Below, one piece after another: positions 1 through 64,000 of a stretch of 64,000 nucleotides of DNA. A program made the translations under genes and the position numbers. The number at the start of each line of letters is the position of its first letter. Positions within the stretch are counted from its first letter, which is position 1. The DNA is from Nitrospirota bacterium (GTDB lineage Bacteria; Nitrospirota; UBA9217): NCBI GenBank assembly GCA_963796285.1, contig CAWCKW010000012.1, positions 1,824,001 through 1,888,000 on the forward strand, given 5' to 3'. The notes under the pieces are model-generated. The model was not told where the DNA came from and did not search any database. It was given only the letters and a program-made list of their open reading frames with translations.

Positions 1-905
1 TTTCCCTTGATCATTTGCAGCGTGTCGGCAACACGGGTCAATGCCTCGTCCCACGTGCAGTCGATCAACTCGCTGCCCACCCGCATCTTCGGCTGGGTCA
101 GCCGCTCTTCGTGGTGCACGGCGTCCCATCCGAAGCGGCCCCGTGCGCACAGAAAATTGTTTTGTGCCGGACTGACCCGAACCACGCGGCCCTTGTGGGT
201 CTGCAGTTTTATCGGGCAGCCGTTGCCGCAGTACAGGCACGTCGATCCTGCTTCTTCAAGGCTCCACGTCCTCGCCTTGTACTTGAACTGTCTCGTCGTC
301 AGGGCCCCGACCGGGCAGATCTCCACGCACTCCCCGCAGAACTCGCAATCGAGCGGCCGGTCGCACGACGTGCTGATGCGCGACTTGCCGCCGCGCCGCG
401 TGAACGCGAGCTCGTTCACCGCGTTCTGTTCCTTGCAGATACGGACGCACTTGCCGCACAGGATGCAGCGGTCCGTATTGCGCTCGATGACAGCCGACGC
501 GAAATCGGGCGGCAGCTTCCTTTTTACCTCCGCAAACGCGCCCTGGTCCAGCCCATGCTCATGCACGAGGTCCTGGAGCCGGCAGTCGCCCGCCTTGTCG
601 CATACCGGACAGTCGAGGGGATGGTTGATGAGCAGGAATTCAAGAATGGACTTCCGGGCCTCGAGGATCGCCGGGGACATTGTCCGGATCACCATGCCTT
701 CCGCTGCCGGCGTGACGCATGAGGCCACCATCCTGCGCGGAGTGCCCATCACCTCGACCATGCAGATCCGGCACGCGCCGTAAGGATGGAGCCGGTCGTC
801 ATTGCACAGCGTCGGCACCCGCGCTCCTGCCGCGTTCGCCGCGTCGAGGAGGGTGGAGCCGATGGGAATAGTCACGGTCTTGTCGTCAATGGTCAGGGTA
901 GGCAT
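1..905 (-). CDS. NuoG-like / NAD-dependent formate dehydrogenase alpha-like Fe-S subunit, N-terminal part (runs off the window edge)
   Basis: Not in the ORF track; translated by hand from the ATG at 905: MPTLTIDDKTVTIPIGSTLLDAA...LC...GACRICMVE...SC (2Fe-2S), HPLDCPVCDKAGDC, CILCGKCVRIC / CEFCGECVEICP, CLYCGNGC...LCARG. Lies downstream of nuoE/nuoF-like genes. Confidence 0.85.
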   Translation of the reverse strand, partial: MPTLTIDDKTVTIPIGSTLLDAANAAGARVPTLCNDDRLHPYGACRICMVEVMGTPRRMVASCVTPAAEGMVIRTMSPAILEARKSILEFLLINHPLDCPVCDKAGDCRLQDLVHEHGLDQGAFAEVKRKLPPDFASAVIERNTDRCILCGKCVRICKEQNAVNELAFTRRGGKSRISTSCDRPLDCEFCGECVEICPVGALTTRQFKYKARTWSLEEAGSTCLYCGNGCPIKLQTHKGRVVRVSPAQNNFLCARGRFGWDAVHHEERLTQPKMRVGSELIDCTWDEALTRVADTLQMIKG

Positions 906-1007
906 AATGTACAATTCCAAATCGCAAAACAATAAAAGTGCATCCGGCTAGTCTCGTCCGGGTTAGTAACTAAGTAATTAAATTCTACTCAAAACGGCAA
1001 GAATATT

Positions 1008-1291
1008 TCTCGCAAAGGCGCAAAGCGCGCAAAGAAAGGCTACATTATTTGTTTTTTTGTAACTATTCAGCTTGCTCGCAATTATTGAGAATAACAACCC
1101 GTTCAGTTCTGCGATAACAACCAGTTTCGTCATTCCCGAACGCTTTAATCGGGAATCCAGAGATTTTTAAGGCCGCTGGATCCCCGACAGGGTCATTCGG
1201 GGATGACGGACATCGGAGACGTGAATAGTTACATTTTTTTAAAGGCCAGTACTAAAGATTTTCTTGGCGTCCTTTGCGGCTTTGCGCGAGA
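1008..1291. repeat. Imperfect palindromic REP-like element (CGCAAAG-type arms) hosting a MITE
   Basis: Left arm TCTCGCAAAGGCGCAAAGCGCGCAAAG (1008-1034) and right arm CTTGGCGTCCTTTGCGGCTTTGCGCGAGA (1263-1291) are imperfect inverted repeats. A related left arm is at 56105-56131. Confidence 0.65.
1059..1232. mobile_element. MITE-like element, copy 1 (174 bp)
   Basis: TIRs GTAACTATTCA / TGAATAGTTAC; flanks GTTTTTTT / ATTTTTTT (8-bp duplication, 1 mismatch); internal GTCATTCCCG..CGGGAATCCAG / CTGGATCCCCG..CGGGGATGAC palindromes; close second copy at 56149-56321. Confidence 0.85.
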
Positions 1292-1333
1292 CGCCTTTTA
1301 GACGTTGCCTTTTGGTTCCGGGGCTGGTCCGGG

Positions 1334-2635
1334 TCAGACCCTGGCGTTCGCCTTCGCCCGGCACGACCTTTCATCGCAGCCTTCCTTGCGGATACAGCGT
1401 TCGTAATCACCACGGAAATGCCTAATGCTCGACATCACCGGCTGAAGCGCCCCTTCACCGAGGGGACAGAAGCATTTGCCTTTCATCTTGCCGCAGATGG
1501 AGAGCAGGACATCGATGTCGCTCTCCCTGCCCTCGCCCCGCATCATGCGATCGTAGATTTGGGAGAACCATCCCGTGCCTTCCCGGCAGGGAGTGCACTT
1601 GCCGCACGATTCGTGCTCGAAGAAGCGGACGATGACCGACGTCGCCTTCACCATGCAGGTCCTGTCGTCCATAACGATCACCGCGCCCGAACCGAGCATG
1701 GACCCGGTAGCAGCGAGCGAGTTGAAGTCCATCCTGACATCAAGATGCCTGGCCGTAAGCATCGGCGTCGATACCCCGCCGGGAATGATCGCCTTGAGGT
1801 CCCTGCCTTCCCTGATGCCGCCGGCATGGATATAAATGATCTCCCGGAGCGTCGTGCCCATCGGGAGCTCGTACCCGCCCGGTCTGTTCACCGCGCCGCT
1901 GACGCTGAAGATCTTCGTTCCCGTCGAACCTTCCACGCCGATCCCGGCGAAGGCATCGGACCCGAGGCCGATGACAAAGGGCACATTGGCAAGCGTCTCT
2001 ACGTTGTTCACGACCGTGGGCTTGCCCCAGGCCCCCGCATTCACGGGAAACGGCGGCCGCACGCGGGGCTGGCCGCGCCTGCCCTCAAGAGACTCGATAA
2101 GCGAGGTCTCCTCGCCGCAAATGTACGCGCCTGCTCCACAATGGACCGTGAGACCGAAGGAGACGCCTTTTTCCCCGATCTGCTTCCCGAGAAGCCCTTT
2201 CTCACCGGCCTGGTCGATCGCTCGTTCGAGAATACCGGCAACAGCGGGGTACTCGCCCCGCACGTAAATGTACCCCTGTTCAGCACCGATGGCGTAGCCG
2301 GCTATGATCATGCCTTCGATCAGAAGATGCGGGTCCTGTTCAAGGATGAAGCGGTCCTTGAACGTCCCCGGCTCGCCCTCGTCGGCATTGCAGACAAGGT
2401 ACTTCGGCGTTTTCCAGTCCATGGCCGCAAACGACCATTTCGTACCCGTTGGAAAACCCGCGCCGCCCCTTCCGCGCAGCCCGGAACGTCTTACCTCATC
2501 GATCACATCCACGGGCCGCATCGCGTACGCCTTCGTGACCGATGCGTAGGCCCCATACGCCATGGCCACATCAATGTCCGTGGAGTTCTGGATATGGGTC
2601 CTTTTGAGCAGCATTGTTTCCATCAGGTCATCCAT
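1334..2635 (-). CDS. nuoF: NADH-binding flavoprotein subunit, NuoF-like
   Basis: GLRGRGGAGFPTG, NADEGEPGTFKDR, GAGAYICGEETSLIESLEG and ESCGKCTPCREG...C motifs. Confidence 0.9.
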   Translation of the reverse strand: MDDLMETMLLKRTHIQNSTDIDVAMAYGAYASVTKAYAMRPVDVIDEVRRSGLRGRGGAGFPTGTKWSFAAMDWKTPKYLVCNADEGEPGTFKDRFILEQDPHLLIEGMIIAGYAIGAEQGYIYVRGEYPAVAGILERAIDQAGEKGLLGKQIGEKGVSFGLTVHCGAGAYICGEETSLIESLEGRRGQPRVRPPFPVNAGAWGKPTVVNNVETLANVPFVIGLGSDAFAGIGVEGSTGTKIFSVSGAVNRPGGYELPMGTTLREIIYIHAGGIREGRDLKAIIPGGVSTPMLTARHLDVRMDFNSLAATGSMLGSGAVIVMDDRTCMVKATSVIVRFFEHESCGKCTPCREGTGWFSQIYDRMMRGEGRESDIDVLLSICGKMKGKCFCPLGEGALQPVMSSIRHFRGDYERCIRKEGCDERSCRAKANARV

Positions 2636-2763
2636 TCATGACAGGCGCACAACCAATAAAAAAACCGATCGGAGACATATTCGAACAACGGTTAGAATAC
2701 GTTTTACTACGTCTCATCCTTAATATTGAGTCAAGTTTTTAAGGCTGACCGTGAAAACTCAAG

Positions 2764-2845
2764 CCCCTCACCTTAAATCCGCGTCCCGATCGGAGAGGAA
2801 AGAAACTCCCTCGCCCCATGGGCGGAGAGGGCTGGGGTCGAGGGA
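2764..2845. repeat. Degenerate CCCTCACC...GGAGAGGG palindromic REP-like element
   Basis: CCCCTCACC...CGGAGAGG...CTCCCTCGCCCC...GGAGAGGGCTGGGGTCGAGGG in the nuoE-nuoF spacer. Confidence 0.5.
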
Positions 2846-2914
2846 CCTGGTTTTTGCGATGCACTCGTCAGGTCTCGAGGTATCTGCCTCGTTACCTGCT
2901 TTTATTCAGGACCA

Positions 2915-3379
2915 TCACTCGTACTGTTTCAGGATCCCGTCTATTTTCTCCGGCGTCAAATTTCCGTGATAGTCCTCATCGACCAGCATGGCGGGAGCGC
3001 CGTCGCATCTGCCGATGCACTCGATCCTCTGGAAGGAGAAGCGTCCATCAGCGGTGACCTGCCCTTCGCCAGCACCGAGTGTGCGGCCGAGATGGTCGAG
3101 GATCGTTTCTGCGCCGAGGAGCGAACACGGGAGGTTGTGGCAGACGGAGATCACGTGTCTTCCGGCGGGCTTCCACCGCAGGAGCGCATAGAAGGTGGCG
3201 GTGCCGTAGACCTCCGACTCAGGCACGTTCAGCAGGTCCGCGATGGACCGCATCGCGTCATCGGGAAGGTGGCCGATCTCTTCCTGCACGATGTGCAGGG
3301 CGGGCAGCACGGCTGCGCGGGCGTCGGGATAGTGAAGGCGCTTCTCGTGGATCCGCGCTATTGCGCCGGGGCTCAGCAT
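2915..3379 (-). CDS. nuoE: NuoE-like thioredoxin-fold 2Fe-2S subunit
   Basis: AVLPALHIVQ...ATFY, CHNLPC and ECIGRCDGAP cysteine pattern. Confidence 0.88.
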   Translation of the reverse strand: MLSPGAIARIHEKRLHYPDARAAVLPALHIVQEEIGHLPDDAMRSIADLLNVPESEVYGTATFYALLRWKPAGRHVISVCHNLPCSLLGAETILDHLGRTLGAGEGQVTADGRFSFQRIECIGRCDGAPAMLVDEDYHGNLTPEKIDGILKQYE

Positions 3380-3381
3380 GA

Positions 3382-3861
3382 CTACCGTCTTGTCCTGCCG
3401 AACATATAACCGGCCATGTCAACATGGCTCGCGTTCATCCTCCGGATCACCGTGCTGATCTCATGGATGACATTGATCAGGACCTTGTTCCCGATGCGGG
3501 GATAGGACTCCAGGACGCGGTCGAAATCGGGACGCTGGAGCGACAACACGACGGTGCCGTCCTCCGCGACGATCGTTGAAGCGGAGTGCGGTTTGCTGTC
3601 GAAGAAGGAAAATTCGCCGAAGAAGTCGCCTGCTCTCAGCACGGTGAGCGTCATGGGGTCGCCATCGATGCTCGTCTTGGTCACATCCACCTTGCCCTTG
3701 CGAATGATATAGACGCAGGCGCAGCCTACTTCGTTCTCGCGGTACACCGTGTGACCTTCGGGAAAGGTATCGCGGGTCATGGCATTCGCCATGATCATGA
3801 GCTCTTCTTCGGTCAACCCGGCGAACAACGATATACTTTCAATGTCCCTGCTCGGTATCAT
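3382..3861 (-). CDS. Stand-alone cyclic-nucleotide-binding domain protein
   Basis: LFAGL..EE, YIIRKGKV, GDFFGEFS..D.KPHSAS; no HTH; stop lies 2 nt before the nuoE start. Confidence 0.8.
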   Translation of the reverse strand: MIPSRDIESISLFAGLTEEELMIMANAMTRDTFPEGHTVYRENEVGCACVYIIRKGKVDVTKTSIDGDPMTLTVLRAGDFFGEFSFFDSKPHSASTIVAEDGTVVLSLQRPDFDRVLESYPRIGNKVLINVIHEISTVIRRMNASHVDMAGYMFGRTRR

Positions 3862-4311
3862 GGCGTCCTCCCTGATATGACGACTCTGTTTGTCGGCTTC
3901 TTATCGCTCATCCCGCTAACGCGATCTGCTGCCGGATCCCCGGTTAAGCGAAAAACGATTGGACGTACACCACCTCAATTCACAGTTAGCAGAGGTTGTG
4001 CTGTATTGATTTCATGGCCATGGCATGAGGTCATTGTAGGTAACATATTTATTTGCAAAGGTCAATATTATTTGAAGCACCGTGTTATATTATTGTATCA
4101 AAAAGAGAACGACTGAGATCGTTGTGCGTGATCTAAAGGTACATAAGGCGCGCCGGCATATTCCACTGGTACTTTAGTCATCTCACTAAACGCCTGACTG
4201 TATAATGCACACCACTCCAGCATGTTTTTCTAATTGCAATACCTATTGAAAGAGAGTATTTTTTTCTAACTGGCCCCCCGTGAAGCAACGAATAACAATG
4301 AGAGAAACCGT

Positions 4312-7000
4312 ATGAAACGCAACGAGGCACCCATGGCATGGGAGACGATCTTTCAGGCGATCGGGCATCCTGCCATTCTTCTCGATCCTGAACATAACGT
4401 GATCGCCGCGAACAGCGCGAGCATCCGGTTAACGGGCAAGTCTCATAAGGATATAATCGGCAAGAAATGCTTTGAGATCTTCCATGGACCAGGCGCCAAC
4501 ACTCCTCCCGAGTGTTGCGCGATGAAAAAGATGCTTGCGTCGGGACGTCTGGAAACATCCGAAATAGAGATCGAATTTCTCGGAGGTTTTTTCCATGTTA
4601 CGTGCACACCTATTTTTGATGAACAGGGCAATCTGGACAAGATTCTCCATATCGCCACGGACATCACCGGGCTCAAGCGGGCCGAAAAAGAGCTGCGTGA
4701 AAACGAGGCCAAACTCAGAGCGATCTTTGAAAATTCCATCGATGCTATCGGCGTAACAAAACAGGGGACCATTCTTTTCGTGAATCAGGCGTATGTTTCC
4801 CTTTTTGGATACACCAGCAGCGCCGAACTGGTCGGTACGTCGATCCAGAAGCTCGTCGCGCCAGAAGAAGGCGATACAGTCATGGACTACACCGTAAAGC
4901 GGGAACGAAAAGAAAAGGCTCCCAATTTCTATGAAACGCGTGGGTTGAGGAAGGACGGCACGGAATTTGACCTCGATATCCACGCCTCAACCTATACGCT
5001 TGATGGTGAGATCTATTCTCTTGTCATCCTCCGGGACATCACCGAGCGCAAGCAGACGGATCAGTTGATTTCCGAATCGCTTCGATTCAACCAGGCTATC
5101 GTCTCGACCTCGCCTATCGGGATTTTCACGTACCGGGCATCCGGCCCCTGTGTCTCCGCCAACGAGTCTGCAGCTCAGATCGTCGGCACCACGTTGAACT
5201 CGCTGCTTTCTCAAAATTTCCACAAGATTGAATCATGGAAGCGATCTGGGCTCTACGCTGTTGCGATGGAGGCTCTGAAAACGGATCGATCGGTCTCATC
5301 AGAGATCCATATCATCACGACCTTTCATGCTGACAAATGGGTATATGCGGTATGCACTCCCTTCCGGTCCGCTGGAGAACCGCACCTGCTTCTCATGTTA
5401 AATGACATCACCGAGCGCAAACAGGCAGAGACCGCACTGCTCGAGGCACGGGGATTTTCCGCGAATCTGCTCCGGTATTCCGCAAACGCTGCCTTTGTCC
5501 TGGATAAGTCGCACCGGATCATGCTCTGGAACAAGGCCTGCGAAGAGCTCACCGGCTGCCGTGAGTCCGAGATGATCGGCACCACTGATCAATGGAAACC
5601 CTTTTACGGCTCCATGCGGCCAACGGTCGCAGATGTCATTATCGACAACGACCTTGGCCGTCTTCCGGATCTCTATAAGAATTATTCGCAATCAGCGCTG
5701 AACCCTCAGGGGATCAAGGGTCGAGGGGTGGTACAAGAACCTTGGAGGCAAGGACAGATACATAGTCTTTGATGCATCGCCGATCTACAACAGTACGGGG
5801 GAGCTGATCGCCGCGATCGAAACGCTCCAGGACATAACGGAGGGCAAGCGGCTTGAAAAACAGCTACTGCAGTCACAGAAGATGGAAGCGATCGGCATCC
5901 TCGCGGGCGGGGTTGCCCATGATTTCAATAATATCCTTTCGGCGATAGTCGGCTATTCTCATTTGATGCTTTCGAAAATGCCTGCGAACGATCCGCTCAA
6001 GGGGAACCTGAAAGCGATCCTCCAGGCATCGGAACGGGCAACGACCCTGATCCAGGGCCTTCTTTCGTTCAGCAGGAAACAGCTCATCAGCCCGAAGCCC
6101 ACCGGCCTCAACGATATCGTGCTTCGATTTGAAGAGTTCCTGACAAGGCTGATCAGGGAAGACATCAAGATCATCACCACCTGTGCCGGTGGTGACCTCA
6201 CGATCTTTGCCGACCGCGGACAGATCGAACAACTGCTCATGAACCTCGTTACGAACGCACGGGACGCCATGCCGAAGGGCGGGACGATCACGATCCAAAC
6301 GCGGTCCGCGCATATTGACAAGCAGTACATCGAGGAACGCGGTTACGGAAAGGCAGGCCGCTACGCGCTCCTTACGGTTTCAGATAGCGGGGAAGGGATC
6401 GATGCGGAAACGAAGAGTAAAATTTTCGAACCCTTCTTTACAACCAAGGAGCAGGGAAAGGGCACCGGCCTCGGGCTTTCGATGGTGTATGGCATTGTCA
6501 AGCAGAATAATGGATACATCGATGTCGACAGTGAACCGGGCAGAGGCACCACATTCGAGATCTACCTGCCGCTCCTGGAAGGAGTTGTTGCGGAGAAACG
6601 AAGTGAGACGGAAGACCTCCCGGCAAAGGGAGGTTCAGAAACAATAATGATCGCAGAAGACAATGAGAACATTAGAGAGCTGTTCTCCACGATACTGCAG
6701 CATTATGGATACCGCGTGATCACGGCGGTAGATGGGGAAGATGCCGTCATCAAATTCTACGAGAACAGGGACCAGGTGAAGCTGGTCCTCCTCGACGGCA
6801 TCATGCCGAGGAAGAACGGAAAAGAGGCCTACGAGGAGATTCGGGTCATCAACCCCACTATTAAGGCAATCTTTGTAAGCGGATATGCTGAAGACATTAT
6901 CAGCAGGGAAGGCCTGCTGGACCAGGGCATCAACTTTATCCAGAAACCAGTCACGCCAGTGGTTCTGCTGAATAAAGTGAGGGAAGTCCTGGATGGGTAG
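4312..7000 (+). CDS. Multi-PAS hybrid sensor histidine kinase with C-terminal receiver (one frameshift near 5720)
   Basis: Four PAS/PAC repeats ending DITxxK in 4312-5772. Continues in another frame to QSQKMEAIGILAGGVAHDFNN, N/G boxes and a receiver (5882-7000). Confidence 0.85.
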
Positions 7001-7340
7001 GTGAGCAGCTTCGTGTTCTTACGAATGACGTGCGAACATAGAATAGAGTGGTTCAAATAAAACGCGTGATCTACCCATGGTTGCCCAGGGCGGACACCTG
7101 CTTGTCCACCAACCTCCGGCCTTCCTGGAAAAGACAACCGTCACTTCTTCGCTATCAACGCGATCGCCTTCTTCGCCTTTGAGCTTTCCAAGCGCGACCG
7201 CGGCATTCACCCAGGTCATGCCGAGGCAGGACCTCCTTGATTTTGACCTGCATATCTGATAAGGTAATCCGTACGTATCATCACTATCATATTGTGCGTG
7301 CCAGCTGATAAGATTACGTACGCGGGAAGGAAAATATCCT

Positions 7341-7928
7341 ATGGCTAAAATGGAACTCCCCCATCTGAAAGAACCCGCGGAAATAAGCGGATCGACCTTC
7401 ACGACACGTATCGTATTCACCATACTGCTCTTCGCCATGCTGCTTGCCATCACGTCCCTTGGCGAAAATAACGCCACGAAAGAAATGCTGCGCACCCAGC
7501 AGCTTGCAGCTGACCAGCGGGCATCCTACCAGTCGCAGATCATCGGTGAGAATCTGTATAAGACGAATGGCCTTCGCATGGAAGCGGACCTTCTCGAACG
7601 CGGCCGGGCAATGAAGCCGAATATCAGGAAACTGTATGGGGCCATGCTGAAAGACATGAAGGCTGAAGAGATTCGCTACCGTGAGGAAAAAAAGAAGAGC
7701 GAAGCAGAGGCCATAAATCTCGAAGCAAAACGGGACAGGAACCGCGCCAAAGGTCCCTATTTCGATTATGCCGAGTTCCTCTTGCTGCTATCCATCGTCA
7801 CCGCATCGGTCTCGATCCTTTCCGTCTCTCTCCGGCTTTTCACTTTCTCCATTGGCAGTGCAGCGCTCGGCACGCTCTTTATGCTGAACGGTTATTTTTT
7901 GATCTTCACGCTTCCTTTTTTCCACTAA
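7341..7928 (+). CDS. DUF4337-like membrane protein
   Basis: N-terminal TM helix, coiled region with AADQ..YQS, then PYFDYAE..L..SIV.ASVSIL and two C-terminal TM helices. Family recognised from memory. Confidence 0.55.
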   Translation: MAKMELPHLKEPAEISGSTFTTRIVFTILLFAMLLAITSLGENNATKEMLRTQQLAADQRASYQSQIIGENLYKTNGLRMEADLLERGRAMKPNIRKLYGAMLKDMKAEEIRYREEKKKSEAEAINLEAKRDRNRAKGPYFDYAEFLLLLSIVTASVSILSVSLRLFTFSIGSAALGTLFMLNGYFLIFTLPFFH

Positions 7929-8069
7929 GCGATCAAATGAATCTGAGAAGGTCTTCTCACGACTTTTATTCGCGTGATACTTGTTGTGGATTACAGGCCG
8001 GCCTTTTCATTGTCGCAAAACATTGGCTCCACGGCAAGAGTGAATATTGTGCTACACATTACCGGCCGG

Positions 8070-8098
8070 GTGCAAAGATTTTTCAAATCTGATATAAT
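8070..8098 (+). promoter_or_regulatory. Putative sigma70 promoter with extended -10
   Basis: GTGCAA-17 bp-TATAAT with TGn directly before the -10; 43 nt upstream of the lipoprotein ATG. Confidence 0.5.
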
Positions 8099-8141
8099 GA
8101 TTTTATTCTGTTGGCTTATTTTCTGAAAGGAGGTTTGTCAC

Positions 8142-8303
8142 ATGAAAAAAAGTTGGCTGTACTTATTGATTATGCTTGTCAGTTTGCTTGTTCTTTCAGC
8201 ATGCTTTCCGGTTGTTGTACCGGGACCGGGACCGGGACCAAGACCAATGCCAGGGCCGCGTCCCATTGCCCCGCTGCCGCCACCGCCGCCGCCATTTCCG
8301 TGA
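8142..8303 (+). CDS. Small proline-rich lipoprotein (53 aa), absent from the ORF track
   Basis: AAAGGAGG RBS; MKKSWLYLLIMLVSLLVLSA|CFPVVVPGPGPGPRPMPGPRPIAPLPPPPPPFP; lipobox LSAC. Confidence 0.75.
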   Translation: MKKSWLYLLIMLVSLLVLSACFPVVVPGPGPGPRPMPGPRPIAPLPPPPPPFP

Positions 8304-8549
8304 ACACCGTGATCGTGATAACGGCAATGCCTCGCATTACATCCGATGCCAGCGGACGGGGGTTCCCGTTTCTTGTGTTGACTGGATCGGACGGTACCGG
8401 GTTGATGTACAGGCGAAGAAGATTAAACCCCTTGTAATTGTACTCGGCCTTCAGACGTATTGTATACTGTCTGAAGGCCCTTTTTTATGCTAATTGAAAA
8501 GCAATCCTTGCATGTTCCCGCTGTCGATAAACATGCGGTTGCCGGCATT

Positions 8550-9944
8550 CTATCGTTGCACCTTCTCCCGCTTCAACACCTCCCTTGCTGCAACCACACC
8601 TGAGATCGAAGCCTGTATCAGCCCTCGCGTCACCCCTGCGCCGTCGCCGATCGCAAATAGGTTTTTCACCTCGGTCTCAAGACCCTGCGTCAGCTTGATC
8701 TTCATGGAATAGAACTTCACCTCAACGCCATAGAGCAGAGTATCACCGGAGTTCACTCCAGGCGCCACATTGTCAAGCGCTTCGAGCATCTCGGTGATAT
8801 TATGAAGATGACGGTACGGCAGGACAAAGCTCAGGTCGCCGGGCGTTGCATCTTCGAGCGTGGGCCGCACCGAACCCTCGACAATGCGCTCCGGCGTTGA
8901 ACGCCTTCCCATCTTGAGGTCCCCGAGCCGTTGCAGGATCACCCCGTTGCCAATCAGGTTTGCAAGGCCGGCGATGTATCTGCCGTACGCGATCGGCTCA
9001 TCAAACGGCCTGGTGAAATCCGTGCTTACAAGCAGAGCAAAGTTCGTATTGTCCGTGGTCCTGCTCCGGTAACTGTGGCCGTTCACGCTGTATACTCCCT
9101 CGCTGTATTCCTTCACCACCTCGCCATAGGGATTCATGCAGAACGTACGCACCCGGTCGCGAAATCTTTTTGAGTAATAGATGAACTTCCCCTCGTACGC
9201 GATATCCGTTATGTCCTTCATGATATGCGCCGGGAGCTCTACCCGCACGCCGATATCCACGGGGTTTTTATGGACCGACAGCCCGAGACGCTTTGCCTCT
9301 CCGGAAAGCCAGGTCGAGCCTTCCCTGCCGGCTGCCGCTATGACGTAGTGTGCGTCAAATGAATTCCCGTCCTTCGTTGTGACGCCGGTCACCTCCCCGT
9401 TCGCCGCCCTGATCTGTTCTACCGGTACATCAAATATGATGTCTACTTTTCCGGTGAGATGTTCTCTGACCTTTCTCAGGACCTCCTTGCAGAGGTCCGT
9501 GCCGATATGGCGAATGCGCGCGGGGATCAGTTCGAGGTTGTAACCCGCGGCCTTTTTCTTGAGATTGGCAAGTGCCGCATTGTCCTCGCCATGCACCGCG
9601 CCTCCTGCGCCAAAGGACAGGTAGATTGCGTCCACGTAGTCTATATAGGTTGACAGTTCTGTTGCGGAGAGGTAATCCTTCAGCCACCCGCCGAATTCGG
9701 GAGTGAGCGTCAGCTTGCCGTCGCTATACGCGCCCGCCCCGCCCCAGCCGCACAGGATGCTGCAGAGGCTGCACTGTATGCAGGGAATTTCTGATTCGAT
9801 CATGGGGCAGGAACGTTGCTGAATATCGCTGCCCTTTTCAATAAGAAGGACCTTGAGGCCGGAGCTCTTGACAAGTTCAAGCGCCGCGAATATGCCCGCG
9901 GGCCCGGTGCCGATGATGATGACGTCGTAGGAGGAGGAAGGCAT
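8550..9944 (-). CDS. NAD(P)/FAD-dependent oxidoreductase (COG2509-like)
   Basis: DVIIIGTGPAG Rossmann motif, Cys-rich insert, GWGGAGAYSDGKL, RHIGTD, GVRVE, RTFCMNP, GDGAGVTRG. Confidence 0.85.
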   Translation of the reverse strand: MPSSSYDVIIIGTGPAGIFAALELVKSSGLKVLLIEKGSDIQQRSCPMIESEIPCIQCSLCSILCGWGGAGAYSDGKLTLTPEFGGWLKDYLSATELSTYIDYVDAIYLSFGAGGAVHGEDNAALANLKKKAAGYNLELIPARIRHIGTDLCKEVLRKVREHLTGKVDIIFDVPVEQIRAANGEVTGVTTKDGNSFDAHYVIAAAGREGSTWLSGEAKRLGLSVHKNPVDIGVRVELPAHIMKDITDIAYEGKFIYYSKRFRDRVRTFCMNPYGEVVKEYSEGVYSVNGHSYRSRTTDNTNFALLVSTDFTRPFDEPIAYGRYIAGLANLIGNGVILQRLGDLKMGRRSTPERIVEGSVRPTLEDATPGDLSFVLPYRHLHNITEMLEALDNVAPGVNSGDTLLYGVEVKFYSMKIKLTQGLETEVKNLFAIGDGAGVTRGLIQASISGVVAAREVLKREKVQR

Positions 9945-9949
9945 GGCTT

Positions 9950-9978
9950 ATTATAGCGCCTGATGAGACAAAAATCAA
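9950..9978 (-). promoter_or_regulatory. Sigma70 promoter, probably giving a leaderless mRNA
   Basis: TTGATT-17 bp-TATAAT ends 5 nt before the ATG at 9944; no SD sequence. Confidence 0.6.
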
Positions 9979-10226
9979 TTTCACCTGTCACGAACGCGCT
10001 CGTATCTGTTCGGTTAGCGTAGATTTAAATGCAAAGAGATTGCAGAGTGGTTGCGCAAAAACAAAAGGGATTCCCGGATATGTTAATTGTGTAAGGGAAG
10101 TAATCAAAGCGGGAAATATTTCTCCCGCTGGTCGAAATGACAAAACGAAACTATCGTTGTGACTTTTGCAAGAGACTCCGCTTTAAAACACATCTGCGCC
10201 CGCAGCTACCCACTCAAGCTGCCGGC

Positions 10227-11189
10227 TTACAGCATGTCTGACAATGCCATATTTCTCATCTTTGTCTGCTTCCTGATTTTGTCGATTGCCTTCTCCTCGA
10301 TCTGTCTGACGCGTTCCCGCGTGAGACCGAGCCGTTTACCGATACTGTTCAGGGTCCACGGGGAATCATCATGGAGACCGAAACGCAACTCGACGACCCT
10401 GCGCTCCGCGTCGTTGAGTTCGGATATCCATTTGTCGATCTGCTTACGCCTGCTCATGGCATCACACGTGCTCTCCGGAGACGGGGCCAGGTCGTCTGCG
10501 ATATAGTCCCCGAGCGTCTCATCCCCGTTATCCATGACGATAACATCAAGCGAATGAGTATCCCGCGAGACCTGTGAGTACATCCGGACCTTCTCGATGC
10601 TGACGTGCATGGCTTCAGCGATCTCTTCGAGATGCGGATTTCGTCTCAGCTGCTGCTTCAATTTTTTTTCTGTGAACGAATACCGATATACTTCCTCGGA
10701 AACGTGCACAGGCAGACGGATGGTCCTGACCTTATTCACGATGGCCCGCTCGATCGCCTGCCTGATCCACCACGTAGCGTAGGTACTGAACCGGAAACCG
10801 CGGTTATACTCAAATTTTTCAACTGCCCGGATCAACCCGATATTTCCTTCTTCGATGATGTCGGAAAAGGGCAGTCCCCTGTTGATGAACCGCTTGCCGA
10901 TGGATACCACTAGCCGCAGGTTGGATTCGATCATCTTACTGCGCGCTTCCAGGTCGCCCTCTGAGACCCTCTTTGCAAGCTCCTGCTCCTGCTCGAACGT
11001 GAGCAGCGGCATCTTCCTCATTTCCTTTAAATAGAACGATATAACATCGGAGGCCCTCGACGGGGATTCCTTCTCTGCGCGGCCAAAGCGAACATCAGCT
11101 GCTTCCTCTGTTGAACTCTTTCCGTCATACATATCATACGAAAAATCAATATCATTTTTGCCTTCAATAGCCTGATGAATTGCGCTCAT
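10227..11189 (-). CDS. RpoD/RpoS-family (group 2-like) sigma factor lacking region 1.1
   Basis: [65 protein letters not shown]. Confidence 0.9.
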
Positions 11190-11343
11190 TGTTTTCTCCT
11201 TGCGTAATAACGCTCATGATGGGTACTGCGCTGCCTAAGCTGCCGGTTTAAGTAATCCTCTTTTTCACAAAAGGCTGCCACATTCTTGAAGAGAGCCGGG
11301 ATGAACGATCTGATTACCGATTATCGTTCCCGCTGCTATTCTC

Positions 11344-11778
11344 TCACATGATCACGCCGTTTCCTGCGGATTGTTGCAGCAGTGGGTGGTTGCTCTTAAC
11401 AGTATCGATCGGTTCAACGTTCAGGGCGCACGCTATTTTGTCTGTGAGCTGCTCAAAGAAAAAGGGTTTTTCGATACATTCTGATACGCCCAACTCACCA
11501 AGCTTCTCCCTTTCGTCCTGGCAGCAGCGACCGCTCATCACAAACAAGGGGACCTGTGGACAGACCTTGTTCCTGTGGTTGATCACCCCGTAGCCGTCCA
11601 TGACAGGCATCTCCAGGTCCGTCAGGATAAACGCGACTGGCAGGGAATCCATCATTGTGATACCTTCCCTGCCGTTTCTCGCGATAAGAGTATTACAGTC
11701 CTTCAACTGTTCGCCGATCACAGCGGCCAGCGCATCCAAAAGTAGAATGTTGTCATCAATGAGAAGAAGGTTGTTCAT
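11344..11778 (-). CDS. Single-domain response regulator
   Basis: LLIDD, LTDLEMPVMDG, EKPF; likely start MNNLLL at 11778. Confidence 0.85.
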   Translation of the reverse strand: MNNLLLIDDNILLLDALAAVIGEQLKDCNTLIARNGREGITMMDSLPVAFILTDLEMPVMDGYGVINHRNKVCPQVPLFVMSGRCCQDEREKLGELGVSECIEKPFFFEQLTDKIACALNVEPIDTVKSNHPLLQQSAGNGVIM

Positions 11779-12217
11779 AGTCGTACTTTCCCGGCGGGTT
11801 CGTCCGGTTATTGTCATTGGAGAGCGCATGCTGCACAATCCGTTCTAACTCAATTTTTTTTATCGGCTTGTTGACAAACTCGAATGCGCCAAGGCTGATC
11901 GAATGCAAGTAGGTCTCGATGTTCGCATGCGCAGTGATCATGATCACCGGCAGACTCGGACGCAATTGCCTCAGCTCAACAAGGAAATCGAGTCCGGATT
12001 TGCCGGGCATTCGATAATCGGTAATGACCAGATCGACCGCAGTATTGTTCCGGATCAGTGACAAGGCGGAATCTACATCCCCGCGGGCTATCACCCGGTA
12101 ATCCAGGTCTATCAGTATTTCACAGTAGTTTCTGACATTCTCCGAATCGTCATCAACTACAAGAATGGTTTTTATGCTTTTCTTCTTTTGCGCGCATGCA
12201 GACACAGCCGGCACCAT
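11756..12217 (-). CDS. Single-domain response regulator
   Basis: ILVVDDD, ITDYRMPGKSG, VIMITA, KP. Confidence 0.85.
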   Translation of the reverse strand: MVPAVSACAQKKKSIKTILVVDDDSENVRNYCEILIDLDYRVIARGDVDSALSLIRNNTAVDLVITDYRMPGKSGLDFLVELRQLRPSLPVIMITAHANIETYLHSISLGAFEFVNKPIKKIELERIVQHALSNDNNRTNPPGKYDYEQPSSH

Positions 12218-12262
12218 GAGTTACCATGAACGGAATAAAATGAATGATGTTAGAAGCAGTAT

Positions 12263-12278
12263 AGCAAGACTGGTACCA
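12263..12278 (-). promoter_or_regulatory. Sigma54 (-24/-12) promoter
   Basis: Minus strand TGGTAC-CAGTC-TTGCT matches TGGCAC-N5-TTGCW with exact GG-N10-GC spacing. Confidence 0.75.
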
Positions 12279-12343
12279 GATCTGAATAGTGCAGAGAATA
12301 AAGGGAATAGCAAAAAGAGCAGACAGTGGAAAGCAGAAGACTC

Positions 12344-12390
12344 TTCATTTTGAACGGTTCAGTTTGGACAGATCCGATCATATTGATCGG
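12344..12390. promoter_or_regulatory. Putative enhancer sites (UAS) for a sigma54 activator
   Basis: Three adjacent TCA-N3-TGA-type dyads: TTCATTTTGAA, GTTCAGTTTGGAC, CCGATCATATTGATCGG; 65-110 bp upstream of the -24 box. Confidence 0.55.
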
Positions 12391-12426
12391 GTGCGGGTAT
12401 GATCGGAGCTTACAAGGAATGCTTCT

Positions 12427-13756
<1,330 letters not shown>

Positions 13757-13770
<14 letters not shown>

Positions 13771-16144
13771 AAGATCCCTGCGGAAGCGTAACAGTCACGA
13801 CGGTCCCGATGTCCTTCTTGCTTTCTATGGCAATGGTGCCGTTCATCCTGGTGATCATTTTCTTGACGATAACGAGCCCGAGACCCGTCCCGGTCGCCTT
13901 GGTCGTGTAAAAGGGTTTGAACAGGTCCTTCACCTTGTCCTCCGGGATCCCGCATCCATTGTCTTCCACCTGGATGAGGACCATGTCGTCCGGCCTGGAG
14001 ATGCGCATGGCGATCTTCGGATGGTCGCGTTCTCGAACAGCATCGGTGGCATTGGTGATAAGGTTCAGCAGCACCTGTTGCAGCGCCCGCGGATCGGCAT
14101 ACAACCGGTCCGCCTGCGGGTCCATCTTGACTTCGAACGCGATGTCCTTTTTCTGGAAGCCGTCTTTCACGAGCGGCAGGAATTGTTCCATGAATGACGT
14201 CATCATCAGAGTCTGCGGTTCCTGGGTCTCGTACATGTTGAAGCTCTTGAGCGAGCTCAAAAGAAATTCCACACGCCCGATCTGGCCCGCGATCCGGTCC
14301 AGATAGTCCCTGATCGCATCCTTGGTCAAGTCCGGCAGTTTGTAGCTCAGGATGCCCAGGATCATATTGACCGCGTTGATGGGGTTCCCGATCTCGTGCC
14401 GGACACTGGAAAAAATATAGCCGATGCTGTCCATGGTACTGACCGACTCGGCAATGGCCTCGAGCCGGAGTTTCTCGGTGATGTCCCTTTTCAGGGAAAC
14501 ATAATTCAGGATCTCTCCCGAAGGGCCCTTCACCGGAGATATCGTGCACTCTTCGTAGTACAGGGTCCCGTCTTTCTTCTTACTGACCATCTGTCCCCGC
14601 CAGACTCCGTCACGCAGCATCGTTTCCCTGAGCTCCTGGTAGAACTGAATGCCCTGCTTGCCGCTGTCCAGCACGTGCAGCTTGCGGCCAAGCAACTCAT
14701 CCTTCGTATACCCCGTTAACTGCTCGAATGCCGGGTTCACATACTGGATCAAGCCCAGCGACGGCTCGGTGATGACAACCCCCTCGGGCGTGGATTCCAC
14801 GGCGGAAGCCAGCCGCGCTCGTTCTTCCTCAATGCTGAACCGGTAGACCGCCTCGCCGATGATATGCCCCAGATGTTCAAGGAATTCCACGTTTTTGAGC
14901 GGCGCCAGGCCTTCCCGCTGATCGGCAAGATGGATCGCCCCAAGCGGCTGGCCCCGGTATCGGATGGGGATGACGGCAAGGGATTTGAAACCATTCTTCA
15001 TGCACGTGCCGCGATAGTGCCTCTTCTCATCATCGGCCAGATTTTCAACGAACTGAAGCGAATTATTGGAATAGAACGAACCGTTCATTGTCAGGGAGGG
15101 AAGGTCCGAAGACTCCGGCATTCCCGCTACGATCCGCGTACAGATGCAATGGTCCCCGGCCAGCGACAGCTCGTTCTCCTGCTTCAGAAACGCCTCGCCA
15201 TACCCCTCGCACGCCTCGAACGGCGCCTTCTTGTCCGGAAGTGCGATCCGCACCCCGACACTGCGGCAGCCGCTCCAGTCGCTCAGCAGACCGCAGACGG
15301 CCTCCAGATATTCCTTGCGCGTGATCTTGAAGGTAAACAGCTTGAGGAGCGCGTTCATGATGTCCGTGCGCTTTTGGGTGTCCCTTCGCTCGGTGATGTC
15401 GCGCGCGATGATGCTGAGCATGGGGTTGCCTTCCCTGTCCCGAAACAGGACAGAGGATATTTCACAAGGGACCGCCGTTCCATCCTTTCTGATAACATCA
15501 ACCTCGCCGCGGGTCCTTCCGGTTCGCTCACGCTCGGTGATCAGGGATGCGACGTAAGGGTCCGCCTGATTGACAATGGCTGATCTGCCCGCCCGGCAGA
15601 TCTCCTCCTCGGTCATGTCGAGCAGATGACGGGCAGCCGGGTTCGCCGACACAATGGTCCCATCGGGTTTCATGAGGACAATAGCATCAAGACTGGAGTC
15701 AAACAGCCGGTGGTATTGTTCCTCGCTCGCCCGCAGCTCTTCCTCGGCCTTCCTGCGCGCACGGCGCGTGCCGGCTTCGCGCAGTTCCCGTTCCACCGCG
15801 GGAACGAGCCTGGATAGATTGCCTTTGATGATATAATCGTGGGCGCCCGCCTTCATCGCCTCCACGGCGATGTCCTCGCCGATATTGCCCGACACGATGA
15901 TGAACGGCAGGTCCAGTCCGCTGTCCTTGAGAACGGCCAGGGCATCGAGTCCGCTGAACGTGGGAAGGACGTAATCCGAGATGACGATGTCCCATTCCCG
16001 GTTCGCGAGCGCGGAGCGCATGGCTTCAGGCGTCTCGACGCGTTCATGGGCCGGATCATAGCCGGCGCGCCGCAGTTCCCGCAGCAGGAGCAGACAGTCT
16101 TCCTCGTAATCCTCTACGATCAGTATGTTAAGAGGCTTGGTCAT
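13757..16144 (-). CDS. Receiver-PAS-GAF-PAS histidine kinase
   Basis: Start MTKPLNILIVED; SDYVLP receiver, PAS, Cys-rich GAF, PAS, RHEIGNP H-box, NLITNA, DNGCG, GTGLGL. Confidence 0.88.
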
Positions 16145-16152
16145 ATGTTGAG

Positions 16153-16246
16153 AAGTTGCAGGTTTCAAGTTTCAAGTTTAAGGTTCCAAGTCTCGGGTTT
16201 GCAAACTTGAGACTTGAGACTGTTTTTATTCTGAGACTTGAGACTA
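16153..16246. repeat. Inverted heptamer array (AAGTTTC-like x7, GAGACTT-like x5), no cargo
   Basis: aagttgc aggtttc aagtttc aagttta aggttcc aagtctc gggtttg | caaactt gagactt gagactg ... gagactt gagacta; fills the spacer between a stop and the next start. Confidence 0.85.
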
Positions 16247-16248
16247 TT

Positions 16249-16680
16249 TTACGGCGATTCATTCAACACCAGCCAGTACAGCCCCAGCTGGTTTACGGCT
16301 TCGGCGAACGAGTTGAAGTCCACGGGTTTTCTGACGTAGCTGTTCGCGCCAAAATGGTAGCTTTCGACGCGGTCCCGGTCCTCGCTCGACGTGGTCAGAA
16401 CAACAACGGGCAAAAGCTTCGTCCGCTCGTCTTTGCGTATGCGCTGAAGCGTCTCGAGGCCGTCCATCCTGGGCATCTTGAGGTCCAGCAGCACTACCTG
16501 GGGCAGGACCTTCGTATCGCGGCCCGCGTACTTGCCGGTCCCAAACAGGTACTCCAGTGCCTCAACCCCGTCCTGCGCGACCACCACCTCATTCATGATC
16601 TTGCTTTTCTTGAGGGCCCGGAGCGTGAGCTGCACGTCGTCGGGATTGTCCTCGGCTAAGAGAATGACTTTTGTCTTCAT
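16249..16680 (-). CDS. Single-domain response regulator (Rcp1-like)
   Basis: ILLAEDNPDD, LLDLKMPRMDG, VLTTS, ANSYVRKPVDF; GGAGG RBS. Confidence 0.9.
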   Translation of the reverse strand: MKTKVILLAEDNPDDVQLTLRALKKSKIMNEVVVAQDGVEALEYLFGTGKYAGRDTKVLPQVVLLDLKMPRMDGLETLQRIRKDERTKLLPVVVLTTSSEDRDRVESYHFGANSYVRKPVDFNSFAEAVNQLGLYWLVLNESP

Positions 16681-16708
16681 GAGACCTCCGTGAATAGTTT
16701 TCACTTGT

Positions 16709-16743
16709 AAGTCGCAGGTTTCAGGTTTCAAGTTTCAGATTGG
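16709..16743. repeat. Heptamer arm (AGGTTTC/AAGTTTC) flanking four-helix-bundle gene 1
   Basis: aagtcgc aggtttc aggtttc aagtttc aga; a degenerate inverted arm (gagactt, gaagcct, caacctt, gaaacag) lies at about 17191-17255. Confidence 0.7.
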
Positions 16744-16764
16744 AGAAACAGTTGATAGTGTCAC

Positions 16765-17173
16765 TTTTCACATATTGACCTCCACATCGCACCTGAAGAA
16801 CCCAAAGGGATATGAGTCATGAATCCACTGATCATTTTACAGGATTTCGAGACGTATTCACTTGTGAGCAATCTTTCAAAGTCTCTTTATCTAGATATTC
16901 TTGATCAACGGCTATATAAAGTTGAGCTTCACTCATCCCGAGCTGAACCTTTTGCTATCGACAGAAATTGTCCGAGTATCACCGTTTCCGCACCGTTCAA
17001 AACTCTGCGATATTCGACATAACTGACGAACTTGCATTGCGTATCTGATCGCGAAGCCTGAAATCTTTTGAGATACAAGACCCCTTGCTCGGTAATGCAT
17101 AAATATCCTTGCGTCTCTTCACGGTGATTTCTGCCAGGCGTTGATTTCTTCAAATCTCTGATAATGTCGCCAT
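16765..17173 (-). pseudogene. Four-helix-bundle (23S rRNA IVP family) protein 1, multiply frameshifted
   Basis: GAGGAG RBS and ATG at 17173. Stitching frames gives MAT-YQRFEEINAWQKS...KDIYA...SKDFRLRDQIRNASSSVMSNIAE-FER.GNG...QFLSIAKGS...QLYIAVDQEYLD...KMISGFM. AT-rich; 3' end approximate. Confidence 0.75.
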
Positions 17174-17258
17174 GTCTTCTCCTCTAATTTGAGACTTTAA
17201 ATCACGCAGGCTGAAGCCTGAGCTACCAATTGACAACCTTTGCAGCTTGAAACAGTCT

Positions 17259-20200
17259 TTACCCCAGCGTAAAATAGACCGTCGTTCCCTTGTCCGTTTC
17301 GCTTTCGATCCACACCCGGCCGCCGTGGCGGTTGATAATGCGCTTGACCGTGGCAAGGCCGATGCCGGTGCCGGGAAATTCCTCGATCTTGTGCAGCCGC
17401 TGGAAGGGGCTGAACAGCTTGCCCGCATAGGCCATGTCGAACCCCACGCCGTTGTCTTTCACATAGAATGCTTCGGCATTCTCCCTGTGGGCGACGCCGA
17501 ATTGTATCACACTCCGGCTTGCTTTTTCACTAAATTTCCATGCATTGGAGAACAGGTTCTCAAGCGCCACGGTCAGGAGGCGGGCGTCACCGTATGCGGT
17601 AAGGCCGTCGGCAATGTCGAATTCCGCGGACCGCTCGGGGTGGCTTTCCGCGAGCCTTCCCGCAACGTCCTTCGCGATGACGCTCAGGTCGACACGTTCG
17701 CGGTTCATTTCGCTTCGGGTGACGCGGGAAAGTTTGAGGAGATCGTCAATGAGGTGCCCCATCCGCACGGTGGCATTCCGGACGCGGTCAAGGTAGCTTT
17801 TGCCCGTATCGTCCAGCTTGTCCACATAATCTTCGAGAAGGGCGAGGCTGAAACCCTCGATGCTCCGGAGCGGGGAGCGGAGGTCGTGGGACACCGAGTA
17901 CGCGAAGGCCTCCAGTTCCTTGTTCATGCTCTCAAGCTCGGTCGTGCGTTCGATCACGCGCGCCTCGAGCTCCTGGTTGAGCTTTTGGATTTCCTCCTCG
18001 GCCTGCTTGCGCTCGACTATTTTCCAGACCGAATCCATCAAGAGCGTCATTTGGTTGGAGTCGCTGTGCGTGTACTCCGCGGACCTGTTGGCAAAGCCTA
18101 CAACCGCAACGATGCGGCCTTCGCTGAAAACAGGGACACTGAAGAAGCGAAGCAATGGCGCGTGGCCTTCCGGATAGCCCTTCTTCAAGGGATGCGGAGC
18201 GGCAAAATCATTTACGATGATGGGCGTGCGCTGCCTGACCACTTCGCCCCAGATGCCGGTTTTTTCGAGCTTGTAATCTGTCTGCGGGTTGGCGATCGTG
18301 CATTCAGCCATCACGTCCTTTGACCAGGCGTGAAGGATAAAATCCTGAGTATCTTCACGGTAGAAATAGAGATAGCCGAACTTGCTGCCGGAAAGAGCGA
18401 TCGCCTCGTCAAGCGCAAAATCCAGCAGCTCCCGCATCGATGCCGCGGGATATTGCGAAATCCTTAAAATACTTTCGGTGCGCGCCTCGTCCTGCCTCGC
18501 GATGTCTTCCGCCTTCTTGCGCTCGGTGATGTCGCGGGCGGCGGCGAACACGCCGATGACGTTCCCCGACTCGTCGCGGTAAACCGCAGCGTTGTACAGC
18601 ACGGGGGTAAGATGTCCGTCCTTGTGCCGGAGTTCGAGGTCGTAGTCCTTGACCGAGCTTTCACGGAACACCTGCTGATACCCCGCGCGCGCTTTTTCCG
18701 GGTCCGTGAAATAGTCGGAGAAATCGGTGCCGATCAGTTCTTCGCGGGACCGGCCTGTCACGGTTTCCGTGGCAACGTTCACGTCAGTGATCTTGCCGTT
18801 CGCGTTAATGGTCACCAGCGGGTCGAGGCTGGCTTCGAGCAGACTGCGGTTGTAGACATTGGCCAGCCGAATGGCTTCCGCCTGCTTGCGCTCGGTAATG
18901 TCCCGGAAGGCGCCGATGACCTTTACGACCCTGCTGTCCTCGCGGATGGCCTTGCCCACGGCTTCCACCCAGATCAAGCGGCCCTTGGCCGTGACCAGCT
19001 GCAGTTCCAGGGAGAAATCCTTCCCCTGCTCGATGGCCTCCTTGACCGCGGCACTGATGAGCGGCACACTCTCGGGCGCGTAGAAGTCAATGGCCGTTTC
19101 CACCGTCGGCGAGAACTCAGCCGGCGACGTTTCGTGGATCCGGTAGGTTTCCTCGGTCCAGTAGAGGGTGTTCTTAACCAGGTCCAGTTCCCACCCGCCT
19201 ACGCGGGCGATGGCCTGGGTTTCATCGAGCAGGGTGGCCGTTCGCTGCAATTCCTCATTCGTCTTCTTGCGTTCGTCGATCTCTTTTTCGAGATCAGCAT
19301 GGGATTCGCGCAATTTTTCCGTCATCGTATTGAACGAGCTGGAAAGCCCGGCGAATTCATCTTGTGCGCCATTTCCGACCCGGTGGCTCAGGTCGCCCGC
19401 GGCAATGGCTTCCGCGCCTTTTTGCAGGGACAGTATCGGTCCGGTAACCGTTCTGGAGATCGCCAGCGCCGCAAGTGCCCCGAAAAACACTATAAAGATA
19501 CCGATGGAGATCACGAGAATCAGCAGCTTCCGGACAGGGGCGAATGCTTCCGATGCATCGATCTTTGTAACCAGCCCCCACCGCAAAAAGGGAATATAGC
19601 GCCACGAACCCAGCACCTCGTTGCCGCTATAATCATACGTAATGCCTGAACCGTTTTCTCCCTGGGCCGCTTTTATCGCCGGGACCCCTATCTGTTTCCT
19701 GCAAAGAAACGACCTTTTTTAATGCCGCGTTCGGATCATGCCGCAGGGGACTCAAAAATAATATCTGGTCCCCTTCCTTTCTGGCAATCAACGCTTCCCC
19801 GGTTGTTCCCAGGCCGGTGGTGTCCTGGATAAATTTGAAAATGGGGACCATATCAATTTCAATGGCGACCGTGCCAATGAAAGCGCCTTGCAGGTCGCGT
19901 ACCGGAGCGATCCCGATCATTTCAGCGCGCCGGTCCTCTTCCATGCCGAAAAAGACATCGGTAAAATAGATTCCTTTTTTGCCTTCCTCAAAGAACGTCC
20001 TGTTTTGAAAAGGTTTGCCCAGTTGAGCGGCGGAGTGCTCGTTATTGCTGGCGTAAACGACCGTTCCCCGCGCGTCCGTGAGCATCACATCCAGATATCC
20101 AGAGGCCTGCTGAAACGTCTTGAGCTGATCGTCCAGGTCTTTCTTGGCCTTCACATATGCGGGGTCGGTACTATCGCGCTGCCGCGCGTTCAAAACAGGA

Positions 20201-20430
20201 AGGTTGCGCCTGATGTTACGGAAATCCTGGGCCGAGCTGAGGTCGGCCTGCCGCTCCTGAAAAAACGCCTCGATCTTGTCTTTCTTGAAGTCCGCGCTGT
20301 TGTTCAGCTGCGCCATACGGACTGTCTTCAAGATGTCCTTTGCGCGCGAAAAGACAAGAGAGCCGAACAGGACAAGCGGGACCAGCGTGAAGGCCATCAA
20401 TAAGATAATCAGTTTTGTTTTAATCGGCAT
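17259..20430 (-). CDS. Cache-HAMP-PAS-PAS-GAF sensor histidine kinase (frameshift near 19680)
   Basis: 19633-20430 gives a TM helix and Cache-like periplasmic domain. 17259-19616 gives TM, HAMP, PAS x2, GAF, YSVSHDLRSPL, DNGVGF, GTGIGL. Confidence 0.85.
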
Positions 20431-20449
20431 GAGTTAATCCTCAAAAAAT

Positions 20450-20545
20450 AAGTCTCAAGTTTCAGGTCTCAGGTTTCGGGTTTCAGGTTTCAGATTTCAA
20501 GCCTTTGTTCGTAACTTGAGACTGTAAACATGAGACTTGAGACTA
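20450..20545. repeat. Inverted heptamer array (AAGTTTC family), no cargo
   Basis: aagtctc aagtttc aggtctc aggtttc gggtttc aggtttc agatttc aagcctt ... taactt gagactg taaacat gagactt gagacta. Confidence 0.85.
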
Positions 20546-20977
20546 AATCCACCTTTCCAGCTCATTCCGTATATGCTTCGTGAATTGGTCCAGGTCCACG
20601 GACTTGTTCAGAAAACTGTTCGCCCCGTTTTTATAGGAGCTGCCTTGTCCGATTCGAGGTCCGAGTGCGTAACAATGATCACGGGTATCGGGCGGAGGCG
20701 TTCATCAGACCGGATCTCGCGCAGGACGTCGAGTCCATCCATGCCCGGCATTTTCAGGTCAAGCAGGATCAGCGAGGCAGCGCGCATCTCCGCCCGGAGG
20801 AACGCCAGGCCCACCTGGCCGCTCGGGGCGGATTCAACCTTGAGGTGTCCCGGCTGATTTTCGTCAGGACCATTTTCGTCGAGCAGGATATCGTCTTCAC
20901 TGTCGTCGATGATGAGGACGCATTTGTTGCGGATTGCGGATTACGGAATTTTATCGGATTGCGGACTTATTCGTCAT
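20543..20977 (-). CDS. Single-domain response regulator, frameshifted
   Basis: KCVLIIDDSEDD...LILLDLKMPGMDG...VIIVTHS...GANSFLNKSVDLDQF across frames; TTGCGGA heptamers sit at its 5' end. Confidence 0.7.
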
Positions 20978-21432
20978 TGCGGAAAGCGGGAATGCATGCG
21001 GCAGTTTATGAAGCTGTCATTATTGTTCATTTACATTGTCCTTGTTGCCGTTTTGATCGATGAAACTGTGATTGCCAGCAACTCGTCGGCTTCCTTCATG
21101 AGATCTGCTGCATTTGGTGATATTACAATGCCGGAATCTATCAATAGCTCCATCCAATAGATGGATTCATCAGCCTCTTCCTCCATGAATGCCCATTTTC
21201 GCTATAAAATCCGCTGAAGAACGCGCCCTGCATGCCGCCCGATAATTATGCTCCAACCGATGTCCCTGATCGTAATCAATTGTCTTCCAAGAATATCCGC
21301 TGTCTTTCCTTTGGGAGCGATTAAACGCAAATTGAATCACATTCCGAAGCAAATTTCTTCGTCCGTTTTCTCAGATCGTCCTTGTTCACATTCTTCTCCG
21401 CTTTTCATTCCGCAATCCGAAGATCCGCAATT
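20926..21432. mobile_element. TTGCGGA/TCCGCAA heptamer-bounded cassette carrying four-helix-bundle gene 2
   Basis: ttgcgga ttgcgga ttacgga ... tcgga ttgcgga on the left; ttccgcaa tccgaaga tccgcaa on the right, in inverted orientation around the gene. Mobility is inferred. Confidence 0.55.
21031..21389 (-). pseudogene. Four-helix-bundle (23S rRNA IVP family) protein 2, multiply frameshifted
   Basis: GGAG RBS and GTG start. Stitched: MNKDDLRKRTKKFA...PKGKTADILGRQL.RSGTSVGA-NYRAACRARSSADFIAKMGI-EEEADESIYWMELLIDSG...LMKEADELLAITVSSIKT. Confidence 0.8.
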
Positions 21433-21444
21433 GAACCAATCGCA

Positions 21445-24400
21445 TCATCCCAGCGTGAAAAATACCGTCGCGCCCTTCCCGACTTCTCCCTCGGCCCAGA
21501 CCTTCCCGCCGTGCCTTCGGATGATCCGGTCGACGATGGTGAGGCCTATGCCCGTGCCATCGAAACTCATTTTCCAAATGCAGCCGCTGAAAGGGCCGAA
21601 CATCTTGTCCGAGAAGGCCGGATCGAACCCCGCGCCGTTGTCCCTGACAAAGTATACACACTCGGTTCCCTCTCCGTGTTCGAGGCTGCCGAACTCGATC
21701 CTGGCTTCTCCGTTTCGAGGTGAACTTCCACGCGTTGTCGATCAGGTTTGTCAGGACGACCCTCATCAGGTTCGGGTCGGCAGAGGCCCTGATGCCTTGC
21801 TCATCAGGACCTCAACATTTCTGCCGTGGTCCGTCTCGCGCAGGTTATGGATTGCGGCTTCGGCCATTTTGCTCAGATCGACATCCATGCGGTCGAGTTC
21901 CTGGCGAGATAGCTTTGAAAGGTGCAGGAGGTCGTTGATAAGCTGGGTCATCTTTATCGAACCGTTGAATATGCGTGTCAGATAATCCTTTGCCTGGTCG
22001 TCCAGCTTGTCCGCGTAATCCTCCTGCATGATTTTTGCAAAGCCGGACATGGTCCGAAGGGGCGCTCGCAGGTCGTGCGATACGGAGTAGATAAAGGCCT
22101 CGATTTCTTTGTTCAGCGTCTCAAGCTCCAGGTTCCTGGTCGCCATGTCTTCGGAGAGTTTCAAGAGGTCCTCTTCGGCCTTCTTGCGCTCGGTGATATC
22201 GAAAAACACCACGGCGAAGCGGCCGGGCTCGGTCCGGTAGGCGCTGACCTCGAACCATTTATCGAGGGGGCCGAAGCGTTCTTCGAAATGCGCGGGCTCT
22301 CCCGTGAGAACTACCTGTCCGTACCGCTCGAACCAGACTGGCTCGGCCTTCGGGGAACAGCTCGTGAACTGTTCGGCCGACGATGTCCCCGGACTTCAAT
22401 CCCGTTTGCTGCTCGAACGCCGGGTTGACCGATAGATAGCGGAGATCGACGGGCTTCCCTGCGTCATCCAGGATGATCTCATCGAGCGAGAAGCCTTCGG
22501 TCATCGTCTCGAAGAGTGTCCGGAAACGGTTCTCACTCTCGCGCAACGCCTCCTCGGCCTGCTTCAGCGCGGAGATGTCGGTATTAGTGCCGAACCACCG
22601 AAGGACATTGCCGGCCGAATCCTTCAATGGCAGCACACGCGTCAGGAAGGCGCGGAAAATCCCATCGGCCCCGCGCAGCGGGAATTCCATTTCAAACGGC
22701 TCACCGGTGGCGATCGACGCCTGCCATCGTTCCAGAACCTTCGGCAACGCCTCCGGGTCGTGAACCGATTGCCAGCCCCAACCCTCCATCTGTTCCGGGG
22801 TTGTGCCGGTGTACTCATACCAGCGCCGGTTGTACCACGTGATGTAACCGTCCGCGTTGGCCCACCACGCCAGGTTGGGAATGGAATTGGCCAGGGTGCG
22901 GAACTGCTCTTCGCTTTTCCGCAGCGCCTCCTCGGCCTGTTTTTGAGCAGCTCGTATCCGCAGGATTTCAATACCGTACGCCACGTTATCAGTGAGTTCG
23001 GTCAATAATCTGATCTCGTCTTCGGTGAATGGGTCGGCCTCTTTGGAATACATGGTGATCGCGCCGAAAACCCTGCCATTAGCTCGCAGCGGAAAAACGA
23101 TCGAGGACGCGTAGCCGCGCTTGATCGCTTCTTCGCGCCACGGCGCGAAGGCCGGATCGGTCAGCATATTCCGGCATACGGCAACGTTGCCCATGCGGAT
23201 GGCCGCGCCCGTCGGCCCCCGGCCCCGTTCCGTATCGGCCCAGGTAAGTTTCAACGTTTCAAGATATCCTTCTTCGAATCCTGAGTATGCTGCGGGCCGG
23301 ACCGATTTCGTGTCGTCATTTTCCGCAAATCCGATCCAGACCATGCTGTAGCCACAGTCGTATACGATTATCCTGCAAACGTCGTTCAGGTATTCTGGTT
23401 CGTCCTTTGCTCGGATTACTGCCTGGCTGCTGTCACTCAAAGCCTTGAGCGTCTTGTTCAATCTGAGCAGCGCCTCCTCTGCCCTCTTGCGTTCCGTGAT
23501 GTCAATGTTAACGCCGGTCATGCGAAGCGGCTTGCCTTCGGAGTCCTTGAAGACCCGCCAGCGTCCGGCCACCCAGTGGATGCTGTCATCGGGCCAGATG
23601 ACGCGCCATTCTCCCTCTGTTGGCTCGCCCGTCTCAATGGCTCGAGCATTCAGCCGCATGACCTCGGCACGGTCCTCGGGATGAACAAGATTCTCGAAGG
23701 CCGGCTGCGTTCTGCCGAATTCGCCTGGCTGCAGGCCGTACATCGCCTCCAGCTCCGGTGTCCAGGTGTTCACTCCTGCCTGGACGTTCCACTCGAACGT
23801 ACCGATGTGCGCCACCTGCTGCGCAAGACTCAACCGCGCCTCGCTTTCCCGAAGCGCCTCCTCCGCCCGCTTGCGCTCGGTGATGTCGCTCAGGTTGCCG
23901 CTGCGGTACAGCGGCCGACCGGCGCTGTCTTTGGAAAGGGCCATATGATTGAACAGCCAGCGGTAATCTCCCCCCTTGGTCCGCTGGCGGTACTCCACAT
24001 CTCCCTCGCCGGTCTCCAAAAGACGTTCATGCGCCGCCCGGACCGCGGGCAGATCATCGGGGTGGATCATGGTCAGGACCGTATCGAGCTCGAGCGTCAT
24101 TAATTCGTTTGCTGAAAAACCGGTTACTTTCTCAACCGACGGGCTCATGTACTCGTAACGGCCGGTTTGCACGTTCAGTCGGTAAATAACATCAAGAGAA
24201 TTGTCCAGCACGGACCGGAAGCGCTCTTTGCTCTCCCGGAGCGTTTGTTCGGCCTGCTTGCGCTCGGTGATGTCACCGACAGTACCGACCAAGCTCACTG
24301 CCCGCTTGTCCGCGCCTTCGCCCTCGAAGGTGGCGATGCCATGAGCTTCTATCCATCGCAGTGCGCCGTCCGGACGGTTGATCCGATACTCCGCGGCGTA

Positions 24401-27400
24401 TGGTTGCGGGTCAACGGGGTTCAAAGCCGCCTCCACCCGGCCCACAGTCGGGCAAGTCATCGGGATGGATGCTCTGCGCGAGGATCTCGTCGTTCGGTCG
24501 GGTATAGCCGCTGACACCGAAGATCGCCTTGTACCCGTCGTCCCACTCCGAGATGCGCGTAATGGGGTTGTATTGCCACCATCCCAAGTGCGCCGCGTCC
24601 AGCGCTATCTGACGCTGCTGGGCAAGCGTCTGAATTTCGTACTCGGACTTCTTGCGCCCGGTGATGTCGTGCGCGATCTTGGACGCGCCGATAATCTTGC
24701 CGCTCGCATCCTTGATGGCGGAGAACGTAAGCGACACGGGGATGATCGAACCGTCTTTCCGCATGCGCACGGACTCGAAATTCTCGATATGTTCTCCCTG
24801 TTTGATCCGTGCGAGAATTTCGGGTTCCTCGTTAATGTGCCCCGGCGGAATCAGGAGAGAAATATTCCTCCCGATTACCTCCTCTGCCTTATATCCGAAG
24901 ATATTCTCCGCTCCCACGTTCCACGTCTGAATGATACCGTCCTGGTCCTTACCGATAATCGCGTCATCCGCGCTCTCGACGATCGCTGCCAGACGGCCCA
25001 GTGCCTTTTCCGCTTTCTTGCGCTCGGTGATGTCGTGAGCGACGTGAACAGAACCGATCATCTGTCCCTTATCGTCATAAAGCGGGGTCGTGCTGATGAT
25101 AAAGTCTCCCCCAAAGCGATCTTCATGCACTTCTTCTATGTGTTGACGGCCGTCCTTAATAGTTCTGGCATGAGGGCAGAAAGCGGGCGGACAGGAAAGA
25201 CCGTGCACGGATTCATAGCAATGTTTGCCGATACACTCCTCGGGCGTGAGCCCCAGTTTCCGAGCCATGGCCGCATTCACCCGTTTGATGCGGTGGTTAT
25301 TGTCCAGGATCGCGATCAGGTCGGGAACGCTGTCGAAGGTCCGCTCCCACTCTTCTTTGGCCCGAAGTACGGATTCCTCCGCCCGCTTGCGCTCGGTGAT
25401 GTCGTAGGCGTAAATGCGGACAACATTGAATTGAGGCATGAGATGGACGGTCATGCCGAAAACGCTGTCCCTGACGACTCTCTCGCGATAGATGAGATTT
25501 TTCTTTTCCCCCTCCCAGATCACGTAAAATGTCGTCCATGTCTTCGGGCAGGAACACGGCTAAATCTTCTGTGTCCATCCCCAGGTTTGCCAGAACTTTT
25601 ACCGTGGCCGGATTACAGAAGTTGATCTTACCCGAGGAATGCACTTCGCAAATGGGATTCGGGTTCAGCTCCGGGAAAGAGGCAAGATGCCGCGTGCGCT
25701 CCTCGGACTTCTTGAGTTCGGATACGTCGTTATAGGTGATGACGACGCCCTCGATGCGGTTGTCCGCGGTGCGGTAGGGCAGGGTCGTGCGGACATACCA
25801 TGCGCCGCCCAGTTCAAGCTCCTGACGCGCGGGCACGAGACGTTCTAGGACCGCCTGAGCGTCGGAGGTGAGGTCGGGACCGAGGTTTTCCTGCGACATG
25901 TCGGCGATGGGACGCCCCACGTCCGAGGGCAGGAGTTTGATGAGCTTGAGCATCGCGGGCGTGAAGCGCTTCACCCGGAAGTGAGTATCCAGGAAGATCG
26001 TGGGGATGTTCGCGCTCGCGAGGAAATTGTTCAGATCGTCGTTCGTGGTCTCCTGTTCCTCGATCTTTCCCTGGAGCTGCGAGTTAACGGTGATCAGTTC
26101 TTCGTTCAACGACTGGAGTTCTTCGCGGGAAGTCTCAAGCTCCTCGTTCGCGGCCTGCAATTCCTCGTTCGAGGACTGGAGCTCCTCGTTCAGGCTCTTG
26201 AGCTGTTCGATGTGGCTCTGAAGATCCTGGCGTGTGGCCGAGAGTTCGCCTTCGAGCTGATGGATCGCGGTCTCCTCGATGACGGTGGCATCGACCTGCT
26301 CGGCGGCATCCTCCTTGGAGAGCGACGCCTTTCTCCTGAAAAACGACGATGAAAAGGTTCTCCGCTGCTTTCGTGATCCGGAGCGAAATTTGTCTTACCG
26401 GCTGCAAATCCCCCCTGCCCCCCTTTGCTAAAGGGGGGATGATTTTACTTCCCCCCTTGGAAAGGGGGGACCGAGGGGGATTTTCACCCGCGACAGGGAG
26501 ACTTGCCCGTATTGAAACGGTTTTCCCCTCGTGGCTCGACCGGTAGAGCGCCCCGCGAATCCTGCTCCGGAGATTCTCGGGCAGAAGCTCGAGCAGGTTC
26601 TGCGTCGGCACGCCCCGGGGCTGGAGGAGATATTTGTTCGTGGGGCCGTTGTGGTAGATGATCTCGTAATTCTGATCTATGGCCACGGAAGCGGGCGCGT
26701 ATTCTTCGAGCAGTTTTTCCTGGACGATTTCCGTGAAGGACCGTCTCTGCTCCGCGAGCTGCGCCTGTTTCGAGGCTTGTTGCGCCGAACGTTCAGCCGC
26801 ATACGGGACCGAGATGGGCAGGCGCGATGCGGGTTTTGTCTCAAGCTTCCGGTAGACGCGGCACTGCTTGTGGCCGATCGATTGGAAGAGCCTGCTTTTT
26901 TTGCCCACGGTTTCCGCGTTCCCGAGGAAGAGAAAGCCCCCCTCGTTGAGCGCGTAATGAAAAAGGGTGATGCATTTTTCCTGGGCGTCGGGCTCCAGGT
27001 AGATCATGAAGTTGCGGCAGATGATGAGGTCGAGCTTGGAGAAAGGCGGGTCGGTCAACAGGTCCTGCCGGGCGAAGACCACGGTTTCCCGGACTTCTTT
27101 GTTGATGACGAGAAAGTTGCCGTCCTCGGTTGGCATGAAATATTTTTGAACGTACTCCTGCGGCACGTCCGCGGCGATGCTTGCGGGATACTTGCCCTCG
27201 CGTGCCCGCTCCAAGCGCCCGCTCGTTCACGTCCGTGGCAAAGACGTGGACGTCCCGCTTTTCCCCGGCAAGAGCAAGCTCATGCAGAAACATCATGGCG
27301 ATGGAGTAGGCCTCCTCGCCCGTGGAGCTCGCCGGGGTCCAAACGCGGATGGGAAGGTCGGTGTTCCCGGCCGCGATCTTCCGGACCGCCTCCAGGTTCA

Positions 27401-28263
27401 GCGCCTTCCATGCAACCCGGTCGCGGAAGAAGGAGGTGACGCCGATCATGAGGTCGGCGGCGAGAAGGGCGGCCTCTGAGTCATTGGTTGAGATGATGCC
27501 CAGGTAATCTTTGACCGCCGAGAGCCCTTGAAGATACATGCGTCTTCTGATCCTTCGGGTGACCACGCTCTTTTTGTAATGATTGAACCGGCCGCCGGTC
27601 TTCTCCTGGAGCAGCCGGAAGAAGCTGTCATACTCTTCGGCGGAGATGGCGCACCTCCCGGTTTGCTTCAGCTTCGCCGAGCCGCTGGAGTTTCAGGAGC
27701 TCGCCGGCGATCTGCTCGGGAGAAAGCACGGCGTCCGCCAGGCCGCTCGCGATGGCCGCGAGCGGCATGCTGTTGAATTCCGCGGTCTCGGGGTCCTGGA
27801 CGAACACCGTCCCGCCAGCGGACCGGACCGCCTGGCAGCCGCGGGCGCCATCCGTGCCCGCGCCGGACAAGATCACGGCAATGGAACGCTCGCCCGCGTC
27901 CTCCGCGAGAGAGGAGAGAAATTCATCGATCGACAGATGGATGAGACCTTCGGTGTGTACGGTCGTCTGAAAGAAGCTGTTTCGCAGGCGGACCTCCCTG
28001 CCCGGAGGTGCGAGGTAAAGGCGTCCGGCCTGGATCTTCAAGCCGTCGGATATTTCCTGGATCACGAGAGAGGGACGCCGGGCGCTCAAGAGCTCCGGCA
28101 GGAGGCTTTTGTGTTTTGCGGAAAGGTGCTGGATGAAGACCAGCGCGAAGTCGAAGTCCTTTGGGAGGACGGCGAGGAAGCGCTGGAGAGCGTCAAGGCC
28201 GCCGGCCGAGGCGCCGATGCCGACGACCAATAAAGATTTTCCCGGTTTATCGTATTCGGTCAT
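21445..28263 (-). CDS. Giant CheB-CheR-multi-PAS-GAF histidine kinase (about 2270 aa if frameshifts are repaired)
   Basis: Overlapping fragments in changing frames: CheB (GASAGG, QHL, GAGTDG), CheR (GVTSFFRD, STGEEAYS, DLIICRN), QAANEELETSREELQSLNEEL coil, about nine PAS/PAC units, GAF, YSVSHDLRAPL, HATPase ending ATVFFTLG. Confidence 0.75.
26406..26483. repeat. 78-bp palindromic repeat inserted in frame in the CheBR kinase gene
   Basis: AAATCCCCCC..CCCCCCTTTGCTAAAGGGGGG..CCCCCCTTGGAAAGGGGGG..GGGGGATTT; encodes NPPRSPLSKGGSKIIPPLAKGGRGD. Confidence 0.8.
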
Positions 28264-28304
28264 TCGGATAGGCCCCCAGAAATCAATTTGGATTTCTTTT
28301 CAGG

Positions 28305-28333
28305 ATTATATAGGGAATTTGCTCGTGAAGCAA
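28305..28333 (-). promoter_or_regulatory. Putative sigma70 promoter of the signalling cluster
   Basis: TTGCTT-17 bp-TATAAT, 41 nt upstream of the CheB ATG. Confidence 0.5.
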
Positions 28334-28627
28334 AGGGAAATTTCCGTGAAATCTCGGGCTTTGCATTTTGCCTGGATCAAGAGCTCAAAACTATTATCCC
28401 GGCGTGAAATAAAACGCCGCCCCCTTGCAGGAAGGCAGGATTAAGTATAGCTCGTTTGCCGCCAAGATCGAAGAATACGCAGAGAGTTAAGTTTAATCTT
28501 CAAAATACCAATGCCAAATCAAAAATCAATGGCCAATGAATCGATCAGTTTGTAACGTAATTGACACGCCCTATTTGTTCCCCTGATTCATTTTTCAAAC
28601 TGACCAATCCCCCATAACCGCTCCGGT

Positions 28628-28656
28628 TTGACAGCCGGGGAGATGTCTGCTATTAT
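28628..28656 (+). promoter_or_regulatory. Putative sigma70 promoter of the act operon
   Basis: TTGACA-17 bp-TATTAT with a TGn extension. Confidence 0.55.
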
Positions 28657-28718
28657 AATTTTACTGGATCGAGCTTAATCCTGATCGTCATTTTCCCGGT
28701 CTCTCCCTGGTAAACAGC

Positions 28719-29234
28719 ATGAAAATATCGTGGCTTATCGGCGGGCTGGTCGTTGCAGCGGGCGCTCTCATCGCCGGCCTGGCATTGATGTACAATCTGC
28801 CGCTGGATCTTCGGGACCGCTCTCCGATCCAGCCGATCGCCTTCAGTCATAAGGTGCATGCCGGCGACAACGGCATCCCCTGCCTCTTCTGTCACCGCTA
28901 CGCTCCGAAGTCAATGGTCGCCGGCATCCCTGCAGTGGCGGATTGTCGGGCCTGCCATCTGTTCATCGCCCAAAACGCCCCGGAAATTAAAAAGCTGATG
29001 GCGTACTGGGATAAAAAGGAGCCGGTCCCCTGGGTCAGGGTCTACCGCGTGCCGGACCACGTCTATTTCCCTCACATGATGCATATCCGCGCCGGACTCG
29101 TCTGCACCGCCTGCCACGGCGATGTGGCCGCGATGCAGCGGATCACCCGATCGATCAAAATAGAAATGGGCTGGTGCCTGGGCTGTCATAAACAGCATAA
29201 GGCCAGTATCGATTGCTGGACATGCCATAAATGA
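28719..29234 (+). CDS. actA: Pentaheme cytochrome c, ActA-like (alternative complex III)
   Basis: TM anchor, QPIAFSHKVH, five CxxCH (CLFCH, CRACH, CTACH, CLGCH, CWTCH), PDHVYFPH. Confidence 0.8.
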   Translation: MKISWLIGGLVVAAGALIAGLALMYNLPLDLRDRSPIQPIAFSHKVHAGDNGIPCLFCHRYAPKSMVAGIPAVADCRACHLFIAQNAPEIKKLMAYWDKKEPVPWVRVYRVPDHVYFPHMMHIRAGLVCTACHGDVAAMQRITRSIKIEMGWCLGCHKQHKASIDCWTCHK

Positions 29235-29238
29235 GGAG

Positions 29239-29366
29239 AAATTCCAAATTACAAATTCCAAATAATATCCAAATTCAAAATATCAATACTCGAAACTCGT
29301 TTTAGTTATTCGGTCATTCGTGCTTGAAATTTATTCGTTATTTGATGCTTGGGATTTAGTGCTTTT
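29239..29366. repeat. Degenerate AT-rich inverted heptamer array (AAATTCC family)
   Basis: aaattcc aaattac aaattcc aaata...caaattc aaaatat ... ttgaaattt ... ttgggattt, between actA and actB. Confidence 0.55.
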
Positions 29367-29380
29367 ACTTAGGAGTATAT

Positions 29381-31580
29381 ATGGATCGAAGGACCTTTCT
29401 GCAACTGAGCGGGCTGTCGGCTGCCGGCGCCATGCTTGCGGGCTGCAAGTCGGCTAATGAAAAACTGATCCCCTACCTGCTTCCGCCTGATGAGGGCGTA
29501 ACGCCGGGAATAGCCAACTACTATGCCAGCGCCTGCAGGTCCTGTCCTGCCGGCTGCGGCATCCTGGTCCGGGTATCGGAAGGGCGGGCCAAAAAAATCG
29601 AGGGGAACCCCGAGCACCCGGTCAACAGGGGAAAACTATGCGGCCGGGGACAAGCCGCTCTCCAGGAGCTTTACCATCCCGACCGCTTACCGCAGCCGCT
29701 TAAACGTACCGGGCCCCGGGGCTCGGGAGCATTCGCGAAGATCTCCTGGGAAGAGGGGCTGGGCCTCCTCGTCGGCAAGCTCAAGACCTTAAAGCAAGAA
29801 AGATCCACCGGCACCCTGGCCCTGCTGACGCCGGAGCTTCGAGGCACACTGGCGAAACTGACAGCCGGTTTCATGCACTCCTTCGGTTCTCCCCATCACA
29901 TTACGTATGAGTTGCTCGGCCCTGATTGGCTCCGCGCCGCCAACCGACAAAGCTTCGGCCAGACAAGCCTTCCCTATTATGACGTGGCTGAGACCCGCTA
30001 TCTGCTCAGCTTCGGCGCCGATTTTGTGGAAAGCCATTTATCTCCTGTCCATTACGGCCAGGCCTTCGGCCGGATGCGCCAGGCACGGGACACGGTCCGC
30101 GGTCATTTCACCTATGTCGGCGGCCGGCTGTCGTTGACGGCTGCGTCGGCCGATCGATGGATGCCGGCTCGTCCCGGAAGCGAAGGGGCACTCGCCCTCG
30201 GCATGGCCCGGCTGATCCTGGCTGAGTCCCTATACGACAAAACCGCCCTTTCCGCTAACGGGCTCCGGGCGGAAGAGCTGCTGGGCCGATTGAAGGCTTA
30301 CGATCTTCCCCGCGTGGCGGAAGAGACCGGTCTGACGCAAAAGTCCATTGCCGAGGTGGCCCGGGAGTTTGCTACGACCCATCCCTCGCTGGCCATGGCC
30401 GGTGAGACAATCGCCTTCCAGAACAACGGTCAGGAATCGGCCCGCGCTGTCCTATTGCTGAACGTGCTGATGGGGAACCTGAACCGGCCCGGCGGGGTCT
30501 ACCCGGACGGGGGGGCAACGGACGGCCCAACAACCTCTTTTGACGAGATCCTCTCTTTTGTTAAGAAAATGCACGGCGGCGAAATCCGCATGGCCCTGAT
30601 TCACGGCGACCCGGTCCACACCATTCCCTCAACTACGGGCTTCCAGGAGGCACTGACCAAGGTGCCGTTTATCGTCAGCTTCTCTTCGCTCATGGACGAC
30701 ACTGCAATGCAGGCCGACCTGATCCTGCCGGACCACGCTGCTCTGGAAAGCTGGGGAGACGTGGTCCCGCTGGCAGGCACGCGGGATGGGGTGATTGGTT
30801 TGATGCAGCCGGTGGTGATGCCCGTGTTCGACACACGCCAGTTCCCCGAGGTGTTGATGACTGCGGCCCATGAACTTGGCGGGGAGATGAAGGCGGCATT
30901 CCCCTACGAGTCTTACCTGGATATGCTGAAGGCTGAGATGAAAAAGCATGTTGGTCTTGCGAGCGGGAAAGATTTTGAAGCAACGTGGGTCGACCTGCTC
31001 AGACAGGGCGGACTTTTCAAAACGAACAGCAGCCAGGTCAAGAGTTATCGCTGGGCGGCAGGCGCGAGCGTTCCCGAACCTGCAAAACCCACGGTTCTCC
31101 GGAAATGAAAAGGAATTCCCTCTGCATCTTTCGATATATCCCTCCACGGCATTTTATGACGGCCGTGGCGCTTCACTTCCCTGGTTGCAGCAACTGCCGG
31201 ACCCGATGACCACCGTGGTCTGGGACAGTTGGGTCGAGATCAATCCCAAGACCGCCGCTGAACTGGGGATCGGCTTCGGCGATCTTGTCGAGATAACTTC
31301 CTCCCAAGGCTCGGTGCGCGTGCCTGCGGTGATCTACCCCGGCATCCGGCCGGACATGGTGGCCATTCCCCTGGGGCAGGGACATCGTGAGATGGGACGC
31401 TATGCCAAGGGAAGGGGAGCGAACCCCCTCCAGCTTTTGGTGCTGACAACTGAAGGAACAAAACCCCAACCGGCCTGGAACGCGACCCGGGTGCGGATAA
31501 AGCGAATTTCGGACAAGGGGGAATTGGTTGACGCCGGGCATCCGCAGGGGAGCTACCGCAGCGATTTGATAGAGATATAA
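29381..31580 (+). CDS. ActB1/QrcB-like molybdopterin-oxidoreductase-fold subunit (frameshift near 31090)
   Basis: Tat motif DRRTFLQ, LAGC, CRSCPAGC...KIEGNPEHPVNRGKLCGRGQ, ADLILPDH.LESWGD; the C-terminal domain (WLQQLPDPMTTVVWDSWVEINP) is in ORF 30948-31580. Confidence 0.8.
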
Positions 31581-31607
31581 CGATAAATTCGAAAGAAGTT
31601 AAGATCC

Positions 31608-31721
31608 ACCGCCGAGACGTAGCCTGCACTTGCGTAAGCGCGGCCATAAACGAAGACGCGGAGAAAAAGATTCTAAGGGTTGGTTAATAGTTTTCCTTAG
31701 CGCCCTCTGCGGCTTTGCGGT
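31608..31721. repeat. REP-like imperfect palindrome (ACCGC.GAGAC / CTCTGCGGCTTTGCGGT)
   Basis: Inverted arms in the actB1-actB2 spacer; same broad family as 1008-1291. Confidence 0.45.
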
Positions 31722-31768
31722 AAATCCGACTTTTAGCATTTATTGCGGCCATGAGGATTGTGCAACAT

Positions 31769-32487
31769 ATGGAAAAATTGACGAGCCCGTACAAATGGGG
31801 AATGGTTGTCGATCTCGACCGCTGCACCGGATGCGGCGCGTGCGTGGTCGCCTGCCAGGCGGAAAACAACGTGGCCATCTGCGCCAAAAAGGAGATCGCA
31901 GAAGGCCGCAACATGCACTGGCTCAGGATCGAGCGCTTCTGGGTGGGTGAATACCCGGATGTTCGCGTACGCTTCCTGCCCGTGCTCTGCCAGCATTGCC
32001 ACGATGCCCCGTGCGAGCCGGTCTGCCCGGTCTATGCCAGCTATCACAACCCCGACGGACTGAACGGCCAGGTCTACAACCGCTGCGTGGGCACCCGTTA
32101 CTGCGGAAACAACTGCCCCTATGCCGTGCGGGTCTTCAACTTCTACGACCATGAGCACGCCTGGCCCCCTCCGCTGAACAATCAGCTAAGCCCGGACATC
32201 ACCGTGCGAAGCCGCGGGGTGATGGAAAAGTGTTCCTTCTGCATCCAGCGCATCCGCCGGGCCAAGGAAGAGGCCAAGGCCGAACAGAGGCTGATCAAGG
32301 ACGGAGAGGTGCAGCCGGCCTGCGCCCAGACCTGTCCTGCGGATGCCCTGGTCTTCGGCAACACTGCAGACCCCGAGAGCCGGGTTGCCGGCTTTCCCGC
32401 AGCCCCAGGCGCTTCCGGCTCCTGGAGCACCTGGGCACACACCCCTCGATCTACTATCTCAAGGGAGGAGGACGCGAGCATGTCTGA
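31769..32487 (+). CDS. ActB2/QrcC-like 4Fe-4S subunit (frameshift near 32390 makes an apparent fusion to NrfD)
   Basis: DLDRCTGCGACVVAC, CQHCHDAPCEPVCP, RCVGTRYCGNNCPY, RSRGVMEKCSFC; the expected end LLEHLGTHPSIYYLKG is in a shifted frame. Confidence 0.8.
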
Positions 32488-33850
32488 GCCAACGATCTTT
32501 ATTGTTAAAAACGCCGAGCAACTGAACGACGAGATGCTCTCTTCGATGCGGCCCCCTACCTGGCGCTGGTACGGGCTTGCATTCTTCCTCGGAGTGGTAG
32601 TGGCCTGGGGTCTTTATGCCTTCACATATATGGTAACGACGGACCTGAGCGTAACGGGTCTGGACCGCCCGGTCATGTGGGGGATATTCATCGTCAACTT
32701 CGTATTCTGGGTCGGACTCTCTCATTCCGGGACCATGGTCTCTGCAATCTTGCGTCTCTCCCAGGCCAACTGGCGCAGACCGATCCTGCGGGCCGCCGAG
32801 GCGATGACCGTTTTCACCATCACCGTGGCCGGTCTTTTCCCGGTCATCCACCTGGGCCGCAACTGGGTCGTCTACTATTTTCTTCCCTACCCCAATCAGC
32901 GGGGGCTGTGGTCAAATTTCCGTTCGCCCCTCTTGTGGGACATGACGGCGATAACGGCTTATATCATCGGGAGCAGCCTTTTCCTTTATCTGGGCATGAT
33001 CCCCGACCTGGCAATTGCGCGTGACCGGGCGAGCGGCTGGCGAAAAAAGCTCTACGCGGCCCTGGCCATGGGATGGCGGGGCAGCGGACGGGAGTGGGTG
33101 GTGTTCCGCCAGGCATCCACCCTGATGGCTGCCCTGATCATTCCGGTGGCAGTGTCGGTCCACTCCATCGTGGCCTGGGATTTCGCCGTTACCGTGGTCC
33201 CCGGCTGGCACAGCACCATCTTCCCTCCTTATTTCGTGATTGGAGCGATCCTCTCGGGCGTGGCTGCAGTGATCACCCTGATGATAGTCATCCGCCGGAT
33301 TTTCCATCTGGAGGCGTATCTCACACCGCTCCACTTCGACAACATGGGGAAGCTTTTGTTGGTGATCTCCCTTCTCTGGTCCTATGCCTATTTCGTCGAG
33401 GTCCAGACCACCTGGTTTGCCCATGAACCGATCGAATGGGAGGTCTTCAATTTTATGTCCGGGAAGTATACCCCGGCGTTGATCTTGATGCTTCTCGGCA
33501 ACTCGGTGCTGCCGATCACGGCCCTCTGCTTCAAGAAGCTGCGGCGCTCTATCGGGGTAATGCTTGTCGTCACTCTCCTGGTCAATGTCGGCATGTTCAT
33601 CGAGCGCTTCCTTATCATCGTTCCGTCGCTCTCGCATAAGAACATGCCTTTCGTCTGGGGCACCTACTTCCCGACCTGGGTTGAGTTCTCGATCACTGCA
33701 GCCGCCTTTGCAGGTTTCGCATTGCTGTATGCCCTTTTCTCGAAATTCTTCCCTCTGGTCGCGGTGACAGACGTGCGGGAGCTCGAAGTCCGAAAGACTG
33801 CTGTTCAGCTCGGCCGCGCCAAGGTGCCGTCGATCGTGGGAAAGGAGTAG
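32480..33850 (+). CDS. actC: ActC / NrfD-family membrane subunit
   Basis: GGAGG RBS; WGIFIVNFVFWVGLSHSGT..SAIL, RAAEAMT, HLGR, NFRSPLLWD, SVHSIV.WDFA..PGWHSTIFPPYFV. Confidence 0.85.
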   Translation: MSEPTIFIVKNAEQLNDEMLSSMRPPTWRWYGLAFFLGVVVAWGLYAFTYMVTTDLSVTGLDRPVMWGIFIVNFVFWVGLSHSGTMVSAILRLSQANWRRPILRAAEAMTVFTITVAGLFPVIHLGRNWVVYYFLPYPNQRGLWSNFRSPLLWDMTAITAYIIGSSLFLYLGMIPDLAIARDRASGWRKKLYAALAMGWRGSGREWVVFRQASTLMAALIIPVAVSVHSIVAWDFAVTVVPGWHSTIFPPYFVIGAILSGVAAVITLMIVIRRIFHLEAYLTPLHFDNMGKLLLVISLLWSYAYFVEVQTTWFAHEPIEWEVFNFMSGKYTPALILMLLGNSVLPITALCFKKLRRSIGVMLVVTLLVNVGMFIERFLIIVPSLSHKNMPFVWGTYFPTWVEFSITAAAFAGFALLYALFSKFFPLVAVTDVRELEVRKTAVQLGRAKVPSIVGKE

Positions 33851-33854
33851 ACGG

Positions 33855-34364
33855 ATGGAAACTCTCGGGATATTTAAGGATATTGAGAACGCGAGCAGGG
33901 GCGTGGACAGCCTGGTTAAGGCGGGGTTCGACGAAGCGGATATCACCTCACTGACCTCCGTTCCTTATCCCGACAACGTGCTGGTGAAGACCGATCAACG
34001 CACCTGGTTCCGCTGGCTGGCCGTGGCAGGCGGCTTGGTCGGCGCTGCTGCAGGCTTTCTCCTGGCAGCGGGCACTGCCTGGCTCTACCCGGTGCAGACC
34101 GGCGACAAGCCGATCATCGCACTTTACCCGACCGGGATCATCACCTATGAACTCGCCATGCTCTTCGCCATAGTCGGCACCATAGGCGGGATGTTTCTTG
34201 AAATGAGGCTTCCGCCCTGGGAAAAGCGCCCCTATGATACGGCCATCAGCGAGGGATGCATCGGCATCAGTGTTTTCGTACCCAGAGGAGAGAAAAGCAA
34301 AATGGCGGAAGAGATCATGAAGCAAGCCGGCGCCTTGCGGATCATTGCGGAGGAAACAGTATGA
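33855..34364 (+). CDS. actD: ActD (DUF3341)-like subunit
   Basis: LGIF, SVPYP, two TM helices, GDKP..ITYELAMLFA; follows actC. Confidence 0.7.
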   Translation: METLGIFKDIENASRGVDSLVKAGFDEADITSLTSVPYPDNVLVKTDQRTWFRWLAVAGGLVGAAAGFLLAAGTAWLYPVQTGDKPIIALYPTGIITYELAMLFAIVGTIGGMFLEMRLPPWEKRPYDTAISEGCIGISVFVPRGEKSKMAEEIMKQAGALRIIAEETV

Positions 34365-34816
34365 GATGGGTTTCGAAACTGCTCATTCTGGCCACGGCTC
34401 CTCTGCTGTTAGCGGCGATCTGGATGGATGATCAGCAATCCTACAAACCGTATAAAGCGCCGGTACTCTCCCCGCCCGCAGGCGCTGTGCCGGTTTCAGG
34501 CAAAGAGATCGTCTCGCAACAGGCCGATTTGAGAAATCCCATAACCCCGACCGAAGCATCCCTGTCGCAGGGGAAGGCGCTCTTCGATATCAACTGCGCC
34601 ATGTGTCACGGCCAGACCTCGGCGGAACGCGGTCCCGTGGGTAAAAAACTCGTTCCACCGCCGCCGGGCCTCGACCCTGGTATGGTGAAGGGCCTGAGCG
34701 ACTCCACGATCTTCAAGGCCATTACCTTCGGTTTCGGCCGCATGCCGTCCTTTAAGGACAAGCTCAAGCCCGAAGAGCGATGGAGTCTGGCCAACTTCCT
34801 GCGGACACGCAAATGA
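34361..34816 (+). CDS. actE: ActE-like monoheme cytochrome c
   Basis: Start MRWVSK; MDDQQSYKPY, PPAGAVP, NCAMCHG, GRMPS, ERW. Confidence 0.75.
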   Translation: MRWVSKLLILATAPLLLAAIWMDDQQSYKPYKAPVLSPPAGAVPVSGKEIVSQQADLRNPITPTEASLSQGKALFDINCAMCHGQTSAERGPVGKKLVPPPPGLDPGMVKGLSDSTIFKAITFGFGRMPSFKDKLKPEERWSLANFLRTRK

Positions 34817-35169
34817 ATGTCTGGCCTTTTCAACGGCCTGATCTTCCATTCCACACCCTCGAAAAACGAAGCTGCGCGAAGAAGCTCGGATAACGCTCTG
34901 CAAGCCGCCCATTCGAGGGTACGGCCATGAGCACTGGCGATGCAATTCTCCTTGACTCCTACGTGACGGCGGTATGAAGAAGGATTTCCAATAAAGCTCG
35001 CGCTGCGTATTTTGCTATACTAATAAAATGCAATTATTGTGCGGATTTACTTCGTTATTTTTATGATTTGAGAAGATCCGTTACGTATCAGTGCAATTCA
35101 TTGCTTCGTCATAATCATCAGGGTCAAAGATCGTTGTCTTATAAACGCGGGATTTACCGGGATCGAGGC

Positions 35170-36561
35170 ATGTTAATGGATACCGTTCTGCTTTCACGAA
35201 TTCAGTTTGCCGTCACGACCCTTTTCCACATCCTCTTTCCCACGTTGACCATAGGCCTCTCCGTCTTTCTTGTAGTCGTCGAGCTCCTGTGGCTCAAGAC
35301 AAAGGAAGAACTGTATTACCGCATGTATCGTTTTTGGGTGAAGTTCTTTGCCGTCAATTTCAGCGTCGGAGTCGTCACCGGGATCGTGCTGGAATTTGAA
35401 TTCGGCACTAATTTCTCCGGCTTTTCTCAAGCGGCCAGCAATGTCATTGCCCCTCTCATGGCCTTCGAGGTCATGACCGCCTTCTTTCTGGAGTCCGGTT
35501 TCCTCGGCATCATGCTGTTCGGATGGAACAGGGTAAGCCGTCACATGCATTTTCTCGCTACCTCGCTCGTGGCAGTCGGGACCATTCTCTCTTCCTTCTG
35601 GATCATTGCAGCTAATTCGTGGATGCAGACCCCGGCCGGTTACCGTCTGATCGATGGAAAGTTCATGGTCACTGATTTCCACGCCGCGATCTTTAATCCT
35701 TCCACGCTCGTGCGCATGCTTCATATGAGCACGGCCGCGCTCGAGACCACTGCGTTTGTCGTTGCCGGGGTCAGCGCATACTTTCTCCTGAAGGGCGGCA
35801 CGAGCGTCCTTTTTCGACGTTCTCTCACGATCGCACTGATCATGGCCGCGCTGTTCGCTCCGCTCCAGATGATCATCGGTGACCTGAGCGGCAGAATGGT
35901 TTTTCGTCATCAGCCTGCCAAGCTTGCCGCAACGGAAGCCCATTGGGAGACAAACAGGGAGGGAGGCGCACCCTTTGTCGTTGTGGCTTTTCCTGATGTG
36001 AAGGAGGAAAAGAATACGTTCGAGATCTCCCTGCCGAACGGCCTCAGTCTCCTGGCCACTCACACTCTTCATGGCCGGGTTTCAGGGCTGAAAGAATTCG
36101 CGAGAGAGGACCGTCCGAGTGTTCCTCTTCTATTCCTGGCATTCCGCATCATGATAGGGATTGGGACGCTCTTGCTGCTGGTAATGATCTGGGGATTCAT
36201 TCTCTGGAGAAAAGGGAGACTCTTCGAACACCGGCCATTTCTCTGGACGCTTGTGGTCATCCACCCCCTCGGTTTTCTTGCTGTCGAGACCGGATGGATA
36301 ACGACCGAAGCGGGCCGGCAGCCCTGGCTCGTTTATGGTCTTATGAGAACGGCCGAGGGTCTTTCACCCATTCCACCGGGCAATGTGATCTGGTCTCTCA
36401 GTCTCTTTCTCATCATCTTTGCGTCGATCGGCTTGATCTACTTATTTTACATCCTGAATATGATCAAACGAGGACCGGACGTTTCGAGCCCGATCCCTGC
36501 GGTTCAGCTTCCAGCGGGGATGCGGCCTTTACAAGATCAGGAGGGAACAACCAACGCTTAG
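35170..36561 (+). CDS. cydA: Cytochrome bd quinol oxidase subunit I (short Q-loop)
   Basis: [50 protein letters not shown]. Confidence 0.93.
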
Positions 36562-36630
36562 CAAAAAGCTGAACGGAGAATTTTCGCCGCAAAGACTCGG
36601 TGAATGGTAATTGAAGTCTTGGAGTAATTT

Positions 36631-37626
36631 ATGAACATTGTCGACATCTGGATCGCGCTTCTTGCTCTGACGGTGATCCTTTACGTGATCCTGGACGGCT
36701 TCGGACTCGGGATAGCGCTCCTGTTCCCGTTCACGCATAATGAGGAAGAGCGCGACACGCTGATGAACAGCATTGCACCCGTCTGGGATGCGAATCAGAC
36801 CTGGCTCGTCTTCGGCGGCGGCATCCTGCTTGTGGCCTTTCCACTGGTATATGGAGTGCTCTTCAGCGCCATGTATATCCCTCTCTTTACGCTTCTCTAT
36901 GGCCTGATCTTCCGCGGCGTGTCTTTTGAGTTCCGGTTGAATGCCGCGCGAAAATATATCTGGGACAGAGCGTTCTTCCTTGGAGGTCTTGCTGCAGTGG
37001 CAGCACAGGGTTTGATCCTGGGCGGCGTCCTTACCGGAACAAAAATTGCGGGGAGTCATTTTGCGGGCGGTTCTTTCGACTGGCTAAATCCCTACTCACT
37101 AGCGACGGCTTTCGGATTGATCGCCGGCTATATCCTTCTTGCATCCACTTATCTGATCATCAAGACAACAGGAATAATACAAGCGCGCGCTTACAACAAT
37201 GCCTTTCGGTCATCAGTGGTCGTACTGATATTCCAGCTCTTAATGATCACCTGGACGCCCTTTCACGACCCCAAGGTCCTGGCCCATTGGCTGAGTGCGC
37301 CCAGGGTCTATTTCATCTGGATCTTCCCCGCGCTGGGACTGCTGGCTTTCACCGGGATCATCAAAAGCCTGAGATCGAGGAGTGAGATCATGCCCTTTGT
37401 ATTCAGTGTGGTTTTCTTTTTCGCCGGGTATCTGGGTCTCTTTGCGTCGATCTATCCCCATGCAGTTCCGCCCGGCATCACCTTTTATGATGCAGCAGCG
37501 CAACGGGAAACGCTTGAGTTCACGCTCTGGGGAGCGGCGATAATCCTGCCGGTTGTGTTGGGATATACCATCTACAGATACACGGTTTTCAAAGGCAAGG
37601 TGGGCAAGGAAGGCCATTACCATTGA
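36631..37626 (+). CDS. cydB: Cytochrome bd quinol oxidase subunit II
   Basis: YVILDGFGLG, PVWDANQTWLV, FRGVSFEFR. Confidence 0.92.
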   Translation: MNIVDIWIALLALTVILYVILDGFGLGIALLFPFTHNEEERDTLMNSIAPVWDANQTWLVFGGGILLVAFPLVYGVLFSAMYIPLFTLLYGLIFRGVSFEFRLNAARKYIWDRAFFLGGLAAVAAQGLILGGVLTGTKIAGSHFAGGSFDWLNPYSLATAFGLIAGYILLASTYLIIKTTGIIQARAYNNAFRSSVVVLIFQLLMITWTPFHDPKVLAHWLSAPRVYFIWIFPALGLLAFTGIIKSLRSRSEIMPFVFSVVFFFAGYLGLFASIYPHAVPPGITFYDAAAQRETLEFTLWGAAIILPVVLGYTIYRYTVFKGKVGKEGHYH

Positions 37627-37764
37627 TTTGTCCGGTCGATTATAACGCGTTAAACGATCGACCGATGGCTGTTTTGTCAGTTGAAGAAAAGGATGGTACA
37701 AGCTGTTTGTCAGGCAAACTGCGTTTCATTTCAGCGCAAAGGCAGGTAGAGCCGAGAATTACCG

Positions 37765-38403
37765 TCAAATGAAAAGGAGCTTTCGCTCACCCTGAAAATA
37801 TCGTCGCGCGAGGAGGAGCAGCTTCAGATAATAGTTGTCGAAGCACGGGACGAACTCCTCTGCAGAGACAGCGACCCGTTCAGCGGCGGTACTGTTCCGG
37901 TACAGGCTGCATTCGATACTGCGGACTTCTCCGGTGAAAAGTCTGATGCCGTGGTCCACTTCCATTTCCAGCACCGCGTCCACTTCTTCCGTCTGAAGTA
38001 CAAAGGCGTCAGGCCGCATCTCACGAATAAGCAGGAACACGTCCTGGAATTCGTACTCTATCACCCCGGGAGTAAAACAATACACAAATACCCTTCGTCC
38101 GAGGGGCAGGAGGTCGGTGAACCGGACATCAAGCCCCAGTTCCTCCTTGATCTCCCGCGGTCCGGCGACCTTCGCATCCTCGCCTGCTGCGTAGTGTCCT
38201 CCAACACTTACATCGAACATATTCGGCGCGATCTTTTTCTGTGCCGACCGCTTCTGAAAGAGTGCTTGTCCCCTTCCCTCCCGCGAAGACACGAGGAGAC
38301 AGTGGAAGGCCCCGTGCCATATACCGGTCCGGTGAGCCTCATCCCGGGCGATGACCTCCCCGGTCTTCCGGCCGGTACAGTCCAATATATCGAATGTTTC
38401 CGT
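37765..38403 (-). CDS. NUDIX hydrolase (IPP-isomerase-like subgroup)
   Basis: ETFDILD..G..TG..R.EAH..G.WH, QKRS..K, DVSVGGH, REIKEELG. The frame extends to an ACG at 38403 behind a GAGGAG RBS. Confidence 0.8.
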   Translation of the reverse strand, partial: TETFDILDCTGRKTGEVIARDEAHRTGIWHGAFHCLLVSSREGRGQALFQKRSAQKKIAPNMFDVSVGGHYAAGEDAKVAGPREIKEELGLDVRFTDLLPLGRRVFVYCFTPGVIEYEFQDVFLLIREMRPDAFVLQTEEVDAVLEMEVDHGIRLFTGEVRSIECSLYRNSTAAERVAVSAEEFVPCFDNYYLKLLLLARRYFQGERKLLFI

Positions 38404-38598
38404 AAGCCCTCCTCGTAATCAGTATCAATTTAATAACACGCAGGACAATTATAAATTAAATCGAAATACTTTTCATTATAATTCCCCCGCGGGCAAATCT
38501 CCTCTGGCAACCATCGAATGATTTCTGTATAATGGTGCCAGCAGTCGACGCGCATGAGTTGGCCGCAGAACGGAACGCCGGCTACTGACCCATGGTCT

Positions 38599-39591
38599 AT
38601 GAACATATCAACCTTCTTCAACTCTTTTGCCGGCATGTATGTGGCCCAGTCGTTCTGCCACTCGATCATCGTTGCGGTGATCGCGGACCGGGCATTGAAA
38701 GCATGGAGGGTCGAGGCCCCTGAGGTCCGGCAGCGGTTCCGCCTCATTGCCATCATTTTTCCAATCGTCTCCTTCCCCCTGTACCAGCTGATAAATCCCG
38801 ATAGAAGCTCGGCTCTGTTCAGGCTCGGATCGCTGTTCGACATCAACCGCTGGTTGAGCATGGAGATCTGGGGCCTTCTCCCTGTCGGTCTGCTCTTCCT
38901 GCTCCTCCTTGGTTTCACGACACTGGTCTTTTTTTTTCAGGAGATGTTCCCGGTGATCATGCATTCGCTGGAATCGAAACAGGTGGAGCACGAAGGCACA
39001 CACCTGGATGAAGACCCGTTCATTGAAGAAGCCTCGCGATTGCTGTCCATCAAGATACCGGACGTTGTCCTTCTCGACGATGACGAACCTCTCCTGTTCT
39101 CTTCCACGGGGAAGGACCCCGTTATCTTCACCTCAACGGGTCTCTCGCGGGCGCTTACCAGGGAACAGATGCAGGCTGCGTTGGCGCATGAGATCGCGCA
39201 CATTGCCCGAAGCAGGCGTCCCCTGCTGATCATTGTGTTCATCCTCAGGATCATCATGTTCTTCAATCCCGTCGTCCTGTTGAAATTCAGGAGGGCGGTC
39301 AAGGACGAAGAAAAAATATGCGACGACATCGCGGTTTCGTTGACCCATAACCCCGCGGCGCTCGCCGACGCGCTCAAAATATTTTTGCATAAAAAGGACG
39401 AAGTCCCTGAACCAAGTATCCGAAAGCTCTCCACGTCGAACGTCTCTCTCGAAGAGCACAGCCATAACCTGCACCTGGAGAGCAGAATAAAACGGCTGGA
39501 GTCGGGATCGATCAACACGAGGGAAGGTTGGGGCGTTCCCTTCATGCTTGCGCTTCTGACCGCGGCCGTGCTCAATTACTTTATCGTATGA
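38599..39591 (+). CDS. M56/M48 (BlaR1-like) membrane zinc peptidase
   Basis: N-terminal TM helices, LAHEIAHI, FFNPVV, EKICDD; TGGCAA-17 bp-TATAAT at 38505-38533. Confidence 0.75.
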   Translation: MNISTFFNSFAGMYVAQSFCHSIIVAVIADRALKAWRVEAPEVRQRFRLIAIIFPIVSFPLYQLINPDRSSALFRLGSLFDINRWLSMEIWGLLPVGLLFLLLLGFTTLVFFFQEMFPVIMHSLESKQVEHEGTHLDEDPFIEEASRLLSIKIPDVVLLDDDEPLLFSSTGKDPVIFTSTGLSRALTREQMQAALAHEIAHIARSRRPLLIIVFILRIIMFFNPVVLLKFRRAVKDEEKICDDIAVSLTHNPAALADALKIFLHKKDEVPEPSIRKLSTSNVSLEEHSHNLHLESRIKRLESGSINTREGWGVPFMLALLTAAVLNYFIV

Positions 39592-39607
39592 AGCAGCGAG
39601 GTGCGCC

Positions 39608-40135
39608 ATGAATAAAAAATTGACCGGTTTCCTGACGTTCGCCCTCATGATCGTGCTGCTTATTGCGGCCCTCAAGGTCATGAACTGGCTCCCGCTCGCC
39701 ATGCAGAAAGAGACGATCAGGCAATATGCCAGCGTGGAGGAGGTGCGCGCCGCTTTGGGCATGAAGGAGATCTACGTGCCGTCCTATTTCCCCCAGCAGA
39801 TCATCTGGCCACCGGCCACGATCCTGGCGCAAGGCAGGCCGTTCTCCGCGATCGTCATGGAATTCACCCGTGCGGACAAAAGGAACATCGCGCTTGTCAT
39901 ATCCCAGTCCGAAGGCGGCGCCCTGAACGTTGAAAATCCGATCAAGATCACCAATGTCACCGAAAAGGCGCGATACGCGATAAAAGGCAGAGACGCGGCT
40001 CTGACCGTCGGCACCTGCGGAAATGATGAACCCTGCAGCGGGATAACGTGGAATGAGGGCAAATACACCATGACTGTGCTCATGAAATCAGCGCCCTTTG
40101 AACTGACGAAAATAGCTGAAAGCATGATCCGCTGA
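39608..40135 (+). CDS. Membrane-anchored hypothetical protein
   Basis: GAGGT RBS, one N-terminal TM helix, YVPSYFP...ELTKIAESM; 16 nt after the peptidase stop. Confidence 0.7.
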   Translation: MNKKLTGFLTFALMIVLLIAALKVMNWLPLAMQKETIRQYASVEEVRAALGMKEIYVPSYFPQQIIWPPATILAQGRPFSAIVMEFTRADKRNIALVISQSEGGALNVENPIKITNVTEKARYAIKGRDAALTVGTCGNDEPCSGITWNEGKYTMTVLMKSAPFELTKIAESMIR

Positions 40136-40458
40136 TCGGGCATTCGTTCGCCATATATCACCGCGGACTGCAGCCGTAGCGAATGCAAAATGCACACTAG
40201 TTTTTGCATTACAAAATTTATGCATGCATGACCATAGCAATATCCCTTCGTTTTCAATCCCCTAGATAAATAAAACCGCCTTTTTCGCATCCGATTCATC
40301 ATTCGGCAATCTCAATACCCCAGGTAACCTTCGGCCTGCCTTTCCTGTCGCAAACTAATAGGATAAATAACCCCTGCAAATAGGTATTTCTTCCCATTTC
40401 CAAAACCCCGTGCCCTTGCTATATATAAACCAACAGAATACGAAAGGAGGTGAAAACC

Positions 40459-40800
40459 ATGCTAAGTTATAAGGCAGGACAAAGGGTTGGGAAAGGCACC
40501 TACTGGGATCTGGCACGCGGACAGAGGATCGATGTGGAACAGGAAGACATTTTGAGCGGAGAGGCCTCATCAACATACTTCCGCATTCCCACGGGTGTCA
40601 TGCTGCTTGCCGGACCGATCATCGGCTTGTTTTACGTGATAGCCCTTCCGTTCATCGGTATCGCTACGCTCGCAACGCTCGCAGCAGGAAAGGTTGCCAA
40701 TGGCTTCCTGGGGCTGATCGGAAGCAGTCTGTCATTCGGCTGGCGACCGAAAGAGGCGTATCTGTCAGGAAAAAAGAAGAGCAAAAAGGAGAAAAAGTAG
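40459..40800 (+). CDS. Small membrane protein, paralogue A
   Basis: AAAGGAGGTG RBS; C-terminal IGLFYVIALP...LSFGWRPKEAYLSGKK. Confidence 0.75.
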   Translation: MLSYKAGQRVGKGTYWDLARGQRIDVEQEDILSGEASSTYFRIPTGVMLLAGPIIGLFYVIALPFIGIATLATLAAGKVANGFLGLIGSSLSFGWRPKEAYLSGKKKSKKEKK

Positions 40801-40900
40801 CGTTACGGCGGGCAGGAACACGGACACCTGTGCGAAGCGGTCATGCGGGTCCCACCACACCAGGCGGATGAACCTCCGCTGGAACCAAGGAGGAAACACC

Positions 40901-41317
40901 ATGCATACACTCGTAGATTTCATAACCCAGGTAAAAGGAATTGAATACGTATTATCGATACTGTTTATCGGAGGCTTCCTCCTGTTCTGGGAGATCCTGA
41001 AGCCCCGGCCCTTCGCCACGGTCATAAGCGCAGGCAAGGATGACCTGGAGCACATCAAGCAGAACGGCTATCGGGAAACCATGAAGTTCGCCGGCAAGAT
41101 AGCGGCCGCCCCCTTCATCGGGTTGATGTATATCGTCATGCTGCCCGTCGGTTTCTTCTTTGTATTGTTGTCTGAAGCCGTGAACCTGCTCGTCAAGGGC
41201 GTGTCCACGCTCCTGGGCAGAGACCTGTCCTTTGAATGGCGCCCCGTGGAGGCCTATTTCACAGGTAAAAAAAGGAAGCGGACAGCGGTCGACGCGGGCA
41301 AGAGCGCGAAGAAATAA
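40901..41317 (+). CDS. Small membrane protein, paralogue B, with HmcD-like N-terminus
   Basis: AAGGAGG RBS; MHTLVDFITQVKGIEY..F..FW; C-terminal IGLMYIVMLP...LSFEWRPVEAYFTGKK. Confidence 0.7.
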   Translation: MHTLVDFITQVKGIEYVLSILFIGGFLLFWEILKPRPFATVISAGKDDLEHIKQNGYRETMKFAGKIAAAPFIGLMYIVMLPVGFFFVLLSEAVNLLVKGVSTLLGRDLSFEWRPVEAYFTGKKRKRTAVDAGKSAKK

Positions 41318-41356
41318 CGCTTCTGAGAATACCCATTCGATGAAAGGAACGGACCA

Positions 41357-41821
41357 ATGAGAAAACTACTCGCTATCACCGTGGTCATAAGCTTTTGCCT
41401 TATCGCCGCTGCCCAGATCGGCGCTGCGGCGGAAGCGCCGGGGGTACGCATCCTGGACAGCATCAGGGACGTCTACACCCCGGTGAAGTTCGATCACCCG
41501 AAGCATGTTTCCATCGCGGGCAGTTGCGCTGCCTGCCATCACGAGCACAGCGTGGGTGACGCGTTGCCGTGCAAGCAATGTCATAAGATCTCCCCGGAAA
41601 TATTCAAGAACTCGGTCACCCAAAGCTTTATGCCTTGCAAGAACTGCCACGGCGCTTTTGACCGCGACAACGCCACCATGCCCGGTCTGAAGACCGCGTA
41701 TCACAAACAGTGCTTCAAGTGTCACCGCGGCATGGGCAACATCGGCATGGATCCCAAGGGCTGCGCAGAGCTCTGCCACGCCAGGAAGTTGGACAAAATC
41801 GGTAAAAACGCTCCGAAATAA
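41357..41821 (+). CDS. Class III (c3-type) multiheme cytochrome
   Basis: Signal peptide, VKFDHPKH, four CxxCH plus a terminal CAELCH, LKTAYHKQC. Confidence 0.85.
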   Translation: MRKLLAITVVISFCLIAAAQIGAAAEAPGVRILDSIRDVYTPVKFDHPKHVSIAGSCAACHHEHSVGDALPCKQCHKISPEIFKNSVTQSFMPCKNCHGAFDRDNATMPGLKTAYHKQCFKCHRGMGNIGMDPKGCAELCHARKLDKIGKNAPK

Positions 41822-41865
41822 CAGGGGATACGGGGAGAAAATAAATTCAGCTAAGGAGAGAGGCT

Positions 41866-42876
41866 ATGAGCCATATACCGAATGAACCCGTCATCAAGAA
41901 GGAGGAAATCGCCGGAGATAAGGCCGGCGGAGATGGTCCTGAACAGAAGAATAATGGAATGAACAGGCGGGCATTCCTGGGGACCGTCGCAACGATCACC
42001 GGCGTGACCCTGGTTGGCGCTCAGGGTGTGGCGCGGGCGTCCGCGGACTTTTCCGGATGGCCGAACAGCTATGGGCTCCTGACAGACCTCACGGCCTGCG
42101 TGGGATGCCGGAGCTGCGAAAAGGCCTGCAACGAGGCGAACAAACTGCCTGCTCCGGACAAACCTTTTGACGACAGCTCTGTTTTCGACGAAAAGAGGAT
42201 GCCTACTCAAAAGGCATACACGGTGGTCAACCGGTATGAGAACTCGAAAGACGCGAGCAAACCGATCTACCGCAAAGTTCAATGCAACCACTGCAAGGAA
42301 CCGGCGTGTCTTACATCCTGTCCGATCCATGCGTATACCAAGACGCCGGAGGGCCCGGTCACCTATAACCCGGACCTCTGTTTCGGGTGCCGGTACTGCA
42401 TGACCGCCTGTCCCTTTAATATCCCGGCCTACGATTATTGGAGCGCGCTGGAGCCGCGGATCCAGAAATGCACTATGTGCGCTCCCCGCATCAAGGAAGG
42501 CAAGATCACCGCGTGCGCGGAGGCCTGTCCCGCGGGCGCGCTCACCTTCGGAAAGCGCGAGGACCTGCTGAAGCTCGCCCGAAAAAAGATAGCGGACAAT
42601 CCCGACAAGTACGTGGACCACATCTACGGGGAGAATGAGGTCGGCGGAACGAACTGGATGTATATCTCGGGCGTACCGTTCGAGCAGGTCGGCTTCCCGA
42701 CAAATCTCCCCAAAAGACCGCTCATCGAAGAGACGAAAGGGTTCCTCGGGGCGGTCCCCATCGTGCTGACGGCATGGCCCGCCCTCTTCGGGACCATCTA
42801 CGCGGCCCTGCGCCATAGAGACGCGATCGAGGAGGAAGACAAAAATGCGGAGAAAAAAGAGGGGGTGAAAAAATGA
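41866..42876 (+). CDS. HmcB/HybA-like Tat-exported 4x[4Fe-4S] protein
   Basis: [60 protein letters not shown]-terminal TM helix. Confidence 0.87.
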
Positions 42877-44126
42877 ATACGGAAATTGGCTTGAAAAGAA
42901 CGGAGGAGTCATCAGGAGATTTCCGCTCCTGGTTCACGAATAAACTCCTGATGGACATGACCTGGCCCGACTACTTTCGGAGCCTGCTCACACCCTTCAA
43001 CGTCGTTGCTGCGATCATCCTGAGTGTCGGACTGCCCGTTTTGGTGCTTCGGTTCTATTACGGACTCTACTTCGCCACGCATGCCTCGAACGAATACCCC
43101 TGGGGGCTGTACCTCGGCTGGGGGCTTTTCGGCGGCGTGCCACTTTCCGCCACTGGTTTCGTCATGGCGACGGCATACTACATTTTCGGTTTTAGAAGGT
43201 ACCACCCCCTGCTCAGGCTGGGCGTCCTGACCGGCTTCCTGGGCTATCTCTTCGCCGTGATCTATCTGCTCGTAGACCTGGGCAGACCGTGGAGGATCTA
43301 CTTCCCCATGATGATCGGGTTCGGCACGCAATCGGTGCTGTTCCTGGTGGCATGGCATGTGGCCACGTACCTGACGGTCCAGTTCGTTGAATTCAGCCCC
43401 GCCATTTTGGAGTGGCTTAAATCTAACCGGGTGCGAAAATGGGCGGTGATGCTCACGATCGGCATGACCATTGCCGGCATCATCCTCTCGACGCTCCACC
43501 AGTCAGCGCTCGGCGCCATGTATCTGCTCGTCCCGGGGAAACTGCACCCGTTGTGGTACAGTTCTTACCTGCCGGTGTTCTTCCTCACCTCGAGCATCTA
43601 CGCGGCACTTGCCATGGTGATCGTGGTGAGCACTCTCGCGGCCCGGTTCCTGAAAAAACGGTGCGACAGCGAGTTTCTTGAGAGCCTGCCCAAGCTGACC
43701 CTCGGCCTGGGGCAAGGCGCCGCAGTGGGCATGTATGTGTATTTCGTATTCAAGATCATCGGCATTGCCCATGACAGCAACTGGTCCCTCCTGAACACGC
43801 CCTACGGGTACTGGTTCCTCGTCGAGCTCCTGGGCTTCGTCCTCGCCCCGGCGCTCGTGTTTACCTACGGCGTTAAGAAGCAGAGCGTCGGCGTGGTGCG
43901 TTTTGCGGGCTTCTATGCTGTTCTGGGGATATTGGTCAACCGTATCAATGTCTCGATCATCGCCTTGAACTGGCAGCTTCCGGAACACCTTCATCACATT
44001 ATTCCGCCGTGGAAAGAAGCGGCGGTCGTCATGGCGATCGCAACGATTCATATCCTGATCTTCCGGTGGATCCTGAACCGTATGCCGGTGCTTCACGCTC
44101 ACCCGGATTATAAGGAATCGCACTGA
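42873..44126 (+). CDS. HmcC/HybB-like NrfD-family membrane protein
   Basis: [30 protein letters not shown]; about ten TM helices. Confidence 0.87.
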
Positions 44127-44152
44127 ACCACATCAGTCCGAGGAGACTCGCG

Positions 44153-44186
44153 GGGATGTCCGTTGCAGCGGCGGACATCCCTCTTT
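44153..44186 (+). terminator. Putative intrinsic terminator
   Basis: GGGATGTCCG-9 nt loop-CGGACATCCC followed by TCTTT, 26 nt after the stop. Confidence 0.55.
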
Positions 44187-44382
44187 AACCTGAAAAAAAG
44201 GTTTTGACCACGGGTCCGCTACGCGAACATATGGATGAGTTCCGCAAAAAAACGATTTTATAATGAATAGGAAGCTCGTCCATTGATTGTTTTTGGATTT
44301 TTTTCCACTGTTATGACAAATCTTCGCTTATCCGTGTCTGTCCGTGGTTAAGTTCTGTTCCCTGGATCAAAGGGGGTACGAC

Positions 44383-45828
44383 ATGAAGAGAATAGTGCAA
44401 AGTCCGTGGGTGGCCGTTCTGCTCTTCGTTCTGACACTGATAGCCGGACACGCGTGGGCGGATCCGGTACTCCTCTCCGACGAGACCCGGAGATGCCTCG
44501 ACTGTCACGCCAAGCCGGGCATCATCAAGTCGTTCCAGAACAACGAATCGGTGATCGCTTACGTGGATCCCGATAAATTTCAGTCCTCCGTTCATAATTC
44601 CCTGGACTGCCCAAGTTGTCATCCCGATTTCTCATCCGGACAACACCCCAGCCGGGCGTTCAAAAGCAAGGCGCATTATCAAATCAGGTCGTCCCTGGTG
44701 TGCAGGCAGTGTCATACCGACGAGCAGATCAAGCGGCGTGCGATCCATCGCGGTCTGCTGCTGGAGGAAAAAGCCGGGAAACCGCTCGTCTGTGCCAATT
44801 GTCACGGATCGCATACAATCACCCAGTTGTCTGGAATAAGCTCCTTCACGAATGAAGAACAGTACTGTCTGAAATGTCATAATCATGCGGTAACCTTACG
44901 TTTCAAGAACAACGAAATCCTCCCGCTGAAGGTGGATTCCCTCCTGCTGAAGACCTCGGTCCACGGCAAGCTGAGCTGCTCGGATTGCCACTTCGGGTTC
45001 TCCTCCGAAGAACACCCGCAGCGGAATTTCAGAACCCGCAGGGACTTCATCCTCGCCTCGGCGGAAAGCTGCAGGCGCTGCCACTTCGATAAATATACGA
45101 AAAGTCTCGAGAGCATTCACTACACCATGCTCAGCCAGGGAAAACTGGAAGCTCCTGTCTGCACCGACTGCCACGGGTCCCATGAGATCTACCGGGTCGG
45201 CAAGGATCGGACGGAGAGTGCGAAACGATGCCAGCGGTGCCATGCGAAAGAATACGACATCTATTCAAAAAGCGTTCACGGCAACGCGCTGTTCAACGAG
45301 CATAACCAGGATGTTCCCGTATGCGTGGACTGCCACACCGCGCACACGATCGAAGACCCGCTTTCCATGGATTACCGCGAGCGAATCCCCGAGATGTGCA
45401 GCAACTGCCATGCAAAAAAGGAGGTCGTCGGAAAATACGGACTTTCCACGGACGTCGAAAAAACCTATCTCTCCGACTTCCATGGCGTGTCACTGGGTCT
45501 GTATAAAATGCAGAAAGGGGAAACCTATAAACCGCATAAAGTCATTGCGGTCTGCACGGATTGCCACGGTACGCACAACATCATGAACACCCGGGGTGCC
45601 GAGTCCGCCGTCGTCAAGGCCAATCTGCTCAAACGTTGCCAAAAGTGCCATGCCAATGCCAACGAGCATTTTCCCGACGCCTGGCTCTCTCACTATGAAC
45701 CGAGCCTCAAAACAGCGCCGCTGGTCTTCCTCGCCGGTCTGGCGTATCAGATCTTCATACCCATCTTGCTGGCCGGGTTTGTTCTCCAGATCCTGCTGCA
45801 TATCTGGCGTTATGCGGTCAACAGATGA
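44383..45828 (+). CDS. 13-heme cytochrome c with C-terminal membrane anchor
   Basis: Signal peptide; 13 CxxCH counted; recurring SVH/SIH motifs as in CbcL/CbcA-type cytochromes. Confidence 0.87.
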   Translation: MKRIVQSPWVAVLLFVLTLIAGHAWADPVLLSDETRRCLDCHAKPGIIKSFQNNESVIAYVDPDKFQSSVHNSLDCPSCHPDFSSGQHPSRAFKSKAHYQIRSSLVCRQCHTDEQIKRRAIHRGLLLEEKAGKPLVCANCHGSHTITQLSGISSFTNEEQYCLKCHNHAVTLRFKNNEILPLKVDSLLLKTSVHGKLSCSDCHFGFSSEEHPQRNFRTRRDFILASAESCRRCHFDKYTKSLESIHYTMLSQGKLEAPVCTDCHGSHEIYRVGKDRTESAKRCQRCHAKEYDIYSKSVHGNALFNEHNQDVPVCVDCHTAHTIEDPLSMDYRERIPEMCSNCHAKKEVVGKYGLSTDVEKTYLSDFHGVSLGLYKMQKGETYKPHKVIAVCTDCHGTHNIMNTRGAESAVVKANLLKRCQKCHANANEHFPDAWLSHYEPSLKTAPLVFLAGLAYQIFIPILLAGFVLQILLHIWRYAVNR

Positions 45829-45900
45829 TGTGGTCGTGTGCAACCGAATAAAGCCGCCCGGGCGCTTGAACCGGCGGCGCGTTTCACCTTGGAGGTGACC

Positions 45901-46620
45901 ATGAATACCACGTTCAAACGATTCTGCACCATGCGCGTTATCGAGCACTGGATACAGCTGACAACCTTCAGCATCCTGGTCACAACCGGTTTGTCGCAAA
46001 AGTTCTTCACCCTCGACCTCTCCCGGTGGATCATCCTGCATATGGGCGGCATCAATAACGTGCGGATTGTTCACCGCTACACGGCCATTCTGTTCTCGTT
46101 GGCCGTTGCGGCGCACATCCTGACCGCGATCGTCGGGCTGGTCGTCAAACGATGGCAGCCATCCATGGTGATCACGCAGAACGACTTCCGGAACGCGGTG
46201 CACAATATCAGGTACTATCTGGGGAATGAGCGGTATCCCGCACCGGGAGGTAAATACAGCTACACGCAAAAATTCGAATACTGGGGCATTCTGACCGGCG
46301 GGTTGTTGATGATCTCGACCGGGGCCGTGCTCTGGAAACCCATGCTCATCACCAGTTTTATCAGTGGAGAAATTATTCCCGCCGCAAAGGTGCTGCACAC
46401 GAACGAGGCGCTGGTCGTCTTCCTCATCATCGCCCTCTGGCATATCTACAACGCCGTATTCAGCCCCGAAGTATTTCCGCTCAATACGAGCATTTTTACC
46501 GGCTCGATCTCGAGGAAGCGGATGCTCCATGAACACATCGTTGAGCTTGCACGAATCGAGGAGACGACAGTTGATGAGCTCAGGGCGCACTACCAGGAAG
46601 ACCCGGCTGACGAGCCATAG
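45901..46620 (+). CDS. Di-heme cytochrome b (FdnI/HydC-like)
   Basis: GGAGG RBS; EHW, TGL.QKF, IVHR, KYSYTQKFEYW, LHTNEA, WHIYN, MLHEH. Confidence 0.83.
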   Translation: MNTTFKRFCTMRVIEHWIQLTTFSILVTTGLSQKFFTLDLSRWIILHMGGINNVRIVHRYTAILFSLAVAAHILTAIVGLVVKRWQPSMVITQNDFRNAVHNIRYYLGNERYPAPGGKYSYTQKFEYWGILTGGLLMISTGAVLWKPMLITSFISGEIIPAAKVLHTNEALVVFLIIALWHIYNAVFSPEVFPLNTSIFTGSISRKRMLHEHIVELARIEETTVDELRAHYQEDPADEP

Positions 46621-46692
46621 CCAGCGGTCGACCGGGGAACTGGTCCTGTTCTGCCACTATCTTTTTTCTCGCAATTATTATATACTCATGCC

Positions 46693-48546
46693 ATGACCGC
46701 GCGCATAGGAAGCCTTCGTAAACGAATAACCCTGACCAACTTAACAGGCATATCGATCATTCTGTTGACGTTCAGTGTCGCCAGTTACTACATCATTCAG
46801 AAAAATATCGAGGAATCCCAGAACGCCAAGCTGGCCTTCGCGCGCCTTATCAGGAGCAACATCGACAATATTATAAAAGACAACATCAACCGCCTCTATG
46901 ACATATCGATGTCGGGCAAAATCGATCTGCGGGACAATGATTTCGGCCCTGAACGGGACGCGATCAGGACCGCCTACCGGTACTCGATCTTCACGGACGG
47001 CGTCTTCCTTCTGGATACGGGGGGAAATATTATTCTGAATTATCCAGAGAAGATCCGGGATACGGCGATCAACGTTTTGAGCATCGAACCGATCAGCAGG
47101 ATCATCGCAAACAACCGGCCAGTGGTCTCGAACGTTTACACGCTTGAACCGTCGGGCCGAAAGCTCATGTTCGTCCTCGTTCCGCTGAAGGATAAGCACG
47201 GAAATTCCGTAGGCGTGGCGGGCGGCGAGATCGATCCAACGAATCCCATACTGACCCGCATGCTCGGGTTGATTCACATGGGTAAAAACATGTTTATCGA
47301 CATTGTGGACTCGAACGGCGTGGTCATATCTTCATCGGATAGGACCCGCACCCTGACCCAGTGCAACCGCGATAACTTCTTTACCGGCATCATTGGCGAA
47401 AAGAGGGAGCGGGTAACGACCTGTCACAGCTGCCATATCTCCGGCTCCCGGAACGAAAAAAAGACCATGATCCTGGCCTTTGTCCCGCTCGAGATGGCGC
47501 CTTGGGGGATTGCCATTCAGGAACCCGAGGCCGAAGTATTCTTGGCGGCCTCCAGACTGAAACGAACATTCGCCGCCCTTGCCGTCGTCTTTATCGGGAC
47601 GGTCTTCATCGTGACCATCGGCATCAGCCGCAGTATCGTGAACCCACTGAACGATCTCATCCGGGGCACCGACAGGATCGCCAACGGAGATCTGTCGGAG
47701 CCTGTCCCGCTCCAGGGCAGCGACGAGATCGGAGCCCTGAGCCGGAGCTTCGAGACCATGCGGCTCAAGCTCGTCGAATCGATGGAGCGCATCATGAAGC
47801 ACGCCCAGGAGCTCGAGACACGGGTCCGCGAGAGAACCCTTCAGATCAACGCTAGCCGGAAACAGGGGGAGCTCCTCCTGGAAAAGGTCATCTCATCGCA
47901 GGAGGAGGAACGCAAGCGTATAGGACGCGAACTGCATGACGATACGCTGCAGGACCTGTCGGCAGCGGTGATGCAGATCGACATGTGCAAATTCAATCCC
48001 GTCAAGGTGTCCCCGCAGAGAATCGACAGCATCCGCGGGATCGTCGTCAATGCATTGGACCGCCTGACCGGCATCATTCAGAACCTGAGACCGACTCTCC
48101 TCGACGACCTCGGCCTCGTTCCAGCGATCAAGTCGCTCCTTGACATGCATCTTGGCGAGAACGGCATCCACTACTTTTTGAATTCCGCTAGCTTCGCGGA
48201 GCGCCGTTTCCGGCCTGAAGTGGAGATCACTCTGTTCAGGGTCGTACAGGAAGCTGTTTCGAACACGGCACGCCATGCCAAGGCGGAGAATTTCTTTATC
48301 ATGATGAAGGTCGATAAGGACATTATATCGGTAGATATCGAAGATGACGGAGAAGGGTTCAACCTCAACCTCCTCTATCCGCATAGAAGCCATGATGTGT
48401 TTGACAGTCGGGGGCTCGGCATGCTGGGTATGAAAGAGCGGGTGACACTGCTCGGCGGCACGATCCACTTGTGCTCCGCGCCGAGCCAGGGAACTCAGAT
48501 CGAAATCCGGATACCCCTTGCGAACACGGAGGTGACAAGTGCATAA
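46693..48546 (+). CDS. Cache-HAMP HisKA_3 sensor kinase with extracytoplasmic CxxCH
   Basis: Two TM helices, TCHSCH between them, HAMP, ERKRIGRELHD, QEAVSN.RHA, GLGMLGMKERV. Confidence 0.87.
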   Translation: MTARIGSLRKRITLTNLTGISIILLTFSVASYYIIQKNIEESQNAKLAFARLIRSNIDNIIKDNINRLYDISMSGKIDLRDNDFGPERDAIRTAYRYSIFTDGVFLLDTGGNIILNYPEKIRDTAINVLSIEPISRIIANNRPVVSNVYTLEPSGRKLMFVLVPLKDKHGNSVGVAGGEIDPTNPILTRMLGLIHMGKNMFIDIVDSNGVVISSSDRTRTLTQCNRDNFFTGIIGEKRERVTTCHSCHISGSRNEKKTMILAFVPLEMAPWGIAIQEPEAEVFLAASRLKRTFAALAVVFIGTVFIVTIGISRSIVNPLNDLIRGTDRIANGDLSEPVPLQGSDEIGALSRSFETMRLKLVESMERIMKHAQELETRVRERTLQINASRKQGELLLEKVISSQEEERKRIGRELHDDTLQDLSAAVMQIDMCKFNPVKVSPQRIDSIRGIVVNALDRLTGIIQNLRPTLLDDLGLVPAIKSLLDMHLGENGIHYFLNSASFAERRFRPEVEITLFRVVQEAVSNTARHAKAENFFIMMKVDKDIISVDIEDDGEGFNLNLLYPHRSHDVFDSRGLGMLGMKERVTLLGGTIHLCSAPSQGTQIEIRIPLANTEVTSA

Positions 48547-49213
48547 AAAAAAGATCCTCATCGCCGATGACCACGCCCTCGTTCGGGAAGGGATCGCGGC
48601 CTTCCTCAGGCTCTGTGATGACGTCGAGGTGATAGCTGAGGCCTCAGACGGGATCGAGGCCATCGAGAAGACGAACAAACACCGTCCCGACATCATCATC
48701 ATGGACATCAATATGCCCAAGCTCGGAGGACTCGAAACCACGATCGAGATCAAGAGGATGCATCCCGACATCAAGGTGCTCGTACTGACGCAATATGAGG
48801 ACCGGGAATATATATCCCGGTTCCTGAAAGCGGGGGTTTCCGGATATCTGCTGAAAAAAGCGGTCGGAAGCGATTTGATCACGGCGCTCAAGGCCATCGG
48901 GCGAGGCGAGCTGTACCTCTATTCATCCATCGCTTCGGAGGTCGTGGCCGGCTATATCCAGGGAGAAAAAAAAATCGATGTGGAAAACCCCTACGAGAAA
49001 CTCAGTGACCGGGAAAAGCAGGTGCTAAAGCTCGTCGCCGAGGGATGCACACACAAGGAAGCAGCCGACATGCTGTGCATCAGCGTCAAAACCGTCATCG
49101 CCCATCAAACGAACATTAGCGAAAAGCTCGGCATTCATACCCGCGCAGGCTTGATCAAATTTGCGATACAAAAGGGGATTATCAAAATAGACGGTGTTAC
49201 CGGAGAGCGTTAG
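48539..49213 (+). CDS. NarL/LuxR-family response regulator
   Basis: IADDHALVREG, MDINMP, LSDREKQVLKLVAEG HTH; overlaps the kinase stop. Confidence 0.92.
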   Translation: MHKKKILIADDHALVREGIAAFLRLCDDVEVIAEASDGIEAIEKTNKHRPDIIIMDINMPKLGGLETTIEIKRMHPDIKVLVLTQYEDREYISRFLKAGVSGYLLKKAVGSDLITALKAIGRGELYLYSSIASEVVAGYIQGEKKIDVENPYEKLSDREKQVLKLVAEGCTHKEAADMLCISVKTVIAHQTNISEKLGIHTRAGLIKFAIQKGIIKIDGVTGER

Positions 49214-49494
49214 ACCTTCCCGTCAACCATCTCCCGCATTTCCTTCCCAGCCTTGAAAAACGGGACTTTCTTCGGCGGTACCGAGACGGTCTCGCCGGTC
49301 TTCGGGTTCCTGCCTTCCTTGGCGCGGCGGTGGCGGATCCGGAAACTGCCAAACCCCCGGATCTCGACCTTGTCTTCGCGGGACAAGGCGTCCTTGATGC
49401 CGTCGAGCACGGTGTTGACGATCACTTCCACCTGTTTCCTGGTCAACCCGGGCTTCTTCTCTGCAATTTTATCTACCAGCTCCGCCTTTGTCAT
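49210..49494 (-). CDS. ihfB: Integration host factor beta / HU family
   Basis: MTKAELV, VEIRGFGSF, GRNPKTGE, FKAGKE; downstream of rpsA-sppA. Confidence 0.85.
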   Translation of the reverse strand: MTKAELVDKIAEKKPGLTRKQVEVIVNTVLDGIKDALSREDKVEIRGFGSFRIRHRRAKEGRNPKTGETVSVPPKKVPFFKAGKEMREMVDGKV

Positions 49495-49532
49495 GCACAC
49501 TCCTCCTCACCCTTGATTCTCACACGTCCAGA

Positions 49533-50432
49533 TCACAGATACTGTAATGTCACGGAACTTCTGCCGACGCCTCGCGTAATAACATCCGCGATCCAGGCCG
49601 CGGATTCTTCCTTCAAATAGTCAAAGAAAGGGATCTTTTTTCTTTTTTCGATCACTCTCGGTTTTCCTCGGATCCCCACCAGTTCTCCTGCAACCTTGAT
49701 ACTGTCCGCCAGATCTCCCAGCTGGTCCACGAGCTTGAGATCGAGGGCCTGCCTGCCGGTGAAGATGCGGCCATCCGCGATGGCCCGCACTTCCGCCTCC
49801 TGCATATTCCGTCCTTCGGCAACGGCCTTGATGAACTGGCTGTGGACATCGTCGATCACGTCCTGAAGAAGTTTTTTCTCCTGCTCGGACATCTCGCGGA
49901 AGGGAGACCCCACATCCTTGTACTCACCTGCCTTCACCACCATCCCCTTCACCCCGATCTTCTCAAGGAGTTTTTCGATGTTGGCGAACTCCATCTTCAC
50001 GCCGATGCTTCCGGTAAGGGTGCCGGGGTTGGCTACGATCCTGTCCGCTGCCGCGGCCACATAATAACCACCCGACGCGGCAACTGTCCCCATGGAGGCA
50101 ACGACCTTTTTCCCCTCTTTCCTCGCGTTCTTCACTGCATTATAGATTTCCTGCGAAACGACGACGCCCCCTCCGGGACTGTCGATACGTAACACGATCG
50201 CCTTGACAGAGGAATCCTCGGCATACTCGTTCAGTTCTTCAACCACAGGCTCCGCGGTGATCAGCAGTCCCTCAAGCTTGACGAGCGCAACTTTGTCCGC
50301 TCCCACCATCTGCAGGGTCGTCGATGTCCGATTGTTCCCGGACAGCAGTGAGGCGAGGAACACAACACCGAAAAAAAGCGCTCCCAGCACGACTGCGGTC
50401 ATTACCACGATCAGGACGGGATTTTTTTTCAT
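49533..50432 (-). CDS. sppA: Signal peptide peptidase SppA (36K type)
   Basis: LRIDSPGG, AASGGYY, TGSIGV, ADGRIFTGRQA. Confidence 0.92.
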   Translation of the reverse strand: MKKNPVLIVVMTAVVLGALFFGVVFLASLLSGNNRTSTTLQMVGADKVALVKLEGLLITAEPVVEELNEYAEDSSVKAIVLRIDSPGGGVVVSQEIYNAVKNARKEGKKVVASMGTVAASGGYYVAAAADRIVANPGTLTGSIGVKMEFANIEKLLEKIGVKGMVVKAGEYKDVGSPFREMSEQEKKLLQDVIDDVHSQFIKAVAEGRNMQEAEVRAIADGRIFTGRQALDLKLVDQLGDLADSIKVAGELVGIRGKPRVIEKRKKIPFFDYLKEESAAWIADVITRGVGRSSVTLQYL

Positions 50433-52138
50433 GATGGATCTGTCCGTTCCTTCAACAGAGCGCCGATACTGGTATCGGGTTTCTCTTGCTGGCTCATGTA
50501 ATCTTTCAGGGTCGACCGATCATTGCCCTTGATCTGCGCCTTGACCGAGAGCGCAATCTTTCGCTCACCCTTGTCGACCTTGATCACGCGGGCGATCACC
50601 TCATCGCCTTCCTTGAACGCTGGGGAGTCCTTCACCATCTCCGAGGCAGGGATCAGACCTTCAATACCATGCTCGAGTTCAACAAACGCACCGAAGTCGG
50701 CGAGTTTCGTCACCTTGACGGTTTCATCCTGACCGACCTTGTATCGCTCCGGGATCGCCTTGTCCCATGGGTCCGGGGTCAGCTGCTTGAGCCCCAGCGA
50801 GATGCGCTCTTTTTGCGCATCGATGGAAAGAACCACGGCTCTGATCTTCTGACCTTTTTTGAGCACCTCGGACGGGTTCTTGACGTGCTTGGTCCACGAC
50901 AGGTCGGAGATGTGGATGAGCCCGTCGATGCCCTCTTCCAGACCGATAAAGGCCCCGAAATCGGTGATAGTCTTGACCTTCCCCTCTACCTCGGACCCAA
51001 CGGGATATCGATCGCCGATGCTGTGCCAGGGATTGGGTGCGATCTGCTTCATGCCGAGCGAGATCCTCTTGCCAGCCGGGTCCACTGCCAGGACCTGTGC
51101 TTCGACCATATCACCGACTGAGACGACCTTCGAAGGGTGTTTCACCCTTTGCGTCCACGACATCTCGGAAACATGGATCAAACCTTCAACGCCCCGCTCC
51201 AGTTCGATGAAAGCCCCGTAGTCCGTGAGGCTTACCACCTTGCCGCTGACCCTGCTGCCGACCGCAAACTTCTGAGAGGCCGCAAGCCAGGGGTCCTCTG
51301 TCTTCTGCTTGATGCCGAGAGAGACCTTTTGCTTCTCCCTGTCATACTTCAGCACAACCACTTCTATCTTGTCGCCCAACTTCAAGATCTCGGACGGATG
51401 GCTGATCCTGCCCCAGGACATGTCGGTAATGTGCAGCAGGCCGTCAATGCCCCCGAGGTCCACAAAGGCGCCATACTCCGTAACATTCTTGATTGTGCCG
51501 GTCACCACCTGGCCCTCGACGAGAGAGGAGAGCGTTTCCTCCTTTTTCACGTTCAGGTGCTGCTCGAGGATGGCCCTTCGGGAGAGCACGATATTGCCCC
51601 GACCCGAGTTCATTTTGAGGATCTTCAGATCCAGCACCTGGCCGATCATCCTGTTCATCTGTTGCACAGGCTTGGTATCGATCTGCGAGCCCGGCAGGAA
51701 CGCCTCCACTCCCCCGATATCGACGGTCAACCCGCCCTTGATCACCGAGACGACCCGTCCTTTCACCGGGGTGCCGGTCTGATGCGCCCGATTCAGATCG
51801 TCCCAGACCTGCAGTTTTTTCGCCTTTTCCCGAGAGAGCATCAGGTTGCCGTTCGCGTCTTCCGCGGCCTCAAGCAGCACCTCAAGCTCATCGCCGGGTT
51901 TGAGGGCCTTCAGTTCCTCCGGGGTAAACTGCTCTACGGGGATGATGCCGTCGGATTTGTACCCGAGGTCCAGCATCACGAAACCGGACCGGACCTGCAA
52001 TACCCTGCCCCGCACCACGGTCCCCGATTTGAAGCTCTTCAACGACTGGCTGTAGAGCTGTTCGAACTCGTTCTGCTGACTTGCTTCATCCGGCGTCTCG
52101 TTCTCATCTTGCTCGATATTTCCCTGACTCTCGTTCAT
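50429..52138 (-). CDS. rpsA: 30S ribosomal protein S1
   Basis: Six S1 repeats (AFLPGSQ, YGAFVDLGGIDGLLH, EGLIHVSEMSW). Confidence 0.96.
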   Translation of the reverse strand: MNESQGNIEQDENETPDEASQQNEFEQLYSQSLKSFKSGTVVRGRVLQVRSGFVMLDLGYKSDGIIPVEQFTPEELKALKPGDELEVLLEAAEDANGNLMLSREKAKKLQVWDDLNRAHQTGTPVKGRVVSVIKGGLTVDIGGVEAFLPGSQIDTKPVQQMNRMIGQVLDLKILKMNSGRGNIVLSRRAILEQHLNVKKEETLSSLVEGQVVTGTIKNVTEYGAFVDLGGIDGLLHITDMSWGRISHPSEILKLGDKIEVVVLKYDREKQKVSLGIKQKTEDPWLAASQKFAVGSRVSGKVVSLTDYGAFIELERGVEGLIHVSEMSWTQRVKHPSKVVSVGDMVEAQVLAVDPAGKRISLGMKQIAPNPWHSIGDRYPVGSEVEGKVKTITDFGAFIGLEEGIDGLIHISDLSWTKHVKNPSEVLKKGQKIRAVVLSIDAQKERISLGLKQLTPDPWDKAIPERYKVGQDETVKVTKLADFGAFVELEHGIEGLIPASEMVKDSPAFKEGDEVIARVIKVDKGERKIALSVKAQIKGNDRSTLKDYMSQQEKPDTSIGALLKERTDPS

Positions 52139-52184
52139 TAAAATACCTTACCTCCCGAAAATATATGGTCGGCACCTGCGACGA

Positions 52185-53024
52185 TCAACCGACCTTCCCG
52201 CTCTTTAATTTTTTCATCACACCCTCCACAACCCAGTCGGGCGTGGACGCTCCGGCGGTGACCCCTACCTTGGTCGCACCCTTCAGCCACTCCGGTCTGA
52301 TCTCGTCGGCCACCTCGATATGGTACGTCGGTTTTCCTTCCTGTTGGCATACCGAGACCAGCCTGGTTGTGTTCGCGCTATTGCGCCCGCCCACTACCAG
52401 CATGATATCGACCTGTCCGGCTAGAATACGCGCCGCGTCCTGGCGTTCTTTTGTTGAATGGCAAATGGTGTTAAAGACCTTTAATTCTTTGGAAAGGCTT
52501 AACAATTTTAACACAATTTCCGAAAAATTGCTATATGATTGAGTTGTCTGGGCAACAACGCCCAGCCTTTGTTGAAACTTCACGCATTCCACATCCTCTG
52601 CCGTCTCCACGACAACAGCGTTGTCACCTGCATAGCCAAGAATACTCTGCACCTCGGGATGCTGCTTCTCGCCGATAACGACCACCTGATAGCCTTCTTT
52701 CTGAAGCAACTCCGCATCTCGCTGCGCCTTGCCTACAAAGGGGCAGGTGAGATCGATGATCTGGAGCCCTTTGTCCCTGGCCTGGGCAAGTACCAGGGGC
52801 GGCACCCCGTGCGAGCGGATGATAATATAGTCCCCCGGGTTGAGCGATGAAAAATCCTCGACTGTCCGCACCCCTGCCTCAAGCAACCGGTCGACTTCCT
52901 GAGGATTATGGATCAACGGCCCGAGGCAATACACCTTGCCTGTGCCCGCCGCCTTGAACGCGGTATTGATCGCCCGTTTCACACCGAAACAGAACCCTGC
53001 TTTGTCAGCCAGAAATATTTCCAT
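52185..53024 (-). CDS. ispH: 4-hydroxy-3-methylbut-2-enyl diphosphate reductase
   Basis: AGFCFGVKRA, IHN, SHG, DLTCPFV, QTTQ, NTIC, SANT, TAGASTP. Confidence 0.95.
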   Translation of the reverse strand: MEIFLADKAGFCFGVKRAINTAFKAAGTGKVYCLGPLIHNPQEVDRLLEAGVRTVEDFSSLNPGDYIIIRSHGVPPLVLAQARDKGLQIIDLTCPFVGKAQRDAELLQKEGYQVVVIGEKQHPEVQSILGYAGDNAVVVETAEDVECVKFQQRLGVVAQTTQSYSNFSEIVLKLLSLSKELKVFNTICHSTKERQDAARILAGQVDIMLVVGGRNSANTTRLVSVCQQEGKPTYHIEVADEIRPEWLKGATKVGVTAGASTPDWVVEGVMKKLKSGKVG

Positions 53025-53030
53025 GTCCCG

Positions 53031-53705
53031 TCACTTCACCTTCGCCAGTTCGGCCAGCATCCAGTCGACGACCTGGTCAATGCTCAGAAAACTCGAATCG
53101 ATCAGGAGCGCATCGTCGGCCTTTCTGAGCGGCGCGATCGAACGCCCGCTGTCTTGATGATCACGGTCTTTGATCTCCTGCGTGATCCGCGCAAGATCAA
53201 CGTCCAAGCCCTTTCCCTTCAGTTCAAGATACCGGCGCTTCCCCCGTTCCTCCGCGCTCGCCTCCAGAAAAAACTTCAGGTCCGCATCAGGGTACACAAC
53301 GGTGCCGATGTCCCTGCCGTCCATTACCACGCCGCCGTTTTTGCCAAGCTCCCGCTGCAAGGTAAGCAACCGGGCGCGGACCGCAGGCGATTTCGATACA
53401 GCAGAAGCCATCATCCCCATCTCGGGCGTACGGATCTCACCCGTCACATCATAGCCATCCACAAAAAACCGCGGATCGCTGTTGTCCTTCTTGATCGTCA
53501 CCTCGGTCCGCCCGCACAGGTCCTCAAGTGCATGCTCATCAGACGGATCGAGCCGTTCTTTCATCGTTTTCCAGCCGATAGAGCGGTACATTGCGCCGGT
53601 ATCAATGTAAATATAACCCAGGCGCTGTGCAAGTATTCTGGCAACCGTGCTTTTGCCTGCACCCGATGGACCGTCGATGGCTATCACTAATCCGTTTTTC
53701 TTCAT
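53031..53705 (-). CDS. cmk: Cytidylate kinase
   Basis: IAIDGPSGAGKST, DTGAMYR, MDGRDIGT, RDHQD. Confidence 0.96.
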   Translation of the reverse strand: MKKNGLVIAIDGPSGAGKSTVARILAQRLGYIYIDTGAMYRSIGWKTMKERLDPSDEHALEDLCGRTEVTIKKDNSDPRFFVDGYDVTGEIRTPEMGMMASAVSKSPAVRARLLTLQRELGKNGGVVMDGRDIGTVVYPDADLKFFLEASAEERGKRRYLELKGKGLDVDLARITQEIKDRDHQDSGRSIAPLRKADDALLIDSSFLSIDQVVDWMLAELAKVK

Positions 53706-53730
53706 ATATGTGCTGTCAAGCAGGGTTGAT

Positions 53731-53781
<51 letters not shown>

Positions 53782-55084
53782 TTACGAATACGCCACCTGC
53801 CTCAGCAATCGCTCAAAACCGGGGAACGATGTGTCGATCCATTCCGTATCATGCACAATAGTATTTCCGCTTGCGGCGAGCCCTGCCACGGCCACGGACA
53901 TGGCGATTCGATGGTCCCCATGGCTGTCACAGTGTGTTCCCATGAGCGTGTCTTTACCGATGATTTCCATCCCGTCAGGAAGCTCCGTCACTGCCGCGCC
54001 CATCTTGCGGAGCTCTGCAGCCATGGTCGCGATCCGGTCAGACTCCTTCACCCTGAGTTCAGCGGCGTCCTTGATGACAGTTTTCCCTTCCGCATAGGAC
54101 GCGGCCACGGCCAACACCGGGAGCTCATCAATGGCACGGGGGATCATCTCCCCACCGATCTGAAACCCATGAAGTTTCCGGTGCCGCACCCGGATATCGG
54201 CCACTGGTTCGCCTGCCTGCTCTCGCTGGTTCTCCTGCGTGATGTCCGCGCCCATTCCGACGAGGACGTCGATGACGCCCGTGCGCGTAGCATTTACTCC
54301 CACGTTTTTTATGAGCAGGTCCGAGCCCGGCACAATGGAAGCGGCGACCATGAAGAACGCGGCCGACGATATATCGGACGGGATATTGAGCGATCCTTTG
54401 GCGCGCAGCCGCTGTCTCCCTTTCAGCATCACCCTGTTCCCCCGTTCCCCGACCTCCACGCCGAAGAACCGGAGCATGCGCTCGGTGTGGTCACGGGACT
54501 TGGACGGTTCGTTCACCGTGGTATCGCCATGGGCATATAAACCGGCAAGAAGGATCGCCGACTTGACCTGAGCGCTTGCAACGGGACTGACATACTCGAT
54601 GGCCTGAAGGGTTTTTCCCCCACCCCTGATGGAGAGCGGCGCAAGCGTACCGTGGGAGCGGCCGTCGATCCTCGCACCCATGCGTTGGAGCGGCTCAACG
54701 ATCCTTGCCATGGGACGCTTTCTCAGATACTGGTCGCCGGTAAGCACGGAGAAAAAATCCTGTCCCGCAAGCAGACCCGCGATGAGCCTCATTCCGGTTC
54801 CCGCATTACCAAGATCGAGCACCCCCGCGGGCTCCGAAAGACCGTCAAGCCCCTTGCCATGCACAACGAGGCGTGCTGTCCCCAGACCCTCGATTGCGAT
54901 GCCCATTGCCTGCATTGCCTTTCGCCGTGTTCTGCGTGTCTTCTCCGGTCAGGAATCCGGTAATGTGAGTATCGCCATCTGCAAGAGCGGCAAACATCAC
55001 TGACCGGTGGGAGATCGATTTATCTCCGGGCAGGGAAAGCTCACCCCGGAGTCCGCTCGACGGTTGTATGTGGAGATCGGCCAT
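53782..55084 (-). CDS. aroA: EPSP synthase (frameshift near 54920)
   Basis: PGDKSISHR in 54845-55084; [36 protein letters not shown] in 53782-54915. Confidence 0.92.
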
Positions 55085-55087
55085 GGA

Positions 55088-55951
55088 CTATTCCAGACCC
55101 CTTCTGAGCTCACTCGCCGATCGGAACAGTTTTTCAAGCGTTGCTGCGTCCTGACGCTTGATCGCCTTCTTTATCCTGTTGAGCGCTACCTCGTACTGGT
55201 CGATCATATCGATGATATTTTTCCCGTTCAGCAGACAGACGTCCCTCCACATTTCCGGCGAACTTGCCGCGATCCTGGTGAAATCACGGAATCCGGCGCC
55301 TGAAAAATTGATGTAATTCTCCGGCCCCGCGTTGAATCCCGCGACCGTGCTGACCATGGCGAAGGCCGCCGCATGGGGGAGATGGCTCACTGCCGCGAAA
55401 ATATGGTCGTGCGCATCGGCATCCATCAATACTACGTTCGCGCCGGCGGCAATCCAGATCGCCTTCACCGCTTCAAGGGCCTGCGGGTCTGTCTTGACCG
55501 TCGGCGTCAGAATGCATTTCGCGCCCAGGAACAGCGCCCCGGACGACTCTCCGACACCGTGCTTTTCCTTGCCCGCGATCGGATGGCCTGGAACATAGTG
55601 GACGCCGGCTGGAAGCATTGCCTCGAGCGTTGTGACCAGCGCTCCCTTGACACTGCCCACATCAGTAAGGATGGCCCCCTTTTTCAGCCGCGGACCGATC
55701 TCGGTTACGGTACGCTCGAATGCGCCGACAGGAGCAGCAAGCACTACCAGGTCCGCGTCCTCGACATCCTTAGACAAGACCTGTCCTATGCGATCGATCA
55801 CGCCAAGCTTGAGCGCCAGCTCGAGCGTCTCCCTGCTTCTTCCGGCGCCCGTTATCTTGTGCGCCAGGTTCTTGTCCTTCAGGACCTTGGCCAGGGAACC
55901 GCCGATCAGACCGACGCCGATTATGGTTACGTTATTGAATAATGTTGCCAT
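55088..55951 (-). CDS. tyrA: Prephenate/arogenate dehydrogenase
   Basis: IIGVGLIGGS, TDVGSVK, GHPIAG.E, SHLPH, GFRDFTRIA.S. Confidence 0.92.
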   Translation of the reverse strand: MATLFNNVTIIGVGLIGGSLAKVLKDKNLAHKITGAGRSRETLELALKLGVIDRIGQVLSKDVEDADLVVLAAPVGAFERTVTEIGPRLKKGAILTDVGSVKGALVTTLEAMLPAGVHYVPGHPIAGKEKHGVGESSGALFLGAKCILTPTVKTDPQALEAVKAIWIAAGANVVLMDADAHDHIFAAVSHLPHAAAFAMVSTVAGFNAGPENYINFSGAGFRDFTRIAASSPEMWRDVCLLNGKNIIDMIDQYEVALNRIKKAIKRQDAATLEKLFRSASELRRGLE

Positions 55952-55954
55952 GAG

Positions 55955-56119
55955 TTATTTAAACTTCATCAAAAGAGGGATTATCAGCGCTGCCAGTATT
56001 GCGATAATAATCATTGCAACAGGCCATAAATTGATCCATGCTTCCCGCTCAAAATGCCCCTTTTCTTGGCCACTATTTTCTCCGCGCAGGCTGCTCAGTC
56101 CTGCCTCACACAAAGCCAC
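55955..56119 (-). CDS. Possible small single-pass membrane protein (about 47-54 aa)
   Basis: Open frame ...GQEKGHFEREAWINLWPVAMIIIAILAALIIPLLMKFK*, with the stop 3 nt before the tyrA ATG; start codon uncertain. Confidence 0.35.
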   Translation of the reverse strand: MALCEAGLSSLRGENSGQEKGHFEREAWINLWPVAMIIIAILAALIIPLLMKFK

Positions 56120-56148
56120 AAAGCTCACAAAGAAAGGCTACAAATTAT

Positions 56149-56321
56149 GTAACTATTCAGCTTGCTCACAATTATTGAAAGCAATAATCTGTTCAGCTCT
56201 GCAATAACAAACAGTTTCGTCATTCCCGAACGCTTTAATCGGGAATCCAGAGGTTTTAAAATCATTGGATCCCCGATAGGATCATTCGGGGATGACGGAC
56301 ATGGGGGACGTGAATAGTTAC
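56149..56321. mobile_element. MITE-like element, copy 2 (173 bp)
   Basis: Same TIRs as copy 1; perfect 8-bp direct repeat CAAATTAT at 56141-56148 and 56322-56329. Confidence 0.9.
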
Positions 56322-56325
56322 CAAA

Positions 56326-57400
56326 TTATTTTAAAATCTTCTCCAGCTCGCTCACGAAGCGTGCGTTCTCTTCAGGCAACCCGATCGTGACGCGGAGCCT
56401 GTTGCCGCCCATGGGCCGGATAATCACGCCCTGCTTCAGGAGCGCGGCATAGAGTTCCTTGCCGTCAAGCCGGGTCTCGAACAGAATAAAATTGGCCTCG
56501 GTGGGGATATACGATATGCCGAGCCGCTGAAAGGTTTGATACAGAAACTGTTTCCCCTCGTTGTTGATCGCGATCGACTTCTCGACATGCTTCCGGTCGG
56601 CAAGCGCCGCCAGCGGCGCCGACCTGGGCCAGCGAGTTCGTGTTGAACGGCTGCCGCACCTTGTTCATCAGCTCAGCGATCTCCGGGGTCGTGATGCCGT
56701 AGCCGATGCGAAGTCCGGCAAGCCCGTAGATCTTCGAGAACGTCCGCAGCGCCAGCACGTTCTTACCCTTCTTCAGGTAATCCAGAGAATCAGGATAGTC
56801 AGCGTGAGTAACATATTCAAAATACGCTTCATCCACAGCCACGACTATGTGGTCCGGCACCCGGTCCATGAACCGGTCCATCTCCGACTTTGCATTCATG
56901 GTGCCGGTAGGGTTGTTCGGGTTGGCAATGAACACCATCCTGGTCTTCGGAGTGAACCGCTCCGCCATGGCATCGAGGTCATGCCGCATGTCCCTGCACG
57001 GAACAATAACATTCGTTCCGCCCGCTGCCTGAGCGATCATCCTGTACACCACAAAGGATGGATCAGCCGAGATGATCTCGTCACCGGGCTGGACGAACGT
57101 GCGCACCGCGAGTTCAATGAGTTCATTCGATCCATTGCCCAGAATGATCTGGTTGAGATCCACCCCGTACTTTTTGGCCAGTGCCTGAGAGAGATAAAAT
57201 CCGCTGCCGTCGGGATACCGGTTCAGACCTTCAACGGCCTTTTTGATCGCCGCGATGGCTTTAGGCGAAGGCCCGAGAGGGTTCTCGTTCGAGGCAAGCT
57301 TGATGCTGCCGCTGATGCCAAGCTCCCGCTCCAACTCCTCGATCGGCTTGCCCGGAACGTAGGGGGTGATGTTTTTTATGTTTTCTGAAACGTTGATCAT
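56326..57400 (-). CDS. hisC: Histidinol-phosphate aminotransferase (frameshift near 56610)
   Basis: YVPGKPIEE, KLASNENPLG, GNGSNE, NPNNPTG, DEAY, RTFSKIYGLAGLRIGY; the C-terminus LRVTIGLPEEN..LEKILK* is in a shifted frame. Confidence 0.92.
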
Positions 57401-57420
57401 CGATCCAGCTCCGTTTTCCA

Positions 57421-57549
57421 ATTTCGGATTGCGGATTTCGGATTGAAAACCTTTAAACCCGTAAATCCCCATTCCGCAATCTGCAATCTAAAATCCGCAA
57501 TGCCTTATGTTTACCATTATTCCGCAATCCGCAATCCGAAATCCGCAAT
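57421..57549. repeat. Inverted heptamer array (TTGCGGA/TCCGCAA family), no cargo
   Basis: tttcgga ttgcgga tttcgga ttg ... tccgcaa tctgcaa tctaaaa tccgcaa ... tccgcaa tccgcaa tccgaaa tccgcaa, between pheA and hisC. Confidence 0.85.
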
Positions 57550-57553
57550 AGTT

Positions 57554-58627
57554 TTATCCGCTCTTCGGATACGACCCCAGCACCTTCAGGAACATGCAGT
57601 CCTGCCGCAGGCGTTCGATCGACGCGGCGACCTTCCCGTCTTCGATGTGGCCTTCCATGTCGAGGAAAAAAACGTAATCCCAGACCTTCCGCCCCGACGG
57701 CCGGGCATCCAGCCTGTTCAGGTTGATGCCGCTCTCGGCAAAAGGCGCTAGCATGGTATAGAGCGCGCCCACCTTGTCCTTGATGGAGAACATGATCGAG
57801 GTCTTGTCGCGGCCTGTTTTGCCCGGAGATTTAGGGGCGATGACGAGGAACCGCGTAATGTTATTTGTGCTGTCCTCGATCTTTCTCCCCGCTATCTGGA
57901 GCCCATACAGCACCGCCGCCATCTCGCTGGCGATCGCCGCACCCGTTGGATCATCCGAAGCCATTTCCGCGGCCCTGGCCGTGCTTGGCGCATCCAGGAC
58001 CGGCACGCCGGGCAGGTTCTTCTCGATCCACTGTCTGCACTGTGCCGCCGCAGGGGCGATCGTATAGATCTTTTTGATGTCCTCGAGTTTGCCCGACTTG
58101 TTCATGAGGTGCTGCGACACTTCGAGCATGATCTCGGCCGCTATCTTGAGGTCCGAGTCGATGAACATGTCGAGGGTATAGATCACGGCGCCTGACGAGG
58201 AATTTTCAATGGGCACAACGCCGTAGTCCGCCCGGCCGCGCTCCACCTCATTGAACACGTCCCTGATGCTCTCCACCGGCACGTACTGGGCCGCCAGGCC
58301 GAACTGCTGCATTCCGGCCATGTGGGTGAACGTGGCGCGGGGTCCGAGATACGCAACTTTGAGCGGACGCTCGAGCGAAAGAGACGAAGACAGAATTTCG
58401 CGATACACGGCACGCAGGGTGTCCTGGGGGAACGGACCCTTGTTGCGGGCAGTGAGGCGTTCAAGGATCTCCTGTTCCCGTGACGGGGAATGGAAGTCGA
58501 GCTTCTCGGTCTTTTTGATGTTCCCGATCTCGATGACGATCCGGGCGCGTTCATTCAGCAGATCGACCAGTTTTTCATCGATCTCGTCGATCTTCTTCCG
58601 GAGGTCCTGTATTTTCTGTTTAGACAT
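57554..58627 (-). CDS. pheA: Chorismate mutase / prephenate dehydratase
   Basis: LRKKIDEID..LL.ER chorismate mutase domain; YLGP..TFT, VVPIENS, NITRF, ACT domain. Confidence 0.93.
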   Translation of the reverse strand: MSKQKIQDLRKKIDEIDEKLVDLLNERARIVIEIGNIKKTEKLDFHSPSREQEILERLTARNKGPFPQDTLRAVYREILSSSLSLERPLKVAYLGPRATFTHMAGMQQFGLAAQYVPVESIRDVFNEVERGRADYGVVPIENSSSGAVIYTLDMFIDSDLKIAAEIMLEVSQHLMNKSGKLEDIKKIYTIAPAAAQCRQWIEKNLPGVPVLDAPSTARAAEMASDDPTGAAIASEMAAVLYGLQIAGRKIEDSTNNITRFLVIAPKSPGKTGRDKTSIMFSIKDKVGALYTMLAPFAESGINLNRLDARPSGRKVWDYVFFLDMEGHIEDGKVAASIERLRQDCMFLKVLGSYPKSG

Positions 58628-58672
58628 AAGCGTTTAATCAAATCCGTCTGAAAGGGATATGCAGATTTGCGA

Positions 58673-58701
58673 ATTATAGTTTATTTTTTAAGCAGTTGCA
58701 A
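58673..58701 (-). promoter_or_regulatory. Putative sigma70 promoter of the pheA operon
   Basis: TTGCAA-17 bp-TATAAT, 45 nt upstream of the pheA ATG. Confidence 0.55.
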
Positions 58702-58788
58702 GGACTTTTTGGATCAGGGGACCCCCGAAGGTTTCATTATTTACTTTTATTCCTTTTTGATGAATAATGATACCTTAGGTTTTCAGCC

Positions 58789-59835
58789 ATGGACATCGAT
58801 CTCATAAACGACATCAAGTTCAATTGCGACGTTTCGGATGCGCAGTACTGGGGATATTTTTCAGTCTGCGGCCTGCTGATGCGTTATCGGGACCTCTTCC
58901 GGTCCGAAAAAGGCCTCAAGCCCTGGGCTGAGATCAATCGCGAGGAGATCCTGTCATGGATCGCAGGCAAGGAATCCCGCTGGCCGGACCTGGAGGAGAT
59001 GGGTTTCAGGGACCTGGCCATAGGGGGTATAAAATACAGCCCCTTCGATCTTGTTGGGATAAATCATGCGTTGAAAGAACGGCAGCTCATCTACGGCGCG
59101 GGCTACGGCATGTACATGAAACCCACCTTCTTTCTTGCGGAACTCCGTACCCTCCATGAGGTCTCCGGACTGACCGTGTATACCTCAGGGACCGAATTCG
59201 CCAGAGACCTTTTTACCGCGGCTGGCATGCTCCAGGGTAAAAGCATCTTCCTGCGGCTTGAGCCGCTCACTATGCTGCTCCTGTACAAGTTTTCGGAGTT
59301 GAATACGAGGCACGTCTCCGCGCTTGAAGATGCCTTTGCGCAATACGGTTTCCAACAGCGGCAGATCATCGACGAGACATTCGAAAAACGCATCGAGAAG
59401 ATGGCGGAGCGTTATGCGGGGGTAGTGCTTCGTCATGAGATCGCGGAATCACGCGAAGACATATCTGAATGGAAGGACCTGCTTTCCGAGGCCGGAGACC
59501 GGAAAGCGGAGCATTATTTGCGCGCGATAAAAGACCTGATTGCCGACACCTCGGACCACGGCCCTTACAAGAGGATCATCGATATGCGGGACCGCGGCGC
59601 CCTCAGCCTCACGATTGCGCTCATGGAGGGATACCGGAGGGTCCTTTTCCCGGAGATACAAGGAGCGTACAACGAATTTTGCCGGCAGGGGGACTGGTCG
59701 GCAATGGAACGATCGCGGCAGGCCGGATACGAACGCTTCCGATCGCACAGAGACGCCATCGTGGACCTGTATCGTGGCAGCAGCGGGAAGGATGATTTTA
59801 CCAAAAAGATCAGGGAACGTCTTCAGACAACCTGA
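58789..59835 (+). CDS. Conserved hypothetical protein (resembles the Sfum_1244 family)
   Basis: NCDVSDA..WG.FSVCGLLMRYRDL, YGAGYG..KP.FFLA, HE, RAIKDL.AD. Family name recalled from memory. Confidence 0.6.
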   Translation: MDIDLINDIKFNCDVSDAQYWGYFSVCGLLMRYRDLFRSEKGLKPWAEINREEILSWIAGKESRWPDLEEMGFRDLAIGGIKYSPFDLVGINHALKERQLIYGAGYGMYMKPTFFLAELRTLHEVSGLTVYTSGTEFARDLFTAAGMLQGKSIFLRLEPLTMLLLYKFSELNTRHVSALEDAFAQYGFQQRQIIDETFEKRIEKMAERYAGVVLRHEIAESREDISEWKDLLSEAGDRKAEHYLRAIKDLIADTSDHGPYKRIIDMRDRGALSLTIALMEGYRRVLFPEIQGAYNEFCRQGDWSAMERSRQAGYERFRSHRDAIVDLYRGSSGKDDFTKKIRERLQTT

Positions 59836-60165
59836 CCCGGACAAGCCGGAACCGAGAAAACCAAGTCAAGGTCATTGACAAGAAAACAAGCAAATGAAAC
59901 CTATGAACGATTATGACCCCTCATAATCCGATCAGTGTACATCCGTGCCAAAGAAGTTGACTCATTCCTACCCATTCTTGGTAGAAATTTATTCGTAATT
60001 AAGCAATAACTCCCGTGGAACAGGAACAAAAGCGTATCATGTCTTTTTCGATCGATCAACGAGAGCGTTGCACTCTCAATGTTCACCAATAGATTTCTTC
60101 ATCGCTTCCCTTTTCGTATTGACACCTTCGTTCTCAGGGTGCCGATGTCTCATTGCGCCTGCTGC

Positions 60166-63024
60166 TCAGACCTTGAGCTGTTCAGCCTTCACCCATCCGT
60201 CGATCTCACCCGGTGCCATGGGCACTGAGAACAGGAACCCCTGTCCATACTGGCAATGCATTTTCTGCATATTCAATAACTGGTGGTTCATTTCCACACC
60301 TTCGGCGATCACTTCAAAGTTCATACTGGTGGCCAGCGAGAGGATCGACAGAATGATCTCTTTGTTTTTTCCATCAGCTGAAAGCTTTTTGATGAACGTC
60401 CGGTCGATCTTGATCGCGTCGATCGGGAAGCGGTGCAGATAACTCAGCGAGGAATAGCCGGTGCCGAAATCATCGATGTGGATCTGGACGCCCAGGCCCT
60501 CAGCTGGTTCATCGTCTCCACCGCCATCTCGACGTTCTCCATGATCATGCTCTCCGTTATCTCGAGCGCAAGGGTGTGCGCATCGACCCCCGTATCCATG
60601 ATGATGGCGGACACCTTGCTGGCGAGGTCGCGCTGCGCGAACTGTTTGCCCGAAATATTGACGCTCATCTTGAGCGGGGGCTGCATAGGATACCGTTCCT
60701 GGAGCACGCGCAGCTCGCGGCAGGACTCCCGGAGGATCCACTCGCCGATGGTGTTGATCAGTCCGGTCTCCTCAGCCATGGGAATGAATTCCAGGGGATA
60801 GATGAGGCCCCGTTTGGGGTGGTTCCACCGGACAAGGGCCTCGAAACTGACCAGCTGGTGGGTCGTCAGGTCGATAATCGGTTGATAGAAGACGATAAAC
60901 TCCTTGTGGTCCAGGGCCCCGCGCATGTCCGCCTCGAGCTGCAGCCGGTCGAGGATGTTCGCATGCATCTTGGGATCGAAGATCTCATGGCACGCGCTGC
61001 CCCTCGCCTTGGCCTGGTACATGGCGATATCCGCATCGCGCAGCACCTGTTCTGGACGTTCGTAGCGCTCGGAGCCTGTGGCGATCCCGATACTCACGGA
61101 TGCGAACACCTCCTGTCCTTTGACCAGGAGCGGCACCGACAGCTTGTTATGGATACGTTCAGCGACATCGACGGCGTCCTTCAATTCACTGATATTATTC
61201 AGGAGCACGGCGAACTCGTCTCCGCCAAGGCGCGCGACCGTGTCCCCCGGCCGGAGGCACTCCGACAACTGCTGTCCCATTGCGATAAGGAGCTGGTCAC
61301 CCACCGTATGGCCGAGGCTGTCATTGACGATCTTAAACCGGTCCATGTCGAGAAAAAGGACCGCGTAGAGTTCGTTGGCGCGTCGCGTCGATACGGTGAT
61401 ACTGTGCTGAAGGCGGTCCATGAAGAGGGCCCGGTTCGGCAGGCCGGTCAGTGCATCGTGAAAAGCATTATACACCAGCTGCTCTTCCGCCGATTTTCTC
61501 GACATGATATCCGTCTGCGAGCCGGCCATTCGATACGCATGGCCATCCCGGTCCCGTACCGCGAGCCCTCGATTGAGCACCCAGCGGTACGCCCCGTCCT
61601 TGTGCATGATGCGGTATTCGCATTCAAAATGCTGGTCCCGTCCGTCGAGGTGGGCGGCGATCTTGACTTCGACTTCATCACGGTCGTCAGGATGGACCAG
61701 GCCGAACCATTCTTCCGGCGTGTCGCGGATATCCTTCTCCTCGTACCCGAGCATCGATTTCCACCGGTATGATAAATATATTTTATTGCTCCGCAGGTCC
61801 CAGTCCCACAGCCCGTCGTTCGCGCCTCGGGCAGCCAGGGCATACCGCTCTTCGCTTTCGCGGAGCGCCGCCTCAGCCCGTTTCCGTTCCGTGATGTCAT
61901 GCGTATACTCAATGACGTGGGATACCTTCCCTTCGCTGTCCATGATCGGATAGGTATAGATCGCACTCCAGGTCTTTACACCATCCAATAAGTACGCCAT
62001 TTTTTCCTTGGCGCAGGGATTGCCGGATAGGAACGTCTTCTGCACAACGCATTCATCGCAGACACTGCTCCTCTTCAGCAGTGCTTCATAGCAGGTTTTT
62101 CCGATCAGATCATCGAGCTTCTTGTTCCGCATCTGCGCGTAGGCCTCGTTCGCCCGGATGATCCGGTAGTCGCGGTCGATGATGCAGAAAGGGTCCTGGA
62201 TACTGTTGAAGATGGTATTGAGAAAGGCCTCGGACTTCTTCAAGGCCTCCTCGGTCTGTTCGTGCTCCACGATCTCCTGCTCAACCTTTGCATATCCGTT
62301 CTTCAGCGACAGGCTCATGGCATTGAAATGCGAGTCAAGCTCTCCGAATTCTGCCGTGTCCTTGTCCGCGATCGTGAACCCAAGGCCGCCGCCGGAAATC
62401 ATCCGCGTTGCATTGACCAGCGTATTGATGGGTTTGATTATAGACCTGGTCAGGTTCACGGCGACAAGAACAGCAAGGACAAAGGTCAGAAGCGTCACAA
62501 GGATCACGACCTTCCGATTGATCTTCTGCGTTGCATCCCGAGTCAAGAGCTCGAGCTTATTGCTCGCCTGCGCAGACATGTCCTCGGCCTTTGCCAGGAT
62601 ATCATTACCGATGTTTGCGGTATTGATCTTCAGCTGATTGGTCTGCGGGGAATTCGATGACGAGTACAACGTGAATCAGGGCCTTCCGGTACTCGCCGAT
62701 AAGAGAGCGGACGCGATCGATTCTTCTGGTGATCTCGGGAGGATGATGGCAGGTGGAGCATTTTTGTACGGCCTGCTCGAGGAGTGTGACATCTTCTGTG
62801 ATAAGATCGCTCTTGTTGCCAAGCTTCATATGGATAGTGTAAAGATCGGACTGGACCTTCTGGATGGGTATGATCAGATGCTTTCCGAGGTCCTCGCTTT
62901 GGTGAAAGTTGTTATGGCGGCTGAGCGTTTCATTCGTGTTCCTGATGTACAAGGTAGCGAACGCGCCCCCAAGTGTGGAGAACAGGAACACCATGAGCAG
63001 CGAGAGAATGATCTTCCTCTTCAT
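60166..63024 (-). CDS. Membrane CxxCH-HAMP-PAS-PAS-GGDEF-EAL protein (frameshifts near 62660 and 60495)
   Basis: TM helix, KCSTCHH, second TM, HAMP, two PAS, RPGD I-site with GGDEF, FEALVRW, DDFGTGYSS, AEGVE. Confidence 0.85.
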
Positions 63025-63085
63025 ACCGTAATACCCTCCTTAACGTACCCCTAAGCAGCCGAATTCTTTCCCCTATATATACTGT

Positions 63086-63114
63086 TTTATAATGTATTTT
63101 ACGAAAAAAGTCAA
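63086..63114 (-). promoter_or_regulatory. Putative sigma70 promoter
   Basis: TTGACT-17 bp-TATAAA upstream of the GGDEF-EAL gene. Confidence 0.5.
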
Positions 63115-63407
63115 GTTTTTTTATTATTTACCATATTTAATTGTTATCTCAGGTGGGCCTGTGGATGACCGGGAAGCGAGGGTTGAGTTGAACACAAACG
63201 AATTACTATTTGCTATCTGGCTGCAAGTACCCATCACCCTATCCTCTCCCTGTGGGGATATGATTAAACCGGCCCTGAGTACAGCCGAAGGGTAAGGGCC
63301 CTTCCAAAATATGTTCAAATGCGTTGCAATAAGCATTCCAACATCGCCCGCCTTTTAACTGCAGGCTTATAAAAAACCGGCTATCAATATCTGCCGCCGG
63401 GCGTTCG

Positions 63408-63986
63408 CTACTTCTTCGCGTTCTTGCCCCAGGTCTTTTCCAGGTACTGTTCTCGTCCCGAATTGAACCGGTAGAACTTGTATCGTTCGCTGTTCTTCTG
63501 ATAATACTTCTGGTGATACTCCTCAGCCGGATAGAACGTTGAAGCGGGCACGATCTCGGTCACGATCGGTTTGTCACCGAACTTGCCCGACCTCTCCATC
63601 GTCTCCTTTGAGGCCACAGCCTGTATCCGCTGCTCTTCGCTGTGAAAATAAATGGCCGTCCGGTATTGGTCTCCCACGTCCACGAACTGCCGGTCGCGCG
63701 TGGTCGGGTCCACGTTCCGCCAGAACAGGTCGAGCAACTCGGAATACGTTACCTGTGACGGGTCAAAGACGATCTCGATGGATTCGGCATGTCCCGTGGT
63801 CCCTGACGAGACTTCCTCGTAGGTCGGGTCCTTCTTGTGTCCGCCCGTATACCCTACAACGGTTGAAACCACACCCTTAAGCCTGTCGAAAGGAGGCTGT
63901 ATGCACCAGAAACAGCCGCTGGCAAAGGTCGCCTTATCGAGTTTTTGAGAGGCCTTCACTGCATTCTTGTTTTCAGCATTCGCCAT
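63408..63986 (-). CDS. msrA: Peptide-methionine (S)-S-oxide reductase (true start may lie beyond the window)
   Basis: ATFASGCFWC, GYTGG, TGHAE, QYRTAI, AEEYHQKYY. Confidence 0.93.
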   Translation of the reverse strand: MANAENKNAVKASQKLDKATFASGCFWCIQPPFDRLKGVVSTVVGYTGGHKKDPTYEEVSSGTTGHAESIEIVFDPSQVTYSELLDLFWRNVDPTTRDRQFVDVGDQYRTAIYFHSEEQRIQAVASKETMERSGKFGDKPIVTEIVPASTFYPAEEYHQKYYQKNSERYKFYRFNSGREQYLEKTWGKNAKK

Positions 63987-64000
63987 AGTTACACCGACCT

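Follow-up and report, generated by a model that had tools for sequence, protein, structure and literature searches.

Among the closest known counterparts of the elements discussed here are the intervening sequences (IVSs) of bacterial 23S rRNA. In the S23p IVS of Coxiella burnetii, a PF05635-type open reading frame occupies the loop of a stem formed by terminal inverted repeats and is preceded by tandem heptamers (GACAGAT x3, in variable number), at the first of which, upstream of the ORF, RNase III cuts the stem; the element is sporadically distributed, is lower in GC and carries a decaying ORF (PMC4990558). Heptamer repeats have also been described between genes: one report counts 186 arrays and 70 convergent pairs of an intergenic GGGAATC heptamer in Xanthomonas (PMC4692102), and another records TAACTGA repeats in Beggiatoaceae, cyanobacteria and Bacteroidetes (PMC4679880). 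As far as the accessible text of these two papers goes, both repeats resemble ours in being intergenic tandem heptamers, often in inverted pairs capable of forming stem-loops, with a polarity relative to the adjoining genes and with no explanation offered; the same text has 0 occurrences of 'S23', 'intervening' or 'helix bundle', leaving a four-helix-bundle gene unmentioned.

The only published precedents found are the heptamers of the Coxiella IVS and the inverted heptamer repeats of Xanthomonas. Further intergenic heptamer repeats are the cyanobacterial STRR, and an ORF-bearing 23S rRNA IVS of Leptospira is said to have been described by Ralph and McClelland in 1993. On the protein side, Avd, the accessory protein of diversity-generating retroelements (DGRs), is a related four-helix bundle, with weak profile matches to the proteins considered here. 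Among solved relatives, the entries 2gsc and 2rld each contain five chains, and the Xcc0516 paper, by its title, reportedly concerns five four-helix bundles. PF05635 genes, with a helix-2 motif R..S..N..E, are also wedged, like those below, among genes of an unrelated operon in 18 cas operons, for example between cmr3 and cmr2; the available text reads this as possible Cas-associated functions and describes no surrounding repeats (PMC3936711).

Two cassettes and their gene-less counterparts

The window analysed here – a stretch of 64,000 nucleotides from a Nitrospirota bacterium – contains two decaying cassettes together with three or more gene-less hairpins that belong to the same pair of heptamer families:

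16153-16246, minus strand: gene-less hairpin at junction J1, AAGTCTC / GAAACTT units in the operon sense strand (TRF, sequence, fold)
16715-16738, minus strand: 3' arm of cassette 1, GAAACCT / GAAACTT units in sense (TRF and sequence)
about 16765-17173, minus strand: gene 1, four-helix-bundle (PF05635) pseudogene (profile match, three-frame reading)
about 17185-17258, minus strand: degraded 5' arm of cassette 1 (sequence inspection)
20450-20545, minus strand: gene-less hairpin at junction J4, AAGTCTC/GAAACCT family (TRF, sequence, fold)
20927-20990, minus strand: 3' arm of cassette 2, TCCGCAA units in sense, TTGCGGA on the plus strand (TRF and sequence)
21031-21389, minus strand: gene 2, four-helix-bundle pseudogene of a subfamily unlike gene 1 (read across three frames)
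21405-21432, minus strand: 5' arm of cassette 2, ATTGCGG units in sense, TCCGCAA on the plus strand (sequence)
57421-57549, minus strand: gene-less hairpin of the ATTGCGG family, flanked by two minus-strand genes (TRF, sequence, fold)

An initial annotation of this DNA had proposed that AT-rich four-helix-bundle genes interrupt a two-component operon. Both cassettes indeed sit between kinase and response-regulator genes, at a GC content of 41-45% compared with 55-62% in the flanking genes, and both genes are multiply frameshifted. PF05635 scores 42.8 bits against gene 1 (cut-off 33.8), a value reached only if three stops are read through, and TIGR02436 scores 24.7 bits (cut-off 24) against the C-terminal fragment of gene 2, for which PF05635 alone gives just 13.4 bits. 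In DNA, gene 2 is 73.6-81% identical to PF05635 genes of relatives (81% to the orthologue in the closest relative, G004, and 73.6% to the copy in G003), both of which match PF05635 or the fragment; the G004 orthologues of the window genes have E-values of 5.7e-25 and 8.5e-17. Profile matches and DNA identity together thus identify genes 1 and 2 as four-helix-bundle genes, and both as broken, as the initial annotation had anticipated in calling for frame-corrected sequences.

Each of the two coding sequences is split among three frames and interrupted by stops. In gene 1, which has several frameshifts and in-frame stops, inspection found neither an intact frame nor the R..S..N..E motif; it reads QIRNASSSVMSNIAE, with the conserved QIRR changed to QIRN – the second arginine is N – as in G004. 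One base of it, at 16933, is missing from contigs of the metagenome runs X1 and X4. A ribosome-binding site, AGAGGAG, precedes its ATG. The inverted heptamer arms claimed for both cassettes are present, with the reservation that cassette 1 retains just one clear arm (16715-16738): its 5' arm has decayed to the remnants TTGAGACTT and CTTGAAACAG, split by the palindrome GCAGGCTGAAGCCTGA at 17206-17221, and G004 keeps this arm intact. As in an IVS, terminal inverted repeats form a stem around an S23p-type ORF. Unlike the 23S rRNA IVSs, which lie in helix 25 or 45, the cassettes separate protein-coding genes within an mRNA operon and match no rRNA family; their arms are multi-unit heptamer arrays, and gene-less copies far outnumber filled ones.

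The three gene-less arrays bear out the initial annotation in both heptamer family and placement, each filling the gap that separates one gene's stop codon from the start of the next. The J1 hairpin lies between a response-regulator stop (16249) and a hybrid-kinase start (16168), and the J4 hairpin, also found in G004, between a response-regulator stop and the start of a periplasmic-domain gene (20430). TRF resolves period-7 arrays at 16153-16191, 16205-16221, 16715-16738, 20455-20499, 20514-20544 and 20927-20947 and, at the second site, at 57421-57445, 57476-57501 and 57521-57549. Folding z-scores of the gene-less arrays span -2.5 to -6.6: J1 gives -21.4 kcal/mol in sense (z -2.45) and -39.0 on the plus strand (z -4.96), J4 -29.2 (z -3.6) and -42.0 (z -6.6), and the hairpin at 57421-57549 -45.3 in sense (z -4.9). 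Over the whole genome, only 15 of 23 hairpins are more stable as the sense strand, and G-U pairs favour that strand weakly (557 vs 475); since J1 and J4 fold much better antisense and this bias is weak, an RNA-level role is not established.

Across the whole genome, the scan for period-7 arrays that had been suggested returns 245, more than at periods 5, 6, 8, 9 and 10 (4, 69, 50, 74 and 16, respectively); under a stricter score there are 36, with no more than four at any other period. The units are tandem, intergenic and frequently in convergent pairs, as in the Xanthomonas GGGAATC type; in contrast to the published repeats, many unit families are present side by side in a single genome, tied to a gene family by adjacency and by co-occurrence across genomes. 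Of 23 gene-less hairpins flanked by genes in the same direction, 21 have the purine-rich arm leading in the sense strand. Members of one heptamer family have the unit in common, with unrelated loops and no full-length likeness, and are therefore not products of recent copy-and-paste. The ATTGCGG family comprises 23 TRF arrays, its sole gene being the dead gene 2, and the CAGGAGT family 17 arrays and no gene in this genome; PF05635 occurs at seven places, two of them intact, and both intact genes have rare heptamers. Some junctions carry a separate palindrome, GCAGGCTGAAGCCTGC, and one-armed arrays of Shine-Dalgarno-like AGGAGTC occur upstream of a start codon.

Occupancy of operon junctions in relatives

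At the same operon junctions, relatives of this genome (G000) show every state that the initial annotation had suggested looking for: some carry no array, some a gene-less hairpin and some a cassette of either gene type. The regulator/kinase junction J2 holds cassette 1 in G000 and G004 only; in G005, G003, G024, G021 and G015 the junction is an array-free spacer of ~30 nt, and a contig from metagenome run X1 (depth 4.8) joins 16700 to 17258 through just 18 bases of the cassette 1 heptamer. The same architecture recurs in G004 at 81-92% identity.

Gene and arms behave as one unit: its location differs from genome to genome, and at a given orthologous junction some genomes have it and others do not. 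Cassettes of the gene 1 type are found at J2 (G000 and G004), at J5 (G009), at J1 (G061, locus L072) and, in G042 (locus L064), between a kinase and a CheB-like gene, all with AGTCTCA- or AGTTTCG-type arms; those of the gene 2 type are found at J5 in G000 and G004 and at J1 in G003, there with GGAATGC arms. Gene-less hairpins match cassettes in heptamer, in polarity and even in extended sequence, and they occupy the same junctions: AGTCTCAAGTCTCAAGTTTG is common to the J1 hairpin and to the 5' hairpin of L064 and L072, and a gene-1-type cassette in another genus fills the exact junction of this genome's gene-less hairpin of the same heptamer. At orthologous junctions, gene-less hairpins retain their unit in six cases of ten, about as often as cassettes do, so that conservation of the unit needs no adjacent gene. 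No target-site duplication separates filled from array-free junctions.

Heptamer units and the PF05635 family across genomes

A period-7 array (score at least 12) flanks 57 of 91 full-length family copies; at periods 5 and 6, and in shuffled flanks, the count is zero. In a sample spanning many phyla, period-7 arrays flank 53 of 73 usable loci, against 1, 1, 11, 6 and 1 for periods 5, 6, 8, 9 and 10. The two arms are reverse complements (at most two mismatches) in 38 of 42 loci, and the upstream neighbour is co-stranded in 83 of 88 cassettes.

The initial annotation had also paired each protein subfamily with its own heptamer, which holds for protein identities above about 60%. Counting units as shared when the heptamers have at most one mismatch, sharing rises from 1-5% of pairs below 60% protein identity to 19-20% at 60-70%, 50-67% at 70-80% and 79-100% above 80%. 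A Mantel test gives r -0.18, a value that none of 2000 permutations reached. Because the pairing is confined to close relatives, it could be a matter of simple co-inheritance. Of the 84 pairs with at least 65% identity, 76 have diverged at no fewer than 50% of four-fold sites; 41 of these 76 still have the unit in common, compared with a background of ~3%.

Arrays abound only in genomes with the gene family, with one exception. In a set of 61 related genomes, the median number of hits for the two abundant heptamer families is 119 in the 47 that carry PF05635 and 5 in the 14 in which it was not found (Mann-Whitney p 6e-5, Spearman rho 0.57), figures that overstate the link because the genomes are related; reversed-pattern controls give 0-3 hits for ATTGCGG and likewise for CAGGAGT, except in G006 (9) and G073 (17). 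Sampled DNA holds 38 arrays in 800 kb from seven genomes with the gene and 3 in 637 kb from seven without. Arrays are near background in 13 of the 14 genomes lacking the family, including the within-genus contrasts g12 and g33, the exception being G016 (332 heptamer hits, no PF05635 match, an assembly in 490 contigs). Conversely, G023 has three PF05635 matches and zero hits for the two units tried, and G076 has five matches and no array in the 100 kb sampled.

A probable single element class and its alternatives

These comparisons make it likely that cassettes and gene-less hairpins form a single class of element that comes and goes as a unit, and we consider it probable, if with less confidence, that they are IVS-type hairpin cassettes and gene-less derivatives thereof, gained and lost at operon junctions. 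What the initial annotation observed is confirmed, and the profile matches, the association of heptamer with protein clade and the junction variation on which it had staked its case were all found. Its interpretation, gene-carrying and empty members of one class, is partly supported: array and gene co-occur across the 61 genomes and a gene-1-type cassette fills a gene-less junction, while the most abundant gene-less families have no intact cognate.

That last point belongs to a rather improbable alternative, in which the hairpins are host elements at operon junctions that process or stabilise mRNA or control translation and that arose and expanded where they lie, through slippage during replication and template switching, with the genes as unrelated passengers that lodge in them. 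It accommodates the excess of arrays over gene places (245 vs 7), major heptamer families without an intact cognate gene, the retention of the unit in six of ten gene-less hairpins, a polarity that follows transcription in 21 of 23, and the one-armed AGGAGTC arrays before a start codon. It fits poorly with arms of matching heptamer that accompany the gene to non-orthologous junctions and with near-background arrays in 13 of 14 genomes without the family, and it gives no explanation of period 7.

Many short, palindromic gene-less copies and few gene-carrying ones at operon junctions also recall MITEs with their autonomous transposons and REP/BIME with RAYT. Y1 enzymes act on DNA hairpins, this genome has two Y1_Tnp genes, and the palindrome GCAGGCTGAAGCCTGC lies at junctions, yet movement of REP/BIME-like or IS200/IS605-like elements by a Y1 (RAYT/TnpA) transposase is already disfavoured as very unlikely: Y1_Tnp occurs in 12 of 14 array-poor genomes (e.g. 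23 in G050 and 10 in G057) and was not found in the array-rich G004, G022, G063, G044 and G072. Cassettes differ from such elements in having the four-helix-bundle gene as their only ORF, as the claim of no recognisable transposase had it, in lacking a target duplication, and in sharing a 7-base unit rather than likeness along the whole length. Descent of the genes from DGRs, as Avd that has lost its reverse transcriptase, is more improbable still: the matches to bAvd (PF22296, 16.6-22.8 bits) and DivGenRetAVD (NF033474, 20-27 bits) fall far under the cut-offs of 40 and 80, the genome's only reverse transcriptase (C12:725044) is >580 kb from every PF05635 place, and the flanks hold heptamer arrays, with no template/variable repeats. 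Chance or assembly artefact, conceivable in metagenome-style assemblies whose repeats can break or misjoin contigs, can practically be dismissed given the same architecture in G004 and in independent assemblies of many phyla, the specific enrichment of period 7 and the low reversed-pattern counts (0-3, bar CAGGAGT in G006 and G073).

In the favoured description as IVS-type cassettes, each cassette is a promoterless PF05635 gene that brings along a ribosome-binding site; opposed arrays of a single heptamer flank it on either side, and it is placed in sense orientation between operon genes. How such an element might work can be outlined tentatively, in a scheme that as a whole we hold to be rather less than probable. 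The cassette would be co-transcribed with the host operon. Its arms could pair into a long stem resembling that cut by RNase III in 23S rRNA IVSs – an RNase III is encoded in this genome – and the PF05635 protein, a pentamer in solved relatives and related to Avd, may be the element's nucleic-acid-binding factor on the heptamer arrays. No transposase would be needed for spread or loss, both of which would rely on the likeness of the arrays: a filled hairpin could recombine with, or convert, a gene-less one that has the same heptamer, and arrays in direct repeat would permit deletion between them. The junction and genome comparisons revealed no movement, target duplication or mobilising enzyme, and a search of RNA runs for this stretch found it in none.

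More speculative again is the general proposition that PF05635 pentamers bind heptamer repeats and form with them a transposase-free class of mobile elements, the protein recognising, maintaining or seeding its own word and the arrays offering homology for gene copying and loss at operon junctions and in 23S rRNA. If true, one system would explain rRNA intervening sequences, the bacterial heptamer repeats that so far lack an explanation (STRR, GGGAATC, TAACTGA) and a very large uncharacterised protein family. Intact genes of the family are under strong purifying selection (median dN/dS 0.067 in the 32 of 102 gene pairs with finite dS), yet copies often decay.

Decayed cassettes in a signalling operon

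The region is crossed on its minus strand by a signalling operon whose genes are set out below.

Genes of the signalling operon, in operon order
Ending at 21445, minus: kinase
20547–20930, minus: response regulator
19633–20430, minus: periplasmic-domain protein
17259–19616, minus: kinase
16249–16731, minus: response regulator
13757–16168, minus: hybrid kinase
Minus, last in the order (no coordinates): sigma-54 regulator

Heptamer arrays are found by TRF at four junctions of this operon, two of which also hold a small AT-rich insert (41–45% GC as against 55–62% in the flanking genes). Insert 1 (about 16765–17173) is scattered over three frames, and its match to PF05635 (42.8 bits) requires reading through three stops. 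Insert 2 (21031–21389) is likewise split across three frames; its last 51 codons match TIGR02436 at 24.7 bits (cut-off 24), and its DNA is 81% identical to a copy in G004 and 73.6% identical to one in G003, two genomes of the same family. The G004 copy itself matches PF05635, and both copies match the fragment in the window. Given these profile matches, the frame splits and stops, and the identity to relatives' copies, gene 1 and gene 2 are pseudogenes of the four-helix-bundle family, from different subfamilies. The arrays and the profile matches together confirm, as an observation, the gene-carrying and empty heptamer-bounded cassettes described in the initial annotation.

The decay of both genes is progressive; G004, the closest relative (81–92% DNA identity), has fewer breaks in each. 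DNA contigs from four metagenome runs – mostly fragments of relatives – were used for two points only, both of them weak evidence: one base at 16933, in gene 1, is absent from contigs of runs X1 and X4, and an X1 contig (depth 4.8) joins 16700 to 17258 without the cassette.

A second small palindromic repeat, GCAGGCT(G/T)(A/C)AGCCTGC, also occurs at gene junctions, namely at 17206–17221 in the window, where it has landed within the 5′ arm of cassette 1, at positions 111760, 971912 and 992875 of contig C12 of this genome (G000), and at the kinase/regulator junction J2 of G022. At two orthologous junctions, G005 carries a heptamer array and G000, in its place, this palindrome.

Filled, gene-less and array-free junctions

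Syntenic loci of relatives present the same junctions in several states.

States of three operon junctions in this genome (G000) and its relatives
J1 (regulator / hybrid kinase), G000 and G004: gene-less AAGTCTC-type hairpins
J1, G005 and G002: diverged GTTCAG-type arms
J1, G022: almost nothing
J1, G003: gene-2-type cassette with GGAATGC arms
J1, G061 (another genus; locus L072): intact gene-1-type cassette with AGTCTCA/GAGACTT arms
J2 (kinase / regulator), G000 and G004: cassette 1
J2, G005, G003, G024, G021 and G015: about 30 nt, no array
J5 (kinase / regulator), G000 and G004: cassette 2
J5, G009: intact gene-1-type cassette with AGTTTCG arms
J5, G003: no array

Array-free, gene-less and filled states, which the initial annotation had proposed seeking in relatives, are thus all seen among J1, J2 and J5, in a same-junction series that is new. 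The arms therefore follow the gene type and not the junction, and one junction may be empty, gene-less or filled. Also new is that a gene-less hairpin is homologous to the hairpin of a cassette occupying the corresponding junction in another genus: AGTCTCAAGTCTCAAGTTTG recurs in the 5′ hairpin of the G061 cassette at J1 and in G000's gene-less hairpins. In G042 (L064), a kinase and a CheB-like gene enclose a fourth gene-1-type copy. For 26 gene-less arrays of relatives that have an orthologous junction in G000, that junction holds no array in 16 cases, the same unit (the 7-base repeat word) in six and another unit in four; six further sites were left out, having no orthologous junction. At J1 of G004 (L020), orthologous to the hairpin at 16153–16246, the array has expanded to about 10 copies of mixed 7- and 8-base units, AAGGTTC and AAGGTTTC, so unit length can drift within one array.

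The gene and its arms probably come and go together, as one unit, at operon junctions, and the gene-less hairpins are its kin. The earlier interpretation of one element class with filled and empty members is supported in part.

Arrays and gene family across genomes and phyla

The arrays are a real, genome-wide class. Under one scoring scheme, G000 holds 245 period-7 arrays, compared with 4, 69, 50, 74 and 16 for periods 5, 6, 8, 9 and 10; a stricter scheme leaves 36 against at most four for other periods, and at a TRF score of at least 40 there are 117, against 4, 32 and 41 for periods 6, 8 and 9. Of the 245, 136 lie mostly between genes, the genome being 87% coding by rough gene calls. Many unit families exist side by side, among them ATTGCGG (23 TRF arrays), CAGGAGT (17) and AATTGGA (15). 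Thirty-five arrays pair as hairpins with loops of up to 200 nt, 23 of them between co-directional genes, and 21 of these 23 begin, on the sense strand, with the purine-rich arm – a polarity that is new. The window's gene-less hairpins have fold z-scores of −2.5 to −6.6, and in Rfam they fit no family, the sole matches being to microRNA-like hairpins and below threshold. Heptamer arms enclosing other cargo were sought and rejected: candidate array pairs 150–1200 nt apart turned out to be ordinary genes with a separate hairpin on each side rather than cassettes.

PF05635 matches fall at seven places in G000, representing six genes, with gene 2 as a seventh gene; only two copies (117 and 124 residues) are intact. 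Period-7 or period-14 arrays adjoin six of the seven genes by TRF, each gene with a different unit, and the remaining gene, at position 56459 of contig C3, has inverted arms of an irregular 7–9-base TTGTCGT word. Two half-deleted copies retain only one arm.

The association extends to relatives and beyond. Ninety-one full-length PF05635 copies were gathered from 61 genomes belonging to the same family, and 57 of them show a period-7 array (score of at least 12) on at least one side, whereas periods 5 and 6, and shuffled flanks, give none; where both arms score, their units are reverse complements within one mismatch in 18 of 29 cases, against 5% for shuffled pairing. Eighty further loci came from many phyla, including Zixibacteria, Elusimicrobia, Patescibacteria, Bacteroidota, Cyanobacteria, Planctomycetes, Acidobacteria and Proteobacteria. 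Once seven with truncated matches or short flanks had been dropped, 53 of 73 showed a period-7 array, compared with 1, 1, 11, 6 and 1 for periods 5, 6, 8, 9 and 10, and the arms were inverted within two mismatches in 38 of 42. The commonest layout is arm–gene–inverted arm (67 of 109 cassettes); about 10 of the 109, including all three gene-1-type copies (L064, L072 and L028), have a complete upstream hairpin and a third array downstream. Neighbouring genes are co-oriented upstream in 83 of 88 cassettes and downstream in 67 of 85, and ribosome-binding sites precede the ORFs examined.

Two abundant heptamer families were also counted in the 61 genomes, as three tandem units with up to three mismatches; reversed-pattern controls gave 0–3 hits for ATTGCGG and for CAGGAGT, except for CAGGAGT in two genomes (nine in G006 and 17 in G073). 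Genomes with a PF05635 match (47) had a median of 119 hits and those without (14) a median of five, and at least 25 hits were found in 36 of 47 as against one of 14 (Mann–Whitney p 6e-5, Spearman rho 0.57; because the genomes are related, the p-values overstate the link). Within-genus contrasts are present in the genera g12 and g33, and an unbiased period-7 scan of sampled DNA found three arrays in 637 kb from seven genomes without the gene and 38 in 800 kb from seven with it. Both the cassettes and the gene-less hairpins depend, whether directly or through their history, on the gene family being present. This genome-level co-occurrence is new, and a Y1 transposase is a rejected rival, its presence not tracking the arrays; in keeping with the initial annotation, the cassettes carry no recognisable transposase. 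A link to reverse transcriptase was likewise dismissed, as the only one in G000 lies far from every PF05635 copy.

Exceptions to the co-occurrence are G016, G023 and G076. G016, a family genome in 490 contigs, is the one clear case, with 332 hits for the two heptamer families and no PF05635 match at E ≤1e-5; it may reflect an assembly effect or a real arrays-only lineage.

Unit conservation, known systems and possible working

The earlier suggestion that each protein subfamily is paired with its own heptamer is borne out in part: the sharing of units (at most one mismatch, in any rotation) rises with protein identity, and is rare below 60%.

Pairs with a common unit, by protein identity
Below 60%: 1–5%
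60–70%: 19–20%
70–80%: 50–67%
Above 80%: 79–100%

The Mantel r is −0.18, a value reached in none of 2000 permutations, and the trend holds too among pairs in different genomic contexts. The intact genes themselves are under strong purifying selection (median dN/dS 0.067, based on the 32 close pairs, out of 102, for which dS was finite; the remaining 70 are saturated). In 76 of the 84 pairs with at least 65% identity, half or more of the four-fold sites differ, and the unit is still common to 41 of these 76 (18 of the 37 in different contexts); it is therefore conserved well beyond fourfold-site divergence, and this retention where at least 50% of fourfold-degenerate sites have diverged is new. 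Faster loss of the unit in gene-less arrays was expected and not seen (kept in 6/10, versus 41/76 for cassettes). Since gene-less hairpins keep the unit about as well, its conservation may be due to concerted evolution under stem constraint, or to a trans-acting factor, rather than to the adjacent gene.

Among known systems, the element would resemble the ORF-bearing intervening sequence (IVS) of 23S rRNA in its working; it differs in location, and so is not an IVS. By the membership tests for a DGR, a MITE and a RAYT system, it belongs to none of them. It does contain heptamer repeats of the intergenic kind that excerpts of PMC4692102 leave unexplained, the inverted pairs of Xanthomonas among them, and it explains PF05635 genes within unrelated operons, such as the cas loci in excerpts of PMC3936711. 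Our literature search found no paper linking the PF05635 family to heptamer repeats in general, the exception being Coxiella, with three heptamers inside its IVS. The locus and its relatives tie together, with testable predictions, three things so far described separately and left unexplained: the ORF-carrying 23S rRNA IVS, the intergenic heptamer repeats that are over-abundant in many bacteria and the very large PF05635 family.

The cassettes, being co-oriented and promoterless, would be transcribed together with the host operon, and their arms could pair into a stem of the kind seen in the Coxiella IVS, which, according to excerpts of PMC4990558, is cut by RNase III at the first of three GACAGAT heptamers and carries a decaying ORF; an RNase III gene is present in G000. 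Solved relatives of the PF05635 protein have five chains per entry in crystals and are related to Avd (by profile matches and excerpts of PMC10053308), for which reasons the protein is a putative nucleic-acid-binding pentamer. Its predicted ligand is its own heptamer array, a concrete candidate because gene and arms move as a unit, the gene-less hairpins are their kin, and arrays are abundant only in genomes with the gene family. As there is no transposase and insertion preserves orientation, the route we favour is an exchange, driven by homology, in which a filled and a gene-less hairpin share one heptamer; in layouts with directly repeated arrays, the gene may instead have been deleted between the repeats. 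As a general origin of gene-less hairpins, direct-repeat deletion was rejected, the necessary A–A′–gene–A′ layout occurring in only about 10/109 cassettes. If this working is correct, a hidden layer of selfish or regulatory hairpins lies at operon junctions of many phyla, and could split, stabilise or silence polycistronic mRNAs.

Counting against these conditional steps, the largest gene-less families in G000 have no intact cognate gene, AAGTCTC-type hairpins fold better on the antisense strand, and the sense strand is favoured only weakly overall. G–U pairs (557 versus 475) are a weak hint in favour of the sense strand, and duplex folding over-pairs 150-nt flanks (−66 kcal/mol for mismatched partners versus −87 for own arms).

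Several arrays depart from the usual arrangement. At 53731–53782 (minus strand), six Shine–Dalgarno-like AGGAGTC units form a one-armed direct array, without an inverted partner, between a TAA stop and the next gene's ATG (MKKNGLVIAIDGPSG…), about 30 nt upstream of the start. A short AAATTCC/AAATTAC array occupies an AT-rich intergenic stretch at 29239–29263, and its family has no link to any four-helix-bundle gene in G000. Outside the window, an intact four-helix-bundle cassette (L001, G000:C12:142759–143073) separates a selA-like gene from a downstream gene beginning MKYIILGTAGHIDHG, which we take to be selB, and the heptamer array itself encodes selA's last 13 codons (QTTEDRAQTTDKP). Finally, an inverted ATTGCGG/AATGCGG hairpin with a loop of about 110 nt (G000:C12:1358436–1358604) is embedded in a MutL-like gene's long open frame, where it appears to be translated in frame within a linker (…FGMRNAEYPISPQWKGGMRNPLSLQEW…IRIPHSEM…).
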